Counted from the stretch's first letter, positions 1-64,000 are shown. The stretch is 64,000 nucleotides of DNA from Laetmonice hystrix (GCA_965235115.1 OZ249438.1:33108001-33172000); one strand, 5' to 3'. Numbers and translations: made by a program. The notes: generated by a model not told the origin, from the sequence alone.

Positions 1-183
1 GACCAACGGTTTTCAAATTAAGTAAAACCTTTTTCATCCACCAATAAGTGATTCTCTGAGGCAAGCTGTATTCTTTGCCTTTCCAGCAAAGTACAATAAC
101 GAACAAATTTTTCACTAAGCTTTTAAGCTTTAGATTTGATATAAAATAAAACTGATGGCAAATAAAATTTGGTACCGACCATT

Positions 184-189
184 TTTAAT
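184..189 (-). promoter_or_regulatory. possible distal polyadenylation signal ATTAAA
   Basis: ATTAAA followed 20-45 nt downstream by U-rich stretches (ttttattt at about 141-168 on the minus strand); would give a 3'UTR of about 2.2 kb. Confidence 0.3.
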
Positions 190-2340
190 TCTGCACAATT
201 ACAAAATCATAATCTTTGACGAAAAAACTAAAAATAGAAATTAAAATCTACATTTGTGTAGATATGATTTGCCTCTACTGCCAATATGCCTTTGTTTCGT
301 ATCTACAGAAGCCCCTATGTGGGAATTCAAAAATATTTGTTTCTACAAGCATGCACCTTATATATAATTCTAATGCTTTGGATTATGCTGCAATCCCTTA
401 AACCCTCCCAATGTGACTTACACACACCAGCTTCAGGCATACCGGCTCTGATTGGCTATTCCAACATCAGCAGCAGGCCTACAATGTATAGAATGACCAA
501 TGAGAGAATGTCACATAACCAAACACACACAAGTGTCGTTTCATCATCTACCGCCAGGGGGCACAACTGATGTTGCAAAGTTTAGTGTAAAATAGAGAAT
601 GATTATCAATATGACGGCTAGAAGCGAGCGCCACGTCCGATTCACCCCTCCACCCCTCTCTAACACAATTAATTACAGCAAGTGTTCACCCCGTCAGCTA
701 CGAACCTGCATTCCTTATTTCCTTTGTACCTGGGTAGATGTCGATAGAAGCAAGACGCCATCTTGGGTTAGGACACACGCTGTAGATTGATATTATGCTA
801 ACTTGAGTTGCACATTTACTCATCCTGCTCACTCAGCGCCAGATCACTCATGAATTAACTCCCATACTTGGAAGCTCAATCCTTACAGCTCTCCTTCCGA
901 TTGTGTGTGTAATTGATGGTGTTTGCACACGTGGCATATATTCTCCCTTCATGTCTGCTTATTCTCAACATCATAAATGAACGAGAACACTCGATGTCTT
1001 TCCCGTGGATACATCAATATTTCAGGTTTGCACATAAACAATCATCAATTAAATCTGAAGTAGCACATCCACATCATTTGCATAGATGGAATGCAAAACA
1101 CTGACACGTACATATCGTCATGATGTTGGGATACTGATTGAAGCTGGTAACTACATAATCCAAAGGCATTACTAACCAAGTCCTCGTTCCGGACCTTCTA
1201 CCCAATAAGCCACTGTTTTCGGCGTCACTGCGAAGTGTTCTTCACAACTCCGGTCCCGTTACTGCTGCTACTCGATGGCTCAGCCATAACGGGACAACGC
1301 AGGCATTCCGCACAAGTTTTGCCCAAAGCGCAGTTCAAGTTTTCGCAACACCACAGCTCTAGGGGGATATTTGTACGAACAAACAGACAAACACGGGCAG
1401 CTCTCTCTAAGTTGCTGTCTGTTTCTATGAGGCCAACTGCTTGGCATGGGTAACCATGGCACCCCCTGGCGTGCGAACCATGCTATGGCCGGGTTCTCAT
1501 CCTATTGGCGACACTAAACTGTTACAGAGGCAGTCTACACAGTCAATATTTACAAGTATGGGCACCAGAAGGTGCTGAATGCAGCACTCCGTCCAACATG
1601 ACTAGATAGAGCAAGCTGCAGCGAGATGGTGGGCTGCAGCTAAGCTCAGGAAGGCTCCCTTTCTACACAACTACGTCAATCTCAATATATTATCAATCTC
1701 CACATCATCACTATCGTAATCGGCCCTTATCTTGCCAGCCAGAGTAAAATAGAAGCTAACAATTTGTAATCTGTATTCCACAAAGACGAAAAAGGTCCTT
1801 AGGCATGCAGTTTGACAGACGAAAACCAGTGGTCCCCTGGGCTGCTTGGAGACCGCCTGGTGTAAGAGGGACTCAGAAAAGTTTAGCATATGATCTGGTA
1901 TGCTAAACACCAGAAAACTACGTATTCCCTGCTCCACATGCCTTGGGTACAGGTGGCCTCTTGCTGGCTCAAATACCCACTCACGTCTATATGTATATAT
2001 ATGTGTACGTATATTCATAGAGGCATACTTGGACAGTCACCTAATGGTAAACTAATCTGCATCAAGATTAGAGTGTATAACAAAGGGAAGCCTCCCCGAG
2101 ACTGGGGCCTTCGTCATGATCAGTAACGGTACAAGTACCCTGGTACGGAGTACAAATCTAACAGGCGCTCATCGTAATGGCACACACGACATTCAATAGC
2201 ACGGTGCAACAGGCGGAGTGCGGTTGGGGGGTGGGGGGGGGTGGTGGAGGTGGGGCGGGACCGTAGGGGTTCACCCATGCCAAGCAGTATGTCTTCGCGT
2301 CTCAGTGTCATTCAGGCCTGGACACCAGGTGGCGCCAGTC

Positions 2341-2346
2341 TTTATT
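2341..2346 (-). promoter_or_regulatory. possible proximal polyadenylation signal AATAAA
   Basis: AATAAA on the minus strand 30 nt after the stop codon; downstream U/GU-rich element is weak. Confidence 0.3.
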
Positions 2347-2376
2347 CCAACCTCACGGTCATGGAACCTATTCTCT

Positions 2377-2535
2377 CTACTTCTTCTTGCCAAGCGTGAA
2401 GAAACTGCGCCGTTTTTGGTCATCCTTCTTGCCTTCTCCTGATGTGGCTGGCAGTGTCTGTGCTCGTGTCGGTGATGCTGCTTCACCTCCCGATGACGAC
2501 AAGTTGATCATTCTGATCCAAGCATTCATCTCCTC
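2377..2535 (-). CDS. SPTBN1: exon 43, last coding exon ([10 protein letters not shown]...[12 protein letters not shown])
   Basis: tttcag|GAG, TAG at 2377-2379; conserved basic beta-spectrin C-terminus. Confidence 0.96.
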   Translation of the reverse strand, partial: EEMNAWIRMINLSSSGGEAASPTRAQTLPATSGEGKKDDQKRRSFFTLGKKK

Positions 2536-5500
2536 CTGAAAACACCAAACATACTCCATGGTCACACCCAACCCTCATTACAAACACACTGTTTAACGAA
2601 TTCAAATTAAATTACTTTCATTTCTAACCATACTCCTGTCAATATCAAGTCATACATTCATCTCTAACCACACCCCTGTCAATATCAAGTCACACATTCA
2701 TCCCTAACCACACCCCTGTCAATATCAAGTCATAATCTTGAATTACATTCATCCCTAACCACACTCCTGTCAATATCAAGTCATACATTCATCTGTAACC
2801 ACACTCCTGTCAATATCAAGTCATAATCTTGAATTACATTCATCCCTAACCACACTCCTGTCAATATCAAGTCACATATTCATCTCTAACCACACCCCTG
2901 TCAATATCAAGTCATACATTCATCTCTAACCACACCCCTGTCAATATCAAGTCATACATTCATCTCTAACCACACTCCTGTCAATATCAAGTCATACATT
3001 CATCCCTAACCACACTCCTGCCAATATCAAGTCATACATTCATCCCTAACCACACTCCTGTCAATATCAAGTCATACATTCATCCCTAACCACACTCCTG
3101 TCAATATCAAGTCACACATTCATCCCTAACCACACTCCTGTCAATATCAAGTCATAATCTTGAATTACATTCATCTCTAACCACACCCCTGTCAATATCA
3201 AGTCATACATTCATCCCTAACCACACCCCTGTCAATATCAAGTCATACATTCATCCCTAACCACACTCCTGTCAATATCAAGTCATAATCTTCCCAATCT
3301 GAATGAGGCTAACAGACCTGCAAAGCATCTACATGAAATGTTCATATGATTAATCATTAATTCTCACGAATTGTAATTCAAAGATAATGGTCTACTGCCC
3401 AGCCATGGGTAGCAATTGTACCCAGATCCCTGCCTCCTCAACTTACCTCATCCTTACACTGGAAGAGATACTCGCCACCCGATCCCAACTTCAGACGGAA
3501 AACGTTGGGGCGTTTGGTGTAATCAGAAGCAATGGCGCACGAGACGCCACTCAGCTCGATCGGCAGTTCGTGACGGAAGTAGCTGCCAGGGTCCTGTTAC
3601 AAAGAGGAAAAGAACGAACTCTCTTATCAATGTCAATCTCTACAACAGGTGTGGGGCGACATAATCTACACTTTGTGCCAAGTTTATGGCCGCTATGTAT
3701 GCTGCCTGTGAAACTCCATCTAACATCTTTCTCACAATGAAAGTTCAAGGGACAGGTCTTCCTTACTGTAGCTTTTTACAATCTTTTAGCCTCAAGTACA
3801 TACGAGAACCCATGCAATACCAACTCCAGTAAAAATCAATAAAATATGTACTCACACTCTTGGCATGCTTGGCGTCCTTATAGAAGGCAAGTGCCTTGGC
3901 ATCGAGCATACAGAACAACTTCTCCCAGGACCTGTTGACAGAAAGTAACATCAGTGGATGTTTGTGTCTGTGTGTGTATGAAGGTTAATACAATCAGTAA
4001 CAGCTAGGGTCATACCAACATGGTCACCTTGAATGATGTAGGAAACTTGAGGTAACTCAAGACACTGACCCAAACCTTCTCATATAAGGGTTGCCCCAAA
4101 CACTGGTCTTGCATTGACTTCCCATCTCAAACATCAGTTTTCTACATCATCTACTTTACGTTTGGTTTCATATATCTTCACCAGAGCTTCTGTCTGTAGT
4201 GCTCATTCTGTAGGTATACAGCTGTGAGTGGAGCAAGGCCTCAAACACTCACCTATTACTGGCTTTCTTAGTAGTGCTCTCCCATTCGTGTTTCCGTACC
4301 AACATTCCCTCAAATCGTTCTTCTGCCTCCTGGCCGGACACTGAAACAACCCATAGCAAACTATCAGTCTGTGCGAACCGCTCAGTGTGGTGCACCGCCA
4401 TAAGGAGGTACTGAACTGCTAACCTTAAATCTTTGCTGGATGGTTAGGAGAGCTTAGTATGTTATGGACATTTACTTATATATAGAGGGGATGCGATGCA
4501 GAGCGGGACTGGGATGTGAGCAGGATCCCTGCTGTCAATCTCTGAGGTCATTATTTTGACACTTATTTATCTCCTCAAAATCAGCAACCCTACATCTTGT
4601 GTTAACACACAATATCTGAAAACAACAGGTACAAAACGACAAAAAACAGGATACCATCATTTCATGTTGCTGATTTTGTAAGAGAGACTTTCTACGATTA
4701 TTTTTTTTCAAAGGCGACGGTGGCGTTAACGCTGGACTGAGGGCAAGCTACTTCATTGCAAAGTACGCAGACCCCAGCTGTGCTGCATACATGCCAATAA
4801 TATCTTACAAACATTCTAATATAAAGGCCAAATGGGATGTTAAATAAGGGCAAAATTTGACTCTGTTAGTATGAGTCTTAATGGTCATCCTTAAACACAC
4901 ACGAACGACTTGAAAATGTTTTCATAGGCACTTGATAGATATCCTCATTAACGAAAACTGATGGGGGGAAAAGAGGAGTATAGCTTTTTATCTTATCTAT
5001 TTGGATAGAAAGTTGTTTGGATTGTCAAGTTTGGTCATCCTTATAGGATCGAGGAAACCAGGAAGTTTGGTCGACCAACTACTTGACTGAGCAATAGGCC
5101 AGCTGCAAGAGGCAACCACGGAATGAAGCCGTGAACCACTGACTGCCTTCACCACGTGCCATGATAATCCCACCTGTTCATCTAATAAGGTCACTGAGAC
5201 ACGGACTCTGGGGTTACAGTTCTCGCAACAAACAGAACAGGCAGGGGAAAACCATGGACAACCAACTCTTAGGTCACTCACTTATATCAAAGTAAATATA
5301 AATGCTCAGGACAAATCATTTTGGTATATTAGTACAAAACTCCTTTAGAACTATCAACATTTGGCTAAAAACATTATCCACTAGAGACAATATAAAAATG
5401 GCAAATAGATAAAACGCTATTTCTAACAATGAAAGCATCATACATGTATATAAAATACTATAAATAAGTCATGTATTTATAGCAATGTACGTCCTACATA

Positions 5501-8500
5501 AAAAGATCAAATCACTGCTATATCACATTATTAGCAGAAGTAAAAATCCTTTACCAGGTATATTCATTATTCATTACTGTTAATGTAGAAATACACCATG
5601 TACTGTATTCAATCCGGAACAAGGCAGCAACGAAGGTTAGATGAAGGCTTGTTCCTCCACATATTATCCCATTGATCGTACTCTTAAAGCACCTCAGATA
5701 TAGTCCCACAGAACGGGAGTTGTAAGCACTGCAGCTTGACATTGCTCACCTTTCACTGTCAGCTTGTTCTGCACAACGCAACCAGGACAGAACCAGCAGA
5801 CCCCAGCCCGCATCAATTTGTACTGTAGCCACAGCCATGTGGCGCAGTCAGTAACTTACAGTAACCCTTGGAGCCTGGCACACGGAGGATAAAAGCCACA
5901 GCTAGGCCCTCAGTAGATGGTGTCAGCTATGGAAGGTTTAGGCTACCACTCCAGCACATTACGTAGAAGTCTAGGACCCTGTACTAAATACTTATGCCTC
6001 CCACTATAGCCACCATTGTAACACAGAGACTGTCCACTGCAAGTGCAGCACCCTGTCTCAGACCCAAAGCTCATAGCAGTTCCCAAAGTGACGAACACCA
6101 GACAGAAGGAGCTTGTAGGTGTCGAGAATCAGGCCAGTTTGGCTGATTCTGCCCAACAAAATCACCCGGTCAGGCAGGCAGGCAGAGGTCGGGGGTAGGA
6201 GGTGTGTGGAACGCTAGCTCCATCTACCATGTGCCGTTACCTTTGGGCATCACAACAGGTCTAACTTGCTCGCGCTCCATGGAATGCCCTCTACGTTTGA
6301 ATGGTGATTTGGAACGCTTCTCCTCTGTTACACGCAGAAAGCAAAGGTTGTCACGTTAGTGGTATTCATTCACCAGGGGAGCACAACGCACGCACTTAAC
6401 ATGAACCGTCCACCGTCAGTGATGTTGATTTTGATTGGCCCAGTGTGAGTAAATTAAATGTAAGGTTTAGTTTGAGTTGCATCCATTACCTGGTGATTCT
6501 GACTCCCTGGTCAGACCTCATCACCATAGGGTCAGGGTGGGAAAACAAGAGGTAGATCATGCAAATAAACGAAATGGAAACACCACATGCAAAAACGTGC
6601 AAAACAGGGCTAATATGAAGTTAGATACGAAAAGTTGAAGTGAAATCAACTGGCTGTTACAATGTTCTGTCATCATTACATTCCAGACAGCTTTATGAAA
6701 ACACACGAATAATCTGAATTTTATAAATTACTTTACTAAAGAGAACCAAAGAAATCATTATCCGAGTTCAGTAGACAGCCATTCAGATACACTTATTCTT
6801 TGAATTCAAATTCCAGAGTCTTGTTTTGATAGAATATTCGAGAGTTGAACGATAAAAAGCCTGAATAACTGTCCCAGTAACTCTCATAATATGTACTATC
6901 TATAGCAATAATTGAAGATTATCATGAGCTACCACCCCTCTAGTCAAACGAAGCAAAATGATGCAATGAGAGATTAGATAGTTAATCAAAGAAACCATAA
7001 TAAAAGTTCTGACTGAGCCAAGATATCAAATTGACCATCGACCATCGCAGTAGCGTTCAAAGTCTGCACCGAAGCGATGGCTGCGTGGTTTTTGTTTTGC
7101 GTTGTGGCAGGAGGGTTTACTTACTCTGAAGTGTGCTCGGTTCAGAGAGAGGCTCCGCCTGTGCCTGCGGTTCGGCGGGAGGCTGGGCGGAACGCTGCGT
7201 AGGACGCTTGACTGATGATGAAGGGAGTAGAGAGGGCATGAAGGCAACTTAACACACAACACATAGTGCTACCTGACCTGGCTGACAGTCACGCTCAGAG
7301 AGAGAAAATAGTCCAATACACAAGGTGTGTCGAGTCCAATGGATCGAGGACTACAAACCAAACTTGGTGCTCTACCTGCTTGGCTGGCTGCCTTTAGCTT
7401 TACGGGGAATAATTAGTAACACGTCATTAATGTCTTTACATGCTCTCCACTTTTGTTATAAATACCGTTAATACCGACACCACAATCGCCTACTTCAAAC
7501 AAGGTTAAACTTAGAATTGTGCGACTAGCTGGTGACAGATGGACACCAAGAACCGCGCCAACAGACAGTTTACACAAGTTTCTACCATTCAAGAACAAAA
7601 CTCATTAATTCTTCCTATAACTGGTCTCTACAACTACTTGGCAATCAGCCATCCACTGAGACTTGAGATGGTTCACTTTGAAATATCGTATACATGTAAT
7701 AAAGATGTAGTCTTTTCTACTTCAAGCCAGAAAATTAGAGTAACTTATTTCAAACTTTCTCACGACAGTGACCATGTTTTCCACAGCCAGAATGAGAACG
7801 GATACAAGATCTTTCAGACCAGAACATACCATCTCAAACAACATACAGATATAATGGAAACACTTGTAAGTTTTTTTTTTTTGTTATATGGATATATCAG
7901 GAGAAATCCATAAATCCTTAAAAATATAAAATATGTAGGAATATTTATCTCATGCTGTTATATGCTATAGGTAATATTTGTGTGAGATCACAGAACTCTA
8001 CAGGAAGCCAGGTACAGGCATGTTTTAAAGATGATTTGAGAACTTAAAGAGTTTTTAAAACAAGTTTCGAGGTGCATAGACTACAGAATAGCATGCTTGT
8101 GAACAATGGTACGGAAGAAGTTGGTCAAGACTGCTCTTCCTTTTGGCAAAAGGGCGAGGTAAGGTCATCCACTTAATAGGCCTCATGCTGTTGCCATGTT
8201 ATGCCACAGAACATTTCGACTTTGCCAACTGATGCTGTTATTTGCCTGACGGCTATGTTGTTTGCCATGAGACTTCAGTTATTCGCTGTAGTCAATTTTT
8301 TTTTATTTTTTGGGGCATAACCTGCAATTCTTTGCTTAAGATTTATCCGATTTATACAAGTTCTATGGTGTCAGCATGAGTGAGAGGTCCACACTCTTAG
8401 TTTATCATTGACCAGATCACGAGGTCAAGCCTTTTTCCTGTATTAAATAAATCATCGTAGAGCTCGATCAGAAAGATATTAACATGCTACGTTATTTAGG

Positions 8501-11500
8501 CTAAGGTAATTAAGGGTAAAAATACAGAGGGTGGGATTACACATAGATCTGCAGGATTAACCAGGGCTCCAGTGTTCCATTAGAGGTAGTGTTACGTTGA
8601 CGGACAGTTAAACAGTCACCTGGGGTAACACCGTGTGCGGGGGCCGTGGCGGGGGCCGCGGTGGGGGCCGTGGCGGCGGGGCCCATGGCGACAGGGCCCG
8701 GTTCAGATGCAGGTGTCTCCGTGACAGTAGGCTGGACCACTTGAACCTCAGCCAAGTCGGCCTCGTCTGCCAGCCGTAAGACACGTGAGTGGTGCTACAC
8801 TAATGTTGCACAAGACACAGACACACAGACACACAGGCATACAGCCAAGTGTATGCTGGGGCCAACACCAGGGGTCAGCACTAGTTTATGATACTTACCC
8901 GGTACTATTTCCTGGTTTCTCAGCTCCTGGACTCACCACCATTTTACTACAACACCAACCTCCTCCAACAAACACACAAACTCTCCGTTTACAATTCTAC
9001 AAACTGGCCACTGTTCCATGTCTTTCTGGTAAGTTCATAGTCGTGAATAATCCCGTGAAGTTCACAAAGTATCTTGTATTTAATATTTACTCTGAGGATG
9101 CGTGTTTGGTGGGGAGACTGATGTCAAACAAGCAAGTCTCAAACCCCATTCACCCACTACAACCACCACCACCTTGTGGAATCATTAGTACTACAGTCCA
9201 TGTCACCCACGTAACATCACAAAGGCAGGCCTTAAAGTTTAAACAATAATTTCACATGCCTAAAGGAAATCTCAAAATGCTTGAAATAAACAAATTAAAA
9301 CAATTTTTTGTTGCATCAGTTATAGAACTATGACAACAAAGTTTTTAAAAGGCAATTTTGCTCGATAGTATGGGGAATATTAACAACTTAACTTAACTTA
9401 AATTTAATCTTACGTCTACTTAAGACATTGACTCACTCATGCGTCAGAACAGAGGAGAGGTTGAACAAAGACAACATGGTAAGAAATGGAGTATAAATAC
9501 AGGAACATTACAGAAATATTCAGAAATGATGTGATAAATGAGTCACACGACATTACTTGCTACAAACCATGCCTTATCCATATGATTAATGCTGCTTCAA
9601 ACAAAGACACCTACTTTAAAACTATCTCTATTCCAGGTACCGAGTTATTCTTGCAAAGTGCAATATACACGTGCAAAATTAAGAAAACTCCAACCAACTA
9701 TAAAGTGAGGATTGGTATAACAAACTACAAAAAGACTACACTGTTTCCATGCACTTAGGCCCTCATTTTCCAATCACACCAGAGCCATCACATCCACGGT
9801 ACACCTTGCCAGACATGCTCTAAATCATTCAAAGTCTCCCATCGTGCCATACATACTGGACGAAACAGAAACCAGAGGCATGCAACTCCTTACCCTCTTT
9901 TCTCCACAAGGCCTCAGGACACTGTTGTGTGTCTGACAGAGACTGTTACAGACCAAGACGACACTCACACATACATCCATACATGTACACTAGTACACAA
10001 ACACTGTCAGCCGACCTCACACCATTTCAATCAGCCACTCATCAGTCGCTTGACAATTTACTACAGAACAGCAGCAGCTGGCTGCCATGTTGACAAGACC
10101 CCCATCGCATGTACTGTTCAAATGGTACTATCCATGTCTCAATACATTACCTTCAGCAGCAGCGCCACCTGGCGAGTCATCATGTTCTTTGTCTCCGTTA
10201 ACCAACTGCTCGGGTTCGCCAGCTCCACCCATCTCATCACGGGTTGGTGACTCCTGCTGTGGTTCAGGTTCGGGTTCAGGCTCGGGTCTGTGAAACAAAC
10301 AATAATGTAAATATAGAAAATGTTCACCTATCTTAGCAGGCAATGACCAATTGTATGAAGGTGTTATTACAATCTCGTGACAGTTTTGGAGGACCTGCCT
10401 ACTCACTCTGGTTCTGGAGGTGGTAGGAACTCTTCGATGTATTTCTGCACAAAGCTGGCTTTCTGGGGGTATGGGGCGTCTGGGTGATCCCGTCGAAACT
10501 CTTCCTCCCTTCGTTTTTCTCTCTCCTTGATCTCAAACTGTGACCGAACCACAAGTATATTTGTAGGTCGGTGTGAACAGCCTCCCAATACCAACAACAG
10601 GCTACAATTTCTTTACAAACTGACAATCCAAACCCTTACTTTCAGTTTTAAATTGGTGAAGGAGCTTTACAAAGGTAATAATATGATAATGAGGACACGG
10701 TCATTAATACATTTATTTCAGCAGTAATACCAGACTAACAGGACAACATGTGGTATGTACAGTGGACTATAAATTAACCCATGGATCTTTAACTTTTTTT
10801 TATTCGTTTATTTTTGCTGGCAAATGTCAGTTACAAACTGGTTTTCTTCATTTCCCAGCTTATGCTGGATTTTAGAATATACAAAATATAATAAGAAACT
10901 TACCGTTGTTAACCTCTCGAGAGCAGCAAATCTTTCTTCCTGGGTGGCTGCAGATTTTTCAAAGGCTTCGTGCTTTTTAATAAGTGCTTCAACCGAATCC
11001 AGCGTGTCCTGTAGAGAGAGAGAGACTCAGTGAGACTGGCATGTAGTGAGAGAATGAGCAAACCCACAACACAAACAAAACGGAAAGAGGATCACTTTAA
11101 ATAAACTACATCAACATAGATAATGCTTTTGGAAAAATGTAATCAATCAAGAGGTTTCAGCATATGGCAATAAACTAATCAGATTGCCAAGGACACCTTG
11201 GCAATCTGACATCTTATAATTGAAAATGAAAGATGACTTACTCCATATTCGCCACTCTGCAGGTACGGTTCGTGTGCAATCAGCCAGGCTTCTGCCACGG
11301 ATGCATCGCGGGCAAACTGGTAGACTTCCAAAACTAGTGTAAGGGAGAATAAAATAGTAAGTTTTGCAATCTGTCAGGTCTTCTTAATAATATACAACTG
11401 AAGATATGTATGCAACTAAGCTCATCAGTAAAATCTTTTCATGCATTATCCCTTGTAAAATACAGATATTACGTCATAATCACTGCTACAGGCCCGCTTT

Positions 11501-14500
11501 AGTTCTGAAGTGACAGGTGTGTTTTACTCACTGAGTTGGAGGTACTCCCACACTCCATCCCACTGTTCCATCATATGACCTCGCTGGGTTCCCAGCTGGA
11601 TCAGCTTTTCACGCACCTGTAAAATACACATTAAAACCACTTCATGCACCTTCCTCGTATTCTGGCCTTGTTCAGAGCCCTTCTTTAGCATTAGTACAAG
11701 GTAGAACATGGATTCGTAAAAAAAACTAAGACGAACGATTTTCTATCATTGTTGAGAGTCTTAGATTAAAAGCATACTAACTCCAGAGATTGCTTTGCTG
11801 TAACACCTAGAATCTGGCTCCTTCAACCTACCTCGAGGGAGCGGTAATGTTTGCGTTCCAGCAGGTCTCTGCCAAGATTGAGGCAGATAGCAAAGTTTTC
11901 CTCGCGAGCATCAATTTCTGCCTTCAGGCTCTGGTGATTGTTCATGAGGAGCTCCACGCCAGATACATCGCGCGGCTTGTCCTGTGTGGCCATCTGCCGC
12001 TGAATGTCATCCATCCACAGCATCAGGTCACGAACCAGGTTGAAGAATCTGGACACATAATGTCAATCAGTTAGATCCAAATGGTTCTGATGATGGCTTT
12101 TTGTGCAGGATTACTCAAGCAAGCTTGGCGTTTATATTACCACTAGAAATATATCTGGGGTTTTCACCTGTAAAGGTCGCTTGTATCTCCCAGCTTGTTC
12201 TTACGCTCCTCAACATGGATTTGTAGGTTGCGCCAGGCATTCACGACCTCTGTCTCCCGGTCCTGGATTTCCTGTGCCTTGTCACCGGAGTATGCCACCA
12301 AAAGTTTGCTGGCATCCTCTTGTACTTGTTGAACCTTCAAGAATAAATAAAAATAAATGAAATGATAAAAAAATAAATACATAAAAATAATTAATAACAT
12401 TTGTATGTCTACTCTTTAAGTAGGCCTGCTCATGAAAAACAGTGGCTTATTCAAATTTGCCTAACACTAATTGAGCAATAATTATACTCTCACTGCCTAT
12501 GGAGCTGTTATGGAACAAATTATCAAACATTTATTGGCAAATAAAATGTATCATATCATCATCACAAAGGCTAACCAAGGCACTTTGACAACTCCTCACC
12601 TGTGTTCCAAGAGTGACGAGGTCGTGTTCGAAATTACCATGTCGTCTTTGTAGGGCAGCAACACTCTTGGCATCTTTGCCAAGCTCTTCTGGAATTGAGT
12701 GTTGTTTCTCCTGAAATGAAAGAAACTTACCGAGTCACAATCATGCAAATGCACCATTTCTGTGTATCGATAACTGAGGCATAACTGAGATAACCCAATC
12801 TATATGCAGACAGTGCTGTAAATTCTCATTGGAACGGAAAAGGAACCTGACAAAACCTGGGCATTCTGATGCAGTCACAGACTTACATATATTCTGTCAA
12901 GCGTCTCCTTGCAGTCATGGAAGAACTTGTGCAGCTCCCAGGAAGCAGCCAACATTTGCGTACGCGTGTCGATCAGTTCCAGCAGGTCGGCCCAGGCCTC
13001 GTTTATCTGGTCTTTCCACTCAGCAATGGTGGCTGCATCTGAGTGACCCGCCCCAATCAGCTGATCGCAGATCTCATTAACCGCGGCCACCCGCTCCTGT
13101 CCAATTGTTTCTGTGTCCCGGGCAAATTCCTTGAAACGGTCCCGCAGCATCTAAAAAGGTCAACCACAGTCAGGCTACAACCTCTTCAAAATCCCTTGAC
13201 TATTCCATAAAGAGAACTTGGCATATATAGATAGAAGATTTCCATCAGGATTCATTTCTAACATCAAACTTTGTAAATTAAACATGAATCAATCAACACT
13301 ACCACAGCAAAACCATTCTTAGGCAATTATCTCCCATTCCAAAACTGCACAAAAAGCTTCTTGAATATATTTTGAAAGTAGTACATACTGTAACATGTTC
13401 ATAATCCTGTCCAAGCTCATGGGAACCAGCGACGACTTCACGCTCAGCGATCCACTGCTCCAGGTCATCAATTTCTCTGTTCAGCATGTACAACTTGAGA
13501 ACCTCATCCAACTTGCCACGCCGTTCACCTGCCAGGTCCTTCAGCGAGGCATACAGTTTGTCCACCTGTGACTGCTTGACTGCAACTAGTGCACTGAAAA
13601 AGCCATCAAACACTCTCAAACACCAATCTTAAACACCGACTAACATATTTACTATTTAAAAATATCATCCTTTGTCTGGTTGCCCACAGTGGATCTACCC
13701 AGGTGACTTACCTGTCTGGGTGATCCTCCTCTTCCAGATTGCGGCTTCTTTCACCAAGCTGGCGCACAGTTTCAGCGAAGTCTTCGACAGTCTTCTCAAG
13801 TGTGGAGTGTTTCTTCAGGAAGTTGCCTGCCCCCATTTCATCCTTCGCTCGGTCATCGCCCATCATGTATAACTCTTGCTCCGACATCCAGGCCTCTGCC
13901 TCAGCCGCATCGAAAAAGTACTGTGGAAGAGAAACGGCAATGTGATTCAGATATTTATAAACGTTCACAGTTGAAAAATAACCGCAATATTGTCCTTTAT
14001 GCATGCCCATTACCCTCCTTTAACTTAACAATGACAGTGAGTGAGTTCAATGGTTTAACAAACATCCTCCTCACCTGTTGCGAAATCTCCGAAAGGACAA
14101 GCCTTTGTCTGCGAGCCTCAACGGCTGCCATCAGGTCATCCCACTGCTGGTTAAGGTTATCAATCATTTCCTGGAACTCATCCCCCTGTGGGTGCCCCTC
14201 GTAAATCATGGAGCGCCCAACGTCACAGACTGCCTGCATGCGTGGTTCATGGCTCTCGAGTTCGTTGCGAAGTGACTGGTTCTTGGTGAGCAACATCTGC
14301 ACACTGAGGAGGGAGTTACCATAGTCGGTGTTGGTTGCCTGGGGCATCTTCTCCTCAATCCACATCTTTTCATCCTCCATGTCACGGAGGAATTGGTGCA
14401 CCTTCTTCACACGCTCCAGTGCCAGTCGTCTGGCCTGTAGAGGTGCGAGAACCTTCTTGAAACGCTCCTCCACACGTGACTTGCGTCCCCTGATCTCACT

Positions 14501-17500
14501 CTCCCGTGTTGGGTCCAACTCCCGGAGATGGGAAGCTTGGCTCTCCAGTTCTGCGACCTGTGCTTGTTTTATGTTGAGTTGTGATTCCAAGATCTGCATG
14601 TCAACAAAAAATGAAGTTGAACAATTTATTCCTCATGTAAATGATGAAACTTTTAGGACTAAATATCTATAGAAATGATGATATCATGCCTCCATGTGTT
14701 CAAGGGCATGTGATAATGGAGGAGTGTCTTATTGCACATACTTGCAGCAAGCCTGCCAGTCTCAACTTACGTTTTGTTTCTGTACAAGGAGGTTGACGGT
14801 TGTCAAATCATGGCCAACATCCTCAGTCACAATCTGCGCCTCAATCTCATTGATCCAGCCATCGATGTCATCACAGCTCTGTTCGTAGAGCACATGACGA
14901 TTGGCATCAAACAGTTTCTCGCCTTTGTGTGTTGTGGTCAGCTCTAGCTCCTCCCACTGCCGACGTAGCTCATCAATACGTGGCTCCACAGACCTGGCCA
15001 TCTCAGGCTTCTGTCTGATAAGTTCCTCACCGTCCTGCAACAATAACAGTTGGAGGATAGGTAAAACATCACACGAATACCTTCTACCTTAACACTCTAA
15101 CACTGTGGAGGACAATATAACCCTTCACAAACAGTTTCTTCATTTATAGATCATTCGATCACTAACAAAGACAGGCACCTTCACTACAACTTCTGTAGGA
15201 AGCACTTTCCTCCTCCTTTCCATTGGAACGTTCAAAATACTGCTTTCTTATGTGAGAGACAGTGAATGCTCACCTCGATGAGCTTACGGAGCCTGTCCTT
15301 GTTAGAGGCAATCTCGGACTCGAAGGCTTGATGGCGCATGTATTTGGAGTGGATATTCTTGGCATCTCGGTAGGTCTCATCCTGAGCAGCAATCATTTTC
15401 TCGCCAAGCCAGTCAGTCAGCTCATCACAGTCCTGCAGGTACTGCTGCACCTGCAGGTTGTCTTTGAGGCGCTCTAGCTGTTCGTAAGCCCGCTGACGGT
15501 TCTGGTTACGCCTGGGAGGAACAAGTACAAAGCCTTAGAATAACAAGCCATGACTGAAATCATTGGAATCACCAGCAGGGTTAAGGTTTTGAGAAAACTC
15601 AGGTCATCATCAAGAACTAGAGGTGCTAACCTATCTGCAAGCTGCTCTGCCTTCAACTTGATCTTGTCAGCAGCATAGTGGTTGTCCTCCTGCAAACGCT
15701 GCGAGAACTGCAGCACGGCGTTGATCTTCTCATCATTGGCATCCATTGTGGTGATGAAGGCCTCATGCTGTTTAATGCTGTTCTCAGCCGCTTCCAGCGA
15801 GTGCTGTATAACATAAAGTCGCCATCAATCAACATATCAAACAGTTCAACCCTCCAGTCAGTGCACCATTTCTTCAACAAACCTTAGACCTAATACAATA
15901 CCCACTAAGACCTGTCTCCCCACAACACTTTACCACACAGACCAGTTAAGTCTCACCCTATACTTTGACATCTCCAGTCAGTAATAACCTATAATCTGTG
16001 TGACCACTGGATGCTTGGATCACACCAGTAGGTAAGGCACAAAATACAGTCGACCAAATCCATTATACACATTCAGTTAATATTTACCCTGTCTCATCAA
16101 TATACTGATGCACTCAATATCTGACCATCCCTTTCAAAATAACTAGGATTTATCCAATACTTCACTGCAGTGACTACCGGTAAAATACGATGTCCCATAT
16201 CTAACCTTACTACTTTAAAAAAATCTTGCAGAATAAACCCTGAAAATTTTGAATGCCAATTTTACCTAATCAACCACTCTAACGTTCAGATATGCCGAGA
16301 GAGAGACGATGGATACCCATATAGTGTAGGGGGTTACCCAAGCAACTACATACAGTTCTCACTACTGCATCAGCTGGTGAACGCCATCTAGAGGTGATAG
16401 CCAGTCCTACAGGCTTGGTGCTTGGGTTGGCCAAGCTAGATTTGCAATCAGTTAGAGGCTACCAGTACTATCACCATCTAACGGTAGAAGCTTAGTAGAA
16501 GCCTTTTCAAAGGTAGACCTCGATTTGATGTATATTTATGCATATCCTTTATCATGAAAGTGATACCAGAGTAAAGAAAGTTGTGTGAGCAATTTTGATC
16601 ATGTTCTGTTTTAAGACTGTACAATGATTGGTCCTGAACTGATATGAGTTTGTCTATCCTGGCAGTTTTTATTGTTGGGAGGAGGTGAGGGAACCATAAC
16701 TGTTGTACTACCATGCAGTGGTGGACAAAAATTGGTGGATTAGCAACTCCAAAACGGTGCAAAATTACAAATTATATATTCATCACCAAAGTCTTGGTCC
16801 CACTTGTCCTTCCCGCTTTCCCCAACAATGAAAAACAATAAAACCTCACGACATTCCTTCAGTTAGAATGCCAATAACACAAACGTTTGACCAAAAAAAT
16901 GTGCGTCGAAAAGGTTCTGCATTTCACATCCTTGCAGGAAAGTTTGAAAAAAATCTAATCACAAGAAACATGTTTGCGTGCCGCTGACATGCTTGAATGG
17001 GTCTTGGTTTCTAATGCACTCTGAACCAGTATCACACTGGCAACTTACAAAACCAAACCGAGGCTATGCTACAAGAACTGCAAACCGGTCATCCGTGACA
17101 GTCACACCTACTGCACCCAGTGGCCAATAGGTGGCTCTCAGCTGACAACAGGACATGAAGACAGACAAAACAGCCACCGGAGCATTTTGGTGTTTTTTTC
17201 TAATACACACGCTTACCTGACTTGTATGTGAAGATGACAAAATCAAAACATAATCGACATAAAAGACGCTACCAACTGGGCCGCAACATTAACTGTGGGA
17301 GAACTACAGACACTGGAGTGGGTGGTTACAGTGAGCAGGGATTCAGACACATAGTCAGCGGGAAGTGATAGACAACAGCCTCACATTACCTTCAACTTTA
17401 CCTGACACCTCAAAATATCACTGCATCAACTTCGTTCGTCTAAGGGTTTAAACATGATTTTCAGTGTGTGGCCCCAGATCACAGCACGAGGACCGAGACA

Positions 17501-20500
17501 AAACGTCGATGTCCGGGTGCTGTGATCTGGGGCCACACACTGAAAATCATGTTTAAACCCGGTTCTACCATGACAATACCATGTCTTAGACACTATTTTA
17601 TTTCATAAATAACTAAAATATCAGAAAAAAAGGCTTACCGAGTTTATAGGCTCTACATTACGACCGTGTTTACAATTGGCAGTGCATTCCGAGCACGTTA
17701 TGAAAGGGGCCACCTCAGTGGTTAATATCAGTCTAATTGTGACGCTCTCTATAATTGTTAGTAATTGTGTCGTCATCATTGTGATTGTGTCGGCATAATT
17801 AAATAGATTCTGAACCAATCACATTCTTTATTACAACCTCTGACCGTGCTGTTGGTCTGGGCTCCATGGCACGGTGTTAATCCATCGTTCTCTATAGAGG
17901 GTGCACGGCTAGGAGTGGTAGAACTAGTCTTACAACAGAAGACGACCAAGTCTATGTTGTCCTTGGAAAGGACATGAATTTGTTTAAATACATCATCTCC
18001 CCATACACCCCTATGCTGAAGACAAGAAATAAGACGGTAGTCCTCGGGAGGGTTTGAAACCTGACTGTAGGCCTTAGCCTTCACAGTCCATATCTCACTG
18101 GGCCCATTAAATCTGCTAGTAAGACAATCTGGCCAGAGGTAATAGAGGGGGGGGGGGTGAACAAGACCCCCAGTGGGGGCTCTCACACCTTGGGATTCCG
18201 CCAATCTGCAGTCCTCTACTAATTATTTCTGCACTTTCAAGAGAAGCAGAACATGCCTGGTCTAAGTGACAAACTTGACCTGCAAATGACCTGAGCTAAG
18301 CCTAAAAACTTTGCCCAATCACAGTCACATAATCTAGGACTGAGTTGTTTTGTGTGCAAGGCCAAATTTAGCCAAGTTAAATTACCATCAATTAGCATTA
18401 TAATTATAAAGATGAAAAGTTCTTCAGCTCCAATATCATTACCCTTCTACTGAGGACCGACACAAAGACCTCCACCCTCCCGGAGCCCTCATCAACATTT
18501 CAGTATAGATTCAGCCCAATGCTTCAATCAAAACAATGAGGGCGAAGCTGTGCATGCAACAAAATAACATGAAAGGACACGTGACATCGACACACACAAC
18601 ATGTGGACGTGTACGACACGTAAAGCAACAGGTGTCGGCGGCAGCACCCGATGAGCGACGCATGGCGACGCTTGGCGGAGGGGCTTAGTTACCTGCTTAT
18701 CTAGTCCAGGGGTCGTCTGTGCAACAAAACACAAAAACAAATGGATAAGCCACTGCTACTTGTGTCCGTCTGAGTGACTGGTGGATGGGCCAACTCTGCT
18801 TGCCAGAAACACGGCATAACTATTTACCTTACACTTTCCAATCATGTCTTTACATTAAAAAGAATTTTTAACTTCATTATACATCTCTACCCCAGTATAT
18901 CTCCCGTTTTGCGGCAGCAAGTTGACCCTGGCCATCCTCTGACCTTAGGAAGCACCAGGCCAGCATGGCAGCTTCATATGGCCTGGGAGCGAGCTACAGT
19001 AGGGGCCGAGTGACATCGTCTAGAAATAACACAGGCTTTGGACGGCACCGCCAAATCATATATGATCGAACAGGCCACTTAGGACAGCGATGCTAGCCAA
19101 ATTAAACAGAGTCAGGAGACCAAGCTCAAACTCAGAGAATCAAAACCCAAGAGAAAAACCAAGTCCTCCTAAACAAAACAAGGGCCAAGAGGCCGAGCCA
19201 AGACCATCTGAAAAACAATGTACTCGAGTCAGAGAGGTCCAGGCAAAGTCTTTTCAATGTTTCGATGTGTGCTTTTTAAAAAATTTCTTTCAACATTTCT
19301 GGTTTCAGTTTGGAAACAACGTGGGCTCCAATACCAGGCTTGTGAAGCCAGAAACCATACTGCCGATACTTATGTACCTAGTATTAGTTGACTTAATCTT
19401 GGTTTAGCAGTACCTACCTTGCTTGCCCTCAGGGAAACACAGATCTTACTACTAATGCTATCACCTGTATTCGATTCTAAGTCTACCAACTTTCTTCTTT
19501 CATAACAGAAGAATCAGAAGATACCAATATTAACATTCAGTACCCCTAAGCTACATCTGCTAAATCCCAACAAATCTGTCATAGCTAACATTCTCATATA
19601 CCCAACGAAATGAGTTCCGTCTGACCCTTTTTGTCAATCTGTAAATACCTGTATGTAGGATATAGTTTCACTGTGATATTGCCTCTATTATCCCTCGGCC
19701 TATTGTTTATGTATAGACATCTTGATGTCTTAAAGCAGTGGTATCTCCTCTATATCAGGGCAGTCAACAACACTTACCGGTACCTCTTCCTTGGACAGGA
19801 AGTTGTCTTGCTGACTGAGCAGAACCTCGGCCTGTTTGGCATCGCGCAGGAACACCTAGGTATGACAAAGAGAACGTAACTTGTTATCAAGGCAAAGCAG
19901 TTTGAGACAACCAAAATCACACAAGTATAGTTTGTATACTTCTAATGCTCAGATTAAGTCACCAGATGGAGAGTCGCATTGATCTGATGCAGAACTGCAG
20001 AACTGATGCAGAAGAAAACTCGACTAGTTTGCTAAAAATTTTACAAATGGTCAAAACACTTCACGTGATTAGGGAACAACCGGACAAATGCACAGTATGA
20101 TCTGTACTCATAACGAAGTTGACCTTCCACCTGACCTCTGCCCCTCCCAGACGATGTAAAATTTGCCGCCACTGACCTGGAGGTTGAGACTCTGTGACAG
20201 AAGGTGTTGCTTGTTCTCCCACATCCTCTGTACATCCTCCCAGCCATCATCTAGGGCCTTTAGTCGCTGCAACAACAATCAAAACATCTTAAAAATCTTT
20301 AAAACCAATGTCAATCTTCTGTACTAAGATTTATACGTCACTGTAATACCAGGTAATTCACAACACTAAAAACCCTAAAACTGGAATATACTCTTGGTCA
20401 ATCACAGGTATGCTAAAGGTTCTCAACTAACTCATCACAGTAAAGGTGTCTAACATCTACATCTCTTACCTCTCGCAGGAACATATACTGGACATCATCC

Positions 20501-23500
20501 TGTCCTGCCACCACTCTCTCGCCATAATCATGCATCTTGGAATAATCATCAGCGTATGCGTCAATCTCTTCCTTGATCTGCTGGTGCTGGTTGAGGAGAC
20601 GCTCAGCCTCGGCTAGATCGGTGGGGATGTCCTCGGAGGCTACAGTGGTCTGAGTCTTGGTCAGCCACTTCTGGAAGTGGTCAAGGTTCTGCAGGAAGTG
20701 CTGCAGTTCGCTCGCCTCACCGAGACGCTCATCACGCCGCTTCAGCTGTCAACACACAGAGGCACATTAATAGCTGACATCTCAGGCACACTAGGTTAAC
20801 AAACGTCTCAGTATACAGCTGAATTCAGATCGAGACCTAGGGCCTCTAGACATTACATTACAATGTCTACAAAGGGAAAAACAAGCACTACTGACCATGG
20901 TCTTAAGTTCCATCCAGAGTTCAGTCATCTCGTTGATCTTGACCTGGATGGCCTCAGCCTCCTCTGGCTTCTGGTCCTTCAGACGGTCAGCCTCCTCTTG
21001 CAGCGAGTCCAGCTGTTACAGACAACATGTGTTATAAGGCAGAAACACTAACCTGGAAGTCCACTCGACACAAGATTTCTAACCTCTGCCTATCAATTTC
21101 ACATTATGTTGTATTAACTTAACAGTTCTACATCGCTAGGTTATCTTTTGAGTTCCATAAAGTAGGCAGTATGGAATTGTGCCACACTAATTCAAGATTA
21201 GTCTGAACATTAATGATATTGAAATAACAAGAGCCCCCATGATGGAAGGATTGTGCTGACCTTGGCCTGGATAGCAGCAAGGTCACGCTCTAGACCTGAC
21301 AGGCGGCGCTGTAGGGTCATCACACCAGCCAGGTCATTGCCCAGTTCATCAGTCGACTCGATCAACTTCGCCTTCTCCCTAATCCATGTCTGGAGGAATC
21401 ATGCCACAGCTTGTAAGAAAACTCTCATGATGCCAAGAAACAATCACTACCAAGGCACCACTCGGTATCAGTGAGCTGATACTGAGTCGGTCGATGATGA
21501 GAAAAGCATTAACTCATCCTTTACAGGACAATATCTGAGAAACAACTGTAAAAACAGCCATGTTGTCAGACCATTTAACTTTAGTTCCAATATAAAACAA
21601 CTACCCGGTATGCTCTCGATAACCACATACACCAGACAAACATCCCATTATATGTCACAGTTGTAACAAGTGATGCAACTCACAATGGTTTCCTGGCACT
21701 CAATGTGCCATGTGGTGACACCATGCGCCAAGTTGAGGGAGTCCCGCTTACGGTCAGCGAGTTCACGTAGCTCAGCCCAGCGCTGGTTGAGCTGGTTCTG
21801 TCGAGCGATCACCTCGTCCGAGTTGGGATGTTCATTGTGGAGCAGCTGCCTAGCCAGCTGGTTGACAACAGCCACCTTAGATGCGTTAGAGTTCATCTCC
21901 TGGTCGAATGTTGCGAAGCGCGCCTTGAGGATCTCAACATCCTCAATGTCATCACTTGGCTCCATGGAGGCAAGCAGCTTCTCCTGTGAAGGAACAGATA
22001 AAGAGTTAAGCCATAGGTGAGGAAAATATTTTTCTCTGCTTCATGGGACATTCCTATTACTTAGTCAGTTCCAAAAGTCTCTCACTGTCAGCACGTTACC
22101 ACATGTTAGAGCAAACTTACACCGACTTTTCATTTTTTCCTGTCACCCCTATTTAGAATTTTACCCATTATTACGTAGATTATGATTAACTAGAAGGTTA
22201 AGAAGATTTTACACAATTTACCTTTTCTGCGATCCACTGTTCAACGCCATCAGCCTCATTGAAGAGTTTGTACAGGGCAAGAGCATCAAGCAGGCGCTGT
22301 TTGCGCAGCTTAGCAAGCTCGAGCAGCTCCTGATAGCGGCGGTCAATGGACCCCAGACGACCAAGCACCTCTGGAGACTCGCGATCCTAGAAAACATGCA
22401 AGCAATACAGTAACGTAGGCCTTGTCCCTGTGAAAACTAATGACTACTTGATTTCAGTGGCAAACACAGGATTTATATAAAAAGAAAAAGAGACAGACAA
22501 CTTTTTAACGTCTTATTGCACTTATACTTTACACTGGAAAGTTTAAAAAAATATTTTGAAGTTAAAAAAAATTGTAATGCCTGACACTTACCTGTTCCCC
22601 AAGGCTTCCTGCCTGCTCGTGGAGTGCCTGGATAACACTGCTGTAGTTCTGCAGTTCATCGCTCACCTCCTATTCACAGAGAGAAGACAAACTTAGTCCC
22701 AGCTGCCGAGCCGACAGGACCCTCAAGGTCTTTATCACACTTAACATAACCAGCATCGTACAGATAGTTCTATACTCCCAACACCACCTTAAAACAATGC
22801 ATCCACTGGGTTTGTCTACACTTCTCTACCATAGCTCTACTCATCGTCTACAGACAAAACCTTCACCATTACCTCAATCATCTAAGTAAAACTCTTTAAA
22901 CTCACATCACTATTAGTGTCTCTTAAATACCAGTACATTATTATGCAAACATGTCTAACTTACATTTAAATTGATTACGGTCGAATGTTAACGCTATCTT
23001 ATGTCATTAAGCCAAAATCACGTCCATCTAAGATTGTAACTGGTTTGAGTTGATTTCAGAAGCAAAGCCACTGATTTCTAGATGTACAGATCGCCTTGGC
23101 TGTAGCCTACAGAGTGCAGCCTCGTGACACACAGTGCTTGGTTCCGAGGCAAACAGTGCTTTCATAACTACATGAGCAAATGGTCATTCACATTTGTATT
23201 TCCCTCACTAAGAGTATCGTTAAAGCAGCTTTATAAGAGAGATTCTGTTCATGCTTCGTGCAACAAACCAGGTGGTTTCCTCCATCTCCCGGAAATGATG
23301 AAACAAAAAATGTTGTCTGGGATTTTGTTCTCCTTTGGGCGAGGGGTCTGGGTAGGTATAGTAATTGATAATCATACGTTGTCTATTACAAGTACAAAAA
23401 CCATGGGAAGGAAACCATCTGACGGAGGTGAAACGTGGGTAGAACTGCTGTATGGGTGAACCCACATACAGTAACTGTACACGTGACTGTGCTTCTATTG

Positions 23501-26500
23501 ACACAAGTCTTGTCTGCCTCATGCCACGTCTACCTAGGACAGCCCGGCCACATCTCTCTGTGTGTAACTCCACAGATCCCACACACCCAATCAGGACTTT
23601 CTGACTCAGTCCACCGTCACACTCAGCCGGGCCGTCCTATACCCAACTACATAGATGGCAATACCCTTTCATGTTGAGTCATCAATCCATACACCCTGAG
23701 ACAGAATCCAGTTTATTCACGCTCGCTCACCTCACAGTACAAAGTCAGAACCCTCTGCAGTATACAGGCATGTCTCCACGCCCCTTATGACGGATCATTT
23801 ATTCCACATAAAAGGAGATTACCCCTTGATCTAAGGTGACATGCCCCATACCCTGCTCTGTTCAGATTAACGTGCAATAATTCTGTGTGGCAATTTACCT
23901 AGTCTTCACTAACCCCTTCTATATTCATTTATTTGAATCTTAAGGTGGCTACAAAGATTTCGGTAAAGTACCTTGGAGAACAATGAGGGACATTTCCAAT
24001 GTAGCCTTGCATAAATTTATTATGTCGTCAATCCTCGAAGTCTTTTTTTCATTTTTGTCATAATTTTGATTTGTTACAGACAGATATTATTTTTAAAACC
24101 CTGAAAAAAATAACGTTGAATTTTTTTCCCCCTTTTCTCATCGAGAAGAGGGTTTTGATCTTCCCTACCCCATCTGACTCCATGTTCTCGCCGAGCCTGC
24201 TAAACCTCAGACATGCCACATCCAAGCTTCAGGCATGCACACTAATTTAAAATTTTGCTGGACCAAGACTTGCAGTATTTGCTACTCAAAGCTTCTCACC
24301 TGGAGGTAAACTACTGTAATCTGTATCTGGGTTTGTGGATCTGCCCCCCCCCCCCCCCCACGACTTTAAATTCTAACCTTCTCCACAAGACTTTTGTATT
24401 AGTAGCACAAAAATATACTTAACAGAACAACAGAAGAATTCATACAGAAATGCAAAGTACGACTTAAAATGACAGGTACCAACTCAAACCAGACTAAAGA
24501 ATTGAAGTTTGTTGTAAAGACAAGGTAAAGGTAAGCGACAATGACAATAGAGAGGAGGCATGGCAGGAGGGGGTTAGAAAGAGTTTTGAGTTAACAGGTT
24601 GTTTTTAAAAACTGAGAAGAAATAACGAACAAGAAATGGTCAACGCATGCACTCACAGGTTGCTGTGCATTGAGGTCATCTTCAATTCTCTGAAATCACA
24701 CACGGACAACACAAGTTGTTAGGACGCTAGCTAGCCACCCACTCTCTCTCTCCCTCTCTCTTCTCCTGTCTAAATTAGGAGCTATTCCCACTCACAGACT
24801 GCAAGGCTTCACCAAATACCAGCGGTTTGGCATAAAATTTCAGGAACTTGATAAAGACCTATTTATTTCTTCATCAAAAGACGTCCATGAGTCTCCTTAC
24901 GTTTCCATGTAGTCATTTATAAAGGTACTGTTTGACTGAACATTTTTCTCAGTATCTCACTTCAGATGCCAGTAGGTGGCATCATATTTTTTTGCGGATT
25001 AACAATGCCAGTGAATAACGAGTTTGGCGCCGGTTCTGGTGAGCCTGCTGACTGTCCAATGGAGAAGTTGGCCTTGTTACAGTTTATCTGCACTGAGAGA
25101 GAGCCACCTGAGATTTGGAGCCTACTGGTACATGCGTCCTATAAGACATTATACATTATATACAGGTACCCTGGCAGCCTGGGAGGAGTCAGACATGCGC
25201 TCACCTACGCAGTTCTCACTGTCTGACCACTCACATAGTCATCCCTACACACCTCTGTCTCTTCCAAATATCCTTCCCTATATTCTTGGCCTAGAATCTC
25301 CCCGATACTGTGGGCCTGGCCTTGTAGTCTAAGACAATTCCTTAGTCTGACCTCAACATCAGCCTGAGGCCGTGGCTGAACTATTTCTATTCACATCAGC
25401 CTCACGTCAGACTGAAAGCAGGCTGAGGGATTGTCTTAGAATATGTCCCGGCCTTGTGTTAGGCATGCACCTGTTAAACCACCTCTCTGTTAAAAGGTTC
25501 ATGAAGCAAGCACACCGCTGCCCACCCCTCCTTCTCTCACTTATCTTCCTACCACCTTCCCTCTTCATATTAATGTACATTTGTAGACAAACACCCCCCA
25601 CTGGACAAATTTGGTTTGAAAGATTACATCAGGCAGTTGCCAGGGTCTTCCGACAATTTTTCTTTTTTCTTCTCCTTTCTTTTTTTTTAACTTAAATTAA
25701 TTGAAAGTAAAATATTACATATTGCAGTTATTTCTGTCAAGTTAGTTTTTGGTTTACAAAAGAAGCAAGAGAAATTTGTTACCTAAGTATAAAACACATA
25801 CCGTACACATAAACTACTGACAATTACATGTAAAGTGGGGAAACTACAACTGGGAGAGAAAGACCTCACACTGTCACAAAAAGCTCTTAGATCACGATGC
25901 ACCAAAACGTCCACAGTTAAAATGTGTCCCGAGAATTGCCCGTAATTACATTGTGAACAGGGGAAGACAGCTAGATCAGTTACTTACAAGTACTACTTTA
26001 CCTTTATAAAGGTTTCTTGACGGGCTAAACAGACTTTCTAACAGGGTCTGTTATCTAGCATAGTGAAGAGGACAAATAAAGTGAGGTGAAACGTTTCCAT
26101 ACGGACTGGTCACTGTCGGTAGAATATCTATGGTTTTTTTAAATTGCTGATACCTGATGTTGACCATGGGTGTTTAAGTTTTCTTTGTGAATATCCCCTT
26201 TCTTGTTCTCTGTCAGCAGCCTGTATTTCTACTACTTTCTTTCTACTATTGTTTTCAAACGTGACCTACCATAAAAAAACTAGATGTTCTCTCCTCAGCT
26301 TACAAATTTACTGTCCCAAATCTGTCCCAGAAGAGACAAGACACAACTGGTACAACCCTTGGCATTGCACATATATCTTTCTTTGGTGCAGCCTTTATAT
26401 TATTCCACCCTAACGGACACTCGAACACAGTAAAAATACTGTGTATACTGTGGCCTTTGTCTGGCATTATACAGGCATGCAGGGAATAACGGCAGCAACA

Positions 26501-29500
26501 AATACTGGTGTTATTTCAACAACTGGGCACTACTCACCTTATGTTTCTTCAGCAGTGACTGAACGGAAGCCTCATCTCGACCAACATCTTCGCTGGAAAC
26601 CAGGCGAAGTGTGTCGAGCATCCATGTGTCAACATCATCCGCATCCGCAAAGAACTACAGAAAACATCCATTTCGTTTATTACATGCTTGCATCTTACAG
26701 TGCAGCCAACTGCAAAACCCCTACCATATAAAGTTTTACACTCAGCACATTTCGCCTTTACTTAATCTTCTATTAACTTTTCCATCATACAAGTGCTATA
26801 CTTCCAATAACCCAGAAAGCAACTAGAATTCCACCACAGTCCTTTTATTAATTTGACTGTCAAATGCTGTCAAAGTTTAATGCCTGCTAAGCCAGAACCT
26901 TGCAGTGTGATTACGTTCACCTACCTGGTAGAAGTCGACAGCCTCCAGGAGGCGCTTCTTGCGGAATGCAGCGAGGTCGATGAGGTTGTCCCACTGACCG
27001 TTGATCTCGGTGATGCGCTGCTGTATCTTCTCGGCCCCAAGGTTGCCTGCTTTGATCAGATCCTCTCCGACCTGCATTACCGACTGCAGGTGCGAGTGGC
27101 GAGCCTGCATCTCATCCTCATTAGCCTGCAACCACATATTCCAAATGACCTTTGTGACTTGTGTCAAGATACTAGTATTATATTCTATTGGAGTGAAAGA
27201 CAATATCAGCACTTTTTGAGATCGACTCGATGACTGAAGCTACCCTTCAATGTTACAGTAGGAACACTATTTATTTACTATCTATTTTTGTTTGATTTGC
27301 TGTAACGAGAATCTCTTTAAATGTTACAGCTCTATTTCAACTGGAAGGGTTCAAAACAAATGGTAGTTATGTTACAACTGACTGCACTGAAAGCTAACAG
27401 CACGGGGACTCAGGCAGAGAGAAATAAAGTTGTTTTTTAATTGGGGAAGCATGTTTCTGATACCTCAATAAGCGAGTCAAAGGTGCACAGTTCCAATTCT
27501 ACTCTATTCTTGCTTATTTATCAATTGACTACAAGCAGCTTTGGGAAACACTTAGGTGACCCACCACTAGTAATAGCAACAGGAAACAGAGGATTTCCCC
27601 AGCCGAAAAGTATTTTGCAGAGGACGGTAGCAGTTCTTTTACTACACTGGGCATGATATGCCTGTTATGCCAGCACATGGCTATTTGAGAACCAAGAACT
27701 GACGTCACCGCCCCCTGCAGCAGGTCATCGTTAAATGACCCCCGATTCCTCGGCTGGGAAAACTCCTGCACAACAAGAACAAGAAGAAAAGGAAAAATCT
27801 TCTCTACAATTTTGTACGAACTTGGGCAAAAAATATTTAACTTTCAGGTTCAATACACAATAATGAATGATTTCTTTCAAATGAACTAACTAGGGGCTGT
27901 CTATCACAAGTCTCTGCTTCAGTACTGGGGTCGAGGGAATACAGATTTACTGCACTCAATTCACAAATTTAATTCCACCTACAAATCTTTCAACATATTA
28001 TTTCATAAATCTACATTTTGAATCCAGTTCATTGGTTGAGGAACGGCAGAATACTTAGAGGATGTGGATGTTGTATTATGGAGAGTTGTCTTTTAAACTG
28101 ATCTTATCTCGGCCACTTTACCAGGTCATCAAGTAAATCAGACACAGTATCAATGAGATAGTCATGAAGACCAAGCTCGTTGCCTATCTCATCCTCCTCG
28201 GCTGTCTCAAGTTCTATACAGTATCTATGCAGAATAATATTTTACATATTCAACTCAGAAAGCACTTATTACTACAGTTAACGTTGTAATTACGCATGCA
28301 TGCAGACTTCTAACTGAAAACACCAAATGAAACAAGAAAACTACAGCTAATAAATTAAGATTTAGAGATACAACCTAAGAATATAACAATTAACATTTCT
28401 AAGTCTAGTTTTGACAAAACGCAAGAAATTCGCTGGACTTTTGTGGGCTGGGATATAACACTGGTTCTGAGGTAAAGGTGTGTGCCCCATCACCACCCAC
28501 GACCCGTGTTGAGCAAAGCTACAGGGGTCCATGCTGACCCCTTGCTACCCTGAGACTAACCTTGTGTTTGTTGAGGAGAAGGTGTACTGATGTGAGGTCG
28601 TGTCCAAGATCAGGTGATGACATGAGTTGTTCCTTCTCGCGGATCCATCCCTCCTCATCAGCCATGTCCCAGTAGAACTGCCACAGTCTACGCGACTCTT
28701 CCAGCTTCGAGCGGCGGTCGGAGGCCAGTTGCTGGAGCTCCTCGTATGCGGCCTCCAGGTGTGACATACGGTCCTTCACAACCTGTGGGTCGCACGGCTT
28801 GTAGCCTTGGCAACCACATACAACTTTTGTTAAATCTCATTGGGAGAGAATGGGCAAGTCCCTACAGCAACACTGAGACCAAATCACACATCCCACACAA
28901 CAGCCTACTGGGCTCATGTCAACATCACCTCGACATCTTCCTTCTTAGTACCAAACAGCCATCACCTCTCTACACATCTTGTCTGTACTTCAATTAAGAG
29001 ACAGAACCGAAAGCCTGATGTTGACTAGAGCCCCACCACACACCAATACTCAGTGTTGCCATCGGAACAATAAAAGTAGGATATCACGACAATGACTTAA
29101 TTTAATTCAACCGACAGGGTGGCACAATCTTACATCTATATCACACATGAAGAAGTGGTACATGACTCCGTATGCACCACATCTTCATCATTAGTATGTC
29201 TTCCTTTTCTTCCTTTTTCTTAGAGAGATTGTTCAACCTGCACACGTTATCACAAACCTAAGTTGCACCACCTTCTCGTGGACGAGGGTTAGGATGACAG
29301 ACCACTGGGTTGGGGTGGCGGGGGGGGGGGGGAGCTTCTGATGTAATACGGGAGAGGAATGGTTTTCTATGTCTATGACATACATGTCATTGCCTTTTAC
29401 TTACACCCCGATTCTAACAACTAGTATCTAAAGCTAGCTCAAACTTATTACCAGTGGGTGAGGGGGGAGCGGGCATAGGGGATTGAGGACCTGCTGCTGG

Positions 29501-32500
29501 TTCTCTCTATGGAACTGGTTGGCACACAGCTTTAGATGGGACGGGTGCAACTTAAGGTACTATGAAGCAACACTCCAACCTTTAGTTCAAGCCAAAACTA
29601 GTCTTGATTAATTTACTAATGTAGGCCAACCATGAGAGCACTGCCGCTTGGCAAGCTCTGCTACAAATACAAAGTATTGTGCCATCCTGGATAGAAATCA
29701 TGTGGAGTCCAAAGCAATACAGCAGTGGCTACCTCCAGCATCAGGGAAGTCACCTTCGACGAACTTCTCAGCCTGAGAGTTGACACTGCGGACTCGTTCG
29801 CCCACCACGTTGATGTCAGCCTCGAGTAGTGAGTGTTTCTGTAGCAGATCCTCTACTCCCATCAGGTGCTTGCCATAGTCTTCTGAGAGAAGGCGAGCCT
29901 AATGCAACAACAAAACGGGCCATGAGCAAGACTGTGCTATCACAGAGTAAACAAATATATGATATATGATCTTATACCAAAACTACCTTTAAACCCAGTA
30001 TAGGCATAAAGACCTCACCTTGATCTCATCCATCCAGTCAAGTATGTAGAGCATCTCTTGGAATATTTTCTGAAGAGCAAGGGACAATTCTAGACGCATG
30101 CGGCGCGCACGTAGCAGTTCTAGGAGGTAGTTCCACAGGCGAAGCACGTTGTCCTTTCGAGCACTAATACGCTCGTTGTCATGGTAATTTTCCTGCTCCA
30201 GTTCATAAGCCACAGAGACAACTGCCTGTACGCGCTCCTCATATGCATTGATGTCTGTCTCGATGGCTTCATGTTTCTTGGTTGCTGCTTCAACTGCAGC
30301 CAAATCATAACCAAAGTTGTCCTGAGACACCAGGCGTTGGTTCTCACTCAGCCAGGTCTCACGCATGCCTGCCTTGCGGTCAAATCTGGAGGCCAACTGT
30401 TCAAGCTTCTCTTGCCTGGAAAAACAAGACAATATGTTTAGAAGTACCACAAAGTAACAGTGGATGCTTTATCCAATCTGTAAGTGCTAAACTGGTCAAG
30501 CTACAGACAGAGTATTATGGACATTATACAAATATCCCCTCACAACAATTAATAATATTGTACATTAGTTGATACCCCTTCCAGCACATACTAGCTAGTA
30601 GCGGTAGTTGAACTGCCATCTAGACTTCATTTACCTGATGAGTTCCTCACGTAGAGCCAGTTCACGTTCATGCTCAGCTTTCTCCAAACGGTCCCAGGCA
30701 CGGTTGATATCGGAGATAAGCTGAGTCTCTTTTGGCAGGTAGGGCTTCTGGTTGTTGGCACGCATCTTACTCTGGATGGTGAACAGCAGTACCTCCAGGT
30801 TGCCCTTCTCGACAAACCTGAAACAAACATATCAAGATGGTATCAAGTGTCATCAAATGGTTACACGACTGCACAGTTTGGTTCAGAAAATGATAATTTA
30901 CATGAAATTTATGTTCATCTCTTAAATGTGGAGCACTATGAATATTATCTGATGCATAACTGTTCAACAATTGTTACACTTCTTCTGAACAGACAGTCAA
31001 GAAATACACTACTCAAACTTGACTGTTTTAGCTCTATTTTGAGATCTTTCTGTTTACATTTCTTCATGTTCTGACTTACTTGGGTGGTTTTTCAACTGTG
31101 CGGTAAGTGTTGAATGATGTGAGTTGTTGCTGGACACCTTGGAGTGAATTTGCAAAGCTGCGTTCATTGAGGACTTCAATGGTGTTCTTAATCCATTCCA
31201 GAAGGTCGGAGGTCAATGTCTCATAATCATTGATCATCTGGTTGTTCTCCAGACATTGGTTGATCACCTGCATTGTAAAAATAATAAGTCTACCCTCCAA
31301 AACAAAAATACAAAAAATGTCAACTATAATCTTCCCAGTTTTACAACTTTCACATATAAGGAACACAAATGTCTGTAGAACCTTGCCGTTGAAGAACTAC
31401 ATTGCTACATACCTGCCAACATTCGGTCGACGGAATCTGGAATCATCTCAAATTGACTTTTGATATTCTCTCTAAATAACTTATATGGCCCCCCTTTTCT
31501 TTTATCCATCTCTCTCTCTTCCTCTCCATTACTGACAGAAAGCACAACTCTGATTTACTAAACTTAGTCTAGAGATCTAGTTATATGGCTGGGACCATAA
31601 ATGATCTTTTTGCCAGTGAAACTCTGCCATGAGCGAGAGATTTAACATGTATTTGGAGGGAATCTTATTCTGTAAATTTTATGATTCCGTAATTAGAGAG
31701 TAATGCGGAATACGGAATACCTCATTCAAATGCGGAAAGATTCCGAAAGAATAATAGGCAGGTATGTTGCTACGTACATTCTGTTCTTGACATTATATTT
31801 CCTTATAATTCCTTTTTACACAGGTCAACATACCAATGCACTTTTTCACAGCATTGTTTCATGCCTCAAATAGTGTGAGAAATGTAACTCCCTGACCTTT
31901 CCTACTCTGCGTCCCTGGACAGACTCAGCCTTCATCTTAGAGAAGAAGTGATAGTATGTGACAACGTATGTCATGATGGATTTCTCATCTGGGTAGTCAA
32001 CGGCAACATCTACAACACAATCAACCATGATAATCACTCATCTCCTCACAGTAACAATAACACACCAATTACATGGCAAAGTCAGACAGCAGAAGTATGA
32101 TAAATTCAATTTTTTAATACCGTAATCTAGATGAGTAATCAGGCACTTTTCAGACCTATTATAAACACAATCCGTTTTGGTGTTTAAAAATGACATTACC
32201 CTCGGCATCAAGGAATCGTGTAAGTCCGAGCTTCTCCTCAGCCGTGTTGAAGGCATTGTTAAGGTTGTAGATGGGGTTGGACTTCTGCAGCTTGTCATAG
32301 CGGATCAGGTCCGGCCTGAAAACACAACCATTGTGTTTAGTTACATGTGTCCAAAAAAGACTGACGAATGATGGGCAAACATAACATTAGTACATCATAA
32401 ATATACCAGGATATATAATATTCAGTAGCAAGTATAAGATACACATTGTCAATTGCAGTGACAACAGACTGTGGAGTGTTGTTGTCCCTCTGATATTGAT

Positions 32501-35500
32501 CAAAGGCAAGTCTTTGGTAGGAAATTGTTAGGAAAAAACAAAAACCTTGTAATAGGGCAGTTTCATTAAATGCCTCTGCACTAAAGGGTGATGTGGATAA
32601 GAATACAACTGTGTCAAATTGTATTTATTGTATAACCACCGTTTACCATTGTACCCAGTCACAGGTGTTCAATGCTGATCAATGGCCCATACATTGAGTG
32701 TACCTGCACCTACATCTACTGCCATCAGACACTATGAGTCTCCAGGCCCTCAGGCTATCAGGCCATGCTGACACGGTGTAAAACCACCAACACTCCCTCA
32801 CTATGCTATTGTGAACAGCAGCAGCTTGGACAAGCCCAACTTCAACATGTTCTACATTACACACTGGTATCTTTCTGTCCATTTATTTGTGCCTGCGTCA
32901 ATCCCATGAAATACAATGTGCTGAGCCCTAATTGCCATGTGAAAATGACCGTGAAAATGTGTCGTCAGCGTCTGGCGATGTCTGTTGAGGTGGGCGGGGT
33001 CAACATTAATATTACTCAATATTCTGTGCTCTATCATGATTTGGGAGATTGTTTTCCTTTCCTACCACTGTACCAGGACCCAAATGATCCATGGATGTCA
33101 GATTTCAAGTAGAATCCGACAGCTCCAATATTTTTGTACCATTGCACTCCCAATTTCTATCACCACACTGCCTATAGACACACATTCCAATATTAACATC
33201 AATTACTATACAAGGCACCAACCTCCTTATTTTGACACTGGAGGTCGGTCAATCACTTTCCAGAAATCTTATCAGTGTTTGGCATGCACTTATCAAAGGT
33301 CTTACCAGTGTACACAACCAGACAGTATGTGTGGTACAGGCATCGCTAAGTACACAGTAACGTACTGCTATATTATGATACCACTTATCCTCAGCAGATT
33401 TTCTCATTTTTAAATACATCTAGCATTCCTAAATATATCGATCATGGGCACAATCTCATTTTCAGATTCAACAATTCAGGGAATACTGAAATTTTAAACC
33501 AGCAGAGGGCATCAAATATAAAGTACTACGTGCCCTTTTATTATCAGTATCCTATAAATAACAATTCATTCCTGCCCCAAATGTCAGGTCTCCCCCCCCC
33601 CCCCCACCTTGGCGGTGATAGGCAGTCTTATCACAGGAAACATCTATTTTAGCTAGGAATGCACTGCTGGCAGTGGCTATAGCCATAGGCATCTCAAAAG
33701 ACCTAATTACTGAGTTTCGATCTTTCCGTATAATACAGCCCTGTCTGGCAGGTGCACTGTCTCCTGACCTAGATTGTTCCACTTGTTAACCAATCCACGT
33801 AAGTACAACACAAACATCATAGTGACGGCAATGTTTGCTTACTGATGCCAGCATGATGACCCTGACACTCAATGAAAACCAACCGACCGGAAAAGGAAAA
33901 CCATTGGCGCTGTATTTTTATCTATATACCTACGAAAATAAAGGGTTCCCTATAACATTTTCTACTTCAGTACAGTGATGACACAAAGTCGACCACCAGA
34001 GTGGAGTTGTCTCTCGACAAGAAGAAAAAAATCATTCCTCGAATATGATTCATAGACTGCGACACTCAATCATACCAAAAAAGTGTTAGCACTAGTAGGG
34101 AGTGCAAACAAGTTGGTGCCCTATTAACATACACTAGACATACATTGCACTGTCAACACTATGTCAAGTCCTTTGAACAGAGATTCATTGGCGGCAGACA
34201 TATTGGTGTTGCCATAGTGATGTCATCAATTCTGCCTCCATTCAGAAGAGTAATTTGAACACTTCTCCTTGAAAAAATACTCCCTTCCATCTCCATTTTT
34301 ACTGTGGTGTATTCCCAAATCTGTTCTGATGTTTTGTTAAATTATGAATTATGGTATGCTGCTTCACATAGGCTTCTACCTTGGGCCAAGTCACAACAAC
34401 TTTTCAAACTCTCTCAATGTCAGAGACAAAATGTGTACCGAAAATCATGAAGCATATCTCAAGGTGCAAAATAATCCAGAAAATCTGACTAGCAAAATAA
34501 GATTGATTTGCAGATAGTACTAAATTATACTGAACATTTTGGAAAATGATTAGGAAAATGCATCACCTGTATAGCAATTTGCAATGCGAAACAGGTTATT
34601 TTGCTGCTTGTACCTATCTATACCTTCGATGCGACAGGATTTAAGTGTCATCAAGAGTATGCCCACATGACACCTCCGGCTTCATGACCTAAGGTCACTG
34701 AGCTACATGACCTATCCTTCCAAGCTACTGGATACAATTCTAAGGCCTGGGGAACTCGCCAGTTAGATCAAATACTACAACTGGATACAAAAATCTGAAC
34801 CCATTCCTGGGCCACTGGACTCACAACCCTGCTACATCTTCTACTTTCTCTCCATGCTGTTCCATGATCATTACTCCATTCTCAAACTTTACTGTCCCGT
34901 CATCTCGCCCCTCTAATCAGGTTGATGTCCAAAGTGTGCAGTGTTCTGGCTACATACCTGTGTTTGTGGATGATTGCGTTAAACGCGAGCCCGTCACGCC
35001 AGCTAGTGGTGAAGTTACGCACATTGACGTTAGGGTAGCCGGCGGTCTTCATCTGACACCACAGCAGCAGTGCGTCCTTGGCCGACTTCGTCTCTGAACT
35101 GTCAGCCTCCTCCACCTGGATATCCTGGATCTGTAAACACATCAAGCCGTCACCTTAACCCTCTCCTTCTTTCTCAAATTAATTACACAATCAAGCAGGC
35201 ACAGCGGCACACATAATTTTCAGTTAATTTAACAAATACAGATAAATAATTATAATCCAAAGACCCGATATTTTTATTCACACGTTTCCATGACACTCTA
35301 TTGCCGACCGCTCTCACATTAAAAATCTCAAGATCACGACGACCTTTTAAAATCTTTTTTCTTTCTTTTTTATTTCCATATTCTTTTTTTATATCATTTT
35401 TTGCGGGGATAGGACCCTGATATATCCTGTTCTAAATTTTAGAAAATGCAGGTAATCCCAATCATTTGAAATGTAACGCTATGCATTCAATGATCATCTT

Positions 35501-38500
35501 TTTATTCCTGGAATACCAGACATTCACATACTACAACTAACACCTCGCCGCCTGTCTGGCTGTAGACTGGTCACAGAGGTCATTCCCGACCTCCGTACCT
35601 AGTAACAGCTCACTTTCAGGGAGGCCAACATTTGCCTGCCACCGTCCAGCTTATTTGATTCATTTCAATGCTGCCACCACAGGAGGAGATGTTGTCTGTG
35701 TCTACAGTATGCGTCAAGGCCGAGCCCAGTCTGCCGGTGTGTGGGGGCCTATCTCCCTACAGCCTCCCCAGATGGCGCTAATTCACTGCTTTCCGACACA
35801 CGTCTTGGAAGTGTGGGGGGGGGGGGACACCCACACGGATGAACGAAACAAGCCTGTCAGCCCTTCACAGTGCCAGGAGCCATGGATGCCTGACCTGGTG
35901 TGTCCAAAAAGTAGGACAACTGCGATTGGCCAGTGGTTGGAAGGGGTAGTTTTAACTGCCAGGACTAAAACCTCGCCCCCCCCCCCCCCCCCCCTTCAGT
36001 CATAATTAAATTTTTCGTTTTCATTTCTTGCGTCCGGAATGGTGGGGAAACTGACCCACCCCAAGACAGTCTAGATCTTCCCAGGCTGCCGCTCAACCCC
36101 TCATAACATATTCCTAAAAGTTAGTTGCCCTGTCACTGGGCTACATGTTCGACTTCTTCGGAATCTCTGGGCGCTAAAGTAAGTATCCGAAGTTTCTATT
36201 TTCGCAAGTATCAGGCTCCACTATATAGACGCTCCGCCTCTGCAAGAACTCTGGCCTTAATTAATGTTTGGCCGTACTGCCTATGTGCCAAACATGTCTC
36301 ACCATATTTTGTTTTATTACAGGTTTGCTATATTTTTCTGTGCCCAGACTGTTAATCCAGCTGCACTAACCCACCCCCACTACATGACCTAAATTCCTAT
36401 TGCCATGGCAATATGATCCACGGCATCCTCATCTACATAATGCCTGCAGCATATGAAAGGTTGAGATCAGAAGATCTCCATATGATGATAATTGAGGGTA
36501 GGCCGCTAGGCGCCTTTTTTCTCTCTCTCCGTTTTCAACCATGTCTATTGTATCCTAATGAGTCTGGCCAAGGCGCGGTGCTGGCACCAGGCCAGGCAGC
36601 ATCTTGATGTACCGGCGGCTCGGCTCATCACCAACATCTCAACCTCCTCACCGGAGAGCAGGGCAAACTGCCGGGCAAACTGCGTGGCGTCCACGCCAGG
36701 TGGCAGCAGGGTATCGATTCTTTTCTCGGAAAACTAACCTAAAATTGTGTACCCTCTTTGCTATTTTCTGTCACATAAGTATGAGAAAATTTCTGATGAT
36801 AAACCAGAGGGAGCGACCAGCTGCTGATTCGAGGAGTCCGTCACTTGGGACCTGGCCAGGTGGACTCCGCCTACCTGTAGCTGGTTACCTGTCGGCTCCC
36901 ATCATGGCAGGAGGAGGGGTACCGAGACCAGATGTTGGGGCGGGGAGATAAACAACGAGTGTGTACAACACCAGACACACACATCATACCAAGGCCAGGC
37001 TTCAGACATCGGGGACTTTCCTTTTTGCCTTTTCACAGAACGCGAGATCCTCTAATACCAATATATGAGGCATTTCTTAAATCGCTGTCAGGCCGCATCC
37101 TGATTTTGAATGACATGTTTATTTATAACCATGCATTGAGACTGCTGGGTACATTCCATCCCACAGCCCACAGCACCCTAGTTTTCTCATTACCCCGTCA
37201 ACAGCGTCTTTCAAACGTTCTTTCTCCCTTTACTTAGACTTTCCCGTTAACCTACACCTGCGTGAAACTAAACTTTTCTACAGTCGGTGAACTCAAGACA
37301 TTTGATATGATCCATGTAAGCCAGAGATAAGGGACCTCAGGGGTTGTTTGGGAGAGCCACCTTGGCAAAGTGGGTCAGTGGGTTGCGGCCTTCAGCGTAC
37401 AGCAAATGTCCATTACAGTGGTTGTACATGATATGTGTATCACACTGATGGCCGCCACCTACATGACCTCAGGTGACGGGTGACCTAGGGGTCGTACTGC
37501 TTCCCCCGGCATTACTACAGTACAGCAGCTTCACATATTAAACAAACACTAGAAAGAGGGCAACTTTCGGGTACCTAAATCCGGATTTATCCTTACAGGA
37601 ATGCCAAGCCGTACACCTGTCCTAAACTTTGAACAATTAGCGTAGCCATTGGCACTGCGGATTTGGTTACTTTATATTTTGAGATATTTTCCCCCAGATA
37701 GAGCCAGTTCTAAGCATGAAAACTCCAAACGTGCCGTGTTAGCAGCCACAGCCCAGACCCAGCCACTACCTCAGACAAATGTAATAACTTGTGCTGATGG
37801 CAGCCTGCCGTTCTGACTATTGGGTTTTCCCACTCCGGGGGTGGAGCGCACAGCTCAGCCAACGGCCCCGGACTGTGAGTGTCAGCAGCTGCTGCTGCTG
37901 CAGCAGCAGACAGGTTATATTCAATTTATTATCTCATCTTCCTTATACAACCACCAATCTCATTTAATTGGCAGACTCTCTGATCATCTCCAGCAAAGTT
38001 TAGACTTTTCCTTTAGGAGATTAGTTTTAAGAAATAAATGATCCTATGAAATGAAGCATATCGTTCCCTGTTGGAGCCGATGCATACCCTCAAGGCATAA
38101 TGTGTTTCCATCTCGTCTCGTACAAGGATTGCCTCCAGAGATAACCGTGTTAGTGTGTGAATCCGATCAATGCACGACTTTTCAAGTTTATCAAGTTATC
38201 CTCGCAGTCAAGATGAGGAGATTGTAGCCATCACGTCAAAAAGGTCACCAAAACTTTGATCATCTAAACTACAGGAACTGTGAATAATGAGCTTGCTAAA
38301 AGCAACCAAAGCAGGAAGTGTTTATGATAACCTTTTCACAGGTCCAAGAGTTCAAATTTCGTTGAAAGGCAAGGAGTCAGAATGTTAATGATTCAGACCA
38401 GAAGGATGCAGAAGTTGTTTGGAATGTTTTCCTTCTCCCCAAGATAAGAAAGTATTTGTGTAGAGAACTCAAGTTGAGAGATTTGAGCTGTGACCTCGGA

Positions 38501-41500
38501 TGGATGCCATCCTTCATCAGACTCCGTGACTTCCACCAGCCTCAACTTCAGGGTTTCAGTCTATACATTCTTCATACCGAGATCTCAACTTTACCCCACG
38601 CTGTGAGGGCTCCACCCTAAAACCCCACAAGTCAAGCAGTAACAGACCCGGCGTCTATCTGACCCACTTGTAGCCCACATCTGACCCACATTGAGGAAGT
38701 GCCTCCGCCGCCCCCAGAAAAGACATGACTGTGCGAAGCGTGACTATAAGGCCTGAGGCGCTGCCACACCTCCCAGGCACTCTACCCCACAAACTGGCTG
38801 GTGATGCCGACTGGGGCACTGAACGCCTGTCTCGCTGCCAGTGATGTCCAAGGACAGAACCTCGGCTTGTTTTCTTACGCGCTGTCAGACATGACGTGAC
38901 GGTTCTTGGGTCAGTTCCATAACCACAGACTGCGCACCGTATCATAAAACATGTAATCTTGAACCAGCCACGGACGCCTTAGAACAGTATCTTGATAGCC
39001 CTACCCCGGACTTCAGCCTGACTAACGGCGTGTCTTCCATAAATATACGTCTTCACACGGTTATTTGTAATCAAGAGGGTCGATCTGATCTTTCAGCAGT
39101 AGATACCATCCCATGATTAGTGAGTCCGGCAGGAAAATCTACTTTTGGTTCATCGGGCGTCGATCATCACGCCCGGCAGAATGTGTCCGGCAGATGGGTG
39201 TATTTTGCTACATTCCATTCACGCCCATCACGCCATCACGGAGGGAACACCAGCACCCAGGAACTGATGGGAGGAGGGTGGGGGATGGAAACTTTCTCTC
39301 CTACAAAAGGTCCCTTGACATTTACGGTCTCAATAAGGATCAGAAGCCAGTACTGGCGAGCTGCTGGTCTGGTCGACAACACGACCTACGACTGTTACTA
39401 GCTGACCTATCGTCGGCCTGATGATCTGATGACAGAATATAGGACCTCCGACACCCTATCCTACATTTTCCTCATCTCTCTGCTAGCCAGTTTCGTTCAT
39501 CCGTTCTATTTTTGTTTTTGTTATTTGTAGTTCTATTTTCTGTTGTTAAGCTGGTACGCCTTCCTGTAGTGAGCGGAGGGAGGGGGGGGGGGGTACTAGT
39601 GACTGTATAAAACCACGTCTAACGTGGTTACTAAAGTTGTTCTGGGGAGGAGGGGGGAGGGGCTATAAAATGTTTCTGCTAAAACTAAGTCTCTCAACTT
39701 CTGTCCAAATGAACCCGGGCTCCAAGCCAGAACACACTGATCTTATGTTAGGAATACAAGTTAAATAGACGGCAAGAATCCTTGAAATGGCTGCTTCCCG
39801 GAGCGTACTGCTTTACTGAAGACTACGTATCTTGATTGATCAGTTATCTGGTTCCGTGGCTAGGATCGAACTAGACAGAACATCGTCCCAGTCGACTAAA
39901 CTACTGAAGCCAATGGGCTTGGAACCCCAGGGTAGGATCTAACTCCTCCTATCCTGATGGCTTCAACAGGGCACCCTCAATGTTTGAGACATGAGAGATT
40001 AGCTGGCTGACTGGCCCTCCTACGCCGGCCTCCTGATCCAAGGATGGAGTGGGAGATGATATTGCGGGCCGCTGCCATCAGAAGACTCGGTATCAGGACG
40101 ATGTGAGATAGATAGGGCTGGTGGCCGGGCTGGGTGGGGTTCTGTATGCCGCCACCTCTAGCCTCGCCCACTCCCTCAATCTGGCCATGGTGTTGATACA
40201 GCACCCTGCCTGCCCCAGTCTCCATCGTACGTCTACTCCCACTCGTCCCTTCCACACGGCAGGGCCACCCTCACAGATGTCGCCATCATGTCCACATTTT
40301 TCCGGGTTTGTTTTCTTATAAGCCGTGAGTAAGTGTACAGGCGGGATTGGAGGGGATCTAGGTGGTGGCACACCAAACCTGATCCATGGACCCGCTAACA
40401 GATCAGTGAGCTCTCAATTTGTACCTGTCAGTGTGTGTCGGTCTGCATTGGACCTGATCCAGCAGCAGTCAGGCAGGCTGCTGGTCCGGCGGCCGGCGGG
40501 ACAGCTTCCACTTGCTGCCCAATCAGCCGGTAAATCTGTTGTAATGGTAAACTGGTGGCAGACGGCAATGTAGGCTTACCCTGAGGTTAGGGAGGGTCTG
40601 TATCCGGTCTCTGACCGCCCTGCTTCATCATATCAACCAGACTAGTCAATTACTGTGGCTGTGGGGGCTGTGGAGGAGAGTGAGTAGGAACTGAGGTCAG
40701 ACCTTCGGTCAACTGACCACTGCAACCCACTGCTAAAATATACTCGTCTCTACTGAACAGAGATTACCTACAGGAAGGGATCTCTAATAGTTGCCTCACT
40801 AAACAACTTGTCTAAACTGTCAGGATCATTTAAGTTCAATCCATGATTTACGAAAGCCAAATGATGCATGTCTACGGCAGTGTGAGAGTTGGCACTAAAC
40901 TTAGGTGGCATCATTAAGTCATTAGTGTGATGTTACTAATTAGACCTTTAGCTGCTGACACTACGGTTGGATGATAAACTTTTTCATCATTCGTTATCGT
41001 CATTAGGTCCTTTACAACCAATATTGAACACCAAAGGACAACCAGAATGAGGTCCTACTACAACCCAGAACGGACCCCCCCCCCCACCCCACCCCATCTC
41101 CTCCATCACCACCTGAACACTGGCCCACAACCCCCATCTCCATCCCACCCCACGACTGGGAACAGAGTGGGTTCTGACAAAAACCATGCGTCTCTCTGCT
41201 AACTGTCGCTGTTGTTCACTGGTGGCTGGTTGTACCCCACTTCGCCCGCTCCCAATACGCCGCCCACCAGTCGCTGACTTATTTTGGCCAAGAGAGAGAG
41301 AGTGAACATAGGTCGAAACAGAATGTATTTTGAGCAGATACAGTCCCATCACCGGCTGCTGCAACAGAAGCTGCAGCAGACCGTGAGTTTATATGTTACT
41401 CCAGCCCTCCATGCCATAAGTCACCTCAGAGTCACACATCCCAGACCCCGCTGTCAGTGGCCTTCAAAATGTAGCTACACACGTTTTTAATGTGGGCGGG

Positions 41501-44500
41501 CTTTCTCTCTTCCAGACATACGATACATCAGAAACTGTCTGGAAGGGATTTTAAAAATCCCCCTAGATTAAGTTTAGTTCTGTTGCACCAAGTTGTCTTC
41601 ACATCATCATACCAGACAAGTGTTGCGGCCCCTGTTGACCTTCGGGATGCTAAGGGTGCAACCATACGCTCCAAGATGGGGCAGACTAGATAGTTCAGGT
41701 GCCACACCCTTTTCTGCCGCAGTGCATTTCGGTTTAGCCGTGTGGGAGCTGGGTCTGGGAGCCACTGAGGGCGGGGGGGGGGGAGCGCCACCTTCAGCAG
41801 CCTGGCCCAACCTCTGCCGGTATCCCAGGCACGTCACCATGGCGACCACTGTACCAGGGCCATCCCTCCACTGTTTGTGATAGTGTTACGACGGCAACGG
41901 GCTCATCACTAACCAGTCCTGTCTGCTCTACTTCAACACAGCACTTGTTTACTTCACGCTACGCGTACTGCTAAAGTAATGGAATACAACTGACAACAAA
42001 ACTTTAACAAATATTCTAATACTACTTAATCCACAAGAACTATAGACGATACCGCGACGGATCAAAATCAATTCGTGCCCCGAGTTATCTCACACGACTG
42101 CAGTTATTGAACTGTCATTGCTTGTTCATCCACAAACAGGCCACAAATTTACAGATGGCTGCCATGTTTATTTTGTACAGTATACCTAAAGGTGGACGTT
42201 CTTTGACAGCAGTGGTCCCACCGGTCAGTAGCTGGGGCTGGCATCGTCTCATTTGTGAGAAAACTCTCCAGTTTGTGACATTGACAGGGTGGTGACACTG
42301 ACAGGGTGGCCCTTACACGTACTGCCACCAATAACCACCCCCCCCCCCTCTGCCATAACCTCAAGGCCCCACACGATAGCTCTGCTCCCACCTTCAGCTG
42401 TCTACCCTCGACGTTTTTCATGGACTACAAAATGACCTTCTGTAGGTTGTCGGTGTCGTTAAAAGTGTACCTTCTTCTATAGAACAATCCCGTCCAAGCA
42501 TTACAGATCCTCTATAGTATGTATGTCAAGTATTCTACCATTGGCAGACACCGTCTAAGTGGCCGGCCGCGACTGAATTAGCTCACTCCAGGCGGTCGGC
42601 GAGTTCTGGTACAATATTACAATGCTCCATTCAGACTGGGGATCACGGTCATATGTTGTTAAAAGGAACATTTCGACGCGAGGAAGCCACAATGTAACAT
42701 TTACTTTGACACCCATTAATAAATATTCTTCACAGAAAAAGGGGGGGGTCTATATACGTGTGAAGCCTGGTGAGAAATAGTCAATATTGACAAAACTGTA
42801 GTAAACTGTCTTCAACATGCAGTAAACTGTCTTTAACATGCAGTCTTAATACTGCCGGTAACGTGTGGACACGGTCGTACACCAATAACACATAATTTAT
42901 ATTACTTTACTTATAAAGGCCTTTATCACGTGCTATCGCCGTCCACACTAATTACGATAATGGATCTTATTTCGACAGGCACACTTCATTACAATGGTGT
43001 ATACCATCAGGCTAATTGACCACATTACCATATACACCAGCAGTGTTTCACTGTGCTACCACCAGGACCAAGTGACACCACCGGGCCTGGACTCGACGGT
43101 CCTGGACTTGTATACAATGCCATTATTCTAGGGTGCCAGTTCATTGTGCGGCGAGAACACCATGTTATCTGGCGTGACAAATGACTCGGCCATGTTTAGC
43201 ATACCTCCACCACGTTATCATATACTGCCTCTCCTGTCTACCACTACACATTCCGCTATCATTAGGATACACGTAAACCCAACCCTACTGTTGTCGAGGT
43301 CACATCACCCAGACCTTCTGGATTATTGATGAAATTCTTCCCTGAATACCTCTCTGATGAAGGCAAGCAGTTCAGTGTAGGTCATCGTGGTGTTGTCATG
43401 GCAGTGAGTGACCTCACCCTGCCAACTGAGATCTCAATGACATCATTGAAGATCCTTAACACATGACGACTTTCGCGCTATTGGCGTTGGTGATACATTA
43501 GCGGAGCGGGGGGGGGGGGGGGGGTGCCTGCCGGTTACTGGCATATAATAACATAATATACTAATATTACTAATGATACTGTGTAATTCCCCAAAGATCT
43601 CCACACAAGCTAACTTCGTCACCACAATAGAGAGGTACCCAGGAGTCAAAATCCCGACAGAACGTCATTCCGCCTCTTTGGGAACTTTCTCCTAATTCAA
43701 TAAGTTTCATCCAACCTTTCCAGCACGAAAACCGAAAATTTCATACGATCTTGAAGCGAGTGTTTATTTCCTGTTTGGGAGAGGTCATCAGAGATCATTC
43801 TACAGCCATGTAGTGAAGGCATCCTGGGCTCAGGTGACTTGACACCTCTTGGGGCCCTGATCCTACACTGATACAGTGAGGAGACATAACCAGGCCAGCA
43901 TACCTGTCTCCGTGTACCAACATCACCTGGCCTACATCAGGTCGGGGCAGCAACACATCCGCTTGAGTCACACAGCCACAAAAACTGATAGGTGTGGGGA
44001 GAAAAAAAAAACCGCCCTGCTTGCCCATGGAATTCTAAAATCTTTCCTACTCTAACCACAGAATAGGTAGATGTAGGGTACTCTGTGCTCTAACTACTTG
44101 CCTGGAGTGATGGTTCTGTTCTAAGTTCTGTGTGTCGGAACCACATTTAATTGAAAGGTGATTACCTCAGTTGTTTGTAACCTTGCCATAATCTAGAATT
44201 ACTGAGCAAACTTTCCATCAACCTCCCTAGCTGCTATCTGGCCGTGTGCGGGCAATCTGACTGTGTGCGGGCGCACTGAATGACCAAAGATATTCGCAAC
44301 ACTTCGTAGAGCAAACACTGAAAACAGGGAAAAACTGGCGCGCAAAGTTGGTCACTTTTTGTAATAATAATTGGTCTCCGTACAAAATGTGGCTGCCCTG
44401 GCTGCTATACATGCCTATTTTTACTTGAGTGGTTTCCGTTTCAAGTACAACCAACAAATAACTGTACGAGCTTAGAGTTAACCCTTTCTGTTTCTGAACC

Positions 44501-47500
44501 TTAAGAATAGAATCATCTCTGTACCGAAATAGCGTGGTTTCCTGACGACTGGTATTTGAAGGTTCGTGACCTACGAGATTCAGGACTACTACTGAATGAG
44601 ATTTCTTCCACTCACTATGTCAACACAAAGTCTCAGGATCCAGCCTACTTCAATACTTGATGATAGGAGGTAGACGTGCGCCCTGGCACATTCAGACTTT
44701 ATTGTTATATGACCACCATAAACCCAGCCCTGCATTGACACTCGGCAGGCCCAGCCTATGAGCAGCTGAACAAGAATGGAGCTGGCTTCGGGAAAACCAC
44801 ACGTTCACTCTGACTCATGTATTGTCAGATAGCCTGGCTTTCTTTTGAACATGTCGACACTTTCTTGCTGTCACTCTCAGATATGTGTACCTGTACAGAC
44901 ACAAGTACACCTAGGTATGCACAGAGCAGGCATCATGCTGAGGGACCTAGCCGGTGCCCAACAAGAAACTCAAGCACCCAGCCTACCGACAAGTTCAGGC
45001 TGTTTGTGTTGACCCAGACAGATCTATACCCATCAACACATGGTGATTTACTTCCCACGTATCCGTGTCATCATAAAACATCAATATTTAATCAATCCAT
45101 ATCTCATCAGTTATCTCAAACTGTGCCACGGTTATAGTTACAACAGTTGATTGCCCATCCTCATTTAACCAGATACGGCCTCTATAACTGTATAGAACAC
45201 CCCCCCCCCCCCCCCAACACCCACACCCACCCCTTCATCCACCTTCCAACTCCTGTCTGTCTGAGTACTGCTTTAATCAGCATGATATAGACACAGTGTT
45301 TACCGAACTCTGCGTGCAGACATTCCGATAACGTTCACACCACTGGCACCATCATTCCCATTATTGACAGCAGCCTTCATTCTCAGCCTGACCTTCTTCT
45401 AACCGAGTCTGAGCAAGGTGTGGCCTCTATCGCCAGCCTTCAGGCGTCCGCTACCGTACTACTGGCACAAGCCTTCATTCTCAGCCTGACCTTCCTCTAA
45501 CCGAGTCTGAGCAAGGTGTGGCCTCTATCGCCAGCCTTCAGGCGTCCGCTACCGTACTACTGGCACAAGCCTTCATTCTCAGCCTGACCTTCCTCTAACC
45601 GAGTCTGAGCAAGGTGTGGCCTCTATCGCCAACCTTCAGGCGTCCGCTACCGTACTACTGGCACAAGCCTTCATTCTCAGCCTGACCTTCCTCTAACCGA
45701 GTCTGAGCAAGGTGTGGCCTCTATCGCCAGCCTTCAGGCGTCCGCTACCGTACTACTGGCACAAGCCTTCATTCTCAGCCTGACCTTCCTCTAACCGAGT
45801 CTGAGCAAGGTGTGGCCTCTATCGCCAGCCTTCAGGCGTCCGCTACCGTACTACTGGCACAAGCCTTCATTCTCAGCCTGACCTTCCTCTAACCGAGTCT
45901 GAGCAAGGTGTGGCCTCTATCGCCAGCCTTCAGGCGTCCGCTACCGTACTACTGGCACAAGCCTTCATTCTCAGGCTGACCTTCCTCTAACCGAGTCTGA
46001 GCAAGGTGTGGCCTCTATTGCCAGCCTTCAGGCGTCCGCTACCGTACTACTGGCACAAGCCTTCATTCTCAGGCTGACCTTCCTCTAACCGAGTCTGAGC
46101 AAGGTGTGGCCTCTATCGCCAGCCTTCAGGCGTCCGCTACCGTACTACTGGCACAAGCCTTCATTCTCAGCCTGACCTTCCTCTAACCGAGTCTGAGCAA
46201 GGTGTGGCCTCTATCGCCAGCCTTCAGGCGTCCGCTACCGTACTACTGGCACAAGCCTTCATTCTCAGCCTGACCTTCCTCTAACCGAGTCTGAGCAAGG
46301 TGTGGCCTCTATCGCCAGCCTTCAGGCGTCCGCTACCGTACTACTGGCACAAGCCTTCATTCTCAGGCACCACCAGCCTTCGTCCTACTCACTGGCGCCA
46401 GCCTTCAGATATACGGCAATTAAAGATTACAAACCACACTGACCTCGGGAACACAGGCACAGTGCCGACTGAGACCTGAATGTTACTCTCTGGTATGTAA
46501 CTGGTCACAGTGGTCACTACAAATGGTCACCATTCATTAAACATATCCTTTACTCCATCTTATTCTACTATCTTCATTTGTTTCACTCTCTTGTTTTCAA
46601 AATCATTATAAAATTTATCAAATAGTGTAGAGGTGATCTTAGGAGTCGGTTGATGATAAAAGAAATTAAAGTCACAATCCATTACACAGCCGCACATGGT
46701 TCATCCCTCCCCGCTAAGAGAACTGTAGGCAATCCATCAAAACGTTACACAGCCCATGTATCATAAACACCCTGGTCAGTTCGAACAGACACACAAAACA
46801 TGTACAGACAGATAGCGAAAACAATATAGTAACAGGCTGTATCAAGTTTCTCTACAATCATCATGTTTTCATACCATCTAATGGCGCTCAGTCAGGATCA
46901 ATTCATCGTGAAGGTCAGCCATACAAGCCACCAGCATGTCACAGCCGACTAGTAATGGCCACATTTGGATTACTATACGGCCACGTCACAGTGCCCAGGG
47001 ACAGCAGAGCAGCAGCATGGGGCTGGTAACACTAACATGTCTGACTCAGCCGGCCTACACCGATGGCAAATCGACCCATTCCCTCCCACACTCACTGAGC
47101 TCCATTTTCTATCCTTCCAGTTACTGCTATAAAGAAATCATACACCCGGGCTTGGAACACACTTCCACGGAAAAAAACCATTCTGGGGAAAAATGCTGAT
47201 GTACATACTCTATCTTAACTCCATACATGAATCATGGCAGCATTCAAAAACTGTGATGTCAGACTGCCTGTCAGGCTGCATACCGAAACACGGAAAGCTA
47301 AATAAAATAGGCATGTCTACTGGTACACTTGTGCTTTAAAATCACGAATTGCTGTCATAATATATCAAATTGACGGAACTATTGCTCTTTTTTCAAGCGA
47401 GTTTTGCTGGGAGTAGAAAGTCTAGTCAAAATACTTGCATATGTGGACGTGGACTGAATTTGAGCCTCCCTTCTTCCTGCCGCAGGTATTATTCTAATTC

Positions 47501-50500
47501 TATAGGACAAGAAGGCAATGGTCCAACCGTCTTACAATTATGCTGTTCCATGCTGACTACAAATGGTTTTTTCCTTGACCGATACACCAAATTTTTTCCC
47601 GTCCCTTTAAGTTGTAAATAGAGCCCCCCCGTCAGAGAAGGAAGGTCCTATATAAGGTAGTAAACCGAGTAGGTACCTGGAATCGCAGGATGATGGTCCA
47701 GATGAGGCCGAGTGTGAGGCGTGGGTTGCCGTCGACGATGTCGTGTGCGCCCATGTTCTCCAGGTGGACGCGCTGTTCGTTGAGGAACATGAGCGACTTG
47801 TCCACATTCTCCAAACAGTGGATGCGCATCTTGCCTTTGGTCGGCCGAGGCTGAAACACCAAAATACCAACATCATTAACTACAATCTTGGGCCTCAGTA
47901 TTATTTAGAAACTATAATCTATGATGCTACCATCCTCCAACAACCCACTTGCTGTTGAGAACCGGCCGTCACAATTCTGGGGGTACCGTGAATGACAGTT
48001 CTTGAAGCTCGGAGTCAAACAGAGTCATGAGGCGAGAAATATTTTAAGTCTTCCCTTCACCTTTCATTCTACCTGTCAATTCTTCCCTCCACCTTAACAT
48101 CATTTCATTCGTTCATTTCTCGGGAGAACCCTGGTTTACTATCATCGGCCAATAGAGTGCATCAAACAGAAATATGACCACATTTCTCCTTTGATTCACA
48201 ACTACGGGTAGATAGACTGAAGCCAGGGGTGCGTTTCTCATCATGTCGTTAGTTTGTCGTATTGTTAACTCCAATGTATTTTCAATGGGGATTTTAACGT
48301 ACGACAGGATAACGATAGACGAGAAACGCACCCCTGAGTAGCAAGGATAAGTTTACCCATGAATATGACAGTTTTAGCAGAGCTCCTGACCCCGTTTCTT
48401 CTATAAGGTTAATTCCTGGACCTTAATTCAACACATAACCGTATCTGGCACACAACCCAGCCTCAGTTTATTCACAGACATCCTGCATTACGAACTGCGT
48501 TATGCGATCCAGAGTACAAAAAGGTACATGTGGTCAATAATTGAGCACTTCCCCTACTTGTCCGCAAGTCATGCAATTGTGGGTGTGGCTGACTGTGGCG
48601 CCGGTCTAAACAGAAAAAAATCAATACATACTCTATGCTCGATTTGTCTACTTTTCAAACCCTCCATATTGGATAACCTTGGATGACACTGAAGAATAAC
48701 TCTCATGTTTTCTGTCAGAATATCACAAGCCCAGTCGCATCATTCAATAGATTCGACGTACCCAGTAGAACCTGTAAGTTCCTAACCAAACTGGATGTTT
48801 AAATATCGCGAGCAGCATTAGTTATGATTTAAATAAGAAGTGTATTCCAGGAGAAATTCGAGGAAGTTCGAAGTCTCATTAACAAATAAGCGGCTAGCAG
48901 TTCCACACCTTATGCAAATATTGAACAACTGTCGATGTGGTCGATGGACCGCGACGACGAAAACTTCAAGTGGCAGCAGTCTGGGAAACTGCCACATCAA
49001 ACATGGCTGCTGAAATTAGCACATCAAACCATTCAACCCTACAAATCCCCTCTAACATTTACCTAATGCCATGTTACCATGGGAACAGATCTTAAACAAG
49101 CAATCTCCTCCAGAAGCTGGCTGCCAGAGAACAACTAAGCTGTTATTGGATCAGGGCTGATATCAGAGACTGACAGCTCAGTGTAGGGTCTCAGTGTTAA
49201 ACAAACCCTATTAACTGTCACTCCCCCATCTCTGGATCTCCCATCAACTGATTCCGCCAGGCCAGGTTTATATCCCAGCTCCTGGCACAGAGAAAGCCTT
49301 CACTCGTTCTGTTCGTAATCCTACGGGGCAGCATCTTGTGTAGCATGACATACCGTAAGTACAGATTTCCTGTAGGGGGGGGGGGGGGACTCATGGCAGG
49401 GGCAATCGTACATGAAACCCTACAATTTCACAGGAAGCTGGCAGAAATAATCCTGATCAGAGGTCCTCTGCTACAGTGTACGCTGACGTGCTCGGTGACG
49501 TATAATAACGTCCCAAAAGGTCCAACATTCATATCAGTTAAGAAATCTTTTTGTTACTAAACGACATTTTTTGATTGCAGCCACAGGGTCTCGTTACTGA
49601 AACTGATAATATCGTTGGGGTATTCAGGTCAGACTGCCCCCTCCTGCCGTGAACCGATTTGAGACATTATTGGTGTGACCAACGATTCCATCAGACAGGT
49701 GATTTTGCCCCACATGAGGGTTCGGCCGGGTCAGTCCTCACCAGACAGCCCGACTCCATTTGTGAGGGATGACCTCTCTGACAAGTGTGACGGTCATAAT
49801 GACGCCATCTGACACATTTCAGTCTCGCCGCGATCCTAGTGGCCGGGTAGCTAGAGTCGTCCTCTAACCGCCGGGCCAGTCCCTCCCACCCCCACCCCCC
49901 ACCCCCACTCCACCTTCCCATTGCTCCCGTTAGAGTAACCTCATTCTACCGGTGACGTGAGCCAGGTGGTGACGCCTGTCGCTAATCCAGTCAGGTCACC
50001 TGATCAGGTCCCGTTGTCATGGCTACAAGTGGCCACCTAATGACCCATCTCAATCACCCAGTCTGCTCCTGGCCTGTTTGGCTTACACCACTCCAGTCAA
50101 ACTGGGCCACACACCACTGGTCTATTTTTCTAGGTAGTCATTTAGTCAATATTTATTCAGTGTACGCCTGTCGACATTTCATACTATGAAAAACAAGATT
50201 TAAATGGGACTGAAATACAATCCTTCTAAAGGACAAAGGGGATGGAATTACGATATCTATCTATTTACAATTGTGGAGGGCATAACTGTTACAGGGCGGT
50301 AATGCTAGATATAATACACTGTCGAAATTTCGCTCACTACTGTTAGAAAATATTGAGAAATGAACAACACGTTATCATCATGCATTCTTGCCTTCACTAG
50401 CAGACTTTAAATTAGAACCGCATAAATCACTTTGGACTTTTGGTTCCGCTGATGCACAGCCAGGGATGTGGGACAGTGCTTTATGGGAATGTTGTAGTGA

Positions 50501-53500
50501 TGGCATTCGACTGTGCTGCAGTGGTGTACCGGTCCTGTGGTGGCATCCGATTCTCATTAGGTACAAAACTAAGCTGCCACACAACAAACTCGAACGTCAC
50601 CGTACTGAAAGAATCAATACAGTGGGCAGTTGTTTCTACATCTCAACCCAAACCTGTGCCGCCTGTCCCAGACCAGTGTGCCTGCTACCAGTCAGTCCTG
50701 CTAGCTCAGGTCTCTGCCGTACAGACGATCAACATATTTAATGAGCTTTTACCGCATTATGACTGCAGTCAGTCTTGGCTGTGCAGCAGTAGGGGCTCTC
50801 GGCAGCATTTGTTCGAGCCTGTCCCGGCCGAGTGCCACTGTGACAACCACTGAACTGGCAGAGATCGCGACGACGGTCAAATCGCATAAGCTATCATTGC
50901 CTTTTTTTATGTGTTGTGTATACAAGCGATGCCATATAGCGCACTTTTTTAGGCAGTACGTTACGAGCGTTGCACACTGTCAAAAACATACCTTCTCCAT
51001 TACACAGCGGAAAAATAAAACACTTTTTAATATTCACTCTCAACATCAGAACTTGGTGGTTCAAAATTGGCTATTTACTCTGCTCCTTCGTGATAGTTAT
51101 AGCTAGGGAGACGGCTTTATTCCAGGATCAACAAATTCTATGTGTTTATTATACAAGAAGTACAATGCGTGCATAGAAAATAATTAAAAAAAAATAACAC
51201 TATTACTAGAAAATTACTTTAACGCTAATGCTGTCATCTTAATACTGGTGTTAAAAAAAACCTCTCATGGTCGAGAAATTTCACTTTGAATGTTGATATA
51301 CGAGGAAAATACATTACCGGGCCATGAAAATGTAGACTTTATCATTTAATACACATGTGCCCTGGGCCAATGTGTCTCTCTTTCCATAACTAGTTGATAC
51401 ACATGTGCACTTAATTATCTAGTCTCTTTTTCCATACCTAGTGAATCGCCATGAGGTAAGCATCTACGGGATGTAAATGGAGACTCGTTTATTTTACGAA
51501 AGAATATCGCCCAATACGTCGGTTCAGTCTCCAAGCCATGCGAGGCCGACTACAATACGCCAGTAGATAATACAAAGATGGATGGCCACGGTGCCGGTGG
51601 TGGCCAGCCATGCAGCACCCCTGCTGACAGGCCTGGCCTCCATTCCCACTCAGCTGTAAACCATCTCACATCACAGGCAGCCTGGTTTAGAACTCTGGCT
51701 TTGATCCAAACACCTGCTTGATCCAAACAACCTGCCTTAATCCAAACACGCCCTGATCCCTCCTCCCCTCTAACATGATCAGGCGGAGGTGTCAAGCTCG
51801 GCCCAAACCACCAAGTCATCCACCACCACATCTCCATGGCCACTTAGGGAGGAAGTTACTTCAATGGGACCATACATTCTGAACCTGATCATGATACGTG
51901 TGAGTGTGACACAGGCTTTAATGCACTCCCGACATCAATTGTTATTAAATAGGGAGGACAAATGACATTAAAGCCGAGGGGCTGGGTGGTGCTTGCCGTG
52001 ACCATTGGGCATTAGTGGTTGCAATCAGAAGTCGTGGTTTTACCTCACTGCACACCATTCCGTGGTGCAGCCATCACCATGGCGACAACATCCATCATAA
52101 TCACCGGCACAGTGTACGACATGATCACCCAACGCCAACACTGCTATTTATAGCTGCCACATCCCCATATAATGGCCCCGACAATAGCTATACTCTGCCT
52201 TTCAATTTATGAGATAGATTACCGAAGTGAAACAGCCTCAACATTCTCATGGCTCTGAGGAGGGATGCAAAGTATGGACAAAAGTGACACGATAGCGTAT
52301 ATCGACTTCTCTTAGTACTGATTAGAATTTCAATATGAAAAGTAAGGTACTCAAACGTTTCAAAACTGTCTAAATTATTCAACAGCTTTCGATATTCCTT
52401 TTCTGTGCCGGATAGAGTAGCCTGAAGATTTCTAATAGTGAAACCCGGTACTGATAGAATGGTTAGCAAACAGCGGCCCAGCTACATGACTAGCTAGAAA
52501 TGTTTCACATGGATCCATTGTGTTATCCACTAGTGCCACTGATCCACCAGGAGCTGGCCACAACGCGCCCACCCCCGGCTATTATCAAGGTTACCTCAGG
52601 ATTTCCTATTAAGTTACAATCCCCCTCTGTGCGTGTATAGAGTACCAGTAAACTAACCACACAATACCCACCAGACCCCGTCTGGTCCTCCACCATTGCC
52701 AGCCTAAGGAGGAGGAGGGGGCTCTCCTCGACCTGGACCTATCAACGCACTCACACAAACTCTCAGCCAGTTTGCCCCCCGGCTCGAGTTGAGGGTCTTT
52801 CAGCCCAGTGCGCCACCAAGTGCCCTCATATACTTCTAGTCTCGTTGGTCGGACTAGGTCCTGTTGGTGGTTGGACCCAATGTGGTATGCAATCCAAGTT
52901 CGTGATTACCAAACGGTAACGAAGCGTGCAAGCCTGCTTGGCAACCTGCTTGCATAACACCTTCTCTGCGTCCAACTGAGCTGTGGTCATGTCGAAGCAG
53001 CTGCACGTCATACCCAATTCCCAATTTTTATGGTACATGATTTCTGTAACGGCACCGTCTGCACCATGAGTGTGTACTATTATAGATCTGTGCATCTTAC
53101 AGTGAAATGTCGGGTTCAGAAGTACACGAAGAGAAGCAGATATATAAGGACACTTTAATCGCTGGGAACTAGGTCCTTCGGTGCGAACCAGCTGCACACT
53201 ATGAAGTAGGAAGGTTGTCATGGCAACCCATCCGATGGTGGGGTACAGGTATCTGTTAAGTGAGACTGGCTGACCCAGCTCCAGCCTGCTGCCTTATGTT
53301 AGGTGAAGACAGGTATGAACCCCCTAACGAGCTGCCAACCCCTCACTTTTATTTCTGACCCCAAGAGGGCCATCGCTGGTCTACCAGCGGTGCAGCAAAT
53401 TCCAGTGCCTTCCTACCGTCATCTATCTCCATTCCGGGATATCAAACGCGGTCAATTAAAGCCATTACAGTGCAATAATTCCACGTGGGGAATTCATCGT

Positions 53501-56500
53501 TGATAAACACGTCAAGTCCACTAAATGATTCACCTCTCATTGCTTCCAGTGGATATTCCCTGGGTATTTTCTCTGTAATTGGGCCGGGAGGGGGTGGGGA
53601 CTTGCGTTCGTATTTATAAAAGTGAGTAATCTCTACACAAATAACATTCCAAGTATACCATAAGTTCACATCTAAATTAACCCTTTCAGACCACTCCAGT
53701 CATCTACAAAAGTTGAGATTTGGGGTTGCAATCGGAGTGACTCACCAGGCGTTCTCCCGAAAGCACCTCGAGCAGTTTGATGAGCATCTTGCCATCGCGC
53801 AGGTCGACGTACAGGTCCTGGATGCGGCAGCCGACGCGTGCCAAGTGACTGTTCACCCATTTGGTGAAAGTCTTCTTCTGCACGCTCTCACGTTCATCTG
53901 AAAACACCAATACGTATGTTACAACTCGACAAGGTACAACCTTACAATAAAACTTCACATGTTCACAAACAGAGGGTTAATTTTACCAAAGAACCACCCT
54001 AACGTTACTTTTTACAACACGTACGTGACTACAAACTTGCATATTGATTGGTCACGTCTAGCCTTTCCAACACACACACAAAAACAAATTCATTTCCGAC
54101 GACATTAATTCCGACGACAATAATATCACAGTATGAAGTGTCGGATGACCCTTCTCCTCAGGGACCAATAAATGTGATGTCATAGTGATATATTACCGTA
54201 CAAACCTGGGAATGTACGTCATCCGTCAGCAATATATTGATCCATGTTATGATCACACTGCCAACTTAGGACGGCAGTTCCCTTCGTTCATCATAATTAC
54301 TTCTACAGTATAACACTTGATACGATCCTAAATACGATGCTGCCACATCTCAACATTATAATCTTGCTTGGCCACCGACACTGTATCGGCCATATATGTG
54401 CCTCAACCATTTCAATGTCTGGAACATTGTAATATGAACACATTAGTGTCGAGGCATATTCTTGCCAGCTAGGGGAACGAGTCGGTCTACTTATGCATCC
54501 AGACACTATGTCTGAGCACCTCTATGTTATCTGTGGCCTTCTGCTCACAGCTCCCCACTGACACCAGTACCAGTCCCAATCCGAAGTCTCAATCGATATT
54601 AACGTCTGACCTGCCTGACTCCTTGCCAAGCTTCCCCTCACAAAGATGCCTTGGTTCCTTTCTACATTTATTGACAAAGCTAAAACTAGAACTGTAAATC
54701 AGACATTGCTACTTTCGGGCCTGATTTCGCCTGCTTCTGTCCACGGCACTTCTATATCCTTGCTGCTGAATTCCCATCTTAACTACTACTACCAATTTGG
54801 CGGGACTACCCCCGATGTACTCACAATACACCGTCTTCACCTTGTAGAGAAGACCAAAAATACCCATACTGATGCATGAAGTGGTTCTCAAGATGAAAGA
54901 ATTGAATGATCTGAGCATGACTGTGATCATTCCACGGGGCCCAGCCCTGTGTTTCCATTGAACCCACTATATCACCGATTTCTTCACCCGTGAAAGGAAG
55001 TGGAAGCCCACGCCAAAAGATCAAACGCTCAATCACATAGTTGCTTGGAATATGGCCTTTGACAAACTACTAACCCCTAATTATGATTGCGGTCTGTTCG
55101 CAGGTTTTTCTTAAAATCCATCATTCTTTATTGTAGTACTAAGCCTAAGGACTGGAGCTAATTATTTACGCATGTTGTTCCCAAGGTTTTCTTTATGTTC
55201 AAACTCCCCAAGTGTTAGTCTCTTCAAGGAGAATGGGAGGATGAAGAGGCGACAGCTTGGGTGAGTCCTATCTGAACTCAGACCTGTATTTGTACTGTCG
55301 TCTGTAAGTCTAACCTCCCCGTGTCCTTGACACGAGCCTTTGGTCGTGTGCAGCCGGCAGTAATGGCCCAGACTGGCTGACCCGCCCACAGACCTGTGCC
55401 TGTCACACGCACTCGGCTCAAGCATCGAGTGGTGCACTGGGATCACCCAGTCTGGAGCCCAGTCCCTGGTTCTCCACCATTCGCCCCAGCAGAGTGGACC
55501 TGCCGGCCTGCAGGGCCCGCCTCCTGCTGGCCAAGCACGCCTCGCAACTTCCGCACACTCCTCACGACATGCAGACTGCCAGTAGTCACGGAAATGATGA
55601 TACATGTTCATGTAGACAGACTGACGCAACCAGAGAGCGACAAGGATGGAGTGCTTCTGAACCAGTGCCACGGTTCCTCAGACTACAGAGAATGTCTCAA
55701 GTGATGGGCAGCGTTAATCTTTAGAAAATGTGATTTATAGAGGAATGCCTACGGTCCTCTGCCAACTGTCACTGGGTCCTGTGCTTTTAATCCATCAAAA
55801 TCAGAAGGCCTTCCTTGCCAGTCGATGGTGCTCATGTTCTGTCCCTCCGTCACTGGCAGTGAACAATCTAGTCTAGGTTCACCCAGTAGCAGATCAAAAG
55901 CATCCAGGTCCCATGGACATTTTCTTGTCTTAAGGTGCAAGCAGCACTGATCACAATAAATCCTTATCATCTATACTAACTACTCTAACCATATTGTTCT
56001 CCTCCCGAATCTCCCTACTAATCACAGATACCCTCTCAGATACGGGAGCCAGCCTGAACATTTAATACTGACTCTGTATGTTCAGCAATTTATTAACCGA
56101 CCTGCTACAACACATAAGGAAGTCTTTCTCACTGGAGCTGAATGAATTTATATACATGACGTGGAACACTTACGAACTAGTATTGAAACTTCATTCTCTA
56201 GAGTAAGAAAAAGACACAAGAGCCTGGAATATCATGATGCTTATATACAATCATGTACTATCCCGAGCATTCCGGCTGAAACTGCGAAACTGTCCCTTGA
56301 ATACTCTTGGCAGAACTTACTGGTCTTAGTCCACCTGGAGGAGGGCCAGCTGAACGACTTTGTGACAACAAGCTAACAGAACTCGGCGGCATGCTCACTG
56401 ACTCTATCTACGAATGGAGCTGGTAGGATCGAGGCCAACCTGGCCGTTAAGTTCATGGTTATACTGTTAGAGAGCTCTCAGCCATACATCGAGTGACACC

Positions 56501-59500
56501 ATCGTGATAATCAACTATTAGTCAGACTGGCAAACTTCCTCTATAATGGTTAATAAACCCCAATCCCTCTACCTGGACCGAGTTGCGATTAAAGCTACCT
56601 ACAGCCTTCTTAACAACTTAACAAGTTTACAAGTAACCATTCGAGGTCCCCCGCCAGCTGCAACGACAACACGAGCTTCAAAGGGTTGAACTGATGCCAA
56701 ATCTATAACTATAAGCTTGGCATAGCAACTACTGGAAATCTGCCTTTACAATGTAATCAAGATTCAACCTTGGGACTTCGGAACTACTGCCAACGAGCGT
56801 ACTGAGATATGAGCCCACTCTAAACCTAGAGGTGCTGGTTCAGGTAAATAGCACTAGCCATAATGTTGATCCCTTACAAAAATCATCGAGAAAATAATGG
56901 GTGTTATATATGAACTTTTCCTGAACTGGGATTTATCCTGATAATTTTACTGAGAATCAAACCAGGAATTCTCCATAATACGCCGACATCAGGTACGTGT
57001 ACCGGCCCATCTGGCCGGTACATGGCGGCCATGACTGGCAGTGCCCGCCAACCTCCAGACACGGGTATACCTGTCGATGACCTTCACCTGTTGACCCCCA
57101 CCTGCTGGCCTACTCGTACCTGCAAGGTTTCGGATCCGCTGCAGAACCACCTGGTCGCCGGGTTCTATGTAAAACTGCCGATTCTCGTTGATCACTTTCC
57201 AACTCATCTGCTGCTTTCCGCTGCTCTCCTCCCCTTCCGGCCCCGTCCCGTTCTGTACGAGGTTCTCTGAGCTCGAACTGTTCCCATTTTCATCTTCCTT
57301 GTATTCGAGTTCCTTTGTCCCATAAGAATACACTTTATTCTTCCACGCATCCATTGTCAGTCTCTGACGGCTTTACTTCTGTACAGGTTACCGAGGTAGC
57401 TTGAAGAAATCCACTTAAATCCAGAGGTTCCCAGGCAAGTTCTTACAAAGGAAGCAGTGACCAGCAGGCAGTTGGGCGATCAGCGCCATACTCAGTAGCT
57501 GTGACCTAGTGTCTGTCCACGTTATCTCCTCTAGTAACCGGACTTTGACCGGGCACTATTTGAGCTCATTGATAACTGATTGGACAACTGTCCCACTGAA
57601 CCCCAAATACACTTGGCTACTGATTCGGAATAATTTTTAATGTGGAAAGAAGCTCCTAACGGTTAATACTTTCCGTTTCAGATGTTGAACGGAATAAGTT
57701 TCTAATTGGGGGTAAACTTCACCCACAGAGCCCTCCTCTTCAGGTACTTAGGTCGTTGTTTTCGACCTAGTAACCGATTCACTTCTATGTTAAATTATCG
57801 TTGTTTTCGACCTAGCAACTGATTCACTTCTATGTTAAATTATCGTTGTTTTAGACCTAGCAACCCATTCACTTCTATGTTAAATTATCGACGTCGTTAT
57901 TATCGACGTTATTATTGAAAGATTATCAGACTGCCGTCCTATAAATCTGGGCCAGGAAACTTTGCAAAGACAATCGAGGTGGTGTGACCTAACTGCCCTC
58001 CCCCCGCCCCCCGCCCCCCCCCCCCCCCCCAAAAAAAAAAAGAAAAAAAAAAAAAAGAGTCGCCATTCACATTTCTGGGCAGTGCTGTGGGAGGGGGGTT
58101 GTAAATTGGTAAAGTACAGGCCCAGGGATCCCAGACCGATTACTGCCACCGTCCTGGGGTAATTTGTGGGGTAATTGGGTCCGCAGTGGCCAAGGTCACG
58201 AGCGAGTCCGGCAACCGACATTGAAATTAACCTCCCATTTACTATTTATCCGGCCATGAACTTCAGTCTCAGTTACGATAGTACAACCTGTGAAAGCTTT
58301 CTCAATTACACCAAATACCTGGCCTGCAAATTATTACATCCACTAAGTTTCGAAAACGTTCTACATTTCTAGATGGTGGTTTTCAATGGTCTGGACATTT
58401 CTATCCACGTAATATGTCAACTTTCTTGGCGTCCAGAACAGTGTTACAGTGATATTGTTAGTGGCACGGGTCATATTGCGCATGTGTTTCATATGTCTGT
58501 TCTAACAACTTCATGTGCCGTAGAGGCACAAAACACCCAGTTACTTTGTTCTCAATATACGGCCCACAGACGTAATTATTTCCATACATTGTGTAACATT
58601 CATTCGGGTTTGTCCATTTTTTCCAAATGTAGAGACTCATGAAAGAGTTGTATGTGGTTAAAAATGTGGTATTCTCCAACCAAATGAGTCACGGACGATT
58701 CTTAATGAAACCATGACGTAAAAAATATTAAAGTCATATCTCCCACAGCAAGTCCCCGTGTAGTTTCACTGACTTTATTAGAAATTTAGTATTCATTCCA
58801 CTCTTCAGGAAGTCTAGTGCTAAGAAATCGTTATTTTTGAACGTTTAACTGAATGTCTGGATTTCAAGGAGCGTCTGGGCTGATAATGATATTCTGACTA
58901 TGAGTCACACTCATCACCACAGGGACCTTTTGTAGCAAATCATGGGATCTAGCGTCTGCTTGGTGACCAGTGGTCCCCTACATGGAATATTGGTCAACAC
59001 AATGGCACCGCCTACAGCACACGGCCACCTCATCTGTCATCTATCAAAATAATACTGACATGATGGAACTAGATCAACTATCACACTCACACGTCTTACT
59101 GTTTATATAGTTGCTAGACTCGCTTCAATGTTACACAGTAATCTGGTGTGGGTGTGCCACCTACCACCACATCAACCTCGAGCGTTTTCCGACTACAAAT
59201 TCTCAGCTCATCCCAATTTTTGTAGTCAACTCGAAACGGGAGATGATTTCTTTGATATGTATGTAAACTGGGCACAGAAATGTTTATAGTGAAATTATTA
59301 AACGTTATGTAAGGCGATTAGCAATTGTAGCAGTTTTGTACAGACTTTCTCCTTCGTTTTACCAGTACCACATCCAATTAATGAATACCATCACTGATAG
59401 TATGCAGGACTTGGCTGTGGTAGCCAGAGGTTCTTCACCTCTTTCATGTCCGATTGTCATCCTAAACATTATAGATCTATATGCTTGCCGTTGGTGTTGT

Positions 59501-62500
59501 ATCTTTCTCTTCCCACCCTTCTTCCTATAATCATAATGCAATACTGGCGGAATATAGCATGACCCTCTTTTCGACCAAAGGTCGGCAAGAATGGAAATTG
59601 GTCCATGCAAGCTATTTCTATTATGAGGACGATTGGTTTTTGCCAATTGCATTGTTTAATTTCTTATAATAGTCTGACATTTAATTTCTAATCATTTTTC
59701 TTCTTCTCTTTTTATACCATGTTGAATGAAGCCTACCGCGGCCAGGTCTCTTGGTCTGCTGTACCAACAGACTTTAGTGAACAGACCCTTGGAGTCTTGT
59801 TGATGTTCCCACGATGAACACAGACACCCTTGTGTAAGCCACCCGCAGAAGGCTGTATGCATAACCCGCCTTCTTTTTTAACCCGCCTCTTTACAACATT
59901 AAAACATGCCATCATGATTTGTGACTGGTCTTTACAGGCGTCCGCACCCTTCCCTCGTTCCCTTGTAGTTTTGGTTACTTAGTCCAATGAAAGAGTAAAT
60001 TATGATTAAATTCCTGTCCTTGCATACATCTGAATAGAAATAAAGACAACAGAGGTGACAAGATGAAATGTTGACCTAGGAAACAAAATTAGGTAAGGTA
60101 GTCTTGACGAGACGTGTACTACTGCAGGTCACATGTAGTATGTGTGTCGGTAGGTCTGTATGCTCACGACAAACACATAAAGTGTGTGAGAAATTGCCAG
60201 AAAGTCTCAGTTCAGCAAACAAGATAACACCTTGAATGTTTGCCGTGGATCGGTAACCAAATTTTGAAACGCCCTTCGACCCGGTACAAGCAACAGACAG
60301 ACAGGGCGATCGCTGTTCCCTTTGTCAACTGCAATGGGTCATTGCTCAAGGTCGCGATCATAACAATTGGTTACACCTATTATGTATTGGATCACGCTCT
60401 ATCTGAGAATACAACCTGGATTATATAAGACCTATACCATGTGACATGGCATGGCTTTAATACATTGATGAATACTAGTTTTGGGTGGTGATATTTTTAT
60501 CAAAGTATTAGTAATAGTAGTATGACTACAAACCGAGAGGGTGGGAAAAATGATCAATGCCGGGGTGGGGCGGAGAATACCCTCTGGGGTACGTGGCCGT
60601 TTGATCGTTCTCTCACATGCAACCCACCCCCATCTCCGAGTACAGGGGGGGGGGGGAGCCTGGCCGTACCAAACGGACTGGACGGATTTGTCGGTATACG
60701 TTTCCAGCTACGTACAATAGCCGAGTGGTTTTTTTTCCTGAATAAAGATGATTTACAAAAATATCCTTCAGATGAAAAGGCGAGTGGGGATTTTCACACT
60801 TTCAGGATGTCTTTGACCAGAATCTGGTCCTAACTGGTCCAGAATATCAGGGAGCCCTGAAGGAGTGCCCATAGTTTGGTCAGCGTGATGGGTCAGTGCG
60901 TTAAATACCACCACCTAGGTCCACCAGGCCGACTAAATGTTAATGGGGCACGGTTATACAGGTCTGCACAGCGCCTGCTACTGCTGTGCACGTGACTGAC
61001 AGTCACATTCTCAGACATCATGTGGCCCTCATGTTGAATCAATCAGTCTCTTCCGTTGGAAACTTACAGACCAGTCGCCCCTGCTGCCATTTGGCCCAGG
61101 CAAACCACCTACGTTGGGCTTTCCCTGCTGTCTGTGAATCACAGTACCAGTATAAATATGTGCCTTGTTATGGCGTCAGCAGATGGTCCAATAAACACAC
61201 TCTGACACAGGTTTTCTGCCTACCGGTAAGGTAATTTATAAACAGCACCCCCCCCCCCCTCCCAAAGAAACTCATTATTTCTTACAGCCTACATATCGGA
61301 CCTCAGACTGTGAATTCTGTCTGTGCCAATATTTAGAGTACACTGATTACAGTAAGGTACCAGTGCCAACAGCGGATGGTAGTTCCATCAGACTAACCTA
61401 TGCCGTATTGACCTGGACCGCAAGGATTATATGATACTGGATTCTGTATGACCCCCGGCTACCAGCAGGGCCTCTCCTGTCCCTCTGGCCTCTTGACCGA
61501 TCCCCCCCCCCCCTTTATCTCCGGTGACCCACTATAACTAGCCGACTCCCGAAATTATTACCTTGGGCTGGGTGGGGAAATGTGAAGGCCGACCAGGTCA
61601 TGTCCGGAAATTGAAAAGGTTCAAAGTTCCTCAAGATTCCAAGGACCCATTTCCACTTGACCACCCTCAAAATGTTACATTGTAAGATCCTACAAACTTA
61701 TGAACCTCAGGTCGAAGTTGTATCACTATCAGGGACTTTTGGAGGATGTGTAATACATGTACATGTATTGCCATTCAACTTTATTCGAACCATACAACGT
61801 TGACTGATCATTTAATGATTAAAACACAATTTCACATTAGGGATATAGCAGGATACATTTTATTACCATCACCATTACTAGATTGCATTCAAAAAGAAGG
61901 ACCACAAACCGAACTGACAGGCATAATTACTGTAATGAAAATAACTGCAAAATGGTGTAATCCAATTAGCTGTATCTGTACGATGTGTTTGATCCTTCGA
62001 CCCTGCCTACTGTTTACCTCACACAAACTCATTATTTCCTCCCATCGTTCTTTGTAGCCATTAATATCATGCTACCAGCAGAATTAACCGAAGCACTCCA
62101 CCTCCCTTTGAGGCTGTGCAGGCCACAGACAGCAGGGACTGGAGAATAGGAGCCGTCAGGATGTTCTTGGGCCAGCCTTTGGCCGTCCTCCACCTCACCA
62201 CCGGTCCAGCTGGTGAATATTCTGGAGCCACGTCCTGTTAGATGCTACATGTGGTTTGATGGCCCTGCAGGCGGCTGTGTGGCCGCTGTGTGGAGGGGCC
62301 TGTACTCGAGGGAGGTTGGCCATAGTCCCTGATCAATTCACTATAATGATTGCTCCGTCCCTTCGGGGGCTGTAGGTCTCATTACGTTAGTGCTGCCCTC
62401 CACCCTCTATACCTACCACGTACTGACTGCCACCAGTCTCGTTGGTTAAACCACAGAACCTCATCCTCCCACCACCTTCACCATCACATCAGTGTTTACA

Positions 62501-63802
62501 ACATCCTTTACTGATCTTAAATCAACCGTGAGTTACCACAGGTATCCATAAATATAGCCGTCAGTACAGAGTGAGAGGTTCTGCTCCAAATGGTCAACAA
62601 ATAAAAGGGTTTAACCCCCAAAAGTCATTCTAAAGAGTACCAGCACATTCAATGAATTATGTTATCTGAAATGGAACTCTGACGATAAATGTCCCCTTAT
62701 AAATTGACCACACTCGGTCACTGGGTCATATCTTAGTCATTTGGTAATTCTACAATCATTATGAAATTGTCCAATCAAACAACAAAAGAACGCAGGCTAA
62801 ACATGGTTTAGACAACCTTTACATCGCTCTTTCCGTCCTTTATGACGCATACTCAGATAGGAAAGTCAGTCCAAGGGCAGAATCCCCAGTGTATGTGCAG
62901 ACATGGCTAGACGGGCTGACCTCAGAATCGTGAGACTGCAGCCGGTCGGTAGGACTCCCACTGTCTGGTTCGTTTCTCACCATGTAAATGTCACTACCAG
63001 CTTTGACCAATTTATAACTCCCTGATTGTGTACCACTCTCACTTTGAATCAATCTTCAAACTCAGCATGTCATTCTTTACAACCAGACAACAATCACAAA
63101 CATCTAGTTTTTCTGCATTTTGTTCTTGTAGGTCCCCGTGCAGATCTTAACAGTCAGTGAGTTTGTTCAAGCAACCTGCGCCCTGACAAATCGAGTTATT
63201 ACTTAACAGGTCATGTGCTACACTAACCTAAACCCATTACATATTAATATTATGTATTGTCATAGAAAAAACAAGTGTTTCTGATTTTAAAAAGATAAAA
63301 CTCCATATGTTACCATGCCGACTTTTGTGTGGGATGTCTATACAAATTATGCACGTTGCTGTTAATTTGAGTGCACCAAACACTAATCTGGGGGCCACCA
63401 GGGTAAACTGAAGGCTTCACAAAGGCATTATTTAATTCTCATAAACCTAGGCTTGTTATAACAAAAAAGTAACCACTGTGACATATAGATCTAAACATTT
63501 TTTAAATCAAAAATAGTTGTTCTTTATATTGAAATGCATTAGTTGATATATAGTGGGTTTGGGTTGGACACATTGGTTACCATGGTGCGATATGGTGGGA
63601 GATTTGATAGGTGCCGCACATGACCTTAAGTTAAAGAGCAACTGTCTTACTGACCTGCAAGTGCCTTGATTCTCGACCTCTCGAAGAGTTTGGCCGAGTT
63701 ATTTCCACCTTCCCAGTCATCTTCATTCTGTAGTTCTTGGAGTGCAGTGTTGTTGCTGTTCTCATAGCGCACCCCGCTATGAACCTGGTCAATCTCCGTC
63801 AT
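2377..63802 (-). CDS. SPTBN1: Beta-spectrin (conventional, non-erythroid type), spliced CDS of 43 exons, about 2436 aa: CH1-CH2, 17 spectrin repeats, linker, PH domain
   Basis: Hallmark motifs [55 protein letters not shown], repeat-14/15 ankyrin-binding region, partial repeat 17, PH domain ([22 protein letters not shown]) and C-terminal [11 protein letters not shown]. All exon phases join into one frame. The symbol marks family orthology; an invertebrate gene would be co-orthologous to the vertebrate paralogues. Confidence 0.97.
2615..3292. repeat. minisatellite, 16 copies of a 40-bp unit (cattcatccctaaccacactcctgtcaatatcaagtcata); three copies carry an 11-bp insert atcttgaatta
   Basis: Direct inspection: caatatcaagtca recurs every 40 or 51 bp within the last intron. 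Confidence 0.97.
3447..3593 (-). CDS. SPTBN1: exon 42 (PH: [16 protein letters not shown]...[26 protein letters not shown])
   Basis: taacag|GAC ... GAG|gtaagt, 147 nt. Confidence 0.96.
3856..3931 (-). CDS. SPTBN1: exon 41 (PH: [25 protein letters not shown])
   Basis: caacag|G ... AGT|gtgagt, 76 nt. Confidence 0.96.
4253..4340 (-). CDS. SPTBN1: exon 40 (PH domain start: [30 protein letters not shown])
   Basis: tttcag|TG ... AG|gtgagt, 88 nt. Confidence 0.96.
5860..5874 (-). CDS. candidate 15-nt microexon (G)SKGY (phase 1-1)
   Basis: cttttatcctccgtgtgccag|GCTCCAAGGGTTACT|gtaagt; UGC at the 3' splice site. Confidence 0.55.
6241..6324 (-). CDS. SPTBN1: exon 39 (linker, symmetric phase 1-1, 84 nt: [28 protein letters not shown])
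   Basis: ctttgctttctgcgtgtaacag|AG ... G|gtaacg. Confidence 0.82.
7125..7211 (-). CDS. SPTBN1: exon 38 (linker, symmetric phase 1-1, 87 nt: [29 protein letters not shown])
   Basis: cccttcatcatcag|TC ... A|gtaagt. Confidence 0.8.
8620..8766 (-). CDS. SPTBN1: exon 37 (linker, symmetric phase 1-1, 147 nt: [36 protein letters not shown]...HGVTP)
   Basis: tggcag|AC ... G|gtgact; GC-rich Pro/Ala/Thr codons. Confidence 0.8.
10151..10287 (-). CDS. SPTBN1: exon 36 (linker: [18 protein letters not shown]...GGAAAE)
   Basis: tcacag|A ... G|gtaatg, 137 nt. Confidence 0.9.
10407..10537 (-). CDS. SPTBN1: exon 35 ([14 protein letters not shown]...FLPPPEPE)
   Basis: tcacag|TTT ... GA|gtgagt, 131 nt. Confidence 0.92.
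10904..11008 (-). CDS. SPTBN1: exon 34 (repeat 17: [35 protein letters not shown])
   Basis: ctctctacag|GAC ... ACG|gtaagt, 105 nt. Confidence 0.96.
11242..11333 (-). CDS. SPTBN1: exon 33 (partial repeat 17, tetramerisation site: [18 protein letters not shown]...GEYG)
   Basis: cactag|TT ... GGA|gtaagt, 92 nt. Confidence 0.96.
11532..11616 (-). CDS. SPTBN1: exon 32 (repeat 16: [28 protein letters not shown])
   Basis: ttacag|GTG ... A|gtgagt, 85 nt. Confidence 0.95.
11832..12048 (-). CDS. SPTBN1: exon 31 (repeat 16: [14 protein letters not shown]...HYRSLE)
   Basis: gtccag|A ... GAG|gtaggt, 217 nt. Confidence 0.96.
12168..12334 (-). CDS. SPTBN1: exon 30 (repeat 15: [11 protein letters not shown]...DTSDLYR)
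   Basis: ttgaag|GTT ... AG|gtgaaa, 167 nt. Confidence 0.95.
12600..12710 (-). CDS. SPTBN1: exon 29 (repeat 15: [17 protein letters not shown]...LVTLGTQ)
   Basis: tttcag|GAG ... CAG|gtgagg, 111 nt. Confidence 0.96.
12887..13150 (-). CDS. SPTBN1: exon 28 (repeats 14-15, ankyrin-binding region: [13 protein letters not shown]...LDRIY)
   Basis: ttttag|ATG ... TAT|gtaagt, 264 nt. Confidence 0.97.
13389..13593 (-). CDS. SPTBN1: exon 27 (repeats 13-14: [17 protein letters not shown]...GQDYEHVT)
   Basis: tttcag|T ... ACA|gtatgt, 205 nt. Confidence 0.96.
13712..13920 (-). CDS. SPTBN1: exon 26 (repeat 13: [20 protein letters not shown]...EDHPDS)
   Basis: ccacag|TAC ... AG|gtaagt, 209 nt. Confidence 0.96.
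14075..14593 (-). CDS. SPTBN1: exon 25 (repeats 11-12: [10 protein letters not shown]...LSEISQQ)
   Basis: atgcag|ATC ... CAG|gtgagg, 519 nt. Confidence 0.97.
14771..15034 (-). CDS. SPTBN1: exon 24 (repeats 10-11: [10 protein letters not shown]...LLVQKQN)
   Basis: ttgcag|GAC ... AAC|gtaagt, 264 nt. Confidence 0.96.
15274..15511 (-). CDS. SPTBN1: exon 23 (repeats 9-10: RNQNRQRAY...RLRKLIE)
   Basis: tcccag|G ... GAG|gtgagc, 238 nt. Confidence 0.96.
15631..15803 (-). CDS. SPTBN1: exon 22 (repeat 9: [16 protein letters not shown]...EQLADR)
   Basis: atacag|CAC ... AG|gttagc, 173 nt. Confidence 0.96.
17049..17063 (-). CDS. candidate 15-nt microexon PRFGF (phase 0-0)
   Basis: ttcttgtagcatag|CCTCGGTTTGGTTTT|gtaagt. 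Confidence 0.3.
17444..17560. repeat. perfect 44-bp inverted repeat with 29-nt spacer (foldback hairpin)
   Basis: 17444-17487 gggtttaaacatgattttcagtgtgtggccccagatcacagcac is the exact reverse complement of 17517-17560. Confidence 0.95.
18693..18716 (-). CDS. candidate 24-nt microexon TTPGLDKQ (phase 0-0, repeat 9 A-B loop)
   Basis: ttgtttttgtgttttgttgcacag|ACG...CAG|gtaact; UGC next to the 3' splice site; TGCATG at 18553-18558 downstream. Confidence 0.7.
19778..19855 (-). CDS. SPTBN1: exon 21 (repeat 9 helix A: [26 protein letters not shown])
   Basis: cctag|GTG ... CCG|gtaagt, 78 nt. Confidence 0.95.
20177..20266 (-). CDS. SPTBN1: exon 20 (repeat 8: [30 protein letters not shown])
   Basis: ttgcag|CGA ... 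CAG|gtcagt, 90 nt. Confidence 0.96.
20470..20745 (-). CDS. SPTBN1: exon 19 (repeat 8: [17 protein letters not shown]...QYMFLRE)
   Basis: tgacag|CTG ... GAG|gtaaga, 276 nt. Confidence 0.96.
20896..21012 (-). CDS. SPTBN1: exon 18 (repeat 7: [11 protein letters not shown]...WMELKTM)
   Basis: taacag|CTG ... ATG|gtcagt, 117 nt. Confidence 0.95.
21261..21389 (-). CDS. SPTBN1: exon 17 (repeat 7: [30 protein letters not shown]...IQAK)
   Basis: ctccag|ACA ... AAG|gtcagc, 129 nt. Confidence 0.96.
21684..21983 (-). CDS. SPTBN1: exon 16 (repeats 6-7: [12 protein letters not shown]...IECQETI)
   Basis: tcacag|GAG ... ATT|gtgagt, 300 nt. Confidence 0.96.
22222..22386 (-). CDS. SPTBN1: exon 15 (repeats 5-6: [11 protein letters not shown]...VEQWIAEK)
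   Basis: ttctag|GAT ... AAG|gtaaat, 165 nt. Confidence 0.96.
22592..22669 (-). CDS. SPTBN1: exon 14 (repeat 5 helix B: [26 protein letters not shown])
   Basis: gaatag|GAG ... CAG|gtaagt, 78 nt. Confidence 0.95.
22873..22881 (-). CDS. candidate 9-nt microexon MIE (phase 0-0)
   Basis: gagttttacttag|ATGATTGAG|gtaatg. Confidence 0.35.
23731..23754 (-). CDS. candidate 24-nt microexon RVLTLYCE (phase 0-0)
   Basis: ctgtatactgcag|AGG...GAG|gtgagc; in frame. Confidence 0.5.
24657..24689 (-). CDS. candidate 33-nt cassette exon [11 protein letters not shown] (phase 0-0)
   Basis: gtgtgatttcag|AGA...CCT|gtgagtgcatg; in frame; resembles spectrin helix B; TGCATG overlaps the end of the donor. Confidence 0.7.
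26538..26654 (-). CDS. SPTBN1: exon 13 (repeat 5 helix A: [39 protein letters not shown])
   Basis: ctgtag|TTC ... AAG|gtgagt, 117 nt; not in the ORF track. Confidence 0.96.
26925..27125 (-). CDS. SPTBN1: exon 12 (repeat 4: [10 protein letters not shown]...LLEAVDFYQ)
   Basis: ttgcag|GCT ... CAG|gtaggt, 201 nt. Confidence 0.96.
27529..27765 (-). CDS. candidate alternative terminal exon (78 aa + TAG) or shorter cassette in intron 11
   Basis: Very strong acceptor ttttccttttcttcttgttcttgttgtgcag, in phase 0 with exon 11; 78 open codons; ATTAAA at 27436-27441. Confidence 0.35.
   Translation of the reverse strand, partial: EFSQPRNRGSFNDDLLQGAVTSVLGSQIAMCWHNRHIMPSVVKELLPSSAKYFSAGEILCFLLLLLVVGHLSVSQSCL
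28561..28805 (-). CDS. SPTBN1: exon 11 (repeats 3-4: [10 protein letters not shown]...LLLNKHK)
   Basis: ccaag|GC ... AAG|gttagt, 245 nt. Confidence 0.95.
29733..29898 (-). CDS. SPTBN1: exon 10 (repeat 3: [22 protein letters not shown]...[10 protein letters not shown]); alternative in-phase donor at 29754
   Basis: cattag|GCT; donor G|gtagcc (166 nt) or G|gtgact (145 nt), both phase 1. Confidence 0.9.
30019..30415 (-). CDS. SPTBN1: exon 9 (repeats 2-3: [15 protein letters not shown]...WMDEIK)
   Basis: ttccag|G ... AAG|gtgagg, 397 nt. Confidence 0.97.
30635..30817 (-). CDS. SPTBN1: exon 8 (repeat 1: [12 protein letters not shown]...[10 protein letters not shown])
   Basis: ttcag|G ... AG|gtaaat, 183 nt. 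Confidence 0.96.
31080..31267 (-). CDS. SPTBN1: exon 7 (repeat 1: VINQCLEN...TVEKPPK)
   Basis: tgcag|GTG ... AA|gtaagt, 188 nt. Confidence 0.96.
31897..32009 (-). CDS. SPTBN1: exon 6 ([26 protein letters not shown]...VGK)
   Basis: tgtag|AT ... AAG|gtcagg, 113 nt. Confidence 0.96.
32200..32315 (-). CDS. SPTBN1: exon 5 (CH2: [22 protein letters not shown]...FLDAE)
   Basis: ttcag|G ... G|gtaatg, 116 nt. Confidence 0.96.
34958..35130 (-). CDS. SPTBN1: exon 4 (CH2: IQDIQVEE...[20 protein letters not shown]...IIHKHR)
   Basis: ttacag|ATC ... AG|gtatgt, 173 nt. Confidence 0.97.
42800..42841. repeat. 21-bp tandem duplication agtaaactgtctt(c/t)aacatgc
   Basis: Direct inspection. Confidence 0.75.
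45373..46366. repeat. minisatellite, 10 near-identical copies of a 98-bp unit plus a partial copy
   Basis: gccttcattctcag recurs at 45373, 45471, 45569 ... 46353 with only scattered substitutions. Confidence 0.97.
47677..47850 (-). CDS. SPTBN1: exon 3 (CH1: [16 protein letters not shown]...IWTIILRFQ)
   Basis: tttcag|CCT ... CAG|gtacct, 174 nt. Confidence 0.97.
48224..48336. mobile_element. MITE-like foldback element, 113 bp, 16-bp perfect terminal inverted repeats CAGGGGTGCGTTTCTC
   Basis: 48224-48239 and 48321-48336 are exact reverse complements; the interior is an imperfect palindrome (tgtcgta/tacgaca, tcgtta/taacga); no clear target-site duplication. Confidence 0.6.
51701..51760. repeat. 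degenerate ~18-bp tandem repeat (ttgatccaaacacctgc) x3 plus partial
   Basis: Direct inspection. Confidence 0.7.
53746..53897 (-). CDS. SPTBN1: exon 2 (CH1: [19 protein letters not shown]...VLSGERL)
   Basis: ttttcag|AT ... CTG|gtgagt, 152 nt. Confidence 0.97.
54841..54958 (-). CDS. SPTBN1: candidate alternative first coding exon 1c ([39 protein letters not shown], 39 aa + 1 nt)
   Basis: tcaATGG start, open frame to a phase-1 donor CAAG|gtgaag that fits exon 2; ends LQ-(D), like the vertebrate betaII-sigma2 alternative N-terminus (...FKQLQ-DERE). Confidence 0.45.
57120..57354 (-). CDS. SPTBN1: candidate alternative first coding exon 1b ([32 protein letters not shown]...[10 protein letters not shown], 78 aa + 1 nt)
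   Basis: acaATGG start, open frame to a phase-1 donor GCAG|gtacga that fits exon 2; ends RIRNLA, paralleling RIKALA. Confidence 0.75.
57753..57887. repeat. 45-bp tandem triplication upstream of candidate exon 1b
   Basis: tcgttgttttcgacctagtaaccgattcacttctatgttaaatta at 57753, 57798 and 57843 with a few substitutions. Confidence 0.92.
63655..63802 (-). CDS. SPTBN1: beta-spectrin coding exon 1a ([10 protein letters not shown]...[18 protein letters not shown], 148 nt, phase 1)
   Basis: ATG at 63802 (aaaATGA), conserved [11 protein letters not shown], donor G|gtcagt. An upstream acceptor tttctttgatgtgtttcag at about 63832 implies a 5'UTR exon beyond the window. Not in the ORF track. Confidence 0.95.
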
Positions 63803-64000
63803 TTTCCCCGCCTACCACATCCACCAAGATTCTGAAACACATCAAAGAAAAAAAATCCAATGAAATCACTTTTCAGATATTCTATGCATAGTCCACAACC
63901 TGTATGAAAGAACACGCATGTATTCACAACAGTGAAATGAAAATTAACGAATCAAATGTTGCAACCTAATAACTCTATTTTCCACGGAAAATGTTGACAG

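Follow-up and report, generated by a model that had tools for sequence, protein, structure and literature searches.

A conserved 33-nt mini-exon within helix B of spectrin repeat 5 in the beta-spectrin gene of Laetmonice hystrix

Short inserts in spectrin rods and short regulated exons

Conventional beta-spectrins share one layout (CH-CH, 17 spectrin repeats and a PH domain), and loops are the usual place for inserts in a spectrin rod. The dimer-nucleation repeats (beta repeats 1-2 and alpha repeats 20-21) carry constitutive 8-residue insertions. Like the repeat described here they exceed 106 residues by internal insertion, but their insertions are constitutive, lie in other repeats, and have no mini-exon of their own. 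Vertebrate alpha-II spectrin (SPTAN1) has small in-frame alternative inserts, for instance one of 20 residues in repeat 10; these too are short cassettes adding a few residues inside the rod with the frame unchanged, although they belong to an alpha and not a beta chain, to vertebrates, and to other repeats and positions. Two splicing programmes are also relevant. Neural microexons are exons of 3-27 nt that depend on SRRM3/4 and the eMIC domain; Rbfox cassette exons are usually enhanced by a UGCAUG downstream and usually repressed by one upstream. A search for literature on spectrin microexons or helix-B inserts returned nothing relevant.

The window analysed here is a 64-kb stretch of Laetmonice hystrix DNA whose minus strand carries a single conventional beta-spectrin gene. 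The assignment is based on N-terminal CH (PF00307) and spectrin-repeat (PF00435) Pfam matches and on orthology to named beta-spectrins: the gene gives 26 colinear HSPs with residues 37-2104 of the beta-spectrin of the brachiopod Lingula anatina, and its identity to orthologues is 60-78% across the gene. The gene tree sets the window protein within the lophotrochozoan beta-spectrins, where it forms a 100/100 clade together with Ridgeia, Helobdella and two proteins derived from transcripts, and on this sequence evidence the organism is placed with the annelids. Searches with the exon 13 and exon 16 peptides found only three spectrin loci in the genome and no beta-spectrin paralogue for intron comparison, the others being distant alpha or heavy-beta type loci.

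The mini-exon and its neighbours in the spliced transcript

The exons and candidate exons around spectrin repeat 5 (numbered by position) are listed below.

26654..26538, minus strand: exon 13, 117 nt, 39 aa (FFADADD...SLLKKHK), phase 0-0, covered by the spliced contig; helix A, AB loop and first part of helix B of repeat 5
24690..24715, minus strand: 3' splice region of the mini-exon, G/T-rich GTGTTGTCCGTGTGTGATTTCAG with a weak pyrimidine tract
24689..24657, minus strand: mini-exon, 33 nt, 11 aa, phase 0-0, acceptor TTTCAG, donor GTGAGT
24645..24656, minus strand: mini-exon donor and motif, GTGAGT fused to TGCATG(C), 12-mer GTGAGTGCATGC
23754..23731, minus strand: 24-nt open frame, RVLTLYCE, donor GTGAGC; rejected as an exon
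22881..22873, minus strand: 9-nt open frame, MIE, between TAG and GTAATG; rejected as a chance frame
22669..22592, minus strand: exon 14, 78 nt (EVSDEL...SLGEQ), phase 0-0; rest of helix B
22222..22386, minus strand: exon 15, 165 nt (DRESPEV...WIAEK); BC loop and helix C of repeat 5, start of repeat 6

One intron-free contig of 6505 nt from run X4, with a mean depth of about 158, joins exon 13, the 33-nt exon, exon 14 and exon 15 in consecutive pieces (22300-22385, 22591-22668, 24656-24689 and 26538-26656) with zero extra letters between them. The joints on either side of the mini-exon are exact, their CT..AC ends on the plus strand being GT..AG on the strand of the gene: 26538->24689 uses the AG of the 3' splice region listed above, and 24656/7->22668/9 leads directly into exon 14; the joint between exons 14 and 15 (22591->22385) is present as well. 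Run X4, for which the library type is not on record, was taken as RNA from its intron-free coverage (depth in the introns is zero), and the data are Logan assembled contigs from one sample. Three DNA-like runs of the same sample (X1-X3) cover the introns and show none of the splice joints, which excludes a retrocopy. The 33-nt frame is therefore a genuine exon between exons 13 and 14, and it preserves the reading frame. Without it, repeat 5 has the canonical 106 residues; the mini-exon adds 11 residues inside helix B.

The first-pass annotation had joined this exon to the 24-nt and 9-nt frames as a chain spelling a second helix B, read either as a 22-residue extension or as a mutually exclusive alternative to exon 14. 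The three frames stand letter for letter as it gave them, all bordered by AG and GT and in phase 0-0. Among them, only the 33-nt segment has, besides such borders, spliced RNA joined to its neighbours. Of the splice junctions proposed, 26538->24689 was observed; those of the two smaller frames are absent from the X4 contig, which has 24657->22669 in their place, and the 24-nt frame has no transcript depth in this run. The chain thus fails, since both the contig and the Lingula protein described below pass from the mini-exon straight into exon 14, and the presence of both exons in each of them equally contradicts mutual exclusion.

Frames of this kind are abundant by chance. In the 3868-nt intron that separates exon 13 from exon 14, 276 AG..GT frames with a length of 6-60 nt are in phase 0-0 and have no stop; those of 9, 24 and 33 nt number 17, 20 and 17, respectively. 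The peptide resemblance on which the chain was built survives for its first member only. The 33-nt peptide scores 18 against the helix-B centre of repeat 12, the best of 1930 open 11-mers in the intron, and 11 against the first 11 residues of exon 14, a value reached by 8 of the 1930. RVLTLYCE scores 2 (BLOSUM62) against the matching part of exon 14, which 180 of 2341 intronic open 8-mers equal or better, and -2 against repeat 12, where 432 of the 2341 do as well. MIE is uninformative. Splice-site strength does not discriminate here on its own: a crude and unreliable matrix, used solely to gauge that discriminating power, ranked the sites of the unused 24-nt frame above those of the real exon. 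With two false micro-exons beside a true one, peptide resemblance and nominal splice sites are evidently insufficient by themselves.

The 24-nt frame was ruled out as an exon on its lack of transcript support, its chance-level similarity and the absence of a Lingula counterpart, and the 9-nt frame, which the first-pass annotation had itself suspected of being chance, on its absence from the contig and the number of such frames in the intron. A serial module of all three segments is neither spliced in series in the contig nor conserved in Lingula, and we consider it highly improbable. The borders and phase of the three frames and the good nominal sites of the 24-nt frame speak for it, as does the fact that rare isoforms are invisible to contigs; for the major transcript it is contradicted by the direct joint, and there are further the lack of any 24-nt or 9-nt counterpart downstream of the Lingula mini-exon and a cluster of indels distinguishing other haplotypes at 23762-23779, just upstream of the 24-nt frame. 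That the 33-nt exon itself stems from faulty assembly or mapping, or is a pseudo-exon that occurs by chance and only in aberrant transcripts, is hardly credible: within the species one Logan contig supports it, and the library type of the run behind this contig is unrecorded, but against this stand the depth and exact joints of that contig and an orthologous exon annotated independently in another phylum in the same donor context.

An orthologous exon in Lingula

Among about 190 beta-spectrin orthologues examined (for Ostrea P0244, Mytilus P0254 and Branchiostoma P0303 only the longest product is on record), an insert at the junction following KKHK was found solely in the 'spectrin beta chain-like' protein of Lingula anatina (P0238; GCA_001039355.2 LFEI02000127.1). 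The first-pass annotation knew of no description of such a module; we too found no paper, but the orthologous exon is already part of this public gene model. The insert is the 12-residue EIMDEIERQRPT; the 36-nt mini-exon that encodes it occupies the corresponding intron in the same phase (0-0), and the layout of the locus is that of the window: exon 13 (117 nt), mini-exon, exon 14 (78 nt). The exon 13 peptide is 97% identical to residues 747-785 of P0238. Both mini-exons have a length that is a multiple of three and contain no stop, and their peptides share the pattern I-x-D-[DE]-[LI]-x-x-Q-x-P. Against the Lingula insert the window peptide scores 24, the best of the 1930 intronic open 11-mers (the next best scores 16), and the codons of the conserved Q and P differ only synonymously (CAG/CAA and CCT/CCA). 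The 12 nt that follow the mini-exon, donor plus the Rbfox-type UGCAUG motif, are identical in the two species; this 12-mer occurs once in the window, GTGAGTGCATG occurs in all 19 fetched loci only at the Lingula donor, and blastn found no other match between the window and Lingula introns. The TGCATG that had been noticed at the 33-nt donor is hence both real and conserved. The Lingula locus differs in the length of its exon (36 nt and 12 aa against 33 nt and 11 aa), in an extra TGCATG 29 nt upstream of the mini-exon, and in its distance, belonging to another phylum and not to the annelid clade in which the window falls, with about 69.5% protein identity over the gene. Judged by these shared sequence features, the two exons are orthologous.

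The same 78-nt exon 14 is found in Lingula, Lottia, Helobdella and Ridgeia, and the mini-exon is absent from the corresponding intron of Mytilus, Lottia, Helobdella, Ridgeia and an arachnid-like genome. In the first four of these the intron measures 262-385 nt; in the arachnid-like locus its position is conserved, but it contains neither mini-exon nor TGCATG. A search of the representative library with a 175-aa exon gave no insert at KKHK in 150 matches, a ranking in which multi-repeat proteins predominated, a search with the 44-residue region around the Lingula insert gave no further insert-bearing protein among 10 candidates, and the transcript-derived proteins of the nearest relatives (P0234, P0151 and P0190) are without it. 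Orthology implies that the mini-exon existed before annelids and brachiopods split, or that other lineages lost it repeatedly; given its absence from two other annelids and two molluscs, an ancient origin requires several losses.

This distribution also bears on whether annelids and brachiopods each gained the exon separately, from intronic sequence that became exonic, with a convergent resemblance. The absences just listed, the unequal lengths and the general similarity of helix-B-like peptides favour such an origin, which we nevertheless regard as very unlikely in view of the shared intron, phase and placement between the 117-nt and 78-nt exons, the identical donor/UGCAUG string, which has no further occurrence in the window or the fetched loci, and the peptide match with its synonymous codon differences. 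A different question is whether the exon is constitutive in its lineage, always included and without any regulated switch, so that repeat 5 simply has 117 residues and the exon was merely overlooked in the numbering of the first-pass annotation. Only the inclusion form was assembled, in the single X4 contig on this stretch, and in Lingula the exon is part of the sole gene model, which is not labelled as an 'isoform'. Contig assemblies drop minor isoforms, however, so that a missing skipped form is no evidence against its existence, and the weak, G/T-rich acceptor, the conserved UGCAUG at the donor (with a second one upstream in Lingula) and the insert-free transcript-derived proteins of the nearest relatives count against constitutive inclusion. 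We regard it as possible, if rather doubtful. From the same acceptor, motif and relatives' transcripts we derive a putative alternative status for the mini-exon, which we take to be an ancient, conserved, in-frame exon that is probably regulated.

Putative regulation and structural consequence

The TGCATG at 24651..24646 overlaps the last base of the donor hexamer and lies at +5..+10 in both species, inside the identical 12-mer; a conserved (U)GCAUG close to the exon in the flanking intron, as expected of Rbfox targets, is thus present in window and Lingula alike. In Lingula the only two intronic TGCATG sequences between exons 13 and 15 are those that flank the mini-exon, at -29 and +5. The Laetmonice genome also has an Rbfox-type gene, as Rbfox cassette systems require: an RRM exon (...FGPILDVEIIFNERGSK, G000:C1:58066407-58066514) whose only PDB matches are the RRMs of Fox-1, RBM9 and ASD-1, while the genome search gave no match to the Fox-1_C Pfam domain. 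The mini-exon resembles Rbfox (Fox-1/ASD-1) cassettes in being short and frame-preserving, in a cytoskeletal gene, with a downstream intronic UGCAUG conserved across phyla. It differs in that its Rbfox dependence is putative and that the motif, starting at +5 within the donor hexamer, lies nearer than a typical enhancer; from so close to the 5' splice site a bound Rbfox protein could equally hinder or help U1 binding. With neural microexons it shares very short length, conservation, frame preservation, a long intron and a neuronal/cytoskeletal gene. Yet at 33 nt (36 nt in Lingula) it exceeds their limit of 27 nt, and the window has no UGC motif between pyrimidine tract and AG, the conserved element being instead the UGCAUG at the donor.

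Two further observations concern this motif. Its density in the region is only marginally raised (5 in 4.5 kb versus 0.45 per kb gene-wide) and was not counted as evidence; Lingula does not share another TGCATG, which the window has at 22400-22395, 9-14 nt before exon 15.

For the structure, AlphaFold2 models of Lingula repeats 4-6 served as a stand-in for the spliced protein of the window. With the insert, helix B is split into two helices (H138-154 and H164-182) by a loop at 155-163, a low-confidence segment (pLDDT below 50) in an alignment of which only the query row carries the insert; in the control without it, the helix runs continuously (H138-170, pLDDT about 90). The 12 residues of Lingula, against 11, also shift the helix register by one residue. 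An in-register extension of the helix, as suggested in the first-pass annotation along with this very comparison, is on these grounds doubtful.

Taken jointly, the observations are in our judgement quite probably explained by a real and conserved 33-nt mini-exon next to two chance frames, with an origin by duplication, Rbfox-type regulation and a looped-out insert. The peptide would be a second, diverged copy of the 11-residue helix-B centre (x-I/V-x-D-D/E-L/I-x-x-Q/Y-x-P/S), probably derived from exon 14 through a partial duplication at its 5' end. The conserved element GUGAGUGCAUGC, donor and UGCAUG, abuts the 5' splice site and may make inclusion dependent on an Rbfox-type factor, in which case the exon would be a regulated cassette and not a constitutive one. 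The proline-terminated insert would loop out and interrupt helix B without lengthening the three-helix bundle, giving repeat 5 a local hinge or protrusion. In its most specific form the proposal is tentative and somewhat unlikely to hold in every part: a cassette that arose before the annelid/brachiopod split (Cambrian or older) from a partial duplication of exon 14, gated by an Rbfox-type factor that acts on the UGCAUG joined to its 5' splice site, and whose inclusion would place a proline-terminated pseudo-copy of the helix-B centre in repeat 5 and turn a rigid three-helix bundle into one with a hinge or docking loop.

What the locus offers is a separately encoded segment of 11-12 residues, placed midway along helix B in an otherwise canonical repeat and kept together with a donor-fused UGCAUG in two phyla. 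Were its inclusion regulated, it would be a natural experiment on how breaking one helix affects the stiffness, unfolding and binding of a repeat, and a case in which lophotrochozoan phyla have conserved a splicing element of the Rbfox type. If the ancient Rbfox-gated cassette is true, it would mean splice-controlled tuning of membrane-skeleton mechanics or partners in particular cell types.

Gene identity and the layout of intron 13

The minus-strand gene around the mini-exon has open frames for a calponin-homology domain and for numerous spectrin repeats, and the window aligns colinearly, from 53.9 kb to 10.9 kb, to residues 37-2104 of the beta-spectrin of the brachiopod Lingula anatina. The source genome (627 Mb, 35 contigs) holds only this spectrin locus and two distant ones; this makes the window gene the only conventional beta-spectrin of an invertebrate, as opposed to one of several paralogues in a vertebrate. 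A maximum-likelihood tree of 21 beta-spectrins groups it in a clade (100/100) with Ridgeia and Helobdella, both annelids, and with two transcript-derived proteins, in agreement with an annelid source; the neighbouring clade comprises molluscs, and Lingula falls outside both. Judged by identity (69.5% with Lingula; 66-68% with annelids or molluscs), Lingula is no closer to the window organism than annelids or molluscs are. Public beta-spectrin gene models are fragmented: the Lingula model (locus L014, 2001-35377 and 35931-37377) ends ahead of the PH domain, a second 'gene' beginning 550 bp further, and one Mytilus model (locus L019, 28952-29245) ends exactly at KKHK, the end of exon 13, because its contig stops 293 nt beyond that point.

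The first-pass annotation had proposed that three tiny exons in intron 13 form a chain spelling a second helix B of spectrin repeat 5. The letters that it quoted were all correct on re-reading of the window, where the features are as follows:

26654..26538, minus strand: exon 13, ending in ...SLLKKHK, then donor GTGAGT
24689..24657, minus strand: 33-nt frame (the mini-exon), acceptor TTTCAG, donor GTGAGT
24651..24646, minus strand: TGCATG at the mini-exon donor
23754..23731, minus strand: 24-nt frame
22881..22873, minus strand: 9-nt frame
22669..22592, minus strand: exon 14

Without an insert, exons 13, 14 and 15 encode a canonical 106-residue repeat, with the exon 13/14 boundary in the middle of helix B. 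The 3868-nt intron holds 276 phase 0-0 AG..GT open frames of 6-60 nt (17 of 9 nt, 20 of 24 nt, 17 of 33 nt); such frames are cheap. The 24-nt peptide resembles helix B no more than expected by chance, with 180 of 2341 intronic 8-mers matching exon 14 equally well. The 33-nt peptide, scored against the repeat-12 motif, ranks first among 1930 intronic 11-mers.

Splicing of the mini-exon

Only four public runs, X1 to X4, hold the gene; they come from one sample of one study and were examined over 22300-26700 as assembled contigs. X1-X3 cover introns as well as exons and are therefore DNA. X4 has zero intron depth and a single contig of 6505 nt (mean depth about 158), in which exon 15 (to 22385) is followed directly by exon 14 (22591-22668), then by 24656-24689 and then by exon 13 (26538-26656). 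On the gene strand all three joints end in GT..AG, with zero letters between the pieces, and none of them is found in the DNA runs; X4 is thus spliced RNA, in which the 33-nt exon is placed between exons 13 and 14. Since the record coordinates are contiguous (4072-4149, 4150-4183, 4184-4302), the 24-nt and 9-nt segments lie outside this transcript contig. Of the proposed chain, then, only the 33-nt exon stands. Its membership of a chain is rejected, as is its use as a mutually exclusive alternative to exon 14, because the same contig joins it directly to that exon. An exon-skipped form was not assembled in X4, contigs showing presence and not absence. Where X4 departs from the reference in exons 13 and 14, the changes are synonymous on a reading of the codons, and none of the four runs differs inside the mini-exon.

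Immediately upstream of the rejected 24-nt frame, other haplotypes (X1 and X3) have several small deletions clustered at 23762-23779 as well as a substitution at 23758, which suggests that the stretch 23755-23784 is unconstrained. Downstream of the mini-exon, within the intron, the X1 and X2 contigs break at a run of about 16 G (24344-24359, minus strand), where a 4-base difference in length is seen in X1/X3. Just upstream of the mini-exon acceptor, a GA-rich simple repeat (24735-24765) is matched by many unrelated contigs, and one haplotype lacks 2 bases in it, at 24742.

A counterpart in Lingula and the origin of the mini-exon

About 190 beta-spectrin orthologues spanning repeat 5 were compared (from molluscs, annelids, arthropods, amphioxus and fishes, together with many transcript-derived fragments). 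Only one, the Lingula anatina 'spectrin beta chain-like' protein P0238, carries an insert at this KKHK boundary, reading KKHK-EIMDEIERQRPT-DVTDELKNY. In the Lingula locus a 36-nt mini-exon is separated from the 117-nt exon before it by an intron of 809 nt and from the 78-nt exon after it by one of 1675 nt; exon 15 comes next, and the exon layout is that of the window. The two inserts have I, D, Q and P in common, plus D/E and L/I, with a BLOSUM62 score of 24 (next best intronic 11-mer, 16), and the codons for Q and P show synonymous differences only. The 12 nt after the mini-exon, GTGAGTGCATGC, are identical in both; blastn found no other alignable sequence between the introns. This 12-mer occurs once in the 64-kb window, and its 11-mer once in the 19 fetched loci, both at mini-exon donors.

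Lottia, Helobdella, Ridgeia and Mytilus have the same intron position followed by a 78-nt exon 14, and their intron, of only 262-385 nt, lacks the mini-exon, as does a 3.4-kb intron at the same place in an arachnid-like genome. On the simplest reading, the mini-exon arose once, before annelids and brachiopods split, and was then lost several times. Independent origins in the window organism and in Lingula are unlikely, because the donor string is shared. The mini-exon may have come from the 5' end of exon 14 by partial duplication, and the peptides are consistent with this: the residues just after the insert match it with a score of 17 in Lingula and 11 in the window, where 8 of 1930 intronic 11-mers do as well. 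Given this resemblance, inclusion would place the centre of helix B in two tandem copies.

Helix B, possible regulation and significance

The 11 residues of the window insert nearly keep the a/d hydrophobic spacing, as the first-pass annotation said. The 12-residue Lingula insert shifts all downstream core residues by one, and a helix B longer by 16 Å cannot be matched by unchanged helices A and C. A structural comparison was made with AlphaFold2 on Lingula repeats 4-6. With the insert, helix B of repeat 5 was split (H138-154 and H164-182) around a loop, 155-163, of pLDDT <50, with the neighbouring helices staying at roughly 85-95; the control without it gave an unbroken H138-170 at about 90. 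Taken together, these observations make a loop-out or hinge in helix B the preferred reading, ahead of an in-register extension, with moderate confidence only, since the insert stood in one row of the 56-row alignment.

The mini-exon acceptor is weak and G/T-rich, and a conserved UGCAUG is fused to the donor at +5 to +10, which together suggest that inclusion may be regulated by an Rbfox-type factor. Because the motif lies unusually near the splice site, it could either promote or hinder inclusion. Between Lingula exons 13 and 15 the introns contain just two TGCATG, at -29 and +5 relative to the mini-exon. Another TGCATG in the window (22395-22400, minus strand), 9-14 nt upstream of the exon 15 acceptor, is not conserved in Lingula. 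The source genome encodes a candidate factor:

G000:C1:58066407-58066514 (L018:1456-1575), minus strand: Rbfox-family exon (…FGPILDVEIIFNERGSK)

The only solved relatives of this RRM exon are Fox-1, RBM9 and ASD-1; the Fox-1_C Pfam model has no match in the genome.

The element is of an ordinary kind: an in-frame mini-exon that is conserved and accompanied by an Rbfox-type motif. Its 33-36 nt place it outside the usual definition of a neural microexon. The orthologous exon is already in the public Lingula gene model, and a mini-exon at this place is not described in the literature searched. The main points of interest are its mid-helix position and its conservation across phyla together with the donor motif. 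One amphioxus beta-spectrin isoform, the SPTBN1 protein P0310 of Branchiostoma lanceolatum, has a 17-residue insert, DQKLIHDLQDKIAETKG, at the exon junction that follows the KKHK one (alignment A1, columns 187-204; exon 14|15 boundary, BC loop of repeat 5). As this insert falls in the same repeat, repeat 5 may be a place where alternative inserts recur from phylum to phylum.
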